NCBI GenBank assembly: GCA_963761305.1
Contig: CAVXGK010000001.1
Location: 192,001-256,000, forward strand
DNA: 64,000 nucleotides
Source: an uncultured Gemmatimonadaceae bacterium
GTDB taxonomy: Bacteria; Gemmatimonadota; Gemmatimonadetes; Gemmatimonadales; Gemmatimonadaceae
Direction of reading: 5' to 3'
The notes under the pieces were generated by a model, which saw only the letters and a program-made list of their open reading frames with translations, ran no database searches and was not told where the DNA came from. The position numbers and the translations under genes are program-made. This document shows, in pieces, positions 1 to 64,000 of this stretch. Numbering within the stretch: the first letter of the stretch is position 1; every line of letters begins with the position of its first letter.

Positions 1-423
1 TGCCGGTGAACCGGTGGACAGCCCCCCTACTTATGTAGTGGCCGCCGGCCCGATTTTGCTACCGCGACACGTGGTGCGAGCGTCATGCGAGCGTCATGAG
101 AGCGTGGGTGCGCGCCGAGAATCCGTCGCCCTGAGAGGACATTTGGTAGCAAATCGCGGTCGGCGCCCACTTAATAAGTAGAGGGCACGAGAACCACGGT
201 GCGACGCCGGGGCCCGTAGCCGCGTCGCTCCCGCGTCGGTTCAGTCGCGAACGACGGAGATGAATTTGCCGGCTCCGCTCACGCCGTGAGTCAGCCGTGA
301 ATCGAGCCGGCATCGCCCAGGATGAAATCGCGTGCACTCGGCGGCGAGTCTTGCGCGCCGCGGACGAAAACGCCCGCGGACCGGTAGGCGCCGGCTGCTC
401 CCGGGTTTTCGACGCCCGTTCCC

Positions 424-906
424 CGAAATCACTTTCGGTTCATCCGGACTTCACTTTGCTCGAACGGCGACTCACGCCACTCGGCCCACGCCTCACTTTG
501 CTCCGTTCGAGATTCACTCTGCTCTCTCGGAAATTCACTTCGTGCGGTACGAGATTCACATGCCTCCGTCCCGAGTGCACCCGGCACGATCCCGCATTCA
601 GTCTGCTCCGGACCGCGCTCCGTCCGCTCTAGACCGCGTGCCGCTTGCTCCGGACCGAGCTCCGTTTGCTCCGGGCCGAACTTCGTTTGCTCCAGACCGA
701 ACTCCGTTTGCTCCGGACCGAACTCCGTTCGCTCTAGACCGCGTGAAGTTTGATCCGGACCGAACTCCGTTTACTCCGGACCGAACTCCGTTCGCTCTAG
801 ACCGCGTGAAGTTTGCTCCGGACCGTGCTCCGTTCGCTCGATCCCGCGTTTGCACTGCGACGGACTGCGTCGCGATCGCCCGCGCCCGCATCGAGACGAC
901 TGAAGA
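424..906. repeat. Degenerate 21-bp-period tandem array (~23 units; best core TTTGCTCCGGACCGAACTCCG)
   Basis: Visible 21-nt periodicity, strongest at ~605-840; near-perfect 63-bp tandem duplication 695-757/758-820; reads as heptapeptide repeats (FAPDRTP on +, RSGANGV on -). Confidence 0.85.
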
Positions 907-1151
907 CTCGATGCAACCAAGTTGAGACCGGATGTAGTTGACTCTGACCGCCACTTACGCGGTCAAAGCCCGCATCAAGTTGTGAACAGAACGCCTGAAA
1001 TTCACCCCAGCCGTGCTGACGTCGACGTCATCCACGCCCAACGGGACGTAAGACCGTCTTCCGTTCGCTCCACCGCTCGGCGCGTCGCGTCGCACCAAAC
1101 TCGCGCCCGCCACGTACCGTGTCCCGGACGCTCACCCGCGTGTCCCCAGCA

Positions 1152-1186
1152 GAAAAATCCCGGCCGAGGGAAGTCCGGCCGGGATT
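1152..1186 (-). terminator. Rho-independent terminator of the 1209-1745 gene
   Basis: AATCCCGGCCG...CGGCCGGGATT stem followed by a T-run on the minus strand, ~20 nt past the stop. Confidence 0.75.
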
Positions 1187-1208
1187 CAGTCAACGCAGCG
1201 CCGTGTCG

Positions 1209-1745
1209 TCAGCGCTTGATCGAGAGCCTGTTGCTGGACGGATTGAAGCGACACGTGATCGGAACGCCGTCGCGTCCGCGATGGCGCACGGTCATCGTCA
1301 CGTCCCACAGCGTGCCGCGTCGCGTCGCCGGCCCAACGGTGAGCACGTGATACCCGGGTGCCGAATTCACGAAATCCTCACAGCGGCGCTGAGCCCGCTG
1401 GTCCTGCGACTCCACTCGGCCGGCCGCACTGCCCGATCGCTCGAACCCTGGGAGATCGACGAGCCCTCGCGTCCCATCGAAGTGGCACGTGACGTCGACT
1501 TGATCGCTGCCGCGGCGCACGTGCCACGGAAAGGAATAGACAGTTCCGGTGAGCGACTCGCGGTCGCGACGGAGGATCACGTACCCGGCGCGCGCGGCCG
1601 CCGCGTTGCACGCGTCGCGTGCTCGGCCCCACGTCCCGGGTTGTTGCGCCGGCGCGCGGGCGCTCAGCAGCGCGACCGCGGTGAGCGCGGCGAACGAGAC
1701 GATGCCCAAGCGACTCCGCGGCATCGGTCGTGTTTGGTCATGCAT
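1209..1745 (-). CDS. Secreted hypothetical protein with two tandem Cys-pair domains
   Basis: GAGGTGGAG RBS, signal peptide ending APA-QQ, two similar ~60-aa units, downstream terminator. Confidence 0.7.
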   Translation of the reverse strand: MHDQTRPMPRSRLGIVSFAALTAVALLSARAPAQQPGTWGRARDACNAAAARAGYVILRRDRESLTGTVYSFPWHVRRGSDQVDVTCHFDGTRGLVDLPGFERSGSAAGRVESQDQRAQRRCEDFVNSAPGYHVLTVGPATRRGTLWDVTMTVRHRGRDGVPITCRFNPSSNRLSIKR

Positions 1746-1923
1746 GACAACTCCACCTCATCAAAAAGAAATCGTCGAGCGTCCGAGGCGGGGAGAGGGG
1801 GATCGCGTATGTGTTCGTTGGCCTTAAGGGCACGATCCGCGCCGCGCGTCGTGTGATGTACGTCGCAGTCGTGTAGGCGGCGATAGCGAACGGGACATCA
1901 TCAGAAAACGGCTCACGACAGGC

Positions 1924-2316
1924 TGTTCGCGCCACGCGCAACACGCGGTGATAGCCGCGCGCCGAAAGGTTGAGCGTTTCCATGGCCGACGTGACGAGCT
2001 CGCGCGCCGCCGGCGCGATCGCGCCATGCGAAAGCAGCCAGCGCCCCGAGGCGTGCGCGTTGCACCGCACGCCGGGCAAGCGTGCAAACCGGCGGCGCTG
2101 AATCGCTCGGCTCTGCTCGACTCGGGCTCGAATCGTCGTCGACGGCTCGCCGTCACTGGCGCGCTGCATCGCCGAGGGCGCGACCGCGCTCAGCGTGACA
2201 TGCATGTCGATACGGTCGGCAAGCGGACCCGACAGACGGCCGCGATAGCGAACGATCTCGCCTTCGGAACACGTGCACACGCGCGTCGGCTCGCCGGCAT
2301 TGCCGCACGGACAGGG
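1924..2316 (-). pseudogene. comM: Displaced 3' fragment of comM/yifB (Mg-chelatase-like AAA+ ATPase)
   Basis: Translates PCPCG...LSGPLADRIDMHV...LSARGYHRVLRVART, colinear with the C-terminal third of 7879-9417; lacks the 5' two-thirds and the last ~35 codons. Confidence 0.9.
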
Positions 2317-2767
2317 TTTCGTTGCCCATCTACGATGGCGGTTAACCGCGCCGAAGCCCATTTCAGGCTACCCGCGCGAGCTCCGGCATGTTGGCGACCA
2401 CCTGCTTAGACGGCGGCTCGACTTGGGTCTTGATCAGAAACAGGCCGCCAAGCGTCTTGGAACGGGAGCCTGGAACCTCCGAAACTGGGAGACCGGCCGG
2501 CATGGTATTCAGCCGTGGTTCTATCCCGCCATCATTGGCTTCCTCGGCTACAATCCGCTTCCGGAGTCCACGACCCGGGGGAACGCCATCCGTCGAGAGC
2601 GCCTGAGTCGCGGCTGGTCGCGAAGCCGCTTAGCGATCGAGGCGGCCGTTGATGAAGGCACGGTACGCCGGCTCGAGGAGGACGCCCTGCGCGTGGCGCG
2701 GCAACCCCTCGGTCGCGTCATCCGGGCACTCCATCTGACGCCCGAGCGTGTGCCCCGGCCCGGTTAG
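2300..2767 (+). CDS. XRE-family protein with two HTH domains (start uncertain, spans the island junction)
   Basis: GDHLLRRRLDLGLDQKQAAKRLG...NWETG and GNAIRRERLSRGWSRSRLA...VRRLEE HTH_3-like motifs. Confidence 0.7.
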   Translation: MPHGQGFVAHLRWRLTAPKPISGYPRELRHVGDHLLRRRLDLGLDQKQAAKRLGTGAWNLRNWETGRHGIQPWFYPAIIGFLGYNPLPESTTRGNAIRRERLSRGWSRSRLAIEAAVDEGTVRRLEEDALRVARQPLGRVIRALHLTPERVPRPG

Positions 2768-2873
2768 TCATCTATCGCTCGAATCACGTCACGGGCGTTT
2801 CATTCGCCTGAACTGGGAAAACTCGATTCCGGCCACGGTAACGAGGCATGCGCTCACGTGTTTCCCCTCAGCG

Positions 2874-4967
2874 TCAAAACGCGGCGTGCAAGCGTATGGC
2901 GTAGATCGAGACCGGTCCTCGGTCCGCGTTGTAGCCGGGGTTCACGACGAACTGATAGTCGAAGCTGAGCGCCAGCCACTTCTTGGCTCCGTACGAGTAG
3001 TAGGCTTCGCTCACCCGTTCTTCGCGGTAATTGAGCCGCCCGTCGCCGATTAAGATTCCCAACCCACCGCCAGCAAAATAGGCGCGGGCCACGGAGGACA
3101 AACCTCCAACCACCCCGCTCACACCGATATTGTCGTTTGGCCGTCGCCACGCAACGCCTTTCAGAGCGCTGCCGAGCGAGAGGCTCTCGCTACAGTCGGT
3201 CCCGCCCAAGATTTCGTCCCGCCCGGGACTCCAACTCGCACGAGAAAACACGCCGAGATCCCGAGTGATTGCCTGCTCGGCGTTGACCACGATGCCGGGA
3301 TTGGTTCGCACCTCGCGCGTCAAGGTGATGTCGGGATAATTGGGCGAAGTGACCGGGAGCGCCACGGCGTCGGCATAGCCGCCCATCGTGCCGTGGTTCA
3401 CCCACCCGAACACGCGGAGTTTGCCCGGCTGCGAGACGAGCGAATACCGCCACTCCCATTCCGCTGCATACTCACCGCGCTCGGGGATGTGAAGGTCAAA
3501 CACGTTGTTGCTGGACACGATGGGCAGGAGGAAATAGCCGACACGGAAAGCCCAGCTCTGCTTGTTAAGCTCCGCCAGAGCGCCATACGTCCAGCTGATT
3601 TGGTCCATGGTCCAGTCGTAGGCGCCTGCGCCGTAGATATTCCAGTTGAGGAAGTTGGTTCGTGGATCATTCGCATAGGTGTTGACATCGAAGTAGTCCG
3701 TGACGGCGAGCCTTCCGGCGGCGACGGTGATCCGTGAGATGTCTTGTGCCCCAGCGAGTTGATTGGGGCCGTCCTCGACTGTTTCTTTGTCACCGCCGAG
3801 ACCAAATGTTTGGCGCAGAATGAGGCGATCGACGACGAACCGCGGCGCCGGAAACTCTGCCTTTTGAGCCTCTCCGTTAGGGAAGGCGGATACCCCATGG
3901 GTCGCATTGAGACCGTATCCCTGGTCGATCTCCGGGTTGAAATACGCCTGACCACCGGTCCACAATTGCACGCCCAGAAATGCGGTCGCGCTCACCGTGT
4001 TTTTCACCTGACTGGCGCCAGACAGGCTGTTCGTTCCCTCGTACGGTGACCGGAAGGCGAAATACCCCTGTTCGATGAACGTTTCTTGGCCGTGGATATT
4101 CCATCGGGCGCTGTCGATGGCTAGGGCATGGCTAGTGTCGCGGACGGGCGCGTACACGCCTGGCCAACTGAGGGATCGACGGAGTCCGAGCCGGAGGCTG
4201 TGCGCGGTCAGTCTTGACTCAAGGCCGGTCCCGGACGGGAAGACGACGCCTCGTTGTCCAAGTCGGTTGAAGAGATACTCGACACGCGCAGCCCAGCTCG
4301 GTGCGATCGCCAGCTCTGCACCTGCCCCGACATCCCAACCCGTGCGCCAGCGCAGCAGTGTGTCGGGATGGCTGCTCGAGACGGGGGTTTCAATAAAGCG
4401 CATTTGCGACGGAGCGAACCCGCCGGTTCCGTAGAACAGCCAGCGATCCGAGACATAGCCGAAGCGGCCGCGCAGCGTTGAGACAAAGTCGAGCTTTTCG
4501 GTGACGGTGCTGCCGTGGGCCGCTGTCCCGGATGCGACCGTTCCATCCTCGAAGAAGTGAGGGAACGAGACGTCGGCCTCGGTGCCGAGAAGAAGCCGCG
4601 AAGACAGCACGCGATTGTATCCGAGGAATGCACCGGCGTCGAGGCTGCCGAACCCATGGCTCGACCACATCGGTCTGGAATCGGAGAGCGTCACGGTGGC
4701 GCTGCCAGGACGGTAGCCGACATGGCCGCCGGCGTACCATCCGCTCCACTCACGGCTGGCGTCGGCGGTCGCATGAACGGGCAGCTGGGCGTCGACGTCG
4801 CCAGCCCGCGTGGCAGCAAGCGCCACGATCGCCGCGGGGACGAGAAGGCCGATCGTCGGATGTCGACGCTTCGTGGTTCGAGACGCCAATGGCGTGGCCC
4901 AAGCAGCGGCGGGCGTGCGGGCGAGCCCCCTGATGCGACCACTTGCGCGAGGAAAATTTCCTTCCAT
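2874..4967 (-). CDS. MnoP-like high-affinity Mn2+ porin (N-terminal small OMP beta-barrel + OprB carbohydrate-porin domain)
   Basis: WSGWYAGGHVGY...RGRFGY...WAARVEY Omp25-like barrel; NPEIDQGYGL...FPNGEAQK, YANDPRTNFLNW, NPGYNADRGPV motifs; C-terminal Phe; divergent from mntH. Confidence 0.8.
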   Translation of the reverse strand: MEGNFPRASGRIRGLARTPAAAWATPLASRTTKRRHPTIGLLVPAAIVALAATRAGDVDAQLPVHATADASREWSGWYAGGHVGYRPGSATVTLSDSRPMWSSHGFGSLDAGAFLGYNRVLSSRLLLGTEADVSFPHFFEDGTVASGTAAHGSTVTEKLDFVSTLRGRFGYVSDRWLFYGTGGFAPSQMRFIETPVSSSHPDTLLRWRTGWDVGAGAELAIAPSWAARVEYLFNRLGQRGVVFPSGTGLESRLTAHSLRLGLRRSLSWPGVYAPVRDTSHALAIDSARWNIHGQETFIEQGYFAFRSPYEGTNSLSGASQVKNTVSATAFLGVQLWTGGQAYFNPEIDQGYGLNATHGVSAFPNGEAQKAEFPAPRFVVDRLILRQTFGLGGDKETVEDGPNQLAGAQDISRITVAAGRLAVTDYFDVNTYANDPRTNFLNWNIYGAGAYDWTMDQISWTYGALAELNKQSWAFRVGYFLLPIVSSNNVFDLHIPERGEYAAEWEWRYSLVSQPGKLRVFGWVNHGTMGGYADAVALPVTSPNYPDITLTREVRTNPGIVVNAEQAITRDLGVFSRASWSPGRDEILGGTDCSESLSLGSALKGVAWRRPNDNIGVSGVVGGLSSVARAYFAGGGLGILIGDGRLNYREERVSEAYYSYGAKKWLALSFDYQFVVNPGYNADRGPVSIYAIRLHAAF

Positions 4968-4979
4968 CTCACAACGTAG

Positions 4980-4993
4980 TTAGGTATGCCTAA
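4980..4993. promoter_or_regulatory. DtxR/MntR-type operator TTAGGTATGCCTAA
   Basis: TTAGG-N4-CCTAA palindrome 13 nt upstream of the porin start; cognate DtxR-family regulator in the same island. Confidence 0.75.
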
Positions 4994-5089
4994 TAAATTG
5001 ACTAGACGAAGCTAGTAACGATCGACCCCGGCGGGCAAGGAGCTCGACGCGGAGCTGCTGATGGACGGCTGGAGGCCAACGGTGGTCCG

Positions 5090-5117
5090 TTGCTTATTTT
5101 TTTTATCCACCTAACTT
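5090..5117 (+). promoter_or_regulatory. Putative sigma70 promoter of mntH (TTGCTT-16-TAACTT) overlapped by degenerate MntR box TTTTATCCACCTAA
   Basis: AT-rich patch ~50 nt upstream of the mntH ATG; CCTAA half-site at 5110-5114. Confidence 0.55.
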
Positions 5118-5165
5118 TGTGGTTACCGTGGCCGCAATTTTATTGCGATCATTTCCGATCGCGAG

Positions 5166-6551
5166 ATGACCAACCCTATCCGCTCGCTCAAAGGCGAGGG
5201 GCCGACTGACGCACCACCGCAACCGGTCGGCAGTCACGACATCGGTTGGCGACGAGCGCGCGCCGCCCCCAGCCTGTCGGAGGTCTACCGGTCAGTTCCG
5301 GTCACGGGCCTGAGATGGTGGCGTCGCGCGCTCGCCTTCGCGGGGCCCGGCTATCTCATTGCTGTCGGTTATATGGACCCGGGTAACTGGGCCACCAGCC
5401 TCGCCGGCGGGTCGGCGTACGGCTACACGCTCTTGAGCGTCATCATGATCTCCAACCTGCTTGCGATCCTGCTCCAGGCGCTGGCGGTCAAGCTGGGGAT
5501 CGCTACGGGGCGTGACCTCGCGCAAGCGGTTCGGGATCACTATTCGCCCAGAGCCGTCATTTTCCATTGGATCATCTGCGAGATCGCGATCGCGGCCTGC
5601 GATCTCGCCGAGGTGATCGGCTCGGCCATCGCGCTCAACTTGCTTTTTCACATCCCGCTGGCATTCGGCGTCCTGCTGACGGGATTGGACGTCCTCATCG
5701 TACTGGCGCTCCAGAGCCGAGGGTTTCGGCTCCTCGAGGCGCTCGTGATCACGCTCATCGCGACCATCTCGGCGTGCTTTCTCTTCGAGCTCATCCTGGC
5801 CCGTCCGGACATCGGGCCGATGCTGCGGGCCTTCGTCCCCGCCACGGAAATCGTCAAGAACCGCCAGATGCTCTATATCGCGATGGGCATCCTCGGCGCG
5901 ACCGTGATGCCTCACAACCTGTATCTGCATTCCTCGATCGTGCAGACGCGCCGGTATGAGGAAACGAGCAGTGGCAAGCGAGAGGCGATTCGCTGGGCGA
6001 TCTTCGACTCCTCGCTCGCGCTGATGCTGGCGCTCTTCATCAATGGCGCGATCCTCGTCATGGCTGCCGCAGTGTTCTACCGCAGTGGGCACCACGACGT
6101 CGCAGAAATCCAGGATGCCTACAAACTCCTCACGCCATTGTTGGGCAGCACGGGGGCGAGCCTCGCCTTTGTGGTCGCGCTCCTCGCGTCCGGGCAGAAC
6201 TCGACCCTGACCGGGACGCTCGCCGGACAGATCACCATGGAGGGATTTCTCAATATCCGACTCCGCCCGTGGCTTCGCCGATTGATCACGCGCGGGCTGG
6301 CCATCACCCCGGCGATCATCGTCACCTTCGTGTACGGAGAGCACGGAACGGCCAAGCTCCTCATCCTGAGTCAGGTCATTCTCAGTATGCAGCTGTCATT
6401 CGCCGTGTTCCCGCTGGTCAAGTTCACCTCGGAGAGGGCGAAGATGGGCGAGTTCGTGAACTCGCGCTGGCTCACGTGGCTGTCGTGGACGGTTGCCTAT
6501 CTCATCGCGGCTTTGAATGTTTGGCTCCTGACGCAACTCTTGCTTACCTGA
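5166..6551 (+). CDS. mntH: NRAMP-family Mn2+ transporter
   Basis: GYMDPGNW and [10 protein letters not shown] signatures, many TM helices. Confidence 0.97.
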
Positions 6552-6566
6552 TTGGCCCGCTCCCGC

Positions 6567-7073
6567 ATGTACTCGCGTATTCTCGTCCCTCTCGAACATT
6601 CGCCGGCCGACGCAAGCATCCTCGCGCATGTGCGGAAGCTCGCGCGACACTGCAAAGCGTCGGTCGTCCTCATCCATGTTGCCGACGGCTGGGCGGCGCG
6701 GAACGCGCTCGCCCTCAATCTCCGCGAGTCCGAAGAAATCCGCGACGATCGCGCGTACCTCGAGGAGCGACGCGCCGAGCTCGAGGCGGCCGGGATCGAC
6801 ACGGACGCTGTGCTGGCGCGAGGTGATCCGGCGTCGGAAATCGATCTCGCGGCGCGGCGCGAGGGCGCCGATCTCATCGCCATGGCAACTCATGGACATG
6901 GGTTCTTGAATGACATCGTGCGCGGCACCGTGGCCAACGCGGTTCGGCATCGGTCGCTCGTTCCTGTGCTCCTCGTTCGCTCGATTGGCGTATCGGAACC
7001 AGTACGCGCGCTTGATGCACCGGATCGTACCGCCAAGCTGCCGTCTCCCATCTCATCCGAGGACCATTCGTGA
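6567..7073 (+). CDS. Universal stress protein
   Basis: MYSRILVPL...ADLIAMATHGH...GTVANAVRH...VPVLLVR USP motifs. Confidence 0.9.
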   Translation: MYSRILVPLEHSPADASILAHVRKLARHCKASVVLIHVADGWAARNALALNLRESEEIRDDRAYLEERRAELEAAGIDTDAVLARGDPASEIDLAARREGADLIAMATHGHGFLNDIVRGTVANAVRHRSLVPVLLVRSIGVSEPVRALDAPDRTAKLPSPISSEDHS

Positions 7074-7825
7074 CTCCCGCCCGTTCACGACAAAAACCGG
7101 ACGCGAGAGTGGCGCGGCGCGCGGCAACGCGGCGCGGGCCTTCCCCTGCCGACGTGGGTGATCTCACCGGACCAGTCGAGGACTATCTCAAGGCGATTTA
7201 CCAACGCGAACGCAGCGGCGAGCCAGCGGCCACGAATGATCTCGCGATAGATCTGGGTGTCGCGCCGGCCTCGGTTACGGGAATGGTACGTCGGCTAGCG
7301 GAACAGGGGCTGCTCATATACGAACGCTATCGCGGCGTTCGCCTTACCACGCACGGACGGCTTGGAGCGCTACGCACAATCAGGCGCCATCGCGTGATCG
7401 AGGCATACCTTGTCAAGGCGCTCGGATACCGATGGGATGAGGTACACGATGAGGCCGAGCGCCTGGAACATGCGGCATCCAACGATCTGATCGATCGTAT
7501 GGCCGAGGCGATCGGTGAGCCGACAGTCGACCCGCACGGCGCCCCCATCCCGAGCCGCGAAGGTTCGGTCGCAGAGGCGCAGTACCGAACGCTCAGGGAG
7601 CTCGAGCCAGGAATGAGTGCGGACGTGATGCAAGTGGAAGATGAGGATCCCGAGCTGCTACGGTATCTCGCCGAGCTTACGATCGTGCCCGGCAGCACGG
7701 TGCGAATAGTCGAGCGGGCGCCGTTCGGCGGGCCGATTACCGTTCAGATCGATAAACGATCGCGGCAAATCGGTCCGGCCCTCGCCGAACGCATATTGGT
7801 GCGGCCACGCCGTCCCCGCTCCTGA
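7070..7825 (+). CDS. mntR: DtxR/MntR-family metal-dependent repressor with C-terminal FeoA domain
   Basis: EDYLKAIY, SVTGMVRRL, RRHRVIE, HDEAERLEH, DPHGAPIP motifs. Confidence 0.93.
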   Translation: MTPARSRQKPDARVARRAATRRGPSPADVGDLTGPVEDYLKAIYQRERSGEPAATNDLAIDLGVAPASVTGMVRRLAEQGLLIYERYRGVRLTTHGRLGALRTIRRHRVIEAYLVKALGYRWDEVHDEAERLEHAASNDLIDRMAEAIGEPTVDPHGAPIPSREGSVAEAQYRTLRELEPGMSADVMQVEDEDPELLRYLAELTIVPGSTVRIVERAPFGGPITVQIDKRSRQIGPALAERILVRPRRPRS

Positions 7826-7878
7826 TCTCTCGGCTTCCGAGCACTCGGACCGAAGCGGATTCGCTGGTTCGGTGAGAA

Positions 7879-9417
7879 CTAGCGCCGCCCGACGATCGAC
7901 AGTCCTGTTGGCGTGGGTCGATAACGTAGCGCCTCACCGAGATGTTCACGACCGACGACATCCGACAGACACAAGTCCGCAATCGTCCGCGCCACGCGAA
8001 TGACGCGGTGGTATCCGCGCGCAGACAAGTGCAGCGACTCGGCGGCGTCCATAAGTAAGCGCCGCGCGCTTGTCTCAATCGCTCCGCGCGCAAGCAGCCA
8101 ACGACCAGTTGCGTCCGCGTTGCACGTGATCCGATCCAGTGCGGCGTATCGCCGCCGCTGAATGGCACGTGCCGCCTCGACGCGTTCCCGAATCGCCGAC
8201 GACGATTCACCGGGCTCACTCGCGTCGAGCGCGGGCAACGAGACAGGAGCGAGTGTGACATACATGTCGATGCGATCCGCCAGTGGGCCCGACAAGCGTG
8301 CGCGGTATTTAGCAATCTCTGATTCTGCGCAAACGCACGGCTTTGTCGGGTGGCCGAGGTACGAGCACGGACAGGGATTCATCGCCGCGATGAGCGAGAA
8401 CCGCGCGGGGAACGCCACACTCAACGCCGCCCGCGCGATCACCACGCGCCCATCCTCGAGCGGCTGACGTAGCGCCTCGAGCGCGCCGCGCGGAAACTCG
8501 AGCAGCTCGTCGAGGAATAGTACGCCGTGATGCGCGAGACTCACTTCGCCCGGCCGCGGAATTCCACCACCGCCGACGAGTCCCGCCGACGAGATCGAGT
8601 GGTGCGGCGCGCGGAACGGCCGCGCGGCGACGAGCGCGCCTGATGCCGGCAGCAGCCCGACGACGGAATGAATCGCCGTGACCTCGAGCGCTTCGTCTTC
8701 GGTGAGCGGCGGGAGAATCGACGGCAGGCGCCGCGCGAGCATCGTCTTCCCGGCGCCCGGTGGGCCTACCAGCAAGCAGGCGTGTCCACCCGCCGCCGCT
8801 ATCTCGAGCGCGCGCTTGGCGCTCTCCTGCCCCGAGACGTCGGCGAAGTCCACGCCCTCGTCGACAGGCGCCGCTTCCATCGTCCGCTCGGCGCGTGCGA
8901 GCGATCCCGATTGCAGCGACTCGACGAGCGACGCGAGCGACTCCGCCGTGAACGTGCAGAGCGATCGCACGAGCGACGCTTCGCCGACGTTCGCCGACGG
9001 GATCACTAGACCGCGCAGCCCGACGGTGCCCGCGAGGTGACGCGCGACCGACAACACACCGCGCACCGGCCGAATCGCGCCGTCGAGGCCGAGCTCGCCG
9101 AGAACGACGAGTCCGTCGACGCTTTCAGTGGGCAGCGCACCGAGCGCGACCAGCAGTCCGATCGCGATCGGCAGGTCGAAGCCCGTTCCGGCTTTTCGCT
9201 GATCGCCCGGCGACAGACTCACGGTCACCCGTCGCGCCGGGACGACGAAACCGGAATTCGCGAGCGCGGCCGTCACCCGTTCTCGGCTCTCCTTCACCTC
9301 CCCCGACGGCAAACCCACGATCGTCCAGTGCGGAAGGCCCTGGGCGACGTCGACCTCGACGCACACATCATACGCGTCGATTCCCACGACGGCGGCGGAG
9401 CGAATGGCGGCGAGCAT
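7879..9417 (-). CDS. comM: YifB/ComM Mg-chelatase-like AAA+ ATPase (probably chimeric at the NPCPC codons)
   Basis: GLPSGEVKESRERV, GPPGAGKT Walker A, RAPHHS, LFLDELLEF, NPCPC, RVARTIADL. Confidence 0.95.
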   Translation of the reverse strand: MLAAIRSAAVVGIDAYDVCVEVDVAQGLPHWTIVGLPSGEVKESRERVTAALANSGFVVPARRVTVSLSPGDQRKAGTGFDLPIAIGLLVALGALPTESVDGLVVLGELGLDGAIRPVRGVLSVARHLAGTVGLRGLVIPSANVGEASLVRSLCTFTAESLASLVESLQSGSLARAERTMEAAPVDEGVDFADVSGQESAKRALEIAAAGGHACLLVGPPGAGKTMLARRLPSILPPLTEDEALEVTAIHSVVGLLPASGALVAARPFRAPHHSISSAGLVGGGGIPRPGEVSLAHHGVLFLDELLEFPRGALEALRQPLEDGRVVIARAALSVAFPARFSLIAAMNPCPCSYLGHPTKPCVCAESEIAKYRARLSGPLADRIDMYVTLAPVSLPALDASEPGESSSAIRERVEAARAIQRRRYAALDRITCNADATGRWLLARGAIETSARRLLMDAAESLHLSARGYHRVIRVARTIADLCLSDVVGREHLGEALRYRPTPTGLSIVGRR

Positions 9418-9499
9418 GCGGCGATGCTAGCCGCACCCGACGGCAAACGCGTCATCATCTCATTGCCAAGCGGCGCACGTTGTCGCATCGTGGAGCAGG

Positions 9500-11479
9500 A
9501 TGATCATGAGCGTTCGCTCGAGAGACTCGCTTCTGGCCCTGGTCGGCGTCGTCACGCTCGCGCGCGCCGGCGGCGCACAGCGCGTGACCGGGGTCGTCCG
9601 CGACAGCGCGTCGCGCGAGCCGGTAGCGAGCGCCGTCGTGCGACTGTTCGACCCGACTGGGCGCGAGTTGGAGCGCACCATCACCGGGCGCGACGGCCGC
9701 TATCGCCTCGACGCGCTGCCGGCCGGCCGCCAGCTTCGGGTCCTTCGCATCGGGTTTCGCCCGCGCACCATTCCGTTCGCGGGAATCGCTCGCGACACGT
9801 CCCTCGACGTTGTGCTGGTCGGTCTGCCGACGCTCCTCGAAGCCGTGAACGTCGACGATCAACCGCAGTGCGGCCGTCGCTCGGATCGCGCCGCGGCGTT
9901 GGCGCTCTGGGAACAGGCGCGTGCGGCGCTCCTGGCGACCGTCGTCGCGCGCGAATCGCGGCCGCCGCTCATCACGGCTATCGCGTTCGACCGCACGCTC
10001 GATCGACGCGGCCGCATCGTCCGGCAGCACGTCCGTCACGATTCGCTGCCGACGAATCGCCCGTTCATCGCCGCGCGCCCCGTCGCCCAGTTTCGCGACC
10101 AAGGGTACACCGACGGCGTGACGAGCCAGCGTACGTACTACGCGCCGGACGCGGACGTCCTGCTCGACCCCGCGTTCGGCGACGGGCACTGCTTCTCGCT
10201 GCGCCAGGACAAGGACAAGCATCCGGGGCAGATCGGCCTCGCGTTCGATCCGGCGCGCGATCGGCCCGGCATCATCGACGTCGGCGGCGTCATGTGGCTC
10301 GACGTGGCGACGCCGGCGCTCCGCACGCTGGAATTTCGCTACACGAACGTCGAGCGCATCGTCGCCGACGCGGACGCCGGCGGGTTCATCTCGTTTCGTA
10401 CCGCGACCAACGGCCTCTCGGTGATCGATCGTTGGAATCTGCATCTCCCGTCGATCGAGACGACCGCGCCGGCTGCGCAAGGCGTTCGCCCGACGAGCGT
10501 GCCCAAGTGCACGGGAGTTTGCGTGGGGAAGGCTTCGGGCGAGGCGCGCTGGCGCGTCGTCGACATGCACGACGTCGGCGCCGTGATCGCGACCGCCACG
10601 TGGCCCGACGGTTCCGAGTGGCACTCGCCGCTTGGAACGTTCCGCGGCCGCGCGGTGCGGCCCGACAGCACGTCGCCCGTTCGCGACGCTCTCGTGTGGC
10701 TCATGGGGAGCGACGACTCGACGCGCACCGCCGCGGACGGATCGTTCGAGTTGAACCTGTTGCTTCCCGGTCCCTATCCGCTGTTCGCGGCGGAAGCGCC
10801 GGCCGATCGCGTTGTGTTCCAGCAGAACGATTCGCTGAGAGTCGAGATCGACTCCGCGGCGATGCCGCCGTTTCGACTCGTCATTGCGGCGATCGACGAT
10901 CGTATCAAGACTTTCTGCAAGGGCGTCGTCGCGGGACCGGGAAAGATTCTCATGCTCGGACGGGTGCTCCTTCCCGATCGGTCACCGGCGCGCGGCGCAG
11001 CTATCGAGGCGTTCTGGGCACAGTCGGCGTCCGATCTGGGGCACGGCTTCCGCGAGCGCGCGCGCACCGACACGTCCGGCGCGTTTCACGTCTGTGGTCT
11101 CACCCCCGACGACACCGTGCAGGTGTCGGCGACGCTCGACAGTCTCGACGCGTACGTGCGAGACCGATTCCGCGCGGACGGCGGCTCGCCGCTCTTCCAG
11201 GCCACACTCCGACTGGTCGCGCCGCCCTTCCGTTCGCGGATCATGCGTGTGGTCGACGAACGCGGCGATCCGATCGCGAACGCGTCGCTACTAGACGACG
11301 AAACGGGCGAGGTGCGCGAGACGACCAACACCAGCGGCGAAGCGAGCCTCGCGTGGCTGCCGCGCGGCAGTACGAGCGTGACGGTCGTCCGACTGGGCTA
11401 CAGTTCGACGAGCACGACCATCAACGTTGCCGCCGACGACTCGACGGTCGTAGTGGTCTCGATGCACCGCGCGCCATAG
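9500..11479 (+). CDS. Secreted protein with several carboxypeptidase-regulatory-like beta-sandwich domains
   Basis: Signal peptide; repeated motifs VTGVVRD...PVASA, TAADGSF, TDTSGAFHVCG, VVDERGDPIANA. Confidence 0.75.
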   Translation: MIMSVRSRDSLLALVGVVTLARAGGAQRVTGVVRDSASREPVASAVVRLFDPTGRELERTITGRDGRYRLDALPAGRQLRVLRIGFRPRTIPFAGIARDTSLDVVLVGLPTLLEAVNVDDQPQCGRRSDRAAALALWEQARAALLATVVARESRPPLITAIAFDRTLDRRGRIVRQHVRHDSLPTNRPFIAARPVAQFRDQGYTDGVTSQRTYYAPDADVLLDPAFGDGHCFSLRQDKDKHPGQIGLAFDPARDRPGIIDVGGVMWLDVATPALRTLEFRYTNVERIVADADAGGFISFRTATNGLSVIDRWNLHLPSIETTAPAAQGVRPTSVPKCTGVCVGKASGEARWRVVDMHDVGAVIATATWPDGSEWHSPLGTFRGRAVRPDSTSPVRDALVWLMGSDDSTRTAADGSFELNLLLPGPYPLFAAEAPADRVVFQQNDSLRVEIDSAAMPPFRLVIAAIDDRIKTFCKGVVAGPGKILMLGRVLLPDRSPARGAAIEAFWAQSASDLGHGFRERARTDTSGAFHVCGLTPDDTVQVSATLDSLDAYVRDRFRADGGSPLFQATLRLVAPPFRSRIMRVVDERGDPIANASLLDDETGEVRETTNTSGEASLAWLPRGSTSVTVVRLGYSSTSTTINVAADDSTVVVVSMHRAP

Positions 11480-11488
11480 GCTCGTATC

Positions 11489-11593
11489 GCCGGTCCACCG
11501 GTCCACCGGTCCACCGGTCCACCGCCCCCCGTCCACCCGTCCACCCGTCCACCCGTCCACCCGTCCACCCGTTCACCTGTCCACCCGCCCACC
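11489..11593. repeat. Octamer tandem repeat (CCGGTCCA/CCCGTCCA), ~12 units
   Basis: Direct reading; lies between convergent genes and overlaps the 3' end of 11573-13462. Confidence 0.9.
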
Positions 11594-13462
11594 CGGCGGC
11601 CGATCCGCGTCGACGCACACGACCTTGATCTGCTGCTGGGCGTACGTATCCATCGGATCGAGATTCTCGAGATACGGCTTCGCCATCTGCGCGAACGTGG
11701 AATCGTCGGAGTGGAGTCCGGACCGCGCAATCGGCAGCACGTCGGTCGCCATTCGAACCAGCCGGCAGCTCTCGACCTTGTCGGTGAGCTTCATGGTTTG
11801 CTGCAGCGCCGTCTGCGCGACAGCCAGCGCCGCGGCTCCGACGAGGAAACGCGATTGGCCGGACGTCTGCACTGAATCCGAGAACGCGAGCATCCGAAGC
11901 GCCGTCGCGAAATCGGCGGTCGCCTTGGTCCCACTGGCCGCGGCCTGATAGAGCGTGTTGCCCTTCGCCGCCGCGAACATCGCGACCATCGACGAGTCTT
12001 CGCCGCTCGCCAAGCCCGCATGCAGCGCGACCAGCGCGCTGTCCGGTTGGCCCAGTTCGATCTCGAATTGCGCGATCCGAAGGTGCCCCTGTCCACGCGC
12101 GAGCCCCGAATCCAACGCCACCGCCTGCTTCGCCGCCGCCAGCGCCTCGGCGACTTTCCCGCGGGCGCGCAGCTCCGTGGCGTTGAGCGACAGGAGATCG
12201 GCGTTCTGTGGAAAGAGCGCGAGCCCTCGCGGAAGAACCGTGTCCGCCTCGGCCTTGATGTACTGCGTGTACAACCAGTACAGGCGAGCGTCCTTGGGAA
12301 ACACGCTCACGCCGTGGGCCAGCGTCTCGATGGACTTGATCGGATTGTTCGCCGAGTGATAGGCGAAACCCAGCCGATAAAAGAACAGTGAATCGCGCCG
12401 GCTGACCGAATCCTGCGCGAGGAGCGTCTCGCCGGCGGCGATGGCCAGCGGCCAATGCTTGTTCTCGAACGCCGCGCGCCATTTCTCCAGCACGAAGCGA
12501 ATGTCGTCGGGATGCGCGTTGCTCAGCGCGATGAGGTATGGCTCGGCGCGCGCCGCGTTGCCGCCGTCGAGAAGCGCGTAGCCGACGCGCGCCGCGAGGT
12601 CGAGGTCCGCGGTGTCGGTGGCGGCCAGTCGGAGCCAGTACGTCGCCGCCCGATCGCGACGGCGCAACGAGTCGAGCGACACCGCCGCGGCCTCGAGCCC
12701 ATGCGGGTTGATCGAGTCGATGGCGAGCAGCGTGTCGGCTTCGGCGAGGACCTCCGCCGCCGGCGCGCCGTTCTGACGCAGCGCCCACACGAGGCACGTT
12801 CGGACGATCGCGCCGCGCGGAAAGGCCGCGATTCCCGCACGAGCGGCCTCCACCGCGCGCAGACCACTTCCCTCGCGAAGCGCGTTCTCGCAGCGGCGTT
12901 CCGGTCCAAGCTGCGCGCGGGCGGCGGTCACTGATCGCGCGAATATCTGCGCGGCCGAGTCGAGCTTCGGCGCCGCCGCATCCGGCAACGGCTGACGCAG
13001 CCGATCGTCGCGCATCAGCATGAGCGAACCGGACAGGCGTGGGCCGGACGGTCCGTTGGTCACCGAGGCCAGCACGAACTCGTCGGCGCGGAAATACTTG
13101 CCCATCGATCTGATGTCCCGCAGCTCGAAGGTCGTGTCGGGGTTGAACCCCGCGCGCTCCATGCGGTACGCCACGTCGTCGGCGTCGATGACGTCGACCT
13201 CCTTCCGATCGATGAGGTGCCACACGCGCGACCGCACGGCGTCCGCCGCCTTGCGGCCGAGCTTCATGTCAGCCCCGCCACGCGGGAAGAAGTTGAGGAT
13301 GAGGAGACCTTGTCGCGTGAACTCCTGCTGCGGGGTCTCTTTCTTCGCTCGCTGGGCGCCTGCCGAAAACCCCGCGAGAACGAGCATGCCCGTCGCACCC
13401 GCAACCATGAATCGCATGGTGGCGCACGGAATCATCCGGCGAGTTTGGTCGGAGTTCGGCAC
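11573..13462 (-). CDS. Exported TPR-repeat protein
   Basis: Signal peptide (AGA-Q), Ala/Leu-rich helical repeats (YRLGFAYH, LRIAQFEIELGQPDSA); start may be a later Met. Confidence 0.75.
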   Translation of the reverse strand: MPNSDQTRRMIPCATMRFMVAGATGMLVLAGFSAGAQRAKKETPQQEFTRQGLLILNFFPRGGADMKLGRKAADAVRSRVWHLIDRKEVDVIDADDVAYRMERAGFNPDTTFELRDIRSMGKYFRADEFVLASVTNGPSGPRLSGSLMLMRDDRLRQPLPDAAAPKLDSAAQIFARSVTAARAQLGPERRCENALREGSGLRAVEAARAGIAAFPRGAIVRTCLVWALRQNGAPAAEVLAEADTLLAIDSINPHGLEAAAVSLDSLRRRDRAATYWLRLAATDTADLDLAARVGYALLDGGNAARAEPYLIALSNAHPDDIRFVLEKWRAAFENKHWPLAIAAGETLLAQDSVSRRDSLFFYRLGFAYHSANNPIKSIETLAHGVSVFPKDARLYWLYTQYIKAEADTVLPRGLALFPQNADLLSLNATELRARGKVAEALAAAKQAVALDSGLARGQGHLRIAQFEIELGQPDSALVALHAGLASGEDSSMVAMFAAAKGNTLYQAAASGTKATADFATALRMLAFSDSVQTSGQSRFLVGAAALAVAQTALQQTMKLTDKVESCRLVRMATDVLPIARSGLHSDDSTFAQMAKPYLENLDPMDTYAQQQIKVVCVDADRPPGGRVDR

Positions 13463-13612
13463 GTAGGTGGGGGGCGGGACGCTCTAAATATGGGATTGAC
13501 TGGCGGTCCGCGCTATGACCCTTGCTCGCTCCGCCCTGCATCAAATAACGCCAAACGTACGAGTGGCCCGACATAGGGGCGCTGCGCCTTAGGGGCGCTG
13601 CGCCTGGCGCAT

Positions 13613-14695
13613 TCAGCGGGAAGGATCCGCCGGGCACTGCTCGCTGGTGAGCTTGTCGAAGTCCGGCATGCGCACGCGCCACCCGAACTGCAAGGTCGCG
13701 TGGGCGACGCCCGCGGCAAGCTGGCACTGATAGTCGTGCAGATAGAAATCGAACGGGTCGTGTGAGTCAGCGTCCACCAGATCGAGATCGGAATCGACCA
13801 TCGTCAGCTTGCCGAAGCGGAGCGTGCCGTGCCGAATGGCCAGGAAGTTCGGCGACGCCATCGCCGACGGAACGATCGCCCGCAGCGCCGAATCGCTCAC
13901 CGCGCCGGCCGCGCCGATGCCCAGCCCGACGCCTTGCGCGCAACAGTCGAGCCCAGTGATCGTGCCGTGGATGTGCGGCGGCGGAAGGACGGACAGCACG
14001 TCGATGAAGATCGTGTTTCCTTGCACGCGCAGCTGGCCGTTGGCCGGCACGTTGATCATCGCCGACAGGGGAATGCGCAGCGCGTTGAGCAGGCCGGTCA
14101 CGCCGATCGCGCCGATCTTCACCTCTTTCGTGTCGACGGCGAGGAATCGTCCGTCGCGCACCGAGAGCGTGCCTTCCATCGTGAATGGGATGGTCGCGCC
14201 CTTGGTGAGCGTCCCGTGGATGACGAGGTTCTGTCCGTTCGCCTCGAGCTTCAGGTTGTGGACGTTCGCGTTCGGGAAGGCGAACACGCGGGTGTTCATC
14301 AGCACCTGGACTTGCGCCATCGTCAGCCGGACCGCGGCCCCGCTGACGTCGAGCTCGAAGCTGGACGGGTCGTCGAACGAGACGACGTCCGACGGCGGCA
14401 CCGGACGCATCTGGGCGCGAATGCGATCGATGCCCACGACGAGGTCCTTCGTAAACCTGAATTGCACGTTTCGCATCGTGAGCACCGGCGACACGTTCGG
14501 GTCCGCGGTGGTGTCGGGGCGCCGTGTCGTCGTGTCGGCCACCGCGCCCGCGGCCATGGCCGGCGTGGTCGGCCCCGAACACGCCGCGACGCTCGCCGCC
14601 AACCAGGCGGCGAGAAACGTCGGTGCCAGCATCGAGCGACTTGGTCTCACGAAACGAACGCCTCCGGGTGCCTGGGCGGCCGGCCGGCCATCCAA
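13613..14695 (-). CDS. Hypothetical lipoprotein (beta-rich)
   Basis: Lipobox-like VAAC, host-like codon usage, non-repetitive globular sequence. Confidence 0.65.
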   Translation of the reverse strand: MDGRPAAQAPGGVRFVRPSRSMLAPTFLAAWLAASVAACSGPTTPAMAAGAVADTTTRRPDTTADPNVSPVLTMRNVQFRFTKDLVVGIDRIRAQMRPVPPSDVVSFDDPSSFELDVSGAAVRLTMAQVQVLMNTRVFAFPNANVHNLKLEANGQNLVIHGTLTKGATIPFTMEGTLSVRDGRFLAVDTKEVKIGAIGVTGLLNALRIPLSAMINVPANGQLRVQGNTIFIDVLSVLPPPHIHGTITGLDCCAQGVGLGIGAAGAVSDSALRAIVPSAMASPNFLAIRHGTLRFGKLTMVDSDLDLVDADSHDPFDFYLHDYQCQLAAGVAHATLQFGWRVRMPDFDKLTSEQCPADPSR

Positions 14696-14809
14696 ATAGC
14701 CGCCCTGTGGATTATCTACCTCGCAAGGAACGGTCTAACTCGTCGAGCGCCTCGTCGCCACTTGCCAGGCTCACTTAACTTCACACCAGAACGGTTTGGA
14801 GGCGGCCTC

Positions 14810-15478
14810 ATGGGTTACGAGACGAAGTGCCACGTTCGTGTTGTGAACCACGGTGAGACGCGCCAGGCGGACGCGGCCGTCCTGCTCGAGACCGATGAGC
14901 TGGTCGTGCGTGGCGAGGCACGCGTTCGAGTGAAGCGCTCCGACATTCGACGGATAACGCGGCGAGCAGGCGTGGTGACGGTCACGTCGCCGAGCGCCAC
15001 CGTGACGCTCTCGCTCGGCGAGCCGGCCGCCGAACGCTGGGAGAAGAAACTCGGCGAAGCGCCCAAGCCGCTCATCGACAAGCTGGACGTGAAGCCGGAC
15101 GCGGCGGTGCTGCTGATCGGCCATCACGACGACACGCTCGTGTCGCAGCTCGGCGAGCGAACGAGCGACGTCTCGCGGTCGCCGAAGGCCAAGAATCGAG
15201 ACGTCGTGTTCGTCCACGTCGGCGGCGCGGCCGACATGCAGAGGATCGAGCGCGCCAACGCGGCGATCGCCGACGACGGCGCGATCTGGGTCGTGCATCC
15301 CAAGGGCCCCCCGCCGAATGGCGTTGCCGACACGGCGATCTTCGCCAAGGCGAAGGAGCTCGGGCTCACCTACACCAAGGTCGCGCGCGTCTCGGCCACG
15401 CTCACGGCGGAGAAGCTCGTCCGTCCGGTCGCTTCGAGATCATCGCGCGGAGCGCCTAAGTCTCGGCCAGGAAAGTGA
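14810..15478 (+). CDS. Conserved hypothetical protein (DUF3052-like C-terminus)
   Basis: GGAGG RBS before ATG 14810; LIDKLDVKP and GAIWVVHPKG motifs. Confidence 0.7.
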   Translation: MGYETKCHVRVVNHGETRQADAAVLLETDELVVRGEARVRVKRSDIRRITRRAGVVTVTSPSATVTLSLGEPAAERWEKKLGEAPKPLIDKLDVKPDAAVLLIGHHDDTLVSQLGERTSDVSRSPKAKNRDVVFVHVGGAADMQRIERANAAIADDGAIWVVHPKGPPPNGVADTAIFAKAKELGLTYTKVARVSATLTAEKLVRPVASRSSRGAPKSRPGK

Positions 15479-15897
15479 GCGACAGCGGACCCGCTCCCCT
15501 GCTCCTTTACGACGGGACCTGCGGGTTCTGCGCCGGCACGGTGCAGTTCGTGTTGCGGCACGACGTCCGTGCGAGAACGCTCAAGTTCGCGAGCTTGCAA
15601 GGACCGACGGGTGCCGCGATTCGCGGTCGGCATCCGCGGCTCGCCTCGGCCGACTCGGTCGTGTGGCTCGACGGGCCCGATGACGCCTCGCCGCTCGTCA
15701 GATCGGCCGCGGCGTTGCGCGTGCTCTCTTACCTCGGCGGCGCGTGGGGCGTGCTCGGCGTCGTCGCGCGGATCGCGCCTCGCGCGCTGGGCGACTGGGT
15801 GTACGACCTCGTCGCCAGACATCGCCACCAACTCACACGCGACGGCGCCGCGTGCGTCGTCCCCACGCCGGAAGAGCGCGCGCGCTTCCTCGACTGA
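15475..15897 (+). CDS. DCC1-like thiol-disulfide oxidoreductase (DUF393)
   Basis: LLYDGTCGFC motif, FASLQ, YDLVARHR. Confidence 0.88.
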   Translation: MSDSGPAPLLLYDGTCGFCAGTVQFVLRHDVRARTLKFASLQGPTGAAIRGRHPRLASADSVVWLDGPDDASPLVRSAAALRVLSYLGGAWGVLGVVARIAPRALGDWVYDLVARHRHQLTRDGAACVVPTPEERARFLD

Positions 15898-15902
15898 GAG
15901 CG

Positions 15903-18323
15903 CTAGTCGACGCCGAGGAAATGGCGCACGGCGGCGAGCACCTGATCGCGGTCGCTGACGAAGACCCAGTGGTGCGCCCCGTGAATCTCGATCACCGTGC
16001 CGTGCTCGACTTCGCGCCTGAACTGCGCGCGTGACAGGCGGTCGACGCGATCCAGACCGCGAATGATGTCCTGCCAGGTCGCCGCGTGCGCGACGTCGGC
16101 CCGCTGCCACGGCTCGAGTTGTGTGATGGTGTCGGTCACCGCGTAGATCGCCAGTGCCGGTTCTTTCACCTTCGAATAGTTCGGGTGCTCCGGCGCGATC
16201 GACTGATAGGCGTTGGTGATCTCCTCGCGCCAGCCGTCGTAAATGAACCGCACGCGAATGTCCGACTCCGGGATGTTGACGCCTCGCACGCGATGCACGA
16301 ACGCGACGTACGCAGCCGGGCTCGCGGTGTCGGCGGCGGTCGGTTCAGGACGTCCCGGCACGTTCGGCGGGATGGGAAAGATCTCCTGCAATCGTGCGTC
16401 GGCCGTCACGCGATCGTACGCCGCGTCGAGGTAGACCAGCTTGTCGACGAGCGCGGGATACGCGCCGGCCAAACGCGTCATCTCTTCGCCGGCGATCGAA
16501 TGGCCGATGATCGTCACTCGGCCGAGGTGCAGCGCGTCAATCGCGGCGCGAATGTCCTCGGCGAGTCGCGGCATGTCGTAGCCAGACTCGGGGTGATCGG
16601 ATTCGCCGAACCCGCGGCGCGTGAGCGCGACGACGTGAAACTTGTCGGTGAGGCGCGGCGCGAAGTCGTCGAACGAATGCGCCGTGTTGCCGAGCCCGGC
16701 GAGGAAGAGAATCGTCGGGCCCGTGCCGCCGAAGTCGAGATAGTGCAGCCGCACGTCGCGCGCGACGCGCACCATGCCGCTCGTGTGGTGCGTCGTGTCG
16801 CGCCACGCGTCGCCACGGGCACCCGGCTGCGCGGTCGCCGGAGCGCGGACGGCACCGAGCGCCAGCGCGCTCAGTGCGGCCGCGACAACTGTGCGATTAG
16901 GGAACGACCTTCCCCCCCCCGACGACATCTCTTTGACGAGACGATAGAGGAATTCCTCGCTGTCGTAGTACGACTTGATCAACACGCGCTCGTCCTTGCC
17001 GTGGGCGCGGTTGTCGTTGGGATCGCCGAACAGACCGGAAACGCCGTATCCCGCGATGCCGACGGCGCGCAGGTATTTGCTGTCCGTCGCGCCGGTGCCC
17101 ATCGTCGGAATCACCAGGACGTCGGGGCCGAACATGTCGCGCGTGACCTTCTCGATCGGACGCATGATCTCGGGCGACAGCGGCGACGGCGCGGCGTGCT
17201 CCATGGCGGGCGCTTTGGAGATCGTCACACCCGTGTCGCCGATCGCTTTCATGAGCGACGCGCGCACGTCTTCCGGATCGTGGCCCGGCGCCATGCGACA
17301 GTTGACGTTCGCGCTCGCGGCCTGCGGCAGCGCGTTGCGCGCGTGGCCGCCGGTGAGCATCGTCGCCACGCACGTCGTACGCAGCATGGATCGATAACGC
17401 GGGTCGCGCGAGAGCGTCGCCGAGGCCTTGGCGTCGTTCGGGTTGGCGACGATGGCGCGCATCGCGGCGCCGACTTCCGGCGTCTCGATCGGCGCCGTGC
17501 GGGTGAAGTACTCGCGCGTCACCTCATTCAACATCACGGGAAACTGAAACGTCGCGATGTGCGTGAGCGCCTGCGCGAGCTGGTAGATCGCGTTGTCGTC
17601 TCGCGGGACGGACGAGTGGCCGCCGCGATTTTCCGTCGACACGGTGAAGTTGGCCGACACCTTCTCCGCGGCGCCGATCGAGTTGATGAACGGCTTGCCG
17701 TCGCGCAGCGCGCCGCCGCCGCCTTCGTTGAGCGCGTACGCCGCGTCGATGAGCTCGCGGTGGTTGGCGATCAGCCATCGCACGCCGTTCGATCCGCCGC
17801 CCTCTTCGTCGGCGGTCAGCGCGAGGATGATGTCGCGGTCGGGAACGTAGTGTTCTTGCTTGAAGCGCAGCAGCGTGGCGATGAAGATCGACGCCATCGC
17901 CTTGTCGTCACCTGAGCCGCGCCCGTAGTAGTAGCCGTCGCGCTCCGTGAAGACGAAGGGATCGAGATCGGCCGACCAGTCCTTTTTGAGTGCCGCCACG
18001 ACGTCGAGGTGTGCGAGCAGCATGAGCGGCTTCCGCCCGCTCGAGCCCGAGCCGTGGTATCGGACGACGATGTTGCCCTTGTCCGGCCTCGGGCCACCGA
18101 GGAAGATGTCGGACTCCGAGAACCCCGCATCGCGCAATCGCTTCGCGACTGCGTTCGCCGCGACAGTCGTGCTGCCGACGGAGTCGACGGTGTTGATCTC
18201 GACCAGCTCTTTGTAGATGTCGTGCGCGAGCTTTTGCTCCGTGCGGAGCGGCGCACCCTGCTGATACTGGGCGGCGAGCGTGGCGGGAAGAGCGAGGGCA
18301 GCGAGCGCGACCGCGAGTCGCAT
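15903..18323 (-). CDS. M20/M25/M40 metallopeptidase read in frame with an alpha/beta hydrolase (probably two genes joined at a G9 run)
   Basis: HLDVV, GRGSGDDK, DEEGG, GATDS, HGKDER peptidase motifs, then an internal signal peptide and GHSIAG hydrolase. Confidence 0.8.
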   Translation of the reverse strand: MRLAVALAALALPATLAAQYQQGAPLRTEQKLAHDIYKELVEINTVDSVGSTTVAANAVAKRLRDAGFSESDIFLGGPRPDKGNIVVRYHGSGSSGRKPLMLLAHLDVVAALKKDWSADLDPFVFTERDGYYYGRGSGDDKAMASIFIATLLRFKQEHYVPDRDIILALTADEEGGGSNGVRWLIANHRELIDAAYALNEGGGGALRDGKPFINSIGAAEKVSANFTVSTENRGGHSSVPRDDNAIYQLAQALTHIATFQFPVMLNEVTREYFTRTAPIETPEVGAAMRAIVANPNDAKASATLSRDPRYRSMLRTTCVATMLTGGHARNALPQAASANVNCRMAPGHDPEDVRASLMKAIGDTGVTISKAPAMEHAAPSPLSPEIMRPIEKVTRDMFGPDVLVIPTMGTGATDSKYLRAVGIAGYGVSGLFGDPNDNRAHGKDERVLIKSYYDSEEFLYRLVKEMSSGGGRSFPNRTVVAAALSALALGAVRAPATAQPGARGDAWRDTTHHTSGMVRVARDVRLHYLDFGGTGPTILFLAGLGNTAHSFDDFAPRLTDKFHVVALTRRGFGESDHPESGYDMPRLAEDIRAAIDALHLGRVTIIGHSIAGEEMTRLAGAYPALVDKLVYLDAAYDRVTADARLQEIFPIPPNVPGRPEPTAADTASPAAYVAFVHRVRGVNIPESDIRVRFIYDGWREEITNAYQSIAPEHPNYSKVKEPALAIYAVTDTITQLEPWQRADVAHAATWQDIIRGLDRVDRLSRAQFRREVEHGTVIEIHGAHHWVFVSDRDQVLAAVRHFLGVD

Positions 18324-18554
18324 CGAAGGCTCCGGCGAGGGTGGCCGGAAGTGTACGACGCGAATCGAAAGGCGTGAAGATGTCCGACATCGGACGTCAG
18401 ACCGTTCGTCGTGCGGCGGCGCTCCGGGCGGAAGCGACGCTCACCTCGTCACGCCTGGTCTGACGTCCGATATCTGATGTCGGACGTCCGATTTCGAGAC
18501 CGCAGCCGTACGCCGCCAGGCGAGACAGACCTCAGAGTGGCCGCGATCCCAGCG

Positions 18555-18845
18555 TCAGCCCGCGCCGAGTCGCTTCCGGATGTCTCGCGCCCCTGACGAC
18601 ACGCCGAGCGCGACCGACAACCCGAACAACAACGCTGTCCCTGTCCCGATGAGCGGCAGAATCGCCGCGACGGGCCACGCCACGATCGCCGCGCCGATGC
18701 CGGCGAGCACGGGCACCAGCGCGTTCTGCACCGCGTCCACGTACTGGAGCTTGTTCACGGTAAAGCGACGGGACGCCCAGAAGCCGATCGCGGTGGCCGC
18801 GAGCGTCATGGCGAGTCCGGTGATGGAGCCGAGGAAGTGGAACAC
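18555..18845 (-). CDS. Small membrane protein
   Basis: GGAGG RBS before GTG 18845, three hydrophobic segments. Confidence 0.7.
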   Translation of the reverse strand: MFHFLGSITGLAMTLAATAIGFWASRRFTVNKLQYVDAVQNALVPVLAGIGAAIVAWPVAAILPLIGTGTALLFGLSVALGVSSGARDIRKRLGAG

Positions 18846-19011
18846 GAGAGCCTCCAAAGGGCACGCGACGTTTCTCGTGACTCAATACGTGAATGTAGCT
18901 CCGAGGTTTCAGCGGTTTCAGCACGCCGCTAGTCCCGATTGGAGCCGTCCGATAGCTTTGGCTTGGCGGTCCGAGAACGCGTTGCCACCACGCATTACGC
19001 ACGAGAGTTCG

Positions 19012-19316
19012 ATGGTCACGTTGCGCGTCGTCCGGCATGACCGGGATCAGGTGCTCGCGGAGTGTTCGAGCGCGGTCCTCCCGAGTCGCGGCGAAGTGCT
19101 GCAGCTCGACACGCTGGATGATGCGGGCGAAAAGTCCAGACCGAGCACGCTGTGGCGGGTCGTTTCGGTGACGCTGCACGTGCCGTCCCTGGCCTCCTCC
19201 GTGCCCAGCGGTGGCTCGCTCGCCGTCCGAGATGTCGAGGTCGCCGTGCTGCCGGACATCACGCTCGTCCCCGAATTCGCCGCCGCGGCGGAGCGCATCC
19301 TATCCGAGTCGAAGAT

Positions 19317-19320
<4 letters not shown>
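19012..19320 (+). CDS. Hypothetical protein translationally coupled to the kinase
   Basis: ATG 19012, stop overlaps GTG of the next gene (GTGA), host-like codons. Confidence 0.6.
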
Positions 19321-21161
<1,841 letters not shown>

Positions 21162-21178
21162 ACGAAGCCGGTGGAACG

Positions 21179-22585
21179 ATGTCGATAGAAAGCGTCAATC
21201 CGGCGACCGGCGAACGGCTCCAGAGCTTCGAGCCGCTGACGTCGTCGGCAATCGAGGAAAAGCTCTCGTGCGCACAGCGCGGCGCGCGCGAGTGGCGGGC
21301 GACGCCGATGGACGACCGAACGCGCGTTCTCCGTCGCGCGGGCGATCTGCTCGACGAGCGTCGCGACGCGTACGGCCGGCTGATGACCAGCGAGATGGGT
21401 AAGACGTTCGCCTCGGCCAAAGACGAAGCGGCCAAATGCGCGACGAGTCTCCGCCTCTACGCCGACCGCGCGCCGGTTTTTCTGGCGAACGAGCCGGTGG
21501 TGGTAGACGGCGAGCGCAGCTACGTCGCCTTCGAGCCGCTCGGCGTCGTGCTCGCGGTGATGCCGTGGAATTTTCCGTTTTGGCAGGTCATCCGGTTCGC
21601 GGGACCGGCGCTCGCGGCGGGAAACGTCGGGCTGCTCAAGCACGCGTCGAACGTGCCCCAGTGCGCGCTGGCGCTCGAGCAACTCTTCCTCGACGCCGGC
21701 GCTCCGGCCGGAGTCTTTCAAACTCTGCTCATCGAGTCGCCGGCCGTGGCGGCGATCATCGGCGACGACCGGGTCGCCGCGGTGACGCTCACCGGGAGCG
21801 AGGCGGCCGGCAGCAGCGTTGGCGCGTCCGCCGGCAAGCACATCAAGAAGACGGTGCTCGAGCTGGGCGGCAGCGATCCGTTCATCGTCATGGAGAGCGC
21901 CGACATCGACGCCGCGGTACGAACCGCCGTCTCCGCGCGCACGATCAACAACGGGCAATCGTGCATCGCGGCGAAGCGCTTCATCGTCGCGCAGCGCATC
22001 GTCGAGGACTTCACGGGGCGCTTCGTCGAGCGCGTGCGCGCGCTCGTCGTCGGAGACCCGATGGATGAGCGCACGAACATCGGACCGTTGGCGACGGCGA
22101 AGATCCGCGACGATCTCCACGCGCAGGTCACGCGATCCGCGAGCGCCGGCGCCAGCCTGCTCGTGGGCGGCACGCCGCGCGCCGGCGAAGGGTTCTACTA
22201 CGAGCCGACCGTCGTTCGCGACGACACGCGGCAGAGCGCGGCGTCGTGCGAAGAGACGTTTGGTCCGGTGGCGGTGATCATCAGCGTTCGGGACACGAGC
22301 GACGCGATCGCCGTCGCCAACGACACGCGCTTCGGCCTCGGCGCCGCCGCGTGGACGCGCGACGAAAAGGAGATCGAGCGGTTCGCCCGCGAGCTGGACG
22401 CGGGCAGTGTCTTCATCAACGGGATGGTCGCGTCCGACGCGCGATTCCCGTTCGGCGGCGTCAAGAAATCCGGTTACGGCCGCGAGCTGGGCGTCTTTGG
22501 CATGCGAGAATTCGTAAACGTGAAAACGGTTCGGATTCGCGACGGCGGGGCACCGGCGGCTGCCGCCAAGGGCGCTACCGAGTAG
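21179..22585 (+). CDS. sad: NAD(P)-dependent succinate-semialdehyde dehydrogenase
   Basis: MPWNFPFWQ, LKHAS, LELGGSDP, NNGQSCIAAKR, EETFGPV, PFGGVKKSGYGREL. Confidence 0.9.
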   Translation: MSIESVNPATGERLQSFEPLTSSAIEEKLSCAQRGAREWRATPMDDRTRVLRRAGDLLDERRDAYGRLMTSEMGKTFASAKDEAAKCATSLRLYADRAPVFLANEPVVVDGERSYVAFEPLGVVLAVMPWNFPFWQVIRFAGPALAAGNVGLLKHASNVPQCALALEQLFLDAGAPAGVFQTLLIESPAVAAIIGDDRVAAVTLTGSEAAGSSVGASAGKHIKKTVLELGGSDPFIVMESADIDAAVRTAVSARTINNGQSCIAAKRFIVAQRIVEDFTGRFVERVRALVVGDPMDERTNIGPLATAKIRDDLHAQVTRSASAGASLLVGGTPRAGEGFYYEPTVVRDDTRQSAASCEETFGPVAVIISVRDTSDAIAVANDTRFGLGAAAWTRDEKEIERFARELDAGSVFINGMVASDARFPFGGVKKSGYGRELGVFGMREFVNVKTVRIRDGGAPAAAAKGATE

Positions 22586-25500
22586 CTCGGCTCGACGACG
22601 CGTCGGCCGCGCGGAGGGCGATCGTCACCGTGGCGCCGCGACGGCCGTTGGTCGCCCCTTCGACGCTCGGGCTGCGCACCGAGATCGACCCACCCCAACC
22701 TTCGACCAGCTGACGGCTGATCGCCAATCCCAGCCCGCTGCCACTCGTGCGCGTCGAGAAGTGCGGCTCGAAGATGCGCGGCAGGACGTCGGCCGAGATG
22801 CCGTGGCCGTCGTCGCTCACCGTGATCGTGGCGTGGTCGTGGTCGCCACCGCCGTTCGCGTTGTCCACGCGTACGAGGACGCGCAGCGCGCCGGCGAGCC
22901 GCGCGTTTTCGAGAACGTTCAACAGGACTTCCTTGAGCTCGTCGACGCGCGCCATCGCCGTGACGGGGGACTCGTCTCCCTCTTCCACCCAATCGACGTC
23001 GGCGGCCGCGTCGCTGCCGCCCATTCGCTCGAGCGACACCACCTCGCGCACGATCGCCGCGATGTCGACGGCGTCGGGACGCGCGCGCTCGTCGGGCGCG
23101 GCGCCGTAGCGGCTGAACGCGCGCGCGATCTCGTCGAGCCGGTCGATCTCGGTGAGAATCTGATTCACGTTGTGGTCGAGCACGCGGTCGAAGTCCACCC
23201 GCGCGTCGGCGCGGGCACGCCGCAGATGCTGGACGCCGAGCCGGATGGGCGTGAGCGGATTCTTGATCTCGTGCGCGACCTGCCGCGCCATCTCGCCCCA
23301 CGCCAGCACGCGCTGGGCGCGCGCGATCTCGCTCACGTCGTCCACGGTGACGACCGCGCCGCCGCCGCCGCGCCCGAGCCGCGTGAGCGTGCCGCGCAGT
23401 TGTCGCTGGTCCACGCTGATCTCGAAATCGTGCTCGTCGACGTCGCCGCCCAGGAATTCATCCACGCGGTGCGCGAGGTCGGCCGGCGCGATCTCGTCGA
23501 GGCGAAGGCCGGACTTGAGCGCGATGCCCAGCAGTTGTTCCGCGCGCGGATTGGCCAGCGTGATGCGCCGCTCGGCATCGACCGCGACGACGCCGCTGGC
23601 GACGTTTCGGAGCACGGCCGCTGTCCGTCGCTGCGCTTCCTCGAGCGCCGAGCGGCTCGCGTTCAGATCCGACGTCATGCGCCGGAATGCGGCGAACACG
23701 GGAAAGAATTCGACGGTCGGGTCGGGGTCGAGCGGCGGCGTGCGACTGCCGCCGGCGATGGCCAGCGCCGCCTCGCGAAGCTCGCCGATCGGTTTGGCGA
23801 GCTGACGCGCCGCGGCGCCGCTGAGCCAGAACGCCGCCAGCCCGCCGAGCGCGGTGGCGAACAGCACGAGCACGCCGAGGTCGCGCCGTCGTCGTCCGAG
23901 CGGGGCGTCGGTCGCGCGTGCGGGAGCGGCGATCACCGCCGCCGGCGCCGGGATTTCCGTGAGCGAGCGATAGCCGAACAGCGTCGGCGCGTCGCCGATC
24001 GACGTGAGCTCGGTGGCCGACTCCTCGCCGTGCACGGCGAGGGTGAGCTCGAGGTCGGGCGCCAGCAGGCGGCCCGTCGGCGCGAGATCGTCGTAGAGCC
24101 GATCGCTCGTCTGTCGCAATTCCCCGCCGCGATAGACGAAAAGCGGCGTCTCCAGCCGCTCGCTCTCGTCGGCGAGATGCGCCAGCGCCGGAGCCGGCGG
24201 CTCGATGGACCGCAGCGTTTCTCCGACCAGCACCGCCCGCGACTCGAGCGCGTCGGCCGCCAACTGGCCGTATGACCAGATCGCGAATGCCAATCCTGGA
24301 ATGACGAAAAATGCAAACAAGGCGAGCGAGAGCCGCGCCCGATAGCTGCGCCCCAGCGTACGGCGGCGCGCGCGAAGCCAGCGCCCCGCCCCGCCGTCGG
24401 CGATGACCGCGGCCAGCCACACGATGCCCACGACGACCAAATCGAGCAGCACGATGAGGGCGCCTCGCTCGACCAGCGCATCGAGCGGCCGGAGCTCGAC
24501 GTCCACGTGCGCGGGCGTGGCGCCCCGCCCGGTCGCGACGATGCGGTCGCCGTGGAGCTCCGTGCCTTCGCGTCGCCACTTGGTCGGCCCCTTGGTGGTG
24601 TCGGCGCGCGGCAGCAGCGGTCCGCGCAGCCGTACGGCGTACGGCGGCTCGACGTCGCGATCCTCGGAAAGCCCGATGAGCTGCGCGAACGGGTTCAACT
24701 GGAACAGCCGGCTCGGCGGAGCGAGCACGACGCCCGTCGCGCCTCCCGCGGTGGACGGCGCGCCCATCACCAGCTCGACCGCCGTGTCGGTAGCGACCGG
24801 TTGGATGATCACGTTGCCCGTCCTTCGCGCCTGCGCGACGACGCGCGCCACGTCGCCGACGGGATTTGGAATGTCGGCCGTCGCGAACATCGCGACCGCG
24901 CCGGTGTCGGTCGGCCACGCGGAGAGAATGATCGGATTGCCGGCGGCCGCGACGTCCGAGGTGACGTAGTTCTGGAGCAGCGACTCGCGCGACGGCGTCG
25001 CCTCGGTCGAGAGACTCAGTCCAAAGCGCTGGAGCAGCGTCGCGGCGACGGAGTCGACCTGTCCGAGACTCGTGAGATCGTGCTCCGCCGATTCGACGCG
25101 GCCGCGCGCCGTGCGTCCCCAGACGAGCGTCGTCGCGCCGAGCGCGGCGACGGTCGACACGCTCAGCACGACGCGCCGCGAGCGCCGGCTCAACGCCAGC
25201 ATCCCGATGGCGACGATCCACAAAATGGAATACCACCACGGCCAGCGGCCCGGCGCCTGCCACACGACCGGCGCGAGAACGGCCGCCGCCGTTGCGATCA
25301 GCGGCGCCAGCCAGGGCGGCGCACCGCGCCTCGGTCCGAGCACGATCGCTCCCGCCGCCGCGCCGGACAGCAGCACCGAGACCGCGGCCAGAAAGAGCGG
25401 CACTTCCCAGATGAGCCAGAGCGAGGCGTCCACGCCGCGTAGCGGCGTTTGAACGCCGCGCGACAGATCGCGCAACAGGAAGGGTCCGAGCAGCGCCACG

Positions 25501-26642
25501 GCGAGCGTCGTGACCACGGCGGCCCAGCGCGACGTGCGGCGGCGCCCGCGGCGAAACACCGCCAGCACGCCGAGCAAGACGACCGCGCTGGTCATCGCCA
25601 GCGCGGCCGCGTTGCCGGTGAGCGGACCGCCGCGCGACATGAAGTAGACAGCCGGATCGAACAGCCGCCCAAGGTTCGAGTACTGGTTGAGCGGAACGAG
25701 CGCGATGCATGCGAGCCCCACCGCGAGCGCCGCGGCGCGCCGCGACGTGGTTCGCGTCGCGCGCCACACGCCGATCACGAAACACACGAGCGCGACGAGG
25801 AGCGCGACGCCGGCACGCGCGCGCGCCACGTCGGCGATCTGCTGCGTGACTTCGCCTTCGGTGAGCGGCACCGCGCTGACGTCGAAGAGCGGAGTACCGT
25901 TGGCCGGATAGCGCAGCACGTCGGGTCCCGTTGCGCTGTCACTCGGCGGAAGGAATTTGAATTCCTTGAGACCGGAGCGATCGGCGATCGGCTGCGCGAG
26001 CGTCGGCACGAACCGGTCGGCCGGCGGCGCCGCATCGAGCTGCACGGCGACGATCGCGCGGTCGTTGCCACGCCGCTGCGCGAGCTGGAGCGTGAGGTAG
26101 AAGGGCGTAGGGACGATCGTCATGCCGTCGTGGATCTGGTCGATCGGCGCGCGGAAGTCGCCGGCCCACGCGAACGCGCTGTCGCCGCGAAACACGACGA
26201 CGCCGCCGTCATCGAGACCGCGGGCAATCTCGGCGATGTCGCGGAACGCGCGGGTGCGGTCGGACGACACGTCGAGCGCGGCGCGGGCGCGTCGCTCGGC
26301 GTTTTGCGTCGCGTCGTCGAGGTGCCGGCGAAGCGCGCCCAGCCCCCGCGCCGACGCGTCGGCGCGCGACGCATCCCAATCGCGCGTGATCGTGTGCAGC
26401 TCGCGCTGCGCCGCGATCGCGACGATGCCGACGACGACCAGCGCCAGCGAGCACGCGAGCACCCACAGCCGCGAACTTCCCCGCACCGCGAGCGACGTCG
26501 CGACCGTGGCGACGGTGGCGATGAGCAGCAGGATCAGATACTCTACGCTCGGTGCGTGGAGCCATTGGCTCGCGGCAAGCAGCGACAATCCGGCGGCCGC
26601 CGCCCACCACGTCCATCGCGCCGAGGGTCGGCGCTCAGCCAT
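22575..26642 (-). CDS. Large multi-TM sensor histidine kinase (NtrY-like HAMP-PAS-HisKA-HATPase C-terminus)
   Basis: WGEMARQVAHEIKNPLTP H-box, NVLEN, DDGHG, FEPHFST, GSGLGL. Confidence 0.92.
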   Translation of the reverse strand: MAERRPSARWTWWAAAAGLSLLAASQWLHAPSVEYLILLLIATVATVATSLAVRGSSRLWVLACSLALVVVGIVAIAAQRELHTITRDWDASRADASARGLGALRRHLDDATQNAERRARAALDVSSDRTRAFRDIAEIARGLDDGGVVVFRGDSAFAWAGDFRAPIDQIHDGMTIVPTPFYLTLQLAQRRGNDRAIVAVQLDAAPPADRFVPTLAQPIADRSGLKEFKFLPPSDSATGPDVLRYPANGTPLFDVSAVPLTEGEVTQQIADVARARAGVALLVALVCFVIGVWRATRTTSRRAAALAVGLACIALVPLNQYSNLGRLFDPAVYFMSRGGPLTGNAAALAMTSAVVLLGVLAVFRRGRRRTSRWAAVVTTLAVALLGPFLLRDLSRGVQTPLRGVDASLWLIWEVPLFLAAVSVLLSGAAAGAIVLGPRRGAPPWLAPLIATAAAVLAPVVWQAPGRWPWWYSILWIVAIGMLALSRRSRRVVLSVSTVAALGATTLVWGRTARGRVESAEHDLTSLGQVDSVAATLLQRFGLSLSTEATPSRESLLQNYVTSDVAAAGNPIILSAWPTDTGAVAMFATADIPNPVGDVARVVAQARRTGNVIIQPVATDTAVELVMGAPSTAGGATGVVLAPPSRLFQLNPFAQLIGLSEDRDVEPPYAVRLRGPLLPRADTTKGPTKWRREGTELHGDRIVATGRGATPAHVDVELRPLDALVERGALIVLLDLVVVGIVWLAAVIADGGAGRWLRARRRTLGRSYRARLSLALFAFFVIPGLAFAIWSYGQLAADALESRAVLVGETLRSIEPPAPALAHLADESERLETPLFVYRGGELRQTSDRLYDDLAPTGRLLAPDLELTLAVHGEESATELTSIGDAPTLFGYRSLTEIPAPAAVIAAPARATDAPLGRRRRDLGVLVLFATALGGLAAFWLSGAAARQLAKPIGELREAALAIAGGSRTPPLDPDPTVEFFPVFAAFRRMTSDLNASRSALEEAQRRTAAVLRNVASGVVAVDAERRITLANPRAEQLLGIALKSGLRLDEIAPADLAHRVDEFLGGDVDEHDFEISVDQRQLRGTLTRLGRGGGGAVVTVDDVSEIARAQRVLAWGEMARQVAHEIKNPLTPIRLGVQHLRRARADARVDFDRVLDHNVNQILTEIDRLDEIARAFSRYGAAPDERARPDAVDIAAIVREVVSLERMGGSDAAADVDWVEEGDESPVTAMARVDELKEVLLNVLENARLAGALRVLVRVDNANGGGDHDHATITVSDDGHGISADVLPRIFEPHFSTRTSGSGLGLAISRQLVEGWGGSISVRSPSVEGATNGRRGATVTIALRAADASSSRATR

Positions 26643-26694
26643 CTCGGCGACCTCGACTGCTTGCCTGGACCACGGACCTGAACGACCGGACGAA

Positions 26695-27444
26695 ATGAGT
26701 CAGTTGCCCGCCGTCGACGGTGTGACGTCGCCTCGCCGCCTCAAGCTCATGCACCCGAGCGACGTCGCCGAGGCGATCCAGCTCGATCCGCGGCTGATCG
26801 TCCCCGTCGGCACCTGCGAGCAGCACGGACCGCACATGCCGCTGGGCGCCGATTCGATCATCGTCGAGCGTCTCGCGGACGACCTGTCGATCGAGTCCGG
26901 CGTGCTCGTGGCGCCGACGGTCGAATACGGCGTGAACGTCATCACCGAGCGCGGATACGCCGGCAACGCGTCGCTCAGGAAGAAGACGCTTCACCGCGTT
27001 CTCAACGACCTCATCGACACCTGGGAATCGACCGGGATTCGCGAGTTCATTCTGCTCACCTCGCATGAGCACGATCCGCATCTGGAGGCGCTCTCGACGG
27101 TAATCACTTCCGGGGCGCGCGTGCGAGTCGTCGACGTGTTGAGCGTGGATTTCAGCGACCTGTTGGAGGGGCAGGATGAGCCGATGCACGGCGACGAGGT
27201 CGACACGTCCCTTCTGCTGTATGTCGCCCCGGAGCTCGTCGACCAGAGCCGCGCGCAGGATTATATGATGTCCGAGAACGAGGTGCGACGTTACAGACGC
27301 GGTTGGCTGCGCGTCCCGCGAGCGAGTCCGGGGTCGATCGGTCGCCCGTCGCTGGCGTCCGCGGAGAAGGGTCGAGCGATCTACCAAAGGATTTATACCC
27401 GGATTCGCGACCGGATATTCGTGGCGCCGAAGGTCGAGGCGTGA
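26695..27444 (+). CDS. Creatininase family amidohydrolase
   Basis: PVGTCEQHGPHMPLGAD, HGDEVDTS, ASAEKG. Confidence 0.88.
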   Translation: MSQLPAVDGVTSPRRLKLMHPSDVAEAIQLDPRLIVPVGTCEQHGPHMPLGADSIIVERLADDLSIESGVLVAPTVEYGVNVITERGYAGNASLRKKTLHRVLNDLIDTWESTGIREFILLTSHEHDPHLEALSTVITSGARVRVVDVLSVDFSDLLEGQDEPMHGDEVDTSLLLYVAPELVDQSRAQDYMMSENEVRRYRRGWLRVPRASPGSIGRPSLASAEKGRAIYQRIYTRIRDRIFVAPKVEA

Positions 27445-27476
27445 ACCAGACGATCTCAGCCGGGTAGGTAACCTCG

Positions 27477-28205
27477 ATGACACACGTCCGTTCCATCGCG
27501 ATTGCGACGTGTCTGACCGCGCTCGTCGTGGCCGCGGGCGCCGGCCGGTTGGCATACGGCGCCGGCGCCACCGCCGCGACCACCCAAGGCATCGTGGTCG
27601 ACGACGGGGCGTTCCGGATCTCGCGCCCCGGCGACACCGCGCCCGAGATCGAGAGCTTCCGGATCCAACGGGGAGACAACGGGCAGCTCGTGGCGACCAG
27701 CCAATTGCGGGCGGGCAGCCACCGGATCAGCTCCCGGCTCATCGCCGACACGATGGGCACGCCGATCTCATACCAGCTCGAGGTCTACGACAACGGCACG
27801 AAGACCTCGGTGGTTCATGCCGACGCCGGGTCGGGGCGCCTGTCGACAGCCGTGTCGAACCAGCGAGGCGACGAATCACAGCGCGACTACCCCATGGGGC
27901 GCGAGCACTCGGTGATTCTCGACGACGACTTGGTGCACCAGATGTATTTTTTAAGGCTGGCCAGCCGAACGGGGTTGGTTCGCGTAATCAGTCCACATGC
28001 GGCCAGCGCGGCCACATTTGTGATCGCTGCCCACGGGTTGGAGCCGATTGACGTCGGCGGCCAGTCGGTGACGGCGACGCACTTCTCGCTGACCAACGGT
28101 GCGGACCGACGCGACGTCTGGCTCGACGCAGAGGGCCGAGTCCTGCGGGTGGAAACGTCCGCCGGGCTCAAGGCCGTTCGCGACGAGCTGCCGTTCAAGC
28201 GTTGA
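27477..28205 (+). CDS. Exported hypothetical beta-rich protein
   Basis: Signal peptide; ESFRI, DVWLDAEGRVLRVE. Confidence 0.65.
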   Translation: MTHVRSIAIATCLTALVVAAGAGRLAYGAGATAATTQGIVVDDGAFRISRPGDTAPEIESFRIQRGDNGQLVATSQLRAGSHRISSRLIADTMGTPISYQLEVYDNGTKTSVVHADAGSGRLSTAVSNQRGDESQRDYPMGREHSVILDDDLVHQMYFLRLASRTGLVRVISPHAASAATFVIAAHGLEPIDVGGQSVTATHFSLTNGADRRDVWLDAEGRVLRVETSAGLKAVRDELPFKR

Positions 28206-28375
28206 AGCAGGGCCGTCCGGGGGCGGCGCACCAACCACCGGCCCGTCGAGCGGGTCAAAGGTCAAGGAAAGGCGTCTCGACGGAGAACCAGCTCCTTTCG
28301 GGGCGAAACGGGCTGAAACTCGTTTCGTCGGACGTCCGTACTCCCCCCAGAACCCACCAAACAGGATTGCCGACA

Positions 28376-29839
28376 ATGCGTTCGTTGCGGTTCGTCGCGG
28401 CACTGGCGATCTCCGCGCAGTCGATGATTGCGCAGCAGCCGATCAACAAGTCCCTCACGCTCGACGACGCGATCACTACCGCGCGCCGAAATAATCCGAA
28501 CTATCTGATAGTCGCGAACAACGTCCGTTCGCAGACGGCGACGCTCCGAGAGACCTATTCGGCGCTGCTCCCGAACGTCTCGTCGAGGCTAAGCGTCGGC
28601 TATCAACAGGCAGGAACCCAGTTCGTTTCCGGGGTCGCGCTCGGCGCGAATGGGGACACCTACCAATCGAGCTACAGCCTCGGCGTCGGATATGGTATCA
28701 GCGGTGCCGCGTTGTTCGCGCCGCGCCAGGCGCGGGCAAATCGCGACGCGGCCGAGGCGGACGTTACCAGTCAAGCCGAGGCCACGCGCGCGCAGGTCAC
28801 CAATCAGTACATCGCGGCGCTCAAATCGCAGGCTCAGGCGAACCTCGCCGATTCGCTCGTAGCCTCAGCCACAGGCCAACTGGACCTTGCGCAGGCCAAA
28901 ATGGAAGTCGGCGCGGCAACGATCGTCGACATCCGCACGGCGGAGGTCGCAGTGGGCCAGGCCCAGGTCAACCAGGTGACGACGCACAACCAGGCCGTCA
29001 TCGACAAGATCCGACTCTTCCAGTACATGGGCGTTCCTGCCGACACCAGCGTGCAGCTTACGACGAAGTTCGCCATCTCAGAACCGCCGTTTACGCTCGA
29101 TTCGGTGCTCTCGCTCGCGAAGCGATTGAATCCCGACGTTGCGGCCGATGAGTCTCGGCGCTTCGCCGCGCAGATGGGCGTGCGGTCGGCGCAGATGAGC
29201 TACTTCCCAAGCCTCTCGCTCAGCACGGGATGGGGCGGGAACGCATTTTCGTACGCCGATCCGAATTACCTGGTTGGCCTAGCGTCCGGACAAGCGGCGT
29301 CGAGCTTTGCGTCCTGCATGACCCTCGACTCGATCCGCACGCGGTCAGGACTGGGCGGGGTTACGTGCCAATCGGGCACCCTTACCCCGCAACAAATCGC
29401 GAATGTGCGAGCCGGCAACAACGCGTTCCCGTTCAACTTTACAAAAAACCCGCTCGGCGTCAGCGCCGCGTTGTCACTTCCGATCTTCAACAACTACCAG
29501 CGCGAAGCGCAGGTCGAGCAAGCTCGGGTCCAGCGCGACAACGCGGACTACACGCTCAAGGCGCGCAATCTCCAGCTCACGACCGACGTGACGAACGCGT
29601 ATCTCACCCTGATCGCGGCGGCCAAGACGGTGCATCTGCAGGAGCAGACCGCCGAGAAGGCTTCGGAGGATCTCGCGGCCGTCACGGAGAAGTACAAGGT
29701 TGGCGCGGCGACCTATCTCGACGTCATCACCGCGCGCGGGCTCTACGAAACGGCCGAGATCGGCCGGGTCAATTCGATCTACGACTATCACACGGCGTTC
29801 GCCAATCTCGAGAGTGCAGTTGGGCGCCCACTCCGCTGA
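28376..29839 (+). CDS. TolC family outer-membrane efflux protein
   Basis: LTLDDAITTARRNNP, SLPIFN, YKVGAATYLDV; heads the macAB-like operon. Confidence 0.9.
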   Translation: MRSLRFVAALAISAQSMIAQQPINKSLTLDDAITTARRNNPNYLIVANNVRSQTATLRETYSALLPNVSSRLSVGYQQAGTQFVSGVALGANGDTYQSSYSLGVGYGISGAALFAPRQARANRDAAEADVTSQAEATRAQVTNQYIAALKSQAQANLADSLVASATGQLDLAQAKMEVGAATIVDIRTAEVAVGQAQVNQVTTHNQAVIDKIRLFQYMGVPADTSVQLTTKFAISEPPFTLDSVLSLAKRLNPDVAADESRRFAAQMGVRSAQMSYFPSLSLSTGWGGNAFSYADPNYLVGLASGQAASSFASCMTLDSIRTRSGLGGVTCQSGTLTPQQIANVRAGNNAFPFNFTKNPLGVSAALSLPIFNNYQREAQVEQARVQRDNADYTLKARNLQLTTDVTNAYLTLIAAAKTVHLQEQTAEKASEDLAAVTEKYKVGAATYLDVITARGLYETAEIGRVNSIYDYHTAFANLESAVGRPLR

Positions 29840-29854
29840 GGACTGCTGACCATC

Positions 29855-31153
29855 ATGGGTAAGAAATCGAAGCTGGCGATTGGAATCCTTGCTCTGGGGG
29901 GCCTGGGATTCGTCGTCGGGCTGAGTGCCTTCAAAAAGAGCAACAAGGCCGTCGAGGTCCGCATCGAGGCCGTCCAACGCCGCGATCTGATCGCGTCGGT
30001 GACGGCGAGCGGACAAGTGCGGCCCCAGACGAAGGTCGACGTTGCCTCCGACGTCAGCGGCAAGATCACCAAGCTCGCCGTGAAAGAAGGCCAGATGGTG
30101 AAACAGGGCGACCTCCTGCTGCAGATCGATCCGACGCAGGCGCAGGCGGCCGTCCAGCACGCCGAGGCGGCGCTGGCCACGAGCCGCGCTCAGTTGACCC
30201 AGGCGCAGGCGAACCTGGACGGAGCCCAGAAGAGCTTCAACCGTTCGGCGGCGATCAAGAAGGCGAATCCGCTGCTCATTTCCGACGAGCAGATCGAGCA
30301 GCTCAAGACCGCGGTGGACGTGAACGCGGCGCTCGTCGACGCAGCCAAACACGACGTCGACCAGTCGGTCGCGTCGGTAAACGACGCCCAGAGCTCGCTC
30401 GACAAGACGACGATCTTCGCGCCGATGTCCGGGCGGATCACCCGTCTCGACGTCGAGCAGGGCGAGACCGCGGTCCCGGGCACGTTCAACAAGGACGCGG
30501 CAACGCTGCTCACGATCAGCGACATGACGGTGCTCGAGACGCGCGTGAAGGTCGACGAGACCGACGTGGCGCGTATTTCGGTCGGCGATTCCGCGCAGGT
30601 TCAGCTCGACGCGTTCCCCGACACGACGTTCGTCGGCCGCGTCACGCGAATCGCGAACAGCTCGGTGAACGGCTCGACCACGGCGGCGGCAACGGCGACG
30701 ACCGATCAGGCGGTAGACTACGAAGTCACCATCCAGCTCCTGAACGCACCCAAGGACACGCGGCCGGACTTCTCGGCCACGGCCAAGGTGATCACCGACA
30801 AGAAGCTCAACGTCCTGTCGGTGCCGATCATCGCCCTGACGGTGCGCGAGAACCAGGCGATTCAGCTGGGCGACACGGCGGTCGGGTTGGGTAAAGCCAA
30901 GCCGGCCAAAGAGGTGGGCAAGAAGGACGTGGAGGGGGTTTTCGTGGTCGGAACGGACAACAAAGTGACCTTCCGGGCCGTAAAAGTGGGTATAGCCGGC
31001 GAGAAGGACTTTGAGATCGTCGACGGTGTCAAAGAGGGTGAGCGGATCGTCGCCGGTACGTACCAGGCGATTCGCGACCTCAAGGACGGCGCCGTCGTGC
31101 GAGAGACCAAGCCGGACCCAAAGAAAGCCGCCACCCCAGGGACCAAGTCGTGA
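29855..31153 (+). CDS. MacA-like periplasmic adaptor
   Basis: [44 protein letters not shown]. Confidence 0.92.
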
Positions 31154-31950
31154 ACCCACCAACCGTAGAAGCACCGCTCAGCGAAACGGCCGAGCGGCAG
31201 GCGATCGTCGGAAAGCCCGGCGCCGCGCCCGACTCGAAATGGATCATCGTGACGCGCGGCGTGAAGCGCGAATACGACATGGGCGGTGAAATCGTGCGCG
31301 CGCTGCGCGGCATCGATCTCGCCATCGGCCGCAACGAGTACGTTGCCATCATGGGACCGTCGGGCTCCGGTAAGTCGACGCTCATGAACGTCATCGGCTG
31401 CCTCGATACGCCGAACGCCGGCGAGTACTGGCTCAACGGCCAGATGGTGTCGAAGATGAGCGACGACGCGTTGGCCCGCGTGCGCAACAAGGAGATCGGG
31501 TTCGTCTTCCAGACGTTCAACCTGCTCCCGCGCGCGACGGCCCTGCACAACGTCGAGCTGCCGCTCGTGTACGCCGGCGTGAAGGCAGACGAGCGTCGCC
31601 GCCGCGCGATCGAGGCGCTGGGCAAGGTGCAGTTGCAGGACCGCATGGACCACCGGCCGAACGAGCTCTCGGGCGGTCAGCGACAGCGCGTCGCCATCGC
31701 GCGAGCGCTGGTCAACGAGCCGTCCATGCTCCTCGCCGACGAGCCGACCGGTAACCTCGACTCGCAGACGTCGGAAGAGATCATGAGAGTGTTCGAGTCG
31801 CTTGCCGAAGCCGGACAAACGGTCGTCATGGTGACGCACGAGCCGGACATCGCGGCGCACGCGCGACGCGTCGTCGTGTTGCGCGACGGTCTCATTTCGA
31901 CCGACGAGCGGCGCGAGCAGTTCGCCGCCCGGCTAGGCACCAACACGTAA
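31150..31950 (+). CDS. MacB/LolD-type ABC ATP-binding protein
   Basis: [34 protein letters not shown]. Confidence 0.96.
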
Positions 31951-32033
31951 CTTCGACGAGGGTTCCCTCGTAACAACGGGAGACGTCCGAGGGCACTCCG
32001 CCCGACTCGCGTCTCCCGCTCGCATTTCAGGAC

Positions 32034-33278
32034 ATGTCCTTTTTCCAAGCCGTCCGCCTCGCGTGGGAAACGATCCGCGTGCAGAAGCTCAAGAGCTTCT
32101 TCACGGTGATCGGCGTGACTATCGGCGTGACGTTCCTGATCGCCGTCGTCTCGATCGTTGGCGGGATGGGTCGGTACATGAAGGACGACCTCATCGGCAA
32201 ACTGATCGCCATCAATTCGTTCAATCTGCGCAAGCAGCCGGACATTCAGCTGGGCGACGTAACGCAGGACGAACGCCGCGAGTGGCGGCGGCGGCCGCAG
32301 ATTCTCGACTCCGATGTGCCGGCGGTGGCCGCGGCGTTGGCGCCGGACGTGCTTTGGGCAGTGGAAAGCGGAACCAACCTGAACGTCGAGTCGGCCTACG
32401 GGTCGCCGCGCAACACTCAGTGTTCGACGGTCACGCCGGACTGGTTCTCGATCAAGAAGATGGGCGTGTCGCAAGGGCGCCCGATCGCGACCCAGGAATA
32501 CCAGCTGGGATCGCCGGTCGTGATCATCGGGCAGGACGTCGCCGACCATTTCTTCCCAAACCTGAACCCGATCGGCCGCGCCGTTCGGATCCAGGGCATT
32601 CCCTACACCGTCGTCGGGGTCGCCGAGAAACAGGGCAGTGTGTTCGGAATGTCGCTCGACAAGTTCCTGATCGCGCCTGAACGCGCTGCGCTCAATCGGT
32701 GGGTGAATCCGCACGGCGTGATCGACGAGATGATCATCCAGGGCCCGAGCGAGGAAGGGATGCGCGAAGCGATGGAGGCCGCGCGCGCCGTCATGCGGGC
32801 GCGCCACCACCTCCATCCGTCGCAGAAGGACAACTTCGCGCTGGAGACGTCGGACTCGGCGCTCGAATTTTGGAACAAGCTGCAGAGCTACCTGATCATC
32901 GCCGGCATCGCGTTGCCGACCGTGGGCCTCGTGGTCGGCGCGATCGTGATCATGAACATCATGCTCGTGGCGGTCGCCGAGCGCACGCGTGAGATCGGCA
33001 TTCGGAAATCGCTGGGCGCGCGCCGGCGTGACATCCTCAACCAGTTTCTCGTCGAGTCGGCCACGCTCTCCACCATCGGCGCCGCGCTCGGCGTGGCGCT
33101 CGGCATTGGGTTCGCCAAGGCGCTCGCGGCGATCTCGCCGCTGCCGGCAGCCGTCGAAGTCTGGTCGATCTTCGTCGGTGTTGGCGTCGGCGCCGGTGTG
33201 GGCCTCTTGGCCGGCGTCTATCCGGCGAGCCGCGCGGCGATGCTCGATCCGATCGCCGCCATGCGGCAGGAAACCTGA
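32034..33278 (+). CDS. MacB/FtsX-type ABC permease
   Basis: IMNIMLVAVAERTREIGIRKSLGA, YPASRAAMLDPI. Confidence 0.93.
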   Translation: MSFFQAVRLAWETIRVQKLKSFFTVIGVTIGVTFLIAVVSIVGGMGRYMKDDLIGKLIAINSFNLRKQPDIQLGDVTQDERREWRRRPQILDSDVPAVAAALAPDVLWAVESGTNLNVESAYGSPRNTQCSTVTPDWFSIKKMGVSQGRPIATQEYQLGSPVVIIGQDVADHFFPNLNPIGRAVRIQGIPYTVVGVAEKQGSVFGMSLDKFLIAPERAALNRWVNPHGVIDEMIIQGPSEEGMREAMEAARAVMRARHHLHPSQKDNFALETSDSALEFWNKLQSYLIIAGIALPTVGLVVGAIVIMNIMLVAVAERTREIGIRKSLGARRRDILNQFLVESATLSTIGAALGVALGIGFAKALAAISPLPAAVEVWSIFVGVGVGAGVGLLAGVYPASRAAMLDPIAAMRQET

Positions 33279-34534
33279 TGTCGACTCTGGGCGTGCGGGT
33301 CCTCAGCCTGTTCGAGGGAGTCGGCATCGCACTCGACTCGCTCAGGTCGAACCGTGTCCGTGCCGCGCTGACGATTCTCGGCGTGGCGGTGGGCGTGTTC
33401 GTCGTCGTTGTGATTTCGGCGGCCATCCACGGGATCAACGAGAGCGTCGCGCGCGACTTCGAGAAGGCGGGGCCCAAGACGTTCTTCCTGTCGCGCTACC
33501 CGATCTCGTTCGAGGCGTGCGACGGGACCAGCGACACGTGCAAATGGCTCCACAATCCGCACTTCAATCCCACCGACGCGCGCATGCTCAACACGCTGCC
33601 CAGCGTGCTCGCCGCCGAGGCGCAGCTGGGGTTGAGCAAGGAAGTGCGGTACAACGACCACGTGTTGAGCAGCACGCAGGTCATCGGAGCAACGGCCAAC
33701 TGGACCGTCGTCGACCATGCCGGCGACCTGTATCCGGGTCGCAGCTTCACGGAGGCTGAGGAAGAGAACGGCGCGCGCGTCGTGATCGTGAACGACGAGA
33801 TGGCGACGCGGCTGTTCGGCGAATCCGACGCGCTCGACAAGGTCGTCACGATTGGCGGATCGCCGTTCACAGTGATCGGCGTCTATCACTACGAGGCGAG
33901 CTTTCTCACGGGCGGCAACCGTCCGCGGGCGATCGTGCCCTTCGAGACGGCGTACCGCACGCTGCACGGCGGGATCGGCAACATGGGGATCGCCATCGTG
34001 CCGCGCGACGAGGTGACGCGCGACGAGGCCGAGGACGATGTCATCGCGGCGATGCGCGCCCGCCGCAGCCTGCGCCCCGGCGTGGACAACAATTTCGCCA
34101 TCATCACGCAAGACCAGTTGCTGGACACGTACAACAAGATCTTCGGGATGTTCTTCCTCGTCATGATCGTGCTGTCCGCCATCGGGTTGATGGTCGGCGG
34201 CGTTGGCGTCGTGGCGATCATGATGATCTCGGTCACCGAACGCACGCGAGAGATCGGGGTGCGGAAAGCGCTGGGCGCGACTCGCATGACGATTCTCTGG
34301 CAGTTCCTCGTCGAGGCCGTCACGCTCACGGCCATCGGCGCGGTCATCGGCCTCGTGTTCGGCGGCATCGCGTCGGTGATCATCCGCAGCGCCACGCCGA
34401 TCAAGGCGTCGGTGCCGCCGCTGGCCATCGTCGCGGCGTTGGGTGCGAGCGCGGTCACCGGCGTGCTGTTCGGGATGCTCCCGGCAATGCGCGCGTCGAA
34501 GCTCGACCCGGTCGAAGCGCTCCGCTACGAGTGA
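33278..34534 (+). CDS. MacB/FtsX-type ABC permease
   Basis: IMMISVTERTREIGVRKALGA, PAMRASKLDPVEALRYE. Confidence 0.93.
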   Translation: MSTLGVRVLSLFEGVGIALDSLRSNRVRAALTILGVAVGVFVVVVISAAIHGINESVARDFEKAGPKTFFLSRYPISFEACDGTSDTCKWLHNPHFNPTDARMLNTLPSVLAAEAQLGLSKEVRYNDHVLSSTQVIGATANWTVVDHAGDLYPGRSFTEAEEENGARVVIVNDEMATRLFGESDALDKVVTIGGSPFTVIGVYHYEASFLTGGNRPRAIVPFETAYRTLHGGIGNMGIAIVPRDEVTRDEAEDDVIAAMRARRSLRPGVDNNFAIITQDQLLDTYNKIFGMFFLVMIVLSAIGLMVGGVGVVAIMMISVTERTREIGVRKALGATRMTILWQFLVEAVTLTAIGAVIGLVFGGIASVIIRSATPIKASVPPLAIVAALGASAVTGVLFGMLPAMRASKLDPVEALRYE

Positions 34535-34570
34535 GCGAGGGGGCGGGAAAGGCGCAGTAGATTTCCCGCC

Positions 34571-35311
34571 ATGCCTCCCGCCCCATCTTCCGACGAGCAC
34601 GTCGATCTGCTCGCGATCGCCGCGCACCGCGACGATTGCGAGCTGACCTGCGGCGGCACGCTGGCCCGCGCAGTGCGACAGGGACGCCGCGTGGGCATTC
34701 TCGATCTCACGCAGGGCGAGATGGGCACGCGCGGTTCGGCCGAGGTGCGCGCCGACGAGGCGATGCGCGCGGCGAAGGTACTGGGCGTGACCGTGCGCGA
34801 GAATCTCGGCCTCCCCGATGCCGGGATCCTCAACGATCCGCCGACGCGCGAGAAGCTCGCGCGCGCCATTCGCCGGCTCCGTCCGCGCGTCGTGATCGCG
34901 CCGGCGATGGACGGCCGGCATCCGGATCACCACGTGTCGGCGCAGCTCGTGCGCGACGCGTGCTTCATTGCCGGTTTGGCCAAGGTCGCGCCCGACGTGC
35001 CCAAGCACCGGCCGCTCAAGATCCTCCACTGCCTCGCGTACCGGCAGGACTTCATTCGGCCGTCGTTCGTCGTCGACGTGTCCGACGTGTTCGAGCTGAA
35101 GATGGAGGCGATTCGCTGCTACAAGTCGCAGTTCGAGGGCGAGACGCAGGCCGGCGAGGTGTATCCGAGCGGCGAGCCGTTGGAGGACGTGGTCCGCCAC
35201 TACGGCGCCTATTACGGAACGCTCATCCGGCGGCGCTACGGCGAGCCGTACTACACGACCGAGATCGTGGCGGTGGACGACGTGGTCTCGCTCGAGGTGT
35301 CGACCTTTTGA
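34571..35311 (+). CDS. bshB1: Bacillithiol biosynthesis deacetylase (PIG-L family)
   Basis: AHRDDCE, DLTQGEMGTRG, RHPDH, PSFVVDVS. Confidence 0.85.
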   Translation: MPPAPSSDEHVDLLAIAAHRDDCELTCGGTLARAVRQGRRVGILDLTQGEMGTRGSAEVRADEAMRAAKVLGVTVRENLGLPDAGILNDPPTREKLARAIRRLRPRVVIAPAMDGRHPDHHVSAQLVRDACFIAGLAKVAPDVPKHRPLKILHCLAYRQDFIRPSFVVDVSDVFELKMEAIRCYKSQFEGETQAGEVYPSGEPLEDVVRHYGAYYGTLIRRRYGEPYYTTEIVAVDDVVSLEVSTF

Positions 35312-36045
35312 GCGAGGTCAACTACCAGTCGTATCTCTCGCTCGGTGAGCTGCTGTCGCTGCAGCACCCGCGTTCGTCGCCCGAACATCCCGACGAGATG
35401 TTGTTCATCGTCGTGCACCAGGCGAGCGAGCTGTGGTTCAAAGCGATCCTGCACGACCTCGACGGCCTGATCGACTCGCTCACCAAACGCGACGCCGGAC
35501 AAACGCTGTGGCACGTCCAGCGACTCAACGTGCTCGTGCGAATCGTCTCGGCGCAGCTGTCGTCGCTCGAGACGCTCCCGCCGCAGCACTTCGCGCAGTT
35601 CCGCGAGTTTCTCGGCACGTCGAGCGGCGCGCAGAGCGTCCAGTTTCGCGCCATCGAAGCGGCGTCGGGGCTCCGCGACCCGCACTTCATGCACGCGCTC
35701 GAAGAGCACGGCCCGATTCCCGATCTCGTGCGTCGCGCGCTCGAGCGACGCACGCTCCAGGATCTCTTTCTCGAGCTGGTCGAGGCCAACGGCACCACGA
35801 TCGAGAACCTTTACCTGGGCCCCGGTCCGTCGATGCTGTTCTTCGTGGCCGAGGCGTTGCTGGAATACGAGCAGCAGTTCGCACAGTGGCGGTTCAAGCA
35901 CGTCCAGCTCGTCGAGCGCGTGCTTGGCCCGCAGACCGGCGGAACCGGCGGCACCCTCGGTTCGCGGTACCTGATGCGAACGATCGACCAACGCTTTTTT
36001 CCACGCCTCTGGGAGGTCCGCGCACGGTTCTTTGGCGGGACCTGA
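35308..36045 (+). CDS. kynA: Tryptophan 2,3-dioxygenase
   Basis: YQSYLSL, DEMLFIVVHQASELWFK, SGAQSVQFR, GGTGGT; TTG start overlapping the bshB1 stop. Confidence 0.9.
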   Translation: MSEVNYQSYLSLGELLSLQHPRSSPEHPDEMLFIVVHQASELWFKAILHDLDGLIDSLTKRDAGQTLWHVQRLNVLVRIVSAQLSSLETLPPQHFAQFREFLGTSSGAQSVQFRAIEAASGLRDPHFMHALEEHGPIPDLVRRALERRTLQDLFLELVEANGTTIENLYLGPGPSMLFFVAEALLEYEQQFAQWRFKHVQLVERVLGPQTGGTGGTLGSRYLMRTIDQRFFPRLWEVRARFFGGT

Positions 36046-36066
36046 ATCGAGACGTATATTGTTGCC

Positions 36067-37236
36067 ATGGCAGAACCTATCTATCTCGACCACGCTGCCA
36101 CGACCCCGGTCCGCGCCGAGGTGCTCGAGGCCATGCTGCCGTTCTTCGGGGCGCGGTTCGGGAACCCGTCCAGCGTGCACCGCTGGGGTCGCGACGCCCG
36201 CACCGCGCTCGACGAGGCTCGGGAGCGGGTCGCTCATTGTCTTGGCGCCCAGCCCGATGAGATCTGCTTCACGTCAGGCGGCACCGAGGCCGACAATTTC
36301 GCCATTCTGGGCACCTGGCGCGCGCTGCACAGCGAGCGTCGAAACACGGTCGTAACCTCACCCATCGAGCACAAGGCGGTGATCGGCGCCGCACATCAAG
36401 CCGCGCACGAAGGGGCCGAGGAGCGACAGTGCGCCATGCTGCCGGTCGGCGTCGTCGACACGGCATCGTTCACGGCGATGGTCCGCGACGACACCACGAT
36501 CGCCAGCGTGATGTGGGTGAACAACGAGATCGGCACCATCCAGCCCGTCGCCGAGTTGGCCGCTCACGCCAAGAGCGTCGGCGCGATCTTCCACACCGAC
36601 GCCGTGCAGGCGTTCGGCAAGATCGCCATCGACGCGTCGGCGATTCCGTTCGACTTGGCGTCCGTCTCAGGTCATAAAATCGGGGCACCGAAGGGCATCG
36701 GCGCGATGTTCATTCGCCGCGGCATCGGCATCGAGCCGCTGTTGCACGGCGGCACGCAGGATCGTGGACGCCGCGCCGGCACCGAGAACATCGCGTCGAT
36801 CATCGGCTTTGCGCGCGCCGCCGAGCTGGCGGTCGCCGAGCGCGAAGAGGAGTGGCGCCGTCTCGAGTGTCTGCGCGACAAGCTTGAGCAGGCGATCCTC
36901 GCCCGCATTCCAGAGGCGGTCATCCACGGACGCGGTGCACCGCAGCGCGCGCCGCACATCGTGAACGTCTCCGTACCGGGCACCGACAGCGAGTCGATGC
37001 TCATGGCGCTCGACCTGCGCGGCATCGCCTGTTCGGCTGGGTCGGCGTGTCAGAGCGGGAGCGTGAATGCGTCGCACGTGCTCGAGGCGATCGGCGTTCG
37101 CCCGGAGCTCGGGAACGCGGCGGTTCGGATGAGCCTCGGTTCGCTCACCACCGACGCGCAGATCGATCGCGTGGCCGAGGTCTACCCCGCTCTCGTCACT
37201 AAGGCGCGCGGCATGTCCGCGGCCGCCGCCGACTGA
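36067..37236 (+). CDS. iscS: Cysteine desulfurase (IscS/NifS type)
   Basis: YLDHAATTP, SGGTEAD, HTDAVQ, SGHK, SAGSAC. Confidence 0.93.
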   Translation: MAEPIYLDHAATTPVRAEVLEAMLPFFGARFGNPSSVHRWGRDARTALDEARERVAHCLGAQPDEICFTSGGTEADNFAILGTWRALHSERRNTVVTSPIEHKAVIGAAHQAAHEGAEERQCAMLPVGVVDTASFTAMVRDDTTIASVMWVNNEIGTIQPVAELAAHAKSVGAIFHTDAVQAFGKIAIDASAIPFDLASVSGHKIGAPKGIGAMFIRRGIGIEPLLHGGTQDRGRRAGTENIASIIGFARAAELAVAEREEEWRRLECLRDKLEQAILARIPEAVIHGRGAPQRAPHIVNVSVPGTDSESMLMALDLRGIACSAGSACQSGSVNASHVLEAIGVRPELGNAAVRMSLGSLTTDAQIDRVAEVYPALVTKARGMSAAAAD

Positions 37237-37241
37237 CGCCG

Positions 37242-38384
37242 ATGGCCGCCGTCCGCAGTTCCGGTCCACCGGTCAACCGGTCCACCGGTCAACCCGACCG
37301 CGTCCTCGTCGCCATGTCCGGCGGCGTCGACTCGTCGGTCGCCGCTGCGCTCCTCGTCGAGCAGGGCTACGACGTCGTCGGCGCGACGATGAAGCTCTTC
37401 TGCCACGACGGCGATCTTCCCGATCGCCCGTGCTGCTCGCTCGACTCGGTGAACGACGCGCGGCGCGTGTGCCACGCGCTCGGCGTTCCGCACTACGTGC
37501 TGAACCTCGAGAGCGCGTTCGGCCGCGACGTCGTCGACGACTTCGTCGACGAATACTCGCGCGGGCGCACGCCGATTCCCTGCGTCCGCTGCAACACGTT
37601 CACGAAGTTCCGCGATCTGGTGACGAAGGCCGACGCGATCGATGCGCGCTGGATCGCGACAGGACACTATGCGCGCGTGATCGACGGCGTGATGCACCGC
37701 GGACTCGATCCGGCGAAGGACCAGTCGTACTTCCTCTGGGGAATCAATCGCGCGGTGCTGTCGCGGATGATTCTCCCCGTCGGATCGCAGACCAAGCCCG
37801 AGACGCGCGCCGTCGCGCATCGTCTGGGACTCGAGGTCGTCGCCGAAAAGACGGAGAGCCAGGACATCTGCTTCGTTCCCGACGGCGATCACACGAAGAT
37901 CATCCGCAGCCGCCTCGGCGACGACGCGCCGGCGTTGTCGCGTGGGCCATTCGTGCTCTCAAATGGCGAAGTCGCCGGCATGCACGAGGGCTTCGCGCGT
38001 TTCACGATCGGCCAGCGCCGCGGACTGCCCGGCGGATTTCGCGAGCCGATGTTCGTCGTCGAGATTCGCCCCAACGATCGCGCCGTCGTGATCGGCCCGC
38101 GCGAGGAGCTCCTTGGCCGCGGCGTAATCGCGCGCTCGATGAACTGGCTCGTCGATGCGCCGGACGTGGGTGCGCGCGTTCAGATTCAAGTGCGCCATCG
38201 CGCCACGCCGGCGCACGCCGAGATCGTGCGTCTCGACGCCGGCGAGATCGAGCTCGCGCTCGACGAGCCGGTCTCCGCGATCACGCCAGGACAGTCGCTC
38301 GTGCTTTACGACGGCGCGCGCGTCCTCGGCGGCGGGTTCATCGAGCGATCGGCGAAGCGCTCACTCCCAGTCCGCGCCGCCTAG
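37242..38384 (+). CDS. mnmA: tRNA 2-thiouridine(34) synthase
   Basis: AMSGGVDSS, PCVRCN, ATGHY, KDQSYFL, ESQDICF, PGQ. Confidence 0.96.
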   Translation: MAAVRSSGPPVNRSTGQPDRVLVAMSGGVDSSVAAALLVEQGYDVVGATMKLFCHDGDLPDRPCCSLDSVNDARRVCHALGVPHYVLNLESAFGRDVVDDFVDEYSRGRTPIPCVRCNTFTKFRDLVTKADAIDARWIATGHYARVIDGVMHRGLDPAKDQSYFLWGINRAVLSRMILPVGSQTKPETRAVAHRLGLEVVAEKTESQDICFVPDGDHTKIIRSRLGDDAPALSRGPFVLSNGEVAGMHEGFARFTIGQRRGLPGGFREPMFVVEIRPNDRAVVIGPREELLGRGVIARSMNWLVDAPDVGARVQIQVRHRATPAHAEIVRLDAGEIELALDEPVSAITPGQSLVLYDGARVLGGGFIERSAKRSLPVRAA

Positions 38385-39530
38385 CTAATACTTTAGGCCG
38401 CCGGCGTTGGCGAACTCGCGCATCGCCTTCTCCTGCTCTTCGGTGAGCTTCTCCGGTACGCTCACCTGCACTTCGATGATCAGGTCGCCCGTCGTGCCCT
38501 CGCGCGTGATGCCCTGACCGCGCACGCGGAATCGCTTTCCCGCCGGCGTGCCGGGCGGAATCTTGATCGCGACTTTCTTTCCGTCGAGCGTCTTCACGCT
38601 GATCTTCGAGCCGAGCGTCGCCTGCGCGATGTTGATCGGCACCGGCGCGAGGACGTCGAGTCCTTCACGGCGAAAGAAACGATCGGGTTCGACCTGGAAG
38701 GTGATGAGCAGGTCGCCCGCGGGACCGTTGCGCTGACCGCGGCCGCCCTGCCCCTTGAGTCGAATCTTCGTCCCCGTGTCGACGCCCGGCGCGACGGTGA
38801 TCATGACCTTCTTGCGCGTTCGCACCTCACCGGCGCCGTTGCACGTCGGGCATCGCTCGCTCGGCACGGTGCCTTTGCCGAGGCACATCGGACACGGACG
38901 CTGAACGGCGAAACCTCCCTGTCCGAACGAGATCGTTCCGCGGCCCTGGCATTCGGGACACATCTGAATTTTGGCGCCCGGTGCGGCACCCGAGCCGTGA
39001 CACGTCTGGCACTCCTCGTTCACCTCGAGCTCGATCGGCACCTTGCCGCCGAGCGCGGCGACGCGAAACGGAATGCTGAGCTGTGATTCGATGTCCTGGC
39101 CGCGCTCCGGACCGCGCGCCTTCTGCCCGCGTGCAGCTCCGCCGAACATTGAGCTGAACAGATCTCCAATCCCGCCGATGCCGACGTCGTTGAAGTCCTC
39201 GAACCTGAACGAGCCGCTGGCGAATGGGTTCTGTGCTCCCGCTCCGCCGGCACCCGGCGGGGGTCCGCCGGGACGCCGCTGGCCGCCGCTCCGGAACGCG
39301 TCGAACGCGCCGAGCGACCGCATGGTGTCGTACTGTTTCCGCTTCTCGGCGTCCCCCAGGACCGTATACGCCTCGGAGATTTCCTTGAAGCGGTCGGCGG
39401 CCTTGGGGTCGCTGGGGTTTTTATCGGGGTGATGCTTCGCGGCGAGTTTGCGGTACTGCTTTTTGATCTCGTCCTGCGATGCCGACGCCTGAACTCCCAG
39501 GACCGAGTAGTAGTCCTTCGTCTGAGCCAT
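38385..39530 (-). CDS. dnaJ: Chaperone DnaJ
   Basis: J domain with HPD, G/F linker, four CxxCxGxG. Confidence 0.97.
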
Positions 39531-39545
39531 GGAATCAGTACGTGC

Positions 39546-40190
39546 TCAGCCGTTCCACTGCTTCACGACGACGCGTGCCGGCCGCAGGAGCTGCCCGTTG
39601 AACAGGTAGCCGACTTGGAACACGCGGGACACGACGTGGTCGTCTTCGGGCGAGAGGGCTGGTTCGGTCACCACGGCCTCGTGGAGCGCCGGGTCGAACG
39701 TCTGATCGACGGGGTTGATCTGTTGGAGTCCCGCCGCGCCGAGCGATTTGAGGAATTTCCGCTCGACCATCTCGACGCCCTGGGCAAGGGTCACCGGATC
39801 GACTGTGGCGGGATCGACGTGCGCGAAGCGTCCGAGATCGTCGAGCGCGTCGATGAGATGCTTGGTGAGATCGGCCTGGGCGCGGCTCGTCAGCTCCCCA
39901 CGCTCGCGCGCGGTTCGCTTGCGGTAGTTGTCGTATTCGGCGGCGAGGCGGAGGTACTTGTCGCGCTCAGCCGACAGCTCGCGCTGGACGTCGCCGCCCG
40001 CGACGACGGATGGCGCGTCTGTCCCGTCGGAGTCGGCTGCATCGGGTTCGAACGGCTCACCGGAGTCGCCGGAGGATGGCAAATCGGCGATCTCGTCTGC
40101 CGGACTGGCCCCCCGTGCGTCACCGTCAGCTTGCCGGCCGCCACCATCGGAGGGAGACGATCCGGCCTCGGGCTTTTTCGGTTGCTTCAT
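39546..40190 (-). CDS. grpE: Nucleotide exchange factor GrpE
   Basis: LRLAAEYDNYRKR, FDPALHEAV, GYLFNGQLLRPARVVV. Confidence 0.96.
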   Translation of the reverse strand: MKQPKKPEAGSSPSDGGGRQADGDARGASPADEIADLPSSGDSGEPFEPDAADSDGTDAPSVVAGGDVQRELSAERDKYLRLAAEYDNYRKRTARERGELTSRAQADLTKHLIDALDDLGRFAHVDPATVDPVTLAQGVEMVERKFLKSLGAAGLQQINPVDQTFDPALHEAVVTEPALSPEDDHVVSRVFQVGYLFNGQLLRPARVVVKQWNG

Positions 40191-40337
40191 CGTCCTGAAT
40201 GTTCGCGGTACAGGGTGCGGGGTGCAACGGGCATACCTTGCATCGCTGCCGGAACGGCAGCGGGCGCCCTAGCCCAGCGACACGGCTGGCCCTAGGCTCA
40301 GTGTCCCAGGCGATTCATCCAATCGGAGGGCGTCATC

Positions 40338-40667
40338 ATGGCCGGCCATCTGCTGCAAATCAATTTCACCCTTACCGTCCCGATCGATCAGTACGAGAGT
40401 GCGGTCGAACACGGATCACACGCGATCGCGGCAGTGACTGGGCTGCGTTGGAAGATCTGGATCGTCAACGCCGAGACGCAGGAAGGCGGCGGGTTCTACT
40501 GCTTCGAAAGCCGTGAGGCGGCCGATGCGTATGTCGACGGACCAATCGTCGCGAGACTGAAAACGGCGCCATTCGCTCACAACGTGAGCATCAAGCACTT
40601 CGACTATCTCGAAAGCGCGACCGCGGTAACCCGCGGCCCCGTCGGCGCGGCGCTGCAAGCCGTCTAA
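40338..40667 (+). CDS. YdhR-family putative monooxygenase
   Basis: GGAGG RBS; LLQINF, GLRWKIW, EGGGFYCFES. Confidence 0.8.
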   Translation: MAGHLLQINFTLTVPIDQYESAVEHGSHAIAAVTGLRWKIWIVNAETQEGGGFYCFESREAADAYVDGPIVARLKTAPFAHNVSIKHFDYLESATAVTRGPVGAALQAV

Positions 40668-41992
40668 CGCGTCGAGGCGCCGAGTGCTTCGTCGATCGGC
40701 GCCGTCGACGTCGAGAGCAGCCGACCTCGTAGAAGATCCAGCGTCCACTGCGCCGCGCGGTCGCGGATCTCGTTGCGATCGCCCCAGAGGCGATGCAGCC
40801 GAGTCGTGACGTCTCCGTCGATATCGGCGGCGAGCCAGACCGTGCCAACGGGTTTCTCGGGAGATCCGCCCGACGGTCCGGCGACTCCGGTGATCGCGAG
40901 ACCGACGCGCGCTCCGATGACGCGGCGCGCGCCCGCCGCCATCTCGCGCACGACTTCTTCGCTCACCGCGCCGTGTGCCGCGAGCGATGTGTCGCTCACA
41001 CCGAGCAGATCGCGCTTCACATCGTTGTGATACGCGATCACGCCGCCCAGCACGACGTCGCTCGAACCGGGAACCGCCGTGAGTCGGCCGCCGAGCAGCC
41101 CGCCCGTGCAACTCTCGGCGACGGCGATCGTGAGACCGCGCGAGCGGCACAGTTGCAACACGACGGCCGCAAGGTCTTCGTCGTTCTCACCGTAGATCCA
41201 TTCGCCCGCGCGCTCGCGCAGTCGCGCGGCGGCGCGCTCGATCGTGTCGACGGCGACTCGTTCCGGCACGTCCCGAATCGTGATGCGCAGGTCGACGCCG
41301 GCGATCGACGGCAGATACGCGAGGTCGAGGCCCAGTGGTCCGCCGTCCATCGAATCGATCTTGTCGGCGAGCAGCGACTCGGCGATTCCGGTCGTCCGCA
41401 GCGTGAGCGAGCGAACGACCGTCCCGGCGGTGATGCGCGCTGCGAGATGCGGCAGCAGCGAATCGGCCAGCATGCCGCGCATCTCGTGCGGCACACCGGG
41501 GAGCATCGCGACCCAGCGTCCGCGTTCGTCCTCGAGCCACACGCCCGGCGCCGAGCCGTGACGGTTCTCGAGCTTCGTCGCACCGGCCGGCAACATTGCT
41601 TGCTGTCGGTTGGCTGCGGGCAGCGGACGATTGAATCGCTTGCGCCAGCGTTCTTCCATCCAACGCAGATGATCTTCGTCGAGTTGCATGCCGCGGCCGA
41701 ACAACTCGGCGATCGACTGCTTCGTGAGATCGTCGGACGTGGGTCCGAGACCGCCCGTCGTGATCACCGCGCCGGTGCGCTCGAGTGCTTCGCCGACGGC
41801 GCGCTGAATCGCCGCGGCGCCGTCGCCGACCGTCGCGCGCCGCACGACGTGCATGCCGATCGACGCGAGTCCTCGCGCGAGATGAGCGGCGTTCGTGTCG
41901 ATCGTGAAGCCGAGCAGCAGCTCGTCGCCGATCGTTACGATCTCGACTGCGGTGCCGTGCAGCGCCTCGGGCGATGCGGCAGCCTCCGTCAT
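40664..41992 (-). CDS. cinA: Competence/damage-inducible protein A (MoCF-like + PncC)
   Basis: IGDELLLG, GGLGPTSDD, LPGVP, AESCTGG, GVAGP, KPVGTV. Confidence 0.94.
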   Translation of the reverse strand: MTEAAASPEALHGTAVEIVTIGDELLLGFTIDTNAAHLARGLASIGMHVVRRATVGDGAAAIQRAVGEALERTGAVITTGGLGPTSDDLTKQSIAELFGRGMQLDEDHLRWMEERWRKRFNRPLPAANRQQAMLPAGATKLENRHGSAPGVWLEDERGRWVAMLPGVPHEMRGMLADSLLPHLAARITAGTVVRSLTLRTTGIAESLLADKIDSMDGGPLGLDLAYLPSIAGVDLRITIRDVPERVAVDTIERAAARLRERAGEWIYGENDEDLAAVVLQLCRSRGLTIAVAESCTGGLLGGRLTAVPGSSDVVLGGVIAYHNDVKRDLLGVSDTSLAAHGAVSEEVVREMAAGARRVIGARVGLAITGVAGPSGGSPEKPVGTVWLAADIDGDVTTRLHRLWGDRNEIRDRAAQWTLDLLRGRLLSTSTAPIDEALGASTR

Positions 41993-42621
41993 TTTCCGGG
42001 CGCCGTCGAGAACACGTTGCCGAAGCTCCGCAGGTAGATCGCCAGCGAATAGATGGTGAGCACGACGGCGATGACCATCGCGAGAGCGCCACAGGTGCCG
42101 TTGAACATGGCGAACGCGCGCCACGGCGCTCCGTCCCACCCCTTGGCCGCGGCAAGCGTCACCGCGAAGAACCAGCAGTAGGCGCACCCTTGCCAGAACA
42201 GCTGCAAGCCGGTCTTCCACTTGGCGGGTCCGATCGCCGCGATCACCACGCCGCGCCGCGCCGCCGCGTGGCGGAAAAACGTCATGAACCCCTCGCGGCC
42301 CAGCACGACGACGACGACCCACAGCGGGAGCGCCACAGTACCCACCGGCGTCACGAACGGGAGATGCGACCCCAGCAGGTACATCGGAACCAGCGTCGCG
42401 ACGAGCAGCAGCTTGTCGGCGAGCGGATCGAGCAGGCGGCCGAGGTCGGTCTCTTCCTTTCGCGAGCGCGCGAGGTAGCCGTCGATGTAGTCGGTCACCG
42501 CGGCCACGGTGAACAGCATGAACGCGGCGAGCCGAAGTCCCCACGAGTTCGCCAGCGGCAACGTCGCGATGAACGGCGTCGTGGCGATTCGGCCTACGGT
42601 GAGGGCGTTCGGCAGGTTCAT
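41989..42621 (-). CDS. pgsA: CDP-diacylglycerol--glycerol-3-phosphate 3-phosphatidyltransferase
   Basis: NLPNALT, TDYIDGYLAR, GRLLDPLADK. Confidence 0.93.
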   Translation of the reverse strand: MNLPNALTVGRIATTPFIATLPLANSWGLRLAAFMLFTVAAVTDYIDGYLARSRKEETDLGRLLDPLADKLLLVATLVPMYLLGSHLPFVTPVGTVALPLWVVVVVLGREGFMTFFRHAAARRGVVIAAIGPAKWKTGLQLFWQGCAYCWFFAVTLAAAKGWDGAPWRAFAMFNGTCGALAMVIAVVLTIYSLAIYLRSFGNVFSTAPGK

Positions 42622-42802
42622 TGGACGGGAGACGTGCTCTTGTAGTCTTGGTAGCGGCGGCGGACCACCACGCGCACAGAGTACCTACAATCTCCCGCCC
42701 TCGCCCGCCCGATCCAAGACCCGTCGCTTGGAGATCCGCCAACCCGTCGCGCTACGTCGATCTCCCGTCCACCTGTCCACCCGTCCACCCGTCCACCCGT
42801 CT

Positions 42803-43480
42803 TCAGGCCAGCGACTTGAGCACCAGCTTGCTGACCATCTTGAGGGTGTCGAAGACGCCGTCGCCGTTCACGGCCACCGCCTCGATGTACGGCGCGCGCT
42901 CGATCCATTCGCCGGTGGTGAGCTGCTCGACCAGGCGTTCGCCCGGATGCGTGGAGTCTTGCACGACCCGCATACGGGACGGGTCGGTGACTTCCCAGCC
43001 CGGGTTCAACGACGACTGGAGCTCGCGAATGGGCGACGCGTTCGGGAGGTCGCGCTTGTTGTACTGAATCACGAACGGCATCGCGGTGAGGTCGTAACCA
43101 TATTCGGCCATGTTGTCGTAGAGATTCTGCATGGCCTCCTGGTTCGCCTCCATCCGCTCGATCTGCGAGTCGCCCACGAACACGATGCCGTCGACGCCTT
43201 TGAGAATCAGCTTGCGGCTCGCGTTGTAGTAGACCTGGCCGGGCACCGTGTAGAGATGGAACCGCGTCTTGAAGCCGCGGATCGTCCCGAGGTCCACCGG
43301 AAGAAAGTCGAAGAAGAGCGTGCGCTCGGTCTCGGTGGCGAGCGAAATGAGTTTGCCCCGCGTGTCCGGCTCGACCTGGCCGTACACGTGCTCGAGGTTC
43401 GTCGTCTTCCCGCCCAACCCGGGACCGTAGTAGACGATCTTGCAGTTGATCTCGCGGGAGGCGTAGTTGATCATCGACAT
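42803..43480 (-). CDS. mglA: MglA small GTPase
   Basis: [35 protein letters not shown]. Confidence 0.95.
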
Positions 43481-43492
43481 GGCTGTCTTCCG

Positions 43493-43981
43493 CTATTGAA
43501 ACAGCTTGTCGATTTCGTCGTCGGCGCCGGCGAGGATGTTGGGCGCGCCCGCCGCATGCGCGCTGCGAGTGAATACGGTCTCGAACAACTGTGACAATTC
43601 TCCGACGGTGTGGCGAAGTTTGAGCCGCACCATGCCGAGCGTCGTGCGATTGTCGAACAGCACGACGAGGATGACGCGGCGCGCGATGTCGGCGAGATAC
43701 ATCGACTCCTTTTCGCCTTGATGGAAGAGCGAATTGAAGTCCTTCTCACCGATCAGCTTCGCGAGTTGATCGTTTGCGCTGAAATCGGCGGCGGTGAGAG
43801 TCGCGAAGGCGGTGGGGTCGAACGACGGGCGTTCGCCGACCGTCGCGACCAACTGGCCCGTCCGATCGACTAGCAGCGCGCACCGCGCGTTGCAATCGAT
43901 GAGAAACCGGTCGAGCGACTTCGTGATCGCGCCAAAATCATCTTCGGTGAACGACCAGCTGGCGCTCACGGAAGGAGCCAT
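43493..43981 (-). CDS. mglB: MglB roadblock/LC7 GAP
   Basis: ALLVDRTGQL, LAKLIGEKDF..LFHQGE, TTLGMVRL, DDEIDKLF; directly upstream of mglA. Confidence 0.92.
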   Translation of the reverse strand: MAPSVSASWSFTEDDFGAITKSLDRFLIDCNARCALLVDRTGQLVATVGERPSFDPTAFATLTAADFSANDQLAKLIGEKDFNSLFHQGEKESMYLADIARRVILVVLFDNRTTLGMVRLKLRHTVGELSQLFETVFTRSAHAAGAPNILAGADDEIDKLFQ

Positions 43982-43994
43982 TGCGAATGCGATC

Positions 43995-44333
43995 CTATTC
44001 GAGGTGGGTGTACATGCGGCGCAGGAGACGTTCGCCCGTTCGTCGAAGGCCCGGGCGGCGTTCCCACGCCACGTAGTCGTGGAGCAGATGGACGGCTTCG
44101 GGCCCCGGCCGTCGGCCGAGGTATCCAAGTGCCGCCAGGCGCCGGACGGGCTTCGCGCTGAACAGGTCACGTCGGGAACGCCGGATCTGCGCGTTCCAGA
44201 CCACCGTTCCCAGTATTAGACCGACGAGGAAGCCCCCCGTCACGGCCCATCCTGTTCCACCCTTGTGCGGCCTTTCGTCATCGCCGTTCCCTGTCCACCC
44301 GTCCACCTGTCCACCCGTCCACCTGCGATTCAC
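43995..44333 (-). CDS. Small membrane protein with HEAT-like C-terminus (start uncertain)
   Basis: One TM (GGFLVGLILGTVVW), then RRLAALGYL; in the recR-mglB operon. Confidence 0.65.
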   Translation of the reverse strand: MNRRWTGGQVDGWTGNGDDERPHKGGTGWAVTGGFLVGLILGTVVWNAQIRRSRRDLFSAKPVRRLAALGYLGRRPGPEAVHLLHDYVAWERRPGLRRTGERLLRRMYTHLE

Positions 44334-44923
44334 ATCGCCCTCCGCGCGCTGATCGCTTGCGCAATGGTGACTCCGTCGGCGTACTCCAGATCGCCGCCGA
44401 CGGGCAGTCCCCGCGCGATGCGCGACACCGCGACCCCCGTCGATCCCAGCTGTGTCTGGACGTAGAGCGCCGTGGCTTCGCCCTCGAGGCTTGGATTCGT
44501 CGCGAGAATGACCTCGCGGATGGCCGCACCGTCGGGACGAACGCGCTCGACCAGCGCCTCCACCGTCAGATCAGCAGGACCCACGCCGTCGAGCGGGGAC
44601 AAGCGGCCGCCCAGCACGTGGTAGAGTCCGCGGAACTCGCCCGCCCGCTCGATCGCGCCGATGTCCGATGCCTGCTCGACGACGCAGATCAGCGACGCGT
44701 CGCGGCGCGGGTCGCGGCAAATCGAACAGACGTCGTCTTCGGTGAGATTGAAGCAGCGCGTGCAGGCCCGCACGCGTTCGCCGAGCGTGACGAGCGCGGT
44801 CGCCAGGCGCTTGCTCTGTTCCGGCGGCTGCCGCAGCAAATAGTACGTGAGCCGCAGCGCCGTCTTGCGACCAATGCCGGGAAGCCGCGAGAGCTCGGTC
44901 GCGAGATCGTCGATCGCTGACAC
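44330..44923 (-). CDS. recR: Recombination mediator RecR
   Basis: LPGIGRKTA, C4 zinc finger, EVILATNP..EGEATA, GLPVGGDLEYAD. Confidence 0.98.
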   Translation of the reverse strand: MSAIDDLATELSRLPGIGRKTALRLTYYLLRQPPEQSKRLATALVTLGERVRACTRCFNLTEDDVCSICRDPRRDASLICVVEQASDIGAIERAGEFRGLYHVLGGRLSPLDGVGPADLTVEALVERVRPDGAAIREVILATNPSLEGEATALYVQTQLGSTGVAVSRIARGLPVGGDLEYADGVTIAQAISARRAM

Positions 44924-44950
44924 GTCGCCGGTCCTACTCGAGCCCGATGC

Positions 44951-45268
44951 TCAGAAGGGAAGCTTGAACGGCAGTTGGAGGCCGCCGGTGACTTTCCCCA
45001 TCTGCTCCTGCGCCGCGGCCTGCGCCTTCTGCTGCGCGTCCGACACGGCCACGACGACGAGATCCTCGAGCATCTCGATGTCCGACGAATTCACCACGCT
45101 CGGATCGATCTTGATCTTCGTGATCTGCCCCGTACCGCTCACTTCCGCCGTGACCATGCCGCCACCAGCCGATCCGGAGACGCGCTGCTGCTGCAGCTCT
45201 TCCTGGATCTTCTGAAAGCGACCCTGCACTTCCTGCGCTTGCTGCAGGATTTTCATGAAGTCGGGCAT
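44951..45268 (-). CDS. ybaB: YbaB/EbfC nucleoid-associated protein
   Basis: GSAGGGMV, DIEMLEDLV; between dnaX and recR. Confidence 0.96.
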   Translation of the reverse strand: MPDFMKILQQAQEVQGRFQKIQEELQQQRVSGSAGGGMVTAEVSGTGQITKIKIDPSVVNSSDIEMLEDLVVVAVSDAQQKAQAAAQEQMGKVTGGLQLPFKLPF

Positions 45269-45395
45269 AGAAAGCGGGTGGACAGGTGGACGGGTGAACG
45301 GGGTGGACAGGAGAACGGCGGAGAAAGCGAGGCGAGACGTCTGAAATCAGACCTCTGACTTCTAGCTGTCCACCCGTCCACCGGTCCAACTGAAG

Positions 45396-47282
45396 TTAAT
45401 CTGCCACGTCGAGGTCGAGCGCTTCGATCGCCGCGTCCAGCAGCGGATCGCGCCGACGAAGGGCCGCCACTCGCTCGGCGCGCACCATCTCGTCGGTGAG
45501 ACGCTTCGGTGGCGTCGCGACGGACTGGTCGTCGCGCCGAACCTCGACGCGCTCCACGCCGGCGAAGCGCTCGCGCAGCATCGCCACGATCTCCGGTCGG
45601 CTGCTGTTGATCGCGTGAATGTAGATGTCGTTCGGCTCGTCGGGCTCGATGGTGACGACACCGGCGGCGTTCACCGCCGCAGGCAATGCGTGCGAGAGCG
45701 CGGTGGCGAGCATCGGCTTCGTCGCGCGCACGCGCTCGACCATCTCATCCCACATCGCCGTGATCTTGTTCAGATCGAGCGGCTCGATCTTCGAGACGAC
45801 GGCGGCGACCTCGAACTGTTCACCGCGGAACTTCACGAGCGCGGCGTCGGCGAGTTCGGCGCGGACCGCTGGACCGTCGGCACGCGCGCCGGGTCGCGCC
45901 GGAGACGTCGGTGCGGGTCGCCCACTGATGGTCGCAGTCGCCACGGGCCCGGCCGCCGCGTCGGCGAGCGCGTCTCGGCGCGTAGACGGAGGCGCGCTGT
46001 TTCGAGCCTGCGTCGTCGCCGGCCCGCCCCCTGAACTCCCCCCCCCCCCGCTTCCGGAACCGATCGAGCGAATCAGCCCTTCGATCTCGACGGCGCGATC
46101 GAGCAGCGCGAACCGAACCAGCAGCGTTTCGACGAGCAGTTGTTGCTGCCCGCTTTTCTTGAATCGCGGCTCCAGCTCGGTGATCAGTTGCAGCATGCGC
46201 AGCAGATCGGACGCCGAGAATCGGTCGCGTCGCGCCTCGAGCGCTTCGCGGCCGCGCTCCGAGACGTCGGTCGCCGATCCGCCGAGCACCATCGTGAGCA
46301 GCGCGCGCAGCGTGTCGGCCAGCCCGTTGAGAAATCCGCCGAAGTCGATGCCCGAGTCGGCGAGCCGCGCGACGGACGAGAACACGTCGGCGGCGCGGCG
46401 ATCGGCGATGATGTCGACGAGCGCGACGAATTCGTCTTCGGCCACGAGTCCGAGCGCGTCTCGCACGCGGTCCGCCGTGACGCGGCCGTCGCCCATCGAC
46501 AACACCTGGTCGGTGAGACTCAACGCGTCGCGCATCGAGCCGTCGGCCGCACGCGCGATCGACGCGAGCGCCTCGGGCTCGGACGCGATCTTCTCTTCCG
46601 CCAACACGTGCGACAGCCGCTCGCGAATCTCGGCGGCGCCGATGCGCTTGAAGTCGAATCGCTGCAGCCGGCTCAGGACCGGCGCCGCGGACTGCGCGAT
46701 CTTCTGCGGCTCGGTCGTCGCGAAAACGAACACGACGCGCGGCGGCGGCTCCTCGAGAATCTTGAGGAGGGCGTTCCACGCTTCGCGCGTGAGCATGTGC
46801 GCTTCGTCGACGATGTAGACTTTGTAATGGTCCGCACCCGACGGCGCGTACATCGCGCGCTCGCGCAGCTCGCGCGCGTCGTCAACGCCGCGGTTCGACG
46901 CCGCGTCGATCTCGACGACGTCGAGGCTCGCCGAGCCGCTCCAGATGCGCTGGCAGGATTGGCACTCCCCACAAGGTTCGCCCGCTTCGCGGGCGAGCGT
47001 TTCATAGGCGTCGCTCACGCCTTCGGCGCTCGCTCCCGTTCCTCGCGCCTGGTCGAGCTCGGCAAACTGTCTGGCCTTCTCGAGTCGCCGCTCGCAGTTG
47101 AGCGCCATCGCGAGCACGCGGGCGAGCGTAGTCTTGCCCACGCCGCGCGGGCCGCAGAGGAGGTACCCGTGCGCCACGCGTCCGCGCGCGATCGCGCCCT
47201 TGAGCGTCGACGACACGTGCGACTGCACGGCGACATCGGCGAAACGCTTCGGGCGGTATTTCCTGGCGAGCGCGAGTGACAT
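45396..47282 (-). CDS. dnaX: DNA polymerase III subunit gamma/tau
   Basis: LARKYRP, GPRGVGKTT, EIDAAS, DEAHML, LLKILEEPP, GSMRDALS. Confidence 0.97.
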   Translation of the reverse strand: MSLALARKYRPKRFADVAVQSHVSSTLKGAIARGRVAHGYLLCGPRGVGKTTLARVLAMALNCERRLEKARQFAELDQARGTGASAEGVSDAYETLAREAGEPCGECQSCQRIWSGSASLDVVEIDAASNRGVDDARELRERAMYAPSGADHYKVYIVDEAHMLTREAWNALLKILEEPPPRVVFVFATTEPQKIAQSAAPVLSRLQRFDFKRIGAAEIRERLSHVLAEEKIASEPEALASIARAADGSMRDALSLTDQVLSMGDGRVTADRVRDALGLVAEDEFVALVDIIADRRAADVFSSVARLADSGIDFGGFLNGLADTLRALLTMVLGGSATDVSERGREALEARRDRFSASDLLRMLQLITELEPRFKKSGQQQLLVETLLVRFALLDRAVEIEGLIRSIGSGSGGGGSSGGGPATTQARNSAPPSTRRDALADAAAGPVATATISGRPAPTSPARPGARADGPAVRAELADAALVKFRGEQFEVAAVVSKIEPLDLNKITAMWDEMVERVRATKPMLATALSHALPAAVNAAGVVTIEPDEPNDIYIHAINSSRPEIVAMLRERFAGVERVEVRRDDQSVATPPKRLTDEMVRAERVAALRRRDPLLDAAIEALDLDVAD

Positions 47283-47423
47283 ACGCGGGTGCGGGGCGCG
47301 GGGGGCGGGGGGCGGGGACCGGCGAGCTGGGAGCGGAACCCGCGAGCAGGGAGAGCGGGGTGGACAATGTACCGAAAAGCAAAGCGCGGGGACATCGCTC
47401 AGGTCGAGCGTTGTCTCCCGCGC

Positions 47424-47527
47424 GATACCCCAGGTCTGACGAAGCAACATCAGACACCTCTTACCGCTGCTACCTTCGGGGTCCTGACGGAGTTCGAAGG
47501 CTGACGCCCTCCGGGACCTGAGGCACC
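47424..47527 (-). ncRNA. ffs: Small SRP RNA (4.5S)
   Basis: GTCAGGACCCCGAAGGTAGCAGC helix-8 motif; pairing ends GGTGCCTCAGGTC/GACCTGGGGTATC; upstream of dnaX. Confidence 0.9.
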
Positions 47528-47620
47528 TTTAATCTAACCGGGCGACGGCGCGGCGAGCGCGGCATGACGAGATCGAGCGGCCTTGCGCACGCTTATTCGG
47601 CTTGCCATGTTGCCGAACAG

Positions 47621-48097
47621 ATGCCGAAGAACGCGACCAAGCGCCCGTCCACAGCCAAGCGCCGCACGAAGCCGGCGCCGAGGTCGAAACCGGCGCGGAC
47701 GCCGCTCGACCGTCTTCGCACCATGTGTCTCGCGCTGCCGCACAGCACCGAGGTCGAAGCGTGGGGCGCGCCGACGTTTCGCGTCGGAAAGCTGTTCGCG
47801 ATGTACGCGTCGCCGTCGTCGCACCACAGCGGCGGCCGACCTGCGGTGTGGATCTACTCGGTGAGCCTGGAACAGGATCTCGTCATCCGCTCGCGACCGG
47901 ACAAATACTTCAAGCCTGCTTACGTCGGTGCCTACGGCTGGATCGGTGCGTGGCTCGATCAAAGTCCGCCCTGGGACGAGATCGACGAACTCCTCCGCGA
48001 CGCCTGGCGCCGTCGCGCACCGAAGCGCGTCATCCCCCTGCTCGACGTCGCCGAAGGTCCGTCCACGAGATCGGCGCGCCCGAAACAGCCGGGCTGA
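47621..48097 (+). CDS. MmcQ/YjbR family DNA-binding protein
   Basis: LRTMCLALP, WGAPTFRV-GKLFA, PAYVGAYGWIG. Confidence 0.88.
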   Translation: MPKNATKRPSTAKRRTKPAPRSKPARTPLDRLRTMCLALPHSTEVEAWGAPTFRVGKLFAMYASPSSHHSGGRPAVWIYSVSLEQDLVIRSRPDKYFKPAYVGAYGWIGAWLDQSPPWDEIDELLRDAWRRRAPKRVIPLLDVAEGPSTRSARPKQPG

Positions 48098-48137
48098 CAC
48101 CTCGCGCACACCGGTTGTCAGCTCTAGTGGTTGGCCC

Positions 48138-49312
48138 CTACACGTCCGCCGGGGACGCGAGTCTTGAACTCGAGTATCCTTTCGCCGCGCCACCGTGAGC
48201 CCGATATGGGAAAAGCCGCTTCAGCGCCAGGCTCGGCGCTTCGATTCCGCGCCAGGACGCTTCGGCCAGCACGCAACTCACGCCTACTCCGACTGCGGCG
48301 AAGGCGGTGACTGCCGCCAGAGACGACGGCCGCGCGCCGCCCGCCCGCTCTAATTCGTAGATCGGCAAATGAATCAGGTACAGCGCATAGGATCGGCGAC
48401 CGAGCCACGCGATCGTTGGGCGGGAGAGCCATGCGACGATTCGACTGCCGGGACTCGCGAGGACGAGCGTCATTGCCGCGCCAGCCACCAGCGCGATTGC
48501 CGAGAAGCACGCCGTTTCCATCGTCACCGTGAACGGCTCGAAATCGCGGCACGCCAATGCGACCACGCAACACAGGCCGACCAACCCGAAGGCCCAGGCA
48601 GTCGGCGGTGCGTCGGCTAGCGGGCGCACTCGACTCTTCACTCGCGGCCACGCGTCGCTCCGCACGACGAACGCAATCAATGCTCCAATCGCGAGCGCAT
48701 CCATGCGGGCAGGAGTCAGCACGAAGGTTGCGAGCTCACGGTGCTGAACGACGAGCAGCGCGCGATAGAGCGGCGCGACGACGACAGCGGCGACGGCGGC
48801 CGCGAGACTCGCGCGTTTCGGCGCCAGCAGAACGATCGCCGGCCAGACCAGACAGAACTGCTCCTCGACAGCCAGACTCCAGAAATGGCGGGCGGGCCGC
48901 GAAATGGTCGCCAGGGAGCCGTCGGCGGCCATGCGGATGTTGGTGGCGAACGTCGCGATCCATGCAAAGTGCATGGGCATCTCGCCCGTGAACCGCAGGG
49001 ATACGACCGCCATTACGAACAACAGGACGGCGACCGGTGGCAGGATACGAAGCGCGCGCCGAGCGTAGAAGGGTCCGAGCTGCGACGGCGATCGGTTGTC
49101 GAGACAAATCCCCGTAATGAGAAAACCGGAGAGCACGAAGAAGAGATCGACGCCCATCCAGCCGGTGAGCGTCACGGTGCCGACGGCGTTGCCGAGGATC
49201 CCCGGGAGCGGCGGGAAAAAGAAAGCCGCAACATGACGAGCGCGATCGCGATTCCGCGCAGCCCGTCCAGCCCGGCGTAGCGCGACCGCTCCGGCTCCGC
49301 ACGCGCGATCAT
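48138..49312 (-). pseudogene. Acyltransferase-3 (OafA-like) with a 1-nt frameshift near 49225
   Basis: LDGLRGIAIALVML in one frame; GWMGVDLFFVLSGFLIT, HFWSLAVEEQF, GRRSYALYLIH in another. Confidence 0.8.
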
Positions 49313-49443
49313 CCCGTCACCATGTCGTCAATTATCGTCCCGCTTCAGGTGCCGCTCAAATGTCGCGGCCTCTGCCAGTCGTTCTCGATCGCTGCGAATC
49401 GATAATGGCGTCGGTCAGGGACCGGATCGGCCTCACCCGCGCT

Positions 49444-50403
49444 CTAATTCCAATTCAGCCCGCGCAGCTGGTCGAGGTTGACGTTGCCCCCCGACAGCAC
49501 CGCGACCACGCGCGATCCCTTCGGCATCTTCACCAGTCCATGCAGTAGCGCTCCGACCGGTGCGGCCGCCGCGCCCTCGACGACCAGCTTGCAGCGTTCC
49601 ATCACCCAGAGCATGGCCTCGAAGATCTCGCGATCCGGCAGCGTGACGATGTCGTCGACGAATCGCTGAACGACGGAGAGATTCAGTTCGCCGACTCGGC
49701 GCACGCGCAGGCCGTCGATGATCGTTTTGCAATCGATCGTCTCGAGCTTCCCGGCCTCGACGCTCTTCTGCATCGCCGGACCGTCGCTCGACTCGACGCC
49801 GATCACGCGGATCTTGGGGTTGTGTCCCTTCACCGCCATCGACACGCCGGAGATCAATCCTCCGCCGCCGATCGGCACGATCACCCCATCGACGTTCGGC
49901 CAGTCCTGCACGATCTCGAGGCCAAGCGTTCCCTGCCCCGCGATGAGCTGCGCGTCGTCGAACGGGTGGACGTACGTGAGGCCTTCCGTGCGCACCAGCT
50001 CCTTCGCCTTCTCGTTGGCTTCGTCCCAGATGTTGCCGTGCAGCACGACTTCGGCGCCGTACGCCTTGGTCGCCGCGATCTTGGCGGGCGTGGCGTTGGT
50101 CGCCATGCAGACGACCGCTCGAATCCCATGAATGCGCGCGGCGAGCGCCACGCCCTGCGCGTGATTCCCCGCCGACGAGCACACAACGCCTCGGCGTTTG
50201 TCCTCGTCCGCCATCAACGCGAACTTGTTGAGCGGCCCGCGAATTTTGTACGAGCCCACGCGCTGGAACAGCTCGGCCTTGAGCCGGACGTCGTAGCCGG
50301 TCGCGTCGCTCAACTGCTGCGACGTGAGCAGCGGTGTGTGCTTGATGTGCGGCGCAATCCGCGCGCGCGTCTGGACGAAATCGTCGAGCGTCAGCGTCAG
50401 CAT
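49444..50403 (-). CDS. Threonine/serine dehydratase (no regulatory domain)
   Basis: GSYKIRG, SAGNHAQG, GGGGLISG, SGGN. Confidence 0.92.
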   Translation of the reverse strand: MLTLTLDDFVQTRARIAPHIKHTPLLTSQQLSDATGYDVRLKAELFQRVGSYKIRGPLNKFALMADEDKRRGVVCSSAGNHAQGVALAARIHGIRAVVCMATNATPAKIAATKAYGAEVVLHGNIWDEANEKAKELVRTEGLTYVHPFDDAQLIAGQGTLGLEIVQDWPNVDGVIVPIGGGGLISGVSMAVKGHNPKIRVIGVESSDGPAMQKSVEAGKLETIDCKTIIDGLRVRRVGELNLSVVQRFVDDIVTLPDREIFEAMLWVMERCKLVVEGAAAAPVGALLHGLVKMPKGSRVVAVLSGGNVNLDQLRGLNWN

Positions 50404-51431
50404 TAGTGTCCGTGAGTAAGGGCGCCCCGCAGCACTCCGGCGGCGCGGCTGCAGTCGTCCGCGCTTACGTCAATGTGCGTCACGAGTCGGATCCGAGTCG
50501 AGCTCCACTCCGAAACGAGCACGCCGTGCTCGCGCGCCGCGGCGACGATGTTCGCCACCGCCTGTCCCGCGATCAGATCCACCATCACGATGTTCGTGTC
50601 CGGCTCGACGATCTCGACGCCGGGAATTCCGTTCATCGCCGCGGCCATGGCGCGCGCGTTCTCGTGATCGTCGGCCAGCCGCTCGAGCTGATGGTCGAGC
50701 GCGTAGATCGCCGCCGCGGCGAGCACGCCCGACTGGCGCATCGCGCCGCCGAACAGCTTCCGCGCCGTCCACGCGCGCTCCATCGCCTCGCGCGTTCCGG
50801 CGAGCATGGCGCCGATCGGCGCGCCGAGTCCCTTCGACAGGTCGACCATCACGGTGTCGGCCGGCGCCGACAGCTCGGCCAGCGACACGCCGCTGGCGAT
50901 GCTCGCGTTCCACAGCCGCGCGCCGTCGAGGTGGACCGGCACGCCGTTCTCCCGCGCCACCGAGCAGATCTCGCAGAAGTCGGCGAGCGGCACGACCAGG
51001 CCGCCGGCGCCGTTGTGCGTGTTCTCGACGCAGACGAGCCCCGGCGCCGGGTAGTAGCGCGAGCGCGGACGAAACGCGCGGCGCAGATCCTCGGCCGACA
51101 TCACGCGGCCGCTGGGCACGACGGGAAGAATCTGCGCGCCGCCGAGCGCCGCGACGCCGGCGATCTCGCTGTGCACGATGTGCGCGTCGACGTCGGCGAG
51201 CACTTCGGTCGCGCGCGGCACGAGGAGCCACACCGCGGCCTGATTCGCCATCACGCCGCTCGGGAAGAAGAGCGAGTCTTCCTTGCCCAACATCTTCGCG
51301 ACGCGTTCTTCGAGCCGGCGCGTCGTCGGATCGCCGTCACGCTCGTCGTCGCCGACGTCGGCCGACGCCATGGCGGCGCGCATGCCCGGCGTGGGCTTGG
51401 TGACGGTGTCGCTTCGCAGATCGATCGCCAT
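50403..51431 (-). CDS. ltaE: Low-specificity L-threonine aldolase
   Basis: DLRSDTVT, ENTHN, HLDGARLWNA, SKGLGAP, GGAMRQSG. Confidence 0.93.
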   Translation of the reverse strand: MAIDLRSDTVTKPTPGMRAAMASADVGDDERDGDPTTRRLEERVAKMLGKEDSLFFPSGVMANQAAVWLLVPRATEVLADVDAHIVHSEIAGVAALGGAQILPVVPSGRVMSAEDLRRAFRPRSRYYPAPGLVCVENTHNGAGGLVVPLADFCEICSVARENGVPVHLDGARLWNASIASGVSLAELSAPADTVMVDLSKGLGAPIGAMLAGTREAMERAWTARKLFGGAMRQSGVLAAAAIYALDHQLERLADDHENARAMAAAMNGIPGVEIVEPDTNIVMVDLIAGQAVANIVAAAREHGVLVSEWSSTRIRLVTHIDVSADDCSRAAGVLRGALTHGH

Positions 51432-51490
51432 GGCCGGGAATATGGCGTCCGGACACGCCAAACGGCATCAACGCCCGTAAGAGGCGCCCT

Positions 51491-52375
51491 TCAGTCGGTC
51501 AGCACCTCTCGCTGAAGCCGCCGCACCCGACGCAGCTCGAAGACCTGGCCGACCTCGCCGCCCAAAATGAAGATGAGCGCCGCGTAGTAGCACCAGACGA
51601 CCACGAACACGATCGCCGTCAGTGTGCCCCGGTACATCCCGACCGGGTTGAACGACGTCGTGTACGACGCGAAGGCGATCCGGGCGCCCTCGAAACAGAC
51701 GCTCGTGAACCCCGCGGCGACCCACGCCGACTGCGTCGTCACGCGACGAATCGGCAGGAACTTGTAGAGCGCGTAGAACATGAGCGCCAGAAACCCGAAC
51801 CCGAGCACGCGTCCGACCCAGTAGTCGACCCCGCTCAGCACGTCCGTGCGCAGGCCGACGGACACGAGCGCGTGCGACGCGAGGCCGACGTAGGTCGTCA
51901 CCGTGACGCTCGCCACGAACAGAAGCGTCGACACGACGGTGATCTTCACGTCGAACACCTTGCCGGCGATGATGCCGCGCTCGGTCTCGATGTCGAACAC
52001 ACTCGCCAACACGGTGCGCAGCGACCCGAACAGTCGCGTCGAAAACCACACGAAGCCGATGGCGCTGTAGAACGTGATCGACCGCCGCGTCCGCAAGAGA
52101 TCGTCGATCAGCCGGTGGAGCGGCGAGTTCGTCTCGCTGTGCGCGGGCAGCAACCGGTCGAGGAAAACGCCGATCTGATCCGTCGAGTTGATCGTGCCCG
52201 CGTACACGACCGGCAGCAAATACGTGATTCCCGCCGCCAGCAGCAGCATGAACGGGAGTGCGGCGAGCAGGATGTTGAATGCGATTCCCCCGGCGAGGAA
52301 CAGAACATTGTCCTCGCCGCTGTTATCCCAGACGCGTTTGATGTAGTCGCGCGCTGCCCAGAGGAAATCGCGCAA
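51491..52375 (-). CDS. YihY/BrkB family membrane protein
   Basis: AGGIAFNILLA, YKFLP, YYAALIFILGGE; ~6 TM. Confidence 0.88.
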   Translation of the reverse strand: MRDFLWAARDYIKRVWDNSGEDNVLFLAGGIAFNILLAALPFMLLLAAGITYLLPVVYAGTINSTDQIGVFLDRLLPAHSETNSPLHRLIDDLLRTRRSITFYSAIGFVWFSTRLFGSLRTVLASVFDIETERGIIAGKVFDVKITVVSTLLFVASVTVTTYVGLASHALVSVGLRTDVLSGVDYWVGRVLGFGFLALMFYALYKFLPIRRVTTQSAWVAAGFTSVCFEGARIAFASYTTSFNPVGMYRGTLTAIVFVVVWCYYAALIFILGGEVGQVFELRRVRRLQREVLTD

Positions 52376-52380
52376 GCCGG

Positions 52381-52872
52381 TCAGCTTTCGGTCGGCTCGT
52401 CCGATCCCGCGTTGTGCGCGCGCTTGGCCGCGTTGACGCCGGCGCTGTACGCCGCCTTGGTCGTCGAGATGCGGTTCTCGAGATCTTCGCGCGCGTCACG
52501 CGCCGCCGAGCGGCCTACGTCCATCGCGTCGCGAGCGGCCGCGCGGCCGGCGTCCACCGCACGCGTCACCTGACGGCGCTTGAGATCGATCGCGTCCTTC
52601 GCCCCGTCGATCGTCTCCTCGACACGTCGGCGCGCGTCCTGATACGTCTCGGTCACCGAGTCGCCGAGCTCGTGCGCCTTGCGGTCGGCGATCTTGCGCG
52701 CGCGGAGGGCGCGGCGCTTGAGATCGCGCCGCGTCTCTTCGCCCGACCGCGGCGCCAGCAACAACGCCGCGCCCGCACCGAGTGCCAGCCCGATGAGGAA
52801 CGGCATCACGCTGTTGGACTGCTGCTCGATCACTACGTACGGGTCGTTGTCTTCCAATTCTCGGCGTGACAT
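52381..52872 (-). CDS. YtxH-domain protein
   Basis: FLIGLALGAGAALLLAPRSGEETR. Confidence 0.88.
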   Translation of the reverse strand: MSRRELEDNDPYVVIEQQSNSVMPFLIGLALGAGAALLLAPRSGEETRRDLKRRALRARKIADRKAHELGDSVTETYQDARRRVEETIDGAKDAIDLKRRQVTRAVDAGRAAARDAMDVGRSAARDAREDLENRISTTKAAYSAGVNAAKRAHNAGSDEPTES

Positions 52873-52888
52873 CGCGGTGTCCTCTCGG

Positions 52889-54400
52889 TTAGCGTTTGCG
52901 CGCCAGCGGCTTCTTCACCGAAGCCAAGGCTCGCTCCTGCGGCAGATCTATCTTGGGCCGGCCATTGCCTACTGTTTCGTCGACCAGATGCGGCGGCGCG
53001 GGGAGTTGCGAAGTCGTCGTGGACGCGGGCGACTCGCTGAGGAACGAGAGCAGATCGCGTCGCACGTCGTCCGCGCCGATTCCGAGCAGCTTCGTGGTTC
53101 GCTCCAGGTCGCCCGACGTCGACGCGAACGTGTGGAGCGCGAGCTGTCGCCGCGCTTCGGTGGCGCTCGCGCCAACGGGAATCGTGACCGACGTCGGCGT
53201 CGCGCCCGATTCCCTGAGATGGCGCGGCATGACGTCGGTCAGAGTGATCGTGTCGCCGCGGGCCATGATGACCGAGCGTTCCACTGCGTTCTTCAATTCG
53301 CGGACGTTGCCCGGCCAGTGGTACGCGAGAATCCAGCCCCACGCGGCGTCCTCGAAGTCTCCGATCTTTTTTCTGTTCTGTTCCGCGTAGCGTGCGAGAA
53401 ACTCCGTGGCCAGCAGATGAATGTCCTCGGTTCGCTCGCGCAGCGGCGGCAGCGAGATCTCGACGACGGCGAGACGATAGTACAGGTCTTCGCGCAAATC
53501 GCCATCGACGATCGCCTGCTGGAGATCCTTGTTCGTCGCCGCGACGATGCGGATGTCGACGGTGATCTCTTTCTTGCCGCCGAGACGCCGCACCTGCTTC
53601 GTCTCGAGCGCGCGGAGCAGCTTCACCTGGATGTCCGGCGACATCTCGGCCACTTCGTCGAGGAAGATCGTGCCGCCGCTCGCCATCTCGAACGCGCCCG
53701 GCTTCTCGTTCACCGAACCGGTGAACGCGCCCTTCTCGTGGCCGAACAGCTCGTTCTCGAGGATCTCTTTCGGCAGCGCGGCGCAATTGAGCGCGAAGAA
53801 CGGTCCACTGGACCGCTCGCTCTTGCTGTGCAGCGCGCGCGCGACGAGCTCCTTCCCCGTGCCCGACTCGCCCAGGATCAGCACGCTCGCGGTCGATGGA
53901 GCGACCGCGTCGATGATCTGATACACACCGCGCATGACCTCCGACTGGCCCGTGAGCTCGCCGTAGTGCGTGAGCCCTTCGAGCCGCGACGTGAGCTCGC
54001 GGTTCTTCTCCTGGACCTCGAATTTCTCGAGCGCCTTCGGGATCAACGCCTTGAGCCGGTTGAGCTTGTCGGCGTTGAGCGGCTTCTCGATGTAGTCGTA
54101 CGCACCCTGTTGCATCGCTTGGACGGCTGAGTCGACCGTTGCCTGTCCGGTGATGATGATGCACTCGGTGGAGATCCTGCGTTGCTGTAGCTCACGCAAC
54201 AAGGCGAGCCCGTCCAGCTTGGGCATCTTGAGGTCGGCGAGCGCGACGCCGTAGCGGTCGCTCGACAGCCGCTCGAGCGCCTTCTGGCCGTCCGGAGCGA
54301 TGTCGACCGTGTATCCCTCGTCGGCCAGGATCGCGCTCAGACCGGAGGTGATCGATTGCTCGTCGTCCGCAATCAGGATCTTCGGGTTCGTGTGTTTCAT
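52889..54400 (-). CDS. Sigma54-dependent response regulator (NtrC family)
   Basis: REC (ADDE, DLKMP, KP), GESGTGKE, GAFTGS, WPGNVREL. Confidence 0.94.
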   Translation of the reverse strand: MKHTNPKILIADDEQSITSGLSAILADEGYTVDIAPDGQKALERLSSDRYGVALADLKMPKLDGLALLRELQQRRISTECIIITGQATVDSAVQAMQQGAYDYIEKPLNADKLNRLKALIPKALEKFEVQEKNRELTSRLEGLTHYGELTGQSEVMRGVYQIIDAVAPSTASVLILGESGTGKELVARALHSKSERSSGPFFALNCAALPKEILENELFGHEKGAFTGSVNEKPGAFEMASGGTIFLDEVAEMSPDIQVKLLRALETKQVRRLGGKKEITVDIRIVAATNKDLQQAIVDGDLREDLYYRLAVVEISLPPLRERTEDIHLLATEFLARYAEQNRKKIGDFEDAAWGWILAYHWPGNVRELKNAVERSVIMARGDTITLTDVMPRHLRESGATPTSVTIPVGASATEARRQLALHTFASTSGDLERTTKLLGIGADDVRRDLLSFLSESPASTTTSQLPAPPHLVDETVGNGRPKIDLPQERALASVKKPLARKR

Positions 54401-54431
54401 TCGCCGCCTGAGTGCCCGGGCAAATCGCCCC

Positions 54432-55037
54432 TCATCTAGGGAACGTAATCGTAGCGCCGCTTTCGCTGATGTCGAGATGGACTCCGGCACTACGTACCGC
54501 CAAGACAATCTCATCTCCTAGCGCAATTCTCGAACCGTCGGGTTCGCCGCCCCTTACGCTGAGGGCCAGCGGAGCCGTATCGGGTGCCGCGGCGCAAACA
54601 ACCTCGGGCGACCGTTCGACAACCGCCACGAGGACGGCGGCGATGGCCAGTCGCACGGCGGACGCCGGCGCCGAAGTCGCCCCGAGTCGCTCGGCGGACT
54701 TTTCGACCGTGACGCGGGTGCCGCGCTCAGTGGCGCCGCGCGCCGCCAGCACGGCCAGATCCCGGGCGATGCGCGCGACGTCGGACGGTTCACGCGGCGA
54801 GCGCGCCAGGGCGAGCATCGCCTCAGCCGATTGGATGACCGACTCCAGCTCGGACGCCGCGGCTTCGGCGAACGGCTTCAGCGCGGACGCGTCTCCCACA
54901 CCCTCGGTCCGCGCGCTGCGTGAGCGCACGACCTCGAGGTTGATCGCCACGCCGTTCATCGCGCCTTTGAACTGGTGCGCCGTCGCGTCGCAGAGCCGCT
55001 GGAATGTGCCCAGCCACAACTCGTCGACGGTCGCCAA
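54432..55037 (-). CDS. Sensorless histidine-kinase-like protein with degenerate ATPase domain
   Basis: AHQFKGAMNGVAINLE H-box-like helix; C-terminal GATITFPR; no N/G boxes. Confidence 0.65.
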   Translation of the reverse strand: MATVDELWLGTFQRLCDATAHQFKGAMNGVAINLEVVRSRSARTEGVGDASALKPFAEAAASELESVIQSAEAMLALARSPREPSDVARIARDLAVLAARGATERGTRVTVEKSAERLGATSAPASAVRLAIAAVLVAVVERSPEVVCAAAPDTAPLALSVRGGEPDGSRIALGDEIVLAVRSAGVHLDISESGATITFPR

Positions 55038-55040
55038 CGG

Positions 55041-56447
55041 TCAGTCGCTCAGCTCCGCGTCGTCCGGCGCGGCCGCCACCGCCACGGCGCGCGTCGGATC
55101 GTCGCGGTGAATGGCCAGCGGCTTCACGAATCGCGCGACCATGTCCGCCGTGTTGCCGATCGCCAACTGGTCGAACAGGAAGCCGAACTTCTGGTCGTAC
55201 GACGCGTCGAGCGCCGCGCGCGTCGCCTCGGGCAGGTCCCAGAGCCGCCGCTTGAACGGCCCGAGAGCCTTTTTCCGAGTCTTGTAATAGAACTGTTCGT
55301 CCGAGTCCGTCGGCTTGCGCTCGTCCTTGGCGTTTTCGTCGAGCCACCGATAGATGTCGGCGCGCAGCTCGTCCGGCAGATGATCGAACAGCATGTTCTG
55401 GAAGTTCGTCGCCAGATGGATCTCGGCCGTTTCTCGCTTGGGGAAGTTGTGGAACGCCGTGTCCGGCAACGTCGACGCGCCGTGCTGGACGGCACCGGAC
55501 AGTCCGTACTCGTCGCGCGCGACTTTCGACAATCGCTCCAGCGTATCGAGATCGAGCTTCACGTCGGCGATCGTGCCGTCGGGGAGCACCACGCCGCCGT
55601 GCGACGTGCCCGACTGCACGCTGATCTTCGACAGTCCGACCGTGCCCTGCGGCAGGCGGCGAATCAGCCCGTCCATGTACGCCCGCAACTCTTCGACCGT
55701 GCTGTTCTGCGTGCCGACTTCACCGATCTCACCGCCGATCGAAATCGTGATTCCGTCGGGCTCGAGCTCGCGCACGGTCTTCAGGATGTCGGCGCCGACC
55801 TCGCAGTTAAGGCGCTGCTGTTCGTCGAGCGTCGGCTTGGAGATGTCGACGAGCGTCGACGTGTCGATGTCGATGTTGAAGAAGCCGGCGGCGATCGCTT
55901 CGCGCGCCAACGCTTTCACCGCGTCGACCTCGGGCTTCGGATCGGCGGCGTACTTCTTGGCGTTCACCTGGAAGTGGTCGCCTTGAATGAACACCGGCCC
56001 GCGGAATCCTTCGCGAACCGCCGCCGCCAGCACGACTGCGACGTATTCGCCCGGCCGCTGGTCGGTGTACGCGATCTCCGAGCGCGCGATCTCGAGAATG
56101 AACGCGCCCGCCTTCTTGGCGATCGCGGTCCGAAAGATCGAGCGCGCCGTGTTGTACGCCATGCCGCGCACGTTCATCGCCGGCACCGTGAAGCCGTGGC
56201 ACTCGCCGCGCCCGCGCGCCATGTACAACTCGTGGATCGACGTCGGCACCGCGCCCACCGCCTGCGCGATCTCCCAGATCAGCCAGCGTGCGTGCTCTTT
56301 CTCCGGCCCGGGGCCGAAGACCGCCGAACGGACCAGCGTATCCATCGCCGGCGTCGCGACCGCGTTGACGTTCGACACCTTCACACGTCCGTCGCGCACC
56401 TGCACGGCGGATCCGAACAATTCATTGAGTGAGTCGAGAGTATTCAT
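55041..56447 (-). CDS. fba: Class II fructose-bisphosphate aldolase (long variant)
   Basis: FTVPAMN, QGDH, GEIGEVG, GTSHGG, VQHGAS. Confidence 0.88.
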   Translation of the reverse strand: MNTLDSLNELFGSAVQVRDGRVKVSNVNAVATPAMDTLVRSAVFGPGPEKEHARWLIWEIAQAVGAVPTSIHELYMARGRGECHGFTVPAMNVRGMAYNTARSIFRTAIAKKAGAFILEIARSEIAYTDQRPGEYVAVVLAAAVREGFRGPVFIQGDHFQVNAKKYAADPKPEVDAVKALAREAIAAGFFNIDIDTSTLVDISKPTLDEQQRLNCEVGADILKTVRELEPDGITISIGGEIGEVGTQNSTVEELRAYMDGLIRRLPQGTVGLSKISVQSGTSHGGVVLPDGTIADVKLDLDTLERLSKVARDEYGLSGAVQHGASTLPDTAFHNFPKRETAEIHLATNFQNMLFDHLPDELRADIYRWLDENAKDERKPTDSDEQFYYKTRKKALGPFKRRLWDLPEATRAALDASYDQKFGFLFDQLAIGNTADMVARFVKPLAIHRDDPTRAVAVAAAPDDAELSD

Positions 56448-56477
56448 GAGAGTCGTCTGACTTTCGCCGTGTCCCGT

Positions 56478-57884
56478 CTACCTGTCCACCGGTCCGCCTG
56501 TCCACCCGTATCGTGCATCCGCCTTCGGCAACAGGTTCCACTCCTGCCTCGCGCCCTCTGCGTCGACGCGACCCAGTTGCGCGTATGTGAACTGCTTCCC
56601 GAGCTCCACGCCGGGTTGATCGAGCGGATTCACGCCGTACAGCGCGCCGGCGTAGATCGTCGCGATCTCCAGCAACATGAACAGCGCTCCCAGGTGCCAC
56701 GCGTCGACGCGGTCGATGTGAAACGTCATGCTCAACCGCCCGCGTCGCGCTAGCGCGCCCGCCGTGGCCCGCTGCTCGATCGACAGCAGCTCGCCCAGCT
56801 CGTGGCCGCCGAGGTAGCCGAGCTCCTTGATGTCGGAATGTAGCGAAGGAATGGTGACGTCCGACGGCGACTCGCGCACGGCGATGAAGCTGACCGTCTT
56901 GTCGAGCGGGCCCTCCATGAACAGCTGCACCTTGCTGTGCTGATCGGTCGCGCCGAGCGCGGCCAGCGGAGTCGGACCGGCGCCGTGGTCGCCCGGCTGC
57001 CGATGCTTGCCGAGACTCTCCGCCCACAGCTGCACGAACCAATCAGCCAGGTCGCGCAGCGGATCGGAGTACGGCATCAACACGTGGATGTGACGTCCGA
57101 GCTTCGAGTCGGCGAGGTATTGCAGCGTTCCAAAGAGTCCGGCGGGATTCGTCGTGAGCTTGTCGTTCGCGCACTGGCCCACGATGTCGCGAGCGCCGGC
57201 GAGAAGTTGCGTCGTGTCCATGCCGGCCAGCGCCGCCGGGAGGATTCCGACCGGCGTCAGCACGCTGTATCGTCCGCCGACTGCCGGCGGAATGTCGAGC
57301 GCCGGAATGTGCTCGGCGTCCGCGATCGCGCGGAGCGCGCCGTTCTTCGGATCGGTCACGAACACGAGATGCGCCTTCGCGTCGCGCGTGCCTTTGTTCA
57401 GACGATCGCGCACGACGAGGTACTGCGCCATCGTCTCAGCCGTGCCGCCGGACTTCGAGATCACGACGAACACCGAACGCTCGAGGTTCAGGCGGTCGAG
57501 CAGCGCGGCGATGGTGTGCGGATCGACGTTGTCCAGCACGTGGAGGCGCGGATTCCCCTTTCGCTCCGCGTCACTGAGCGAGTTCCAGTCGGGCGCGAGC
57601 AGCGCCGTGCGCAACGCGATCGGCCCGAGCGCCGAGCCGCCGATGCCGAGCACGACGACGTCGTCGAACTTGCCCTTGGCGCTCGCGGCGAAGTCGGTGG
57701 ACTGCTTGTGCAGCGCCGCGTCTTCGGGGAGCGCGAGGAAACCCAGCTCGCCCGCCGCGTAGCGCTTGCCGAATGTCGTGTGAGCGCTCGAGAACGCCGC
57801 CGGCGCGGCCGCCCAATCCGCCGCCGAAATCCCGCCGGCGACGACGTCGCCCATCATGTTCGAGAAATCGAGATCGATCGCCAT
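56478..57884 (-). CDS. pgi: Glucose-6-phosphate isomerase
   Basis: GIGGSALG, SKSGGTAET, GGRYS, QLWAESLGK, DQPGVELGK. Confidence 0.96.
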   Translation of the reverse strand: MAIDLDFSNMMGDVVAGGISAADWAAAPAAFSSAHTTFGKRYAAGELGFLALPEDAALHKQSTDFAASAKGKFDDVVVLGIGGSALGPIALRTALLAPDWNSLSDAERKGNPRLHVLDNVDPHTIAALLDRLNLERSVFVVISKSGGTAETMAQYLVVRDRLNKGTRDAKAHLVFVTDPKNGALRAIADAEHIPALDIPPAVGGRYSVLTPVGILPAALAGMDTTQLLAGARDIVGQCANDKLTTNPAGLFGTLQYLADSKLGRHIHVLMPYSDPLRDLADWFVQLWAESLGKHRQPGDHGAGPTPLAALGATDQHSKVQLFMEGPLDKTVSFIAVRESPSDVTIPSLHSDIKELGYLGGHELGELLSIEQRATAGALARRGRLSMTFHIDRVDAWHLGALFMLLEIATIYAGALYGVNPLDQPGVELGKQFTYAQLGRVDAEGARQEWNLLPKADARYGWTGGPVDR

Positions 57885-57906
57885 GGCTGAGAGTGCGAGT
57901 GCCGCG

Positions 57907-58686
57907 TCAGTCGACGCGAACCGTGAGTCCGTCGAATGCCGGCGCGACGCCGCGCGGCAGTTCGGCCTCGAGATCCGCGTGGAAGTTGTCGTGTGTCAGG
58001 TGCGTGAGGTAAGTCCGTTCGGCGCCGACCTGCTTCGCCGCGTTCAGAGCTTCGGGAAGGCTCAAGTGCGTGGGGTGTTCGGTTCGAAACAGGGCGTTGA
58101 TCACCAGCACCTTGGCGCCCGCCAACAACCGCAGCGCATCGGGCGGGAGTGATTTGGCGTCCGTGACATACGCCAGCGGGCCGATTCGATATGCAAAGAC
58201 CGTGACACTTCCGTGCGGCACACCGACCGGCAGCACTTCCATGTCGCCGACGAAAAAGGGAACGCCCGCCGCCACGCGATGCGCTTTCCCTTCCGGCTTC
58301 GACGTCCCGGGCAGTGGCCGAATCTGGTCGTCGAAGATGTAGCGGAATTTCGACTCGAGTTCGTCCAACGTGTCCTTCGGCCCGTAGATGGGGAGCGGCG
58401 CCGCGCGGTTCACCGTGATCGCGCGCAGGTCGTCGATGCCGTGCGTATGATCGGCGTGGCCGTGCGTGTATGCCACGGCGTCGACGCGGTCGATTCCCGC
58501 GGCGATCAGCTGCAGGCGCAGCTCGGGCGGTGTGTCGATGAGCAGCCGCGTGCCGTGCGCGTCTTCCACCACCGCGCCGACGCGATTCCGCTTGTCGCGC
58601 GGGTCGGGCGACAGGCACACAGGACAGCGGCATCCGATCTTCGGCACTCCGAAGCTCGTGCCGGTGCCGAGGAAGGTGAGCTTCAC
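57907..58686 (-). CDS. MBL-fold metallo-hydrolase (PhnP/YycJ-like)
   Basis: LGTGTSFGVP..GCRCPVC, THGHADHTHG, THLTH, AFDGL. Confidence 0.92.
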   Translation of the reverse strand: MKLTFLGTGTSFGVPKIGCRCPVCLSPDPRDKRNRVGAVVEDAHGTRLLIDTPPELRLQLIAAGIDRVDAVAYTHGHADHTHGIDDLRAITVNRAAPLPIYGPKDTLDELESKFRYIFDDQIRPLPGTSKPEGKAHRVAAGVPFFVGDMEVLPVGVPHGSVTVFAYRIGPLAYVTDAKSLPPDALRLLAGAKVLVINALFRTEHPTHLSLPEALNAAKQVGAERTYLTHLTHDNFHADLEAELPRGVAPAFDGLTVRVD

Positions 58687-58723
58687 GGCCGCGTCGCCGC
58701 GGACCGATCCCGCGCCTCCGTGC

Positions 58724-60127
58724 TCACACCGTCTCGACCTTGAGGAGATTGGTCGTGCCGGGCACGTCGAACGGCACACCGGCCGTGACGACCACCCGGT
58801 CGCCCGTGCGCGCGAGCCCGCGGCGCTGGACGGCCTCGAGCGCCAGCCCGACCATCTCGTCGTAGGTGTTGCAGTGCTTCACCAGCTCCGGCACGACGCC
58901 CCACACCAGCGCGAGCTGGCGAAACGTGCGCGGCACGTCGGTGAGCACGAGAATCGGCACGCTCGGCCGATGTGCCGCGACAACGCGTGCACTGAACCCG
59001 CTCTTCGTGAACACGATCAGCACCGGCGCGCCGAGCATCGTCACTGCTGCCGCGCTCGCCGCGGCGATCGCGAACTCGGTCGACACGGCGGTCTCGGCGC
59101 GACGCCGATCCTCGCGATGACGCGGCCGCACGCGGGTCTCGATCTCTGTAATGATGCGCGTCATCGCTTCGACGGCGAGCCGCGGATACTGTCCTGTCGC
59201 CGTTTCCGCCGACAGCATTACCGCGTCGGTGCCGTCGAGGATCGCGTTGGCGACATCGCTCGCTTCGGCGCGCGTGGGCCGCGGATGCGTGATCATTGAC
59301 TCGAGCATTTGCGTCGCCGTGATCACCGGCCGGCCGAGCCGGTTGCAGAGAGCGATGATCCGCTTCTGCGCGTACGGGACTTCCTCGAACGGCAGCTCCA
59401 CACCGAGGTCGCCGCGAGCGACCATGATGCCGTCCGACGCGCGGATGATCGTCTCGATGTTCTCGAGCGCCGAGTCCTTCTCGATCTTCGCCACGACCAG
59501 CATGTGCCTCGGCACGAGCTGCCGCAGCTCGGCGATGTCCTGGGCGCGCCGCACGAAGCTGAGCGCTACGTACTCGAGCTCCTGCTCGACGGCGAACGCG
59601 ATGTCCTCGCGATCCTTCGTCGTGATCGACGGCGCCGACACCTGCACGCCTGGCAGGTTGATGCCCTTGTGACTCGACAGCTGGCCGCCGTGGACGACGC
59701 GCGCCGTGACGCGCGGCTTGCTGACGTCGAGCACCACCAGCTCGATCAACCCGTCGTTGATGAGGATGCGGTCGCCGTCGTGCACGTCGTCGGCGAGCGC
59801 TTCGTAGGTGACCGGAACCTCGTCGCCGGTCTCCTTCCCCTCGGGCGCGAAGACGACGTCGCTGCCGTCGGCGAGATCGCGAGGCTTGCCCAGCTCGCCG
59901 ATGCGGATGCGCGGGCCTTGGAGATCGCCCAGGATGGCGATCGGCTTGCCGGTTTCGGCGGCCACGTCGCGAATCAGCGCGATCGTCGCCGCGTGCTGTT
60001 CGTGCGTGCTATGAGAGAAGTTGATTCGCGCGACGTTGAGTCCGGCGCCCACGAGTCCGCGCAGCGCGTCGCGCGTCGAGCTCGCCGGGCCCAACGTGCA
60101 GACGATCTTGGTTCGGCAGTATCGCAA
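58724..60127 (-). CDS. pyk: Pyruvate kinase (start approximate)
   Basis: RTKIVCTLGP, RINFSH, AKIE, MVARGDLGVE, ATQMLESM, PTRAE. Confidence 0.96.
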   Translation of the reverse strand: MRYCRTKIVCTLGPASSTRDALRGLVGAGLNVARINFSHSTHEQHAATIALIRDVAAETGKPIAILGDLQGPRIRIGELGKPRDLADGSDVVFAPEGKETGDEVPVTYEALADDVHDGDRILINDGLIELVVLDVSKPRVTARVVHGGQLSSHKGINLPGVQVSAPSITTKDREDIAFAVEQELEYVALSFVRRAQDIAELRQLVPRHMLVVAKIEKDSALENIETIIRASDGIMVARGDLGVELPFEEVPYAQKRIIALCNRLGRPVITATQMLESMITHPRPTRAEASDVANAILDGTDAVMLSAETATGQYPRLAVEAMTRIITEIETRVRPRHREDRRRAETAVSTEFAIAAASAAAVTMLGAPVLIVFTKSGFSARVVAAHRPSVPILVLTDVPRTFRQLALVWGVVPELVKHCNTYDEMVGLALEAVQRRGLARTGDRVVVTAGVPFDVPGTTNLLKVETV

Positions 60128-60153
60128 TTCGACCGGTTCTGTTGACGACGTGA

Positions 60154-61296
60154 TCAGTGGCTCTCGACCAGCTCCTTGCCCAGCGCCTTCGTCTTCGTCT
60201 GCAAGCCCGCGATCAGCGAGTCGTACGACTTCTGGAAACTGGCGATGCCGTCGGCCAACAGCTTGCTCGTCACGTCGTCGATCGAGATGCCGTGCTGCGC
60301 CAGCCCGTCGATCGTGTGCTGGGCGTCGTCCACGTCCTGATCCACCGTGCGCGCGACGTTGCCGTGGTCGCGGAACGCGTCCACCGTCTGCGGCGGCATC
60401 GTGTTGACGGTGTTCGGTCCGATGAGCTGCTCGACGTACATCACGTCGCGATATGCCGGATTCTTGGTGCTCGTGCTCGCCCACAGCGGGCGCTGCACCG
60501 TCGCACCCTTCGCCGACAGGGCCATCCATCGCGGCGACGCGATTTGTTCCTGATAGAGCTTGTACGCGAGCTTGGCGTTGGCGATCGCCGCCTTTCCCTT
60601 GAGCGCCTCGAGCGCGCCGGCGTCGCCGGGATTCGCCTTGGCCGCCGCATCGAGACGCTTGTCCGTCTCGGTGTCCACGCGGCTCACGAAGAAGCTGGCC
60701 ACCGAATGAATCTTCGTAATGTCCTTGCCCGCGGCGACGCGGTCCTCGAGACCGGCCATGTACGCATCGATCACTCGCGCGTACGCCTCGATCGCGAACA
60801 GCAGCGTGATATTGATGTTGATGCCGTTCGCCGTGAGCAGGCGGACGGCTTTGGCGCCGTCGACGGTGCCCGGCACCTTCACGAACGCGTTCGGCCGGTC
60901 CACGATCTTCCACAGGCGCGTCGCCTCGTCGATCGTCGCGCTGGCGTCGTTGGCCGCGCCGGGCGACACCTCGATCGACACGAAGCCGTCGGCGCCGTGC
61001 ATCGCGTCGTGCGTCGGCCGGAAGATGTCGCATGCGTCGCGAACGTCCGTCGTCGCGATGCGCTCGAACAACTCCGTCGCGGTGAATTCCCCGACCGAAA
61101 ACCGGATCTGATCGTCGTACGCCGACCCCTCGGCCAACGCCTTCTCGAAAATCGTCGGGTTGGACGTCATGCCGGTCACGGCATCGTCGCGAATGCGTCG
61201 CGCGAGCTCGCCGTTCTTCAGGATCGTCCGATCGATGAAGTCCAGCCAGATCGCGACGCCGGCGTCGTGCAGGTCCCTGAGTCGATTCTCACTCAC
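60154..61296 (-). CDS. tal: Transaldolase
   Basis: IWLD, GMTSNPTIF, VSIEVSP, VKVP, SFFVSRVD, RPLWASTSTKNP. Confidence 0.95.
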   Translation of the reverse strand: MSENRLRDLHDAGVAIWLDFIDRTILKNGELARRIRDDAVTGMTSNPTIFEKALAEGSAYDDQIRFSVGEFTATELFERIATTDVRDACDIFRPTHDAMHGADGFVSIEVSPGAANDASATIDEATRLWKIVDRPNAFVKVPGTVDGAKAVRLLTANGININITLLFAIEAYARVIDAYMAGLEDRVAAGKDITKIHSVASFFVSRVDTETDKRLDAAAKANPGDAGALEALKGKAAIANAKLAYKLYQEQIASPRWMALSAKGATVQRPLWASTSTKNPAYRDVMYVEQLIGPNTVNTMPPQTVDAFRDHGNVARTVDQDVDDAQHTIDGLAQHGISIDDVTSKLLADGIASFQKSYDSLIAGLQTKTKALGKELVESH

Positions 61297-61361
61297 CGAT
61301 CGCTCTCCGATTTGTCGCCGTCCACCTGTCCACCTGTCCACCTGTCTCAACCTAGCCGGAC

Positions 61362-62660
61362 CTACTTCGGCGCGTAGACGATCTTGTAGATGCGTCCGCC
61401 CTGGTCGTCGGCGACGAACAGTGAGCCGTCCGGACCCTGCGCCAAACCGGTCGGCCGGTGATTGCCCTGCGGCCGCTGACCACTGCGATTCGGCGCGAAT
61501 CCATCGGCGAACACCTCGAACGGACCGCCTACCTTCTCGCCGTTCAGCGGCTGGAAGACGACGTTGTACCCCTGTTGCTCTTCCGGCGCACGGTTCCACG
61601 ATCCGTGGAACGCGATGAACGCACCACTCTTGTACCTCGCCGGAAACATCGAGCCGGTGTAGAACATGAGCCCGTTCGGTGCCCAATGCGCCGGGAATAC
61701 CGCGACCGGCTCTTTCTTCTGCGCACACTCGGCGACCTTCTTGCCGTCGCCGCCGTATTCCGGCGCGAGCACGAGGTGATGCTCTTCGACGGCGTAGTAG
61801 CAGTACGGCCAGCCGAAATCCTCGCCCTGATTGACCTGGAGCAGCTCTTCCGCCGGATTCTCGGCGTTGTAGTGTACGCTTTGCGGCCACTCACCGGATC
61901 CTTCCGATTCGCCGCCGAGGCCGTCGCGGCCGTGCTGCGTCGTCCAGAGCTTGCCGTCCATCGGATTCATCGCGATACCGATCGCGTTGCGAACTCCTCG
62001 CCCGAAATGATTCTCGGCGCTCGGCCTTTGATGCAGCTTGCGCGCATCGAACTTCCAGATTCCGCCGCGGATCTCGACCTCGTCGCACGGGCGCTTCCCC
62101 GGTGATTCCTTCTTCCGGTCGGCGGTCTGACACGAGTTCGTGGCCGTGCCGAAGTTGACGTAGAGATTCCCCGCCTTGTCGATGGCGAACGTCTTGACCG
62201 GATGATTCCCGCCGCCGGGCAGACCCTCGGCGATCGTATCCGGCTTGCCCGCGGGCGCGAAGGTTCCGTTCGGGAACGGGAAGCGCAGAATCTCGGTGTT
62301 CGTCTCCGCGTACAGGTGCCCGTCGAACAGCGCGACCTCGGAAGATGTGAATCCGCTAGCGAAGTGGACCTGCCGATCCGCCTTGCCGTCGCCGTTCTCG
62401 TCCCGAAGGATCCACACGCCGCCGGGACCCGCGCCGCCCGCGCCGCCGCGCTGCTGCGTGGAGACGATCACATCGCCATTCGGCGCGACGACCATGTGCC
62501 GCGCACCACGCAGCGTGTCGGCGTAAACCATGGCGCAGAAGCCCGGCGGAAGCTTGAGGCCGACGTTGTCGGAGTCGCACTTCTCCGTGCCGCGCTGCGC
62601 GGGAAGGAGACCCGGGACGATCAGAACCGTGAGCGCTGCCAATAGGGAATTGCGTCGCAT
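61362..62660 (-). CDS. PQQ-dependent sugar/sorbosone dehydrogenase family protein
   Basis: Signal peptide; LKLPPGF, GVRNAIG, FGWPYCY, AFHGSWNR, RPTGLAQGPDGSL. Confidence 0.88.
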   Translation of the reverse strand: MRRNSLLAALTVLIVPGLLPAQRGTEKCDSDNVGLKLPPGFCAMVYADTLRGARHMVVAPNGDVIVSTQQRGGAGGAGPGGVWILRDENGDGKADRQVHFASGFTSSEVALFDGHLYAETNTEILRFPFPNGTFAPAGKPDTIAEGLPGGGNHPVKTFAIDKAGNLYVNFGTATNSCQTADRKKESPGKRPCDEVEIRGGIWKFDARKLHQRPSAENHFGRGVRNAIGIAMNPMDGKLWTTQHGRDGLGGESEGSGEWPQSVHYNAENPAEELLQVNQGEDFGWPYCYYAVEEHHLVLAPEYGGDGKKVAECAQKKEPVAVFPAHWAPNGLMFYTGSMFPARYKSGAFIAFHGSWNRAPEEQQGYNVVFQPLNGEKVGGPFEVFADGFAPNRSGQRPQGNHRPTGLAQGPDGSLFVADDQGGRIYKIVYAPK

Positions 62661-62779
62661 GTGGCTCAGTGGATTGTGGACGAGGCGTGGTGGCGGGCCG
62701 GACCGGCCCGCGAGGGTGAAGTTTAACGTCGAAAAGAATCGGCGCGACTGTGCCCTTCCGCCACGGTGAGCGCTCGGCG

Positions 62780-63853
62780 TCAACGCGTGGCGAGGGTCCG
62801 CGAGAAGAACGGCAGAACCCTGGTGATCAGTCGTTCGCCGATACGGCTCGTGTGCGTGCCGTCGTACGTCTCGAAGGTGTGCGTCACCCCGGCGCGCGTG
62901 AACGCCGTGTCCAGCCTCGCGAGTTGCGCCGGCGAGACGAGCTCGTCGCGCGTGCCGACGTCGAACGCGAATCCGGCGAGTCGCTTGAGGTGGTCCGCGT
63001 GACTGGGCAGCATGTCGTACGGCGAGTGCTCGGCCCACTTCGCGTCGACGGCGGCCACCTTCTGCCACTGCCCCTCGCGCATCTCGAACGGGAAATCGAC
63101 GAACAGCGGCGGGCGGTTGGGATTCGGCGCGAACGCGGCCGATAGCGCCAGCTCGACGGCCGGCAGAAACGGGATCCGCCGCGCCGAATCGAGCGACGTC
63201 AGAGCGGCGAGCTGGCCCCACATCGCCGTCGCGCTGGGCGTGGGAGAAAGCTGGTACTGCGTGCAGCAGCCGCTCAACGCGTAGGCCGCGCCATACACGT
63301 CGCCCCCGTGGAGCATCGCGAGATAGAACGTTCCGAAACCGCCCATCGAATGTCCGGCGAGACCGCGGCTGCGCGGCGTCGCCAGCGTGCGGTATTTCCC
63401 GTCGATGTACGACACGAGCTCAAGCGAAATGAAGTCGTCCCAATTGCCGGTCGACTCGGAGTTCGTGTAGAAGCTGCCGAGCAGACGGTTCCGAGCGTTC
63501 GGCATGACGATGATCATCTCGTTCGCCGAGCTGGCGGCGACGAGCGAATCCATCACGCGTCCGATGTCGAATCCGCTGTAGCCGCCCGTCCACGAGGCTT
63601 CCGTCGCGCCGAATCCGTGAAGTAAATAGACGACGGGATACCGCTTGGCCGCGTTCGACTCGTAGCTCGGCGGCAGATAGACGAGCACCGCCCGATTCGG
63701 GGAGTCGCCGTATTTGTTGTGCTCGAGCGCCACGGAGTGAACCGTGTCGTGCACGAGACGGCCGGCCGGTGCGCTTTGCGCGTTGAGCGCCGCCGCGAAC
63801 GAAAGCGCCGCGAATTGCGCGAACCACACCTGCGAGCGGAGTCGAGTCCTCAT
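62780..63853 (-). CDS. Secreted esterase (alpha/beta hydrolase)
   Basis: VYLPPSY, YPVVYLLHG, GHSMGG. Confidence 0.9.
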   Translation of the reverse strand: MRTRLRSQVWFAQFAALSFAAALNAQSAPAGRLVHDTVHSVALEHNKYGDSPNRAVLVYLPPSYESNAAKRYPVVYLLHGFGATEASWTGGYSGFDIGRVMDSLVAASSANEMIIVMPNARNRLLGSFYTNSESTGNWDDFISLELVSYIDGKYRTLATPRSRGLAGHSMGGFGTFYLAMLHGGDVYGAAYALSGCCTQYQLSPTPSATAMWGQLAALTSLDSARRIPFLPAVELALSAAFAPNPNRPPLFVDFPFEMREGQWQKVAAVDAKWAEHSPYDMLPSHADHLKRLAGFAFDVGTRDELVSPAQLARLDTAFTRAGVTHTFETYDGTHTSRIGERLITRVLPFFSRTLATR

Positions 63854-64000
63854 CGCCCTGTCGTGTAGGTTGTTTCGTCGAGCGATGACTTACGGCGCGA
63901 CGGTCTTTACCGCAACCGCCCGACCCGACGCATTCGCCCGAATGGCCACTGTTGGCGGGAGGGCAATGTGGTACAACGATGCCGCAGATGCGCACGGATG

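Follow-up and report, generated by a model that had tools for sequence, protein, structure and literature searches.

The window analyzed here, a 64,000-bp stretch of an uncultured Gemmatimonadaceae genome, carries a 6-kb unit in the comM/yifB gene, and the locus raises the question of how a unit without an integrase could enter comM and leave the gene whole. A sequence-only reading had described two copies of the comM 3' part and a 12-bp repeat 6060 bp apart, and a gap-free alignment of both copies at that offset confirmed this. The exact repeat (2305-2316 and 8365-8376) was the longest in-register run common to the two copies, the next being 11 and 10 bp. The full gene (7879-9417, 512 aa) scored above the YifB cut-off of TIGR00368 (543 vs 362 bits) and its product aligned to ComM 8RXD up to residue 501. 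Codons 1-348 (8374..9417, minus strand; TIGR00368, PF01078/PF13541) are the host allele, followed in frame by a replacement 3' third, codons 349-512 and the stop (7879..8371, minus strand). The detached copy (1883..2311, minus strand) has a frame that is intact to ~1924 and a decayed tail, corresponds to TIGR00368 profile positions 347-478 of 499, and shares 61% protein identity over 131 aa with the fused piece. It shows a net loss of ~32 bp after RVART relative to the empty-site gene of G005 and thus has no native C-terminus.

The same reading took the detached piece to be native and the fused piece to be foreign, an assignment that held up. The detached piece was 82-85% identical (aa) to comM of G005 and G017, relatives in which the predicted empty site was found, and to the distal piece of G019, while the fused piece was only 64-65% identical to G005/G017. 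The 5' part was 89-91% identical (aa) to G005, G017 and G015. GC3 calculated by part, as the reading had proposed, was 0.82 for comM 5', 0.80 for the detached piece and 0.67-0.70 for the fused piece. The fused piece fell in a 'SYLGHPT' clade (support 99) together with pieces of G015, G024, G018, G013 and G009 and apart from its own detached copy, and an AU test, from which the mis-aligned row L166 (branch length 10 in an earlier tree) was left out, rejected its grouping with the natives (p=8.4e-5); the opposite grouping was not found. Insertion at the PCPC codons was borne out as well, since identity to the relatives switched at the repeat: nucleotide identity to G005/G017 was 88/87% for codons 329-348 and 57/60% for codons 349-368, and the detached copy, from codon 348, was 85/80% identical to them. 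GC3 was host-like to codon 348 (0.85, 0.90) and 0.65 right after. On identity alone the crossover could also lie slightly upstream, because conservation within the genus is much the same throughout codons 289-348. The dN/dS of the fused piece against the seven other members of the SYLGHPT clade was 0.10-0.19, and the chimeric frame is whole, with a predicted ComM function.

Beyond the detached piece lies the host gene that is next after comM at the empty site (1209..1745, minus strand; no Pfam match). Its homologue lies directly downstream of comM in G005 and G017 and downstream of arrays in G015 and G019, and window positions 1157-2320 matched G005 and G017 at 72-73% nucleotide identity with no large gap. 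The cargo between the two comM copies consists of an MntR/DtxR-type regulator (7070..7825, plus strand; PF01325, PF02742, PF04023), a universal stress protein (6552..7073, plus strand; PF00582), an extra copy of the MntH (NRAMP) Mn transporter (5166..6551, plus strand; NF001923 above cut-off) and an outer-membrane protein with beta-barrel and OprB porin domains (2874..4967, minus strand; PF13505, PF04966). Another copy of the regulator, 64% identical (aa), lies at a different place in the genome. That the Mn genes are cargo, as had been suggested, agrees with their absence from the comM locus in all 20 regions examined in relatives; mntH of the relatives sits at another locus (one copy in 4 of 4 close relatives, two in this genome; all 71-72% identical to the cargo MntH). 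A promoter and terminator scan remained at chance level (2 vs 1.4; 7 vs 4.2). The reported lack of an integrase in the island could be extended to the whole genome (93% complete), in which PF07508 and PF00239 were each found in 0 of 1; PF07508 occurred in 4 of 31 genomes of the genus. A tyrosine integrase in or near the island was rejected because the two PF00589 genes of this genome lie far away. A tRNA-type attachment site was likewise rejected, since there were 2 tRNAs in 15 loci and neither was at a comM junction.

The 'Xre'-like gene beside the right junction (2312..2767, plus strand; PF13560/PF01381) is a 151-codon open frame that runs from the crossover and has no in-frame start codon ahead of the HTH motif. 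It was 40% identical (aa) to residues 516-640 of the large serine recombinase (LSR) L097, and its HTH family was found fused to LSRs. From these comparisons we identify it as the severed C-terminal double-HTH of a comM-targeting LSR family. A stand-alone regulator was rejected in view of the LSR fusions and the comM-flanked HTH loci. A frameshift was also rejected, since the 1-nt difference from the G015 type separates two frames that are each found in intact LSR genes and in other units. Six matches were obtained among 2183 candidates for a closer LSR-HTH fusion, the best LSR fusion being at 45% aa, a weak negative. In seven open frames of the same-genus type, pN of the HTH halves was 0.19-0.41 vs a pS of 0.61-0.84, where pS is saturated and spans time in autonomous elements.

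The sequences show that this LSR family has attP inside its own gene, between the ~500-aa recombinase and the double-HTH tail, and that its integration produces a comM5'|LSR junction on one side and an HTH|comM3' junction on the other. Among the best 120 LSR homologues listed, the HTH was present in 82 and absent in 38, and of the latter 19 terminated in GF[IM]AA and 17 in DS/GS, tails that correspond to the antisense of the comM AAMNP region in two frames. P0076, which is 89% identical to the query LSR, ends after a comM-antisense tail of the GF[IM]AA or DS/GS type. At the DNA level, 14 of 21 LSR loci were head to head with comM 1-351, 4 continued into the HTH and 3 did neither. Conversely, comM from aa ~345 lay immediately behind the HTH on the opposite strand in 68 of 163 HTH-family loci. 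Many intact LSR-HTH genes were on long contigs, so the fused form also occurs outside free circles, a point against the helper model described below.

Naming the enzyme family in this way also defines the right end (2305..2329, holding one repeat copy). It has a recombinase arm, GGCAACG, then 6 nt and a TG crossover at 2312-2313; arm and spacing are as in the palindromic attP of the intact LSR genes L097 and L268 and the attR of G444, an autonomous element of the LSR family from the same order as the window host. The arm also showed 13-nt identity with junctions in G015, G019 and G348; an arm consensus built from 52 junctions is descriptive only, since these were pre-selected by an arm-like pattern. 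The right end can thus be identified as an attR of the standard kind, its crossover being the 2-bp TG. At the left junction (8365..8376) the crossover dinucleotide, 8372-8373, is TG on the comM strand in the first Cys codon of NPCPC, at the position of the LSR attL junctions in G444 and G640. No recombinase arm was present there, only the host B arm, supplied by comM 5', and a foreign B' arm, and we identify the left end as a rebuilt attB-like site made of host 5' and foreign 3' comM. The 12-bp repeat is likely a by-product of the conserved PCPC codons, the recombination core being the TG dinucleotide. Serine integrases do not recombine site pairings other than attP x attB and attL x attR (parts of PMC3783163). 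Since the left end is attB-like without an element arm, the 6-kb unit is by these published rules unlikely to excise as its own circle. Of the 'self-healing' island that had been proposed, the restoration of the comM frame by a foreign 3' end stands, and the unit itself is better read as a remnant left by a helper element.

Further units built of comM-3', variable cargo and HTH, often arranged in tandem, were found in Gemmatimonadota, Acidobacteriota, Bacteroidota and Verrucomicrobiota. Integrase-less units with a whole comM upstream were found on single contigs in G015 (3), G019 (2), G189, G348 (two such contigs), G358 (2), G364, G365 and L175. The G015 units measure 739, 6284 and 4009 bp, the first having only ~130 bp between comM and HTH, and this genome has a donor-type junction in which an HTH arm is followed by a SYLGHPT allele. 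Cargo varied from unit to unit, the kinds in the arrays including Mn uptake, DsbA, ABC permease, protease, kinase, Thoeris-type TIR with SLATT, and RHS; none of 66 cargo ORFs of related units matched recombinase or integrase families. G352 has one comM5'|LSR and five HTH|comM3' junctions on separate contigs. An LSR and a unit at the same site were found on one contig in G640, across contigs only in G352 and G359, and not in this genome.

These observations are best explained, in our judgment, by a cassette composed of a foreign comM 3' end, Mn-uptake cargo and an HTH tail, placed at the TG of NPCPC and probably delivered in cis by an LSR element that has since excised and left comM as a whole chimera. 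All steps would be canonical reactions, either attP x attB or attL x attR. The donor would have the order comM5'|LSR...HTH1|B'x-cargo-HTH2|B'. Excision from attL to the outer attR would give a circle with an inner HTH1|B'x junction, with HTH2 completing the LSR gene, and this circle would enter comM of a new host. A second excision, from attL to the inner attR, would remove the helper and join the host comM5' to B'x, which is the layout of the window. The composite that the model needs does exist, as the arrangement on contig C9 of G640 (from an Opitutales screen in which the HTH was found in 4 of 301 genomes) is comM5'|LSR, 39 kb, HTH|comM3', ~5 kb and a second, partly deleted HTH/comM3'; its outer junction has lost the att site and the arrangement does not fix the order of events. 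The rebuilt site would again be an attB, and we propose that helpers could thereby re-enter and units accumulate in tandem. Selection on the host would then favor the restored comM, and the restoration would at the same time leave the cassette open to mobilisation. The family LSR was not found in this genome or in six same-genus genomes searched and was present in only 1 of 401 genomes of the phylum, which counts against the model, as no cognate helper was found for this lineage.

A free-standing satellite, the explanation closest to the sequence-only reading, would form its own circle, in which the HTH arm is joined to its comM 3' allele, and would be inserted at attB by an LSR provided in trans, with displacement of the previous 3' end. 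The resulting locus would be identical and tandem arrays would likewise be newest-first, the small size that units can have (739 bp in G015) would suit it, and the intact LSR-HTH genes on long contigs could supply the activity in trans. However, it needs a reaction of attR type x attB, with one P arm and three B arms, which serine integrases are reported not to carry out (PMC3783163, in part). Furthermore, no circular unit was seen, seven HTH-family loci in viral collections had no comM match, and replication or transfer genes numbered 0 among the 66 cargo ORFs. We consider such a satellite unlikely.

Slightly less likely still is that an autonomous LSR element broke comM and foreign transforming DNA repaired it, by homologous recombination in the 5' part and an illegitimate joint within the element, with loss of the LSR end and gain of a donor comM 3' end and its neighbours. 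The missing LSR and the retained HTH|native 3' end would then be explained in one step; comEC and dprA are present in the genome, recombinational repair of comM has been raised (PMC11472951, parts consulted), and identity within codons 289-348 does not pin the 5' breakpoint. Against this, GC3 drops only after codon 348, the clades of foreign alleles span unrelated 5' backgrounds, and such alleles are also found unattached behind HTH|att junctions. Repeated invasion and repair would be required for arrays of 2-3 units, the first G015 unit has little room between comM and HTH, and rescue was no commoner than chance in Acinetobacter according to the same parts of PMC11472951.

No horizontal 3' allele would be needed if the attR region had been duplicated locally in tandem and, after helper excision, the copies had diverged in place for a long time. 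Fused and loose pieces do seem closely related in G348, G358, G189, G640 (83% nt) and L175, and such closeness, which would be expected from local duplication as well, counts against helper delivery there. In the window, the SYLGHPT grouping of the fused piece and its AU test speak against duplication, as does the cargo, which was not copied from the local flank; we regard it as very improbable here. An assembly chimera of two organisms' comM copies is the least probable explanation, because although the left junction was bridged by no independent contig among the 25 pieces listed of 44, the assembly has 2 contigs with 1.2% contamination, the right junction was bridged by the short-read contig X1:3 (2259-2487, 0 differences; run X1 may be the source sample) and the same layout occurs in independent genomes. 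Small shares were present in five soil runs, with no RNA run among those listed, and the contigs of the soil runs, the only data searched, held no joint at the att sites.

Helper-delivered cassettes of the kind proposed here resemble several known systems in part. SXT/R391 at prfC is a target-restoring island. The dusA islands likewise supply replacement coding sequence that keeps the target in frame, but they insert at the 5' end of dusA, where they replace a short stretch (a single beta strand of the protein), and have a tyrosine integrase of their own (Farrugia et al., PMC4482086, in part), whereas in the window a 3' third with mobile allele clades is exchanged and the tyrosine integrase genes of the genome lie elsewhere. 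As for the target itself, comM/yifB (Mg-chelatase/ATP-dependent-protease gene) receives 12.4% of site-specific LSRs (Durrant et al., PMC10083194, consulted in part). The window unit shares with these elements and with the Wolbachia prophage sr1WO (excerpts of PMC9203015) the target family, a serine recombinase, a 2-bp core, here with an arm in a hybrid att at the right end only, and flanking gene pieces. In contrast to those elements, described as disrupting their target, the unit has only the HTH tail in place of an LSR (PF00239 + PF07508) and comM is whole. The portions of PMC10083194 and PMC9203015 consulted do not describe a whole target, a recombinase-less unit or an attP that splits off a double-HTH tail. 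In our literature search, integrase-less LSR cassettes that restore comM were not found described; of four arm-motif matches in the Durrant supplements, covered by keyword matches only, the two listed were not of this LSR family.

CIMEs, whose accretion and co-transfer are documented (review PMC5704250, in part), likewise have no integration or transfer genes, form tandem arrays at one site and are proposed to co-excise and co-transfer with an autonomous element. They keep attL and attR, whereas the window unit has an attR and a rebuilt attB and is tied to a ~155-codon replacement in a protein gene and to a serine recombinase; by this analogy the unit appears to work like a CIME and misses the strict definition. 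An att site within the integrase gene is known from the streptococcal rumA ICEs (serine) and phage Mx8 (PMC4701971, in part), and from the archaeal 'suicidal' integrases of SSV1 and pTN3 (PMC8371274, in part). In the accounts consulted, integration alters or splits the integrase gene in these systems too, with a proposed effect on directionality. Our LSR family also has att inside the integrase frame and an altered C-terminus when integrated, of which the window holds the distal half, but the split in this family leaves the catalytic, recombinase and zinc-ribbon domains in one piece and separates a discrete two-HTH domain, which persists as an open frame at the opposite end, even in integrase-less units.

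Taken more broadly, the units could represent a widespread, integron-like cassette system that runs on a self-splitting LSR, a generalization that we offer tentatively and rate at somewhat under an even chance. Each cassette, with the last third of comM and an HTH tail, would repair the gene, rebuild the target and complete the helper's integrase on leaving, and the attached or detached HTH would act as a switch between integration and excision. The C-terminal third of ComM, which comprises the zinc finger and the lid, would itself be mobile; 13 of 26 same-genus genomes had a non-native-type comM 3' third, and this delivery route may have exchanged that part in roughly half of the related genomes studied. 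comM could then be occupied without transformation being switched off. The gene has been read as one that mobile elements break to lower transformation (parts of PMC11472951 and of the PMC10083194 supplement), and the units described here would add a class of comM residents that keep it whole. Screens for intact or broken comM would overlook both insertion and chimerism of this kind, and comM trees in these groups would mix two histories. The split LSR, with or without its HTH tail, would offer a simple directionality model for a large recombinase family, and its compact, precisely mapped attP/attB sites may be useful for integrase tool work. The arrays themselves would provide a record of successive gene gain at one site in uncultured soil bacteria.

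The comM (yifB) gene of the window lies on the minus strand at 9417-7879 and encodes a 512-aa protein matching TIGR00368 with 543 bits (cut-off, 362), and its last third occurs a second time, beginning at 2316. At an offset of 6060 the two 3' copies could be aligned gap-free, and they have an exact 12-bp repeat in common (8365-8376 and 2305-2316), which bore out the sequence-only reading; the split comM arrangement is a real feature. The fused and detached pieces shared 61% protein identity, and GC3 was 0.82 in the comM 5' part, 0.80 in the detached piece and 0.67-0.70 in the fused piece. The detached piece had lost ~32 bp after RVART. The fused replacement retained the four cysteines past the junction and could be aligned to the solved ComM structure 8RXD up to residue 501. 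The two copies enclose a double-HTH frame, a porin gene (OMP/OprB), mntH, usp and mntR; a second mntH-usp-mntR set occurs elsewhere in the same genome, and close relatives had one mntH each, not at comM (4/4). The porin gene was also detected on a contig of sequencing run X5, from another soil study, with 82 differences in 1880 bp (window 3036-4915). A dispersed repeat of ~1.1 kb occupies window 23-1143. It contains an inverted repeat of 41 nt (23-63/145-185) and, further in, 21-bp units arrayed at 550-906; parts of the dispersed repeat recur at 68-85% identity at C1:494165-495008, C2:1101337-1102250, C2:2024282-2024703 and C2:148338-148701. An 8-bp unit (GTCCACCG/GTCCACCC) forms intergenic runs at 11479-11604 and immediately left of base 1.

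Two relatives, G005 and G017, were found to have an empty site, in which comM is followed by a homologue of window gene 1209-1745. Compared with the 3' thirds of G005 and G017, respectively, the detached piece had identities of 85% and 82%, the fused piece 65% and 64%. The comM 5' parts of the window and these genomes were 90-91% identical, and nucleotide identity fell from 88/87% at codons 329-348 to 57/60% at codons 349-368. We built separate trees for the 5' part (32 rows) and the 3' part (47 rows). The window's 5' part clustered with G015, G017, G019, G005 and G024; in the 3' tree the detached piece clustered with G005, G017 and G019 (distal piece), while the fused piece and pieces of G009, G015, G024, G018 and G013 formed a clade with support 99. 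Constraining the 3' end of G018 to its 5' sister G014 was rejected (p=1e-12). The earlier claim that the detached piece is native and the fused piece foreign was upheld by the identities to G005 and G017, by the separate trees and by rejection of a tree constraining the fused piece to the natives (AU p=8.4e-5). In the window's 3' clade, 3' GC3 was lower than 5' GC3 in 8/8 members, and pairwise dN/dS was 0.10-0.29 versus 0.09-0.14 among natives (simple counting method, dS near saturation). Twelve of the 26 same-genus genomes in the tree had the native type (NAGEP/NFGEP), 13 had one of three other types and one was unclear; three of the 13 non-native genomes form one 5' clade and may reflect a single old swap.

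A profile search with the HTH family identified 163 loci, which are not independent, some contigs being present more than once. In 68 of these (one from the unpublished genome G346, which also gave one tip in the 3' tree and on which alone no claim depends), comM from ~aa 345 lay immediately behind the HTH on the opposite strand. The HTH continued the frame of a large serine recombinase (LSR) at 16 loci by script-based classification, comM 5' ran into the HTH on the same strand at six, and 73 had other arrangements. The same-strand joints (L091, L093, L136, L179, L187 and L189) represent the opposite insertion orientation, and three of the six are apparently one sequence. The LSR-HTH fusions contained Resolvase, Recombinase, zinc-ribbon and two HTH domains. 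Intact LSR-double-HTH genes were seen on long contigs, Patescibacteria among them (L097, L134, L138, L157 and L268). Among the best 120 homologues of the LSR L097, the HTH was present in 82 and absent in 38, and in 36 of those 38 the C-terminal tail was an antisense reading of comM's AAMNP region; the second of the tail patterns is loose, and the tail is directly visible in the DNA of L254, L256, L259 and L263. At the DNA level, 14 of 21 LSR loci stood head to head against comM 1-351. Judged by its sequence, the window's double-HTH frame is half of an LSR gene. The linker of intact LSR genes is a palindrome: a GGCAACG arm stands on either side of a central CA, at a distance of 6 nt, and this CA corresponds to the TG in comM's first NPCPC Cys codon. 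Since the window's right end has such an arm at the same 6-nt spacing and the left end has none, we read the right end as attR and the left as attB rebuilt from two alleles. The 12-bp direct repeat, inside which both 3' copies start according to the sequence-only reading, is therefore incidental. In a second LSR clade (L104 type; L088, L104 and kin) the HTH is fused via a linker lacking the att motif.

In several genomes besides that of the window, a single contig carried a complete comM with at least one unit of cargo and HTH|comM3' behind it: G015 (739, 6284 and 4009 bp), G019 (4603 and 7995 bp), G189 (4077 bp), G348 (3796 bp; 3438 + 4923 bp), G358 (7920 and 2478 bp), locus L175 (3534 bp), G364 (Bacteroidia) and G365 (Acidobacteriota). 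Frameshifts in the upstream comM of G019, G348 and G358 may be sequencing errors. No LSR was found in the integrase-less unit loci by tblastn, and none of 66 cargo ORFs (at least 110 aa, longest chosen first) had an integrase-family match. In G015 an allele belonging to the window's 3' clade comes after the HTH arm, and it is in a junction of this form that the window's allele would travel. Nine of the ten other loose pieces with tails read were intact to the normal comM end, as was that of G007; that of G018 was decayed. Cargo at L175:5028-6319 and L290:4538-9292 comprised a Thoeris-type TIR + SLATT pair and a 1585-aa RHS-repeat protein. At L075 and L081 (G013:C34, ~143-147 kb), two tandem copies of a related HTH each adjoin the 3' part of another gene, encoded on the opposite strand, whose motif may be that of a GspE/PilB-type ATPase; the same cassette logic possibly operates there at a second target.

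Autonomous LSR elements with both ends on a single contig measured, from coordinates, ~36 kb (G371), 43 kb (G369), 45 kb (G381) and 58 kb (G357); one in the window's taxonomic order (G444) was spread over two contigs. A composite on G640:C9 ran from comM5'|LSR through 39 kb to HTH|comM3', then ~5 kb to a second HTH/comM3' with a deleted junction, and in G352 five HTH|comM3' pieces accompanied one comM5'|LSR, all lying on different contigs. Acidobacterial LSR elements (L274-L280, on G366:C41, G371:C57 and G369:C17) contained 1-4 inner HTH halves (four in G366, two whole in G371, one in G369), preceded by a conserved ~45-bp motif and not by comM; at L307 (G370:C196) the motif stands immediately after comM 5'. 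Together, motif and inner HTH resemble another kind of cassette that leaves comM unrestored. A different position in comM, ~aa 220-235, is interrupted at L040 (G036:C92), where the 11-kb insert encodes a distant serine recombinase.

According to PMC3783163, serine integrases pair attP with attB and, with a directionality factor, attL with attR, and make no other pairings. Movement of the cassette alone as a circle is disfavored, since it would require attR x attB, a pairing reported there as not made. A composite route, in which a helper LSR element carries the unit, can run on the two accepted pairings alone, and we consider it the likely explanation of the window. What the sequences show is how the unit is built, where its alleles come from, that the LSR family is split, that arrays occur and that one composite exists. 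Helper and unit would leave together by outer excision, be transferred to a new host and integrate, and inner excision would then leave the arrangement of the window. In the composite circle the severed HTH would complete the LSR gene, which would explain why its frame stays open; the route would also account for the allele switch at the TG and for the stacking of units. We infer the order of events, the transfer route, the origin of the first unit and the role of the HTH. Against the composite route, a helper LSR was present in only 1 of 401 genomes of the phylum; no cognate helper was found in the window's genome or in the six same-genus genomes searched.

Several ingredients have precedent in earlier reports: LSR targeting of the comM gene family (PMC10083194, PMC9203015), att sites inside serine integrase genes in rumA ICEs and inside tyrosine integrase genes in Mx8 and SSV1 (PMC4701971, PMC8371274), accretion with cis-mobilisation (PMC5704250), AbaR disruption of comM (PMC11441513) and short replacement ends at dusA (PMC4482086). 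The dusA islands supply short ends, whereas the window's unit supplies 155 codons. In the literature searched, in which subscription journals were thinly covered, no integrase-less unit was found that combines a 155-codon replacement with the tail of the recombinase itself. The chimeric gene may be functional, which could be relevant to this organism, as comEC and dprA are present in its genome.
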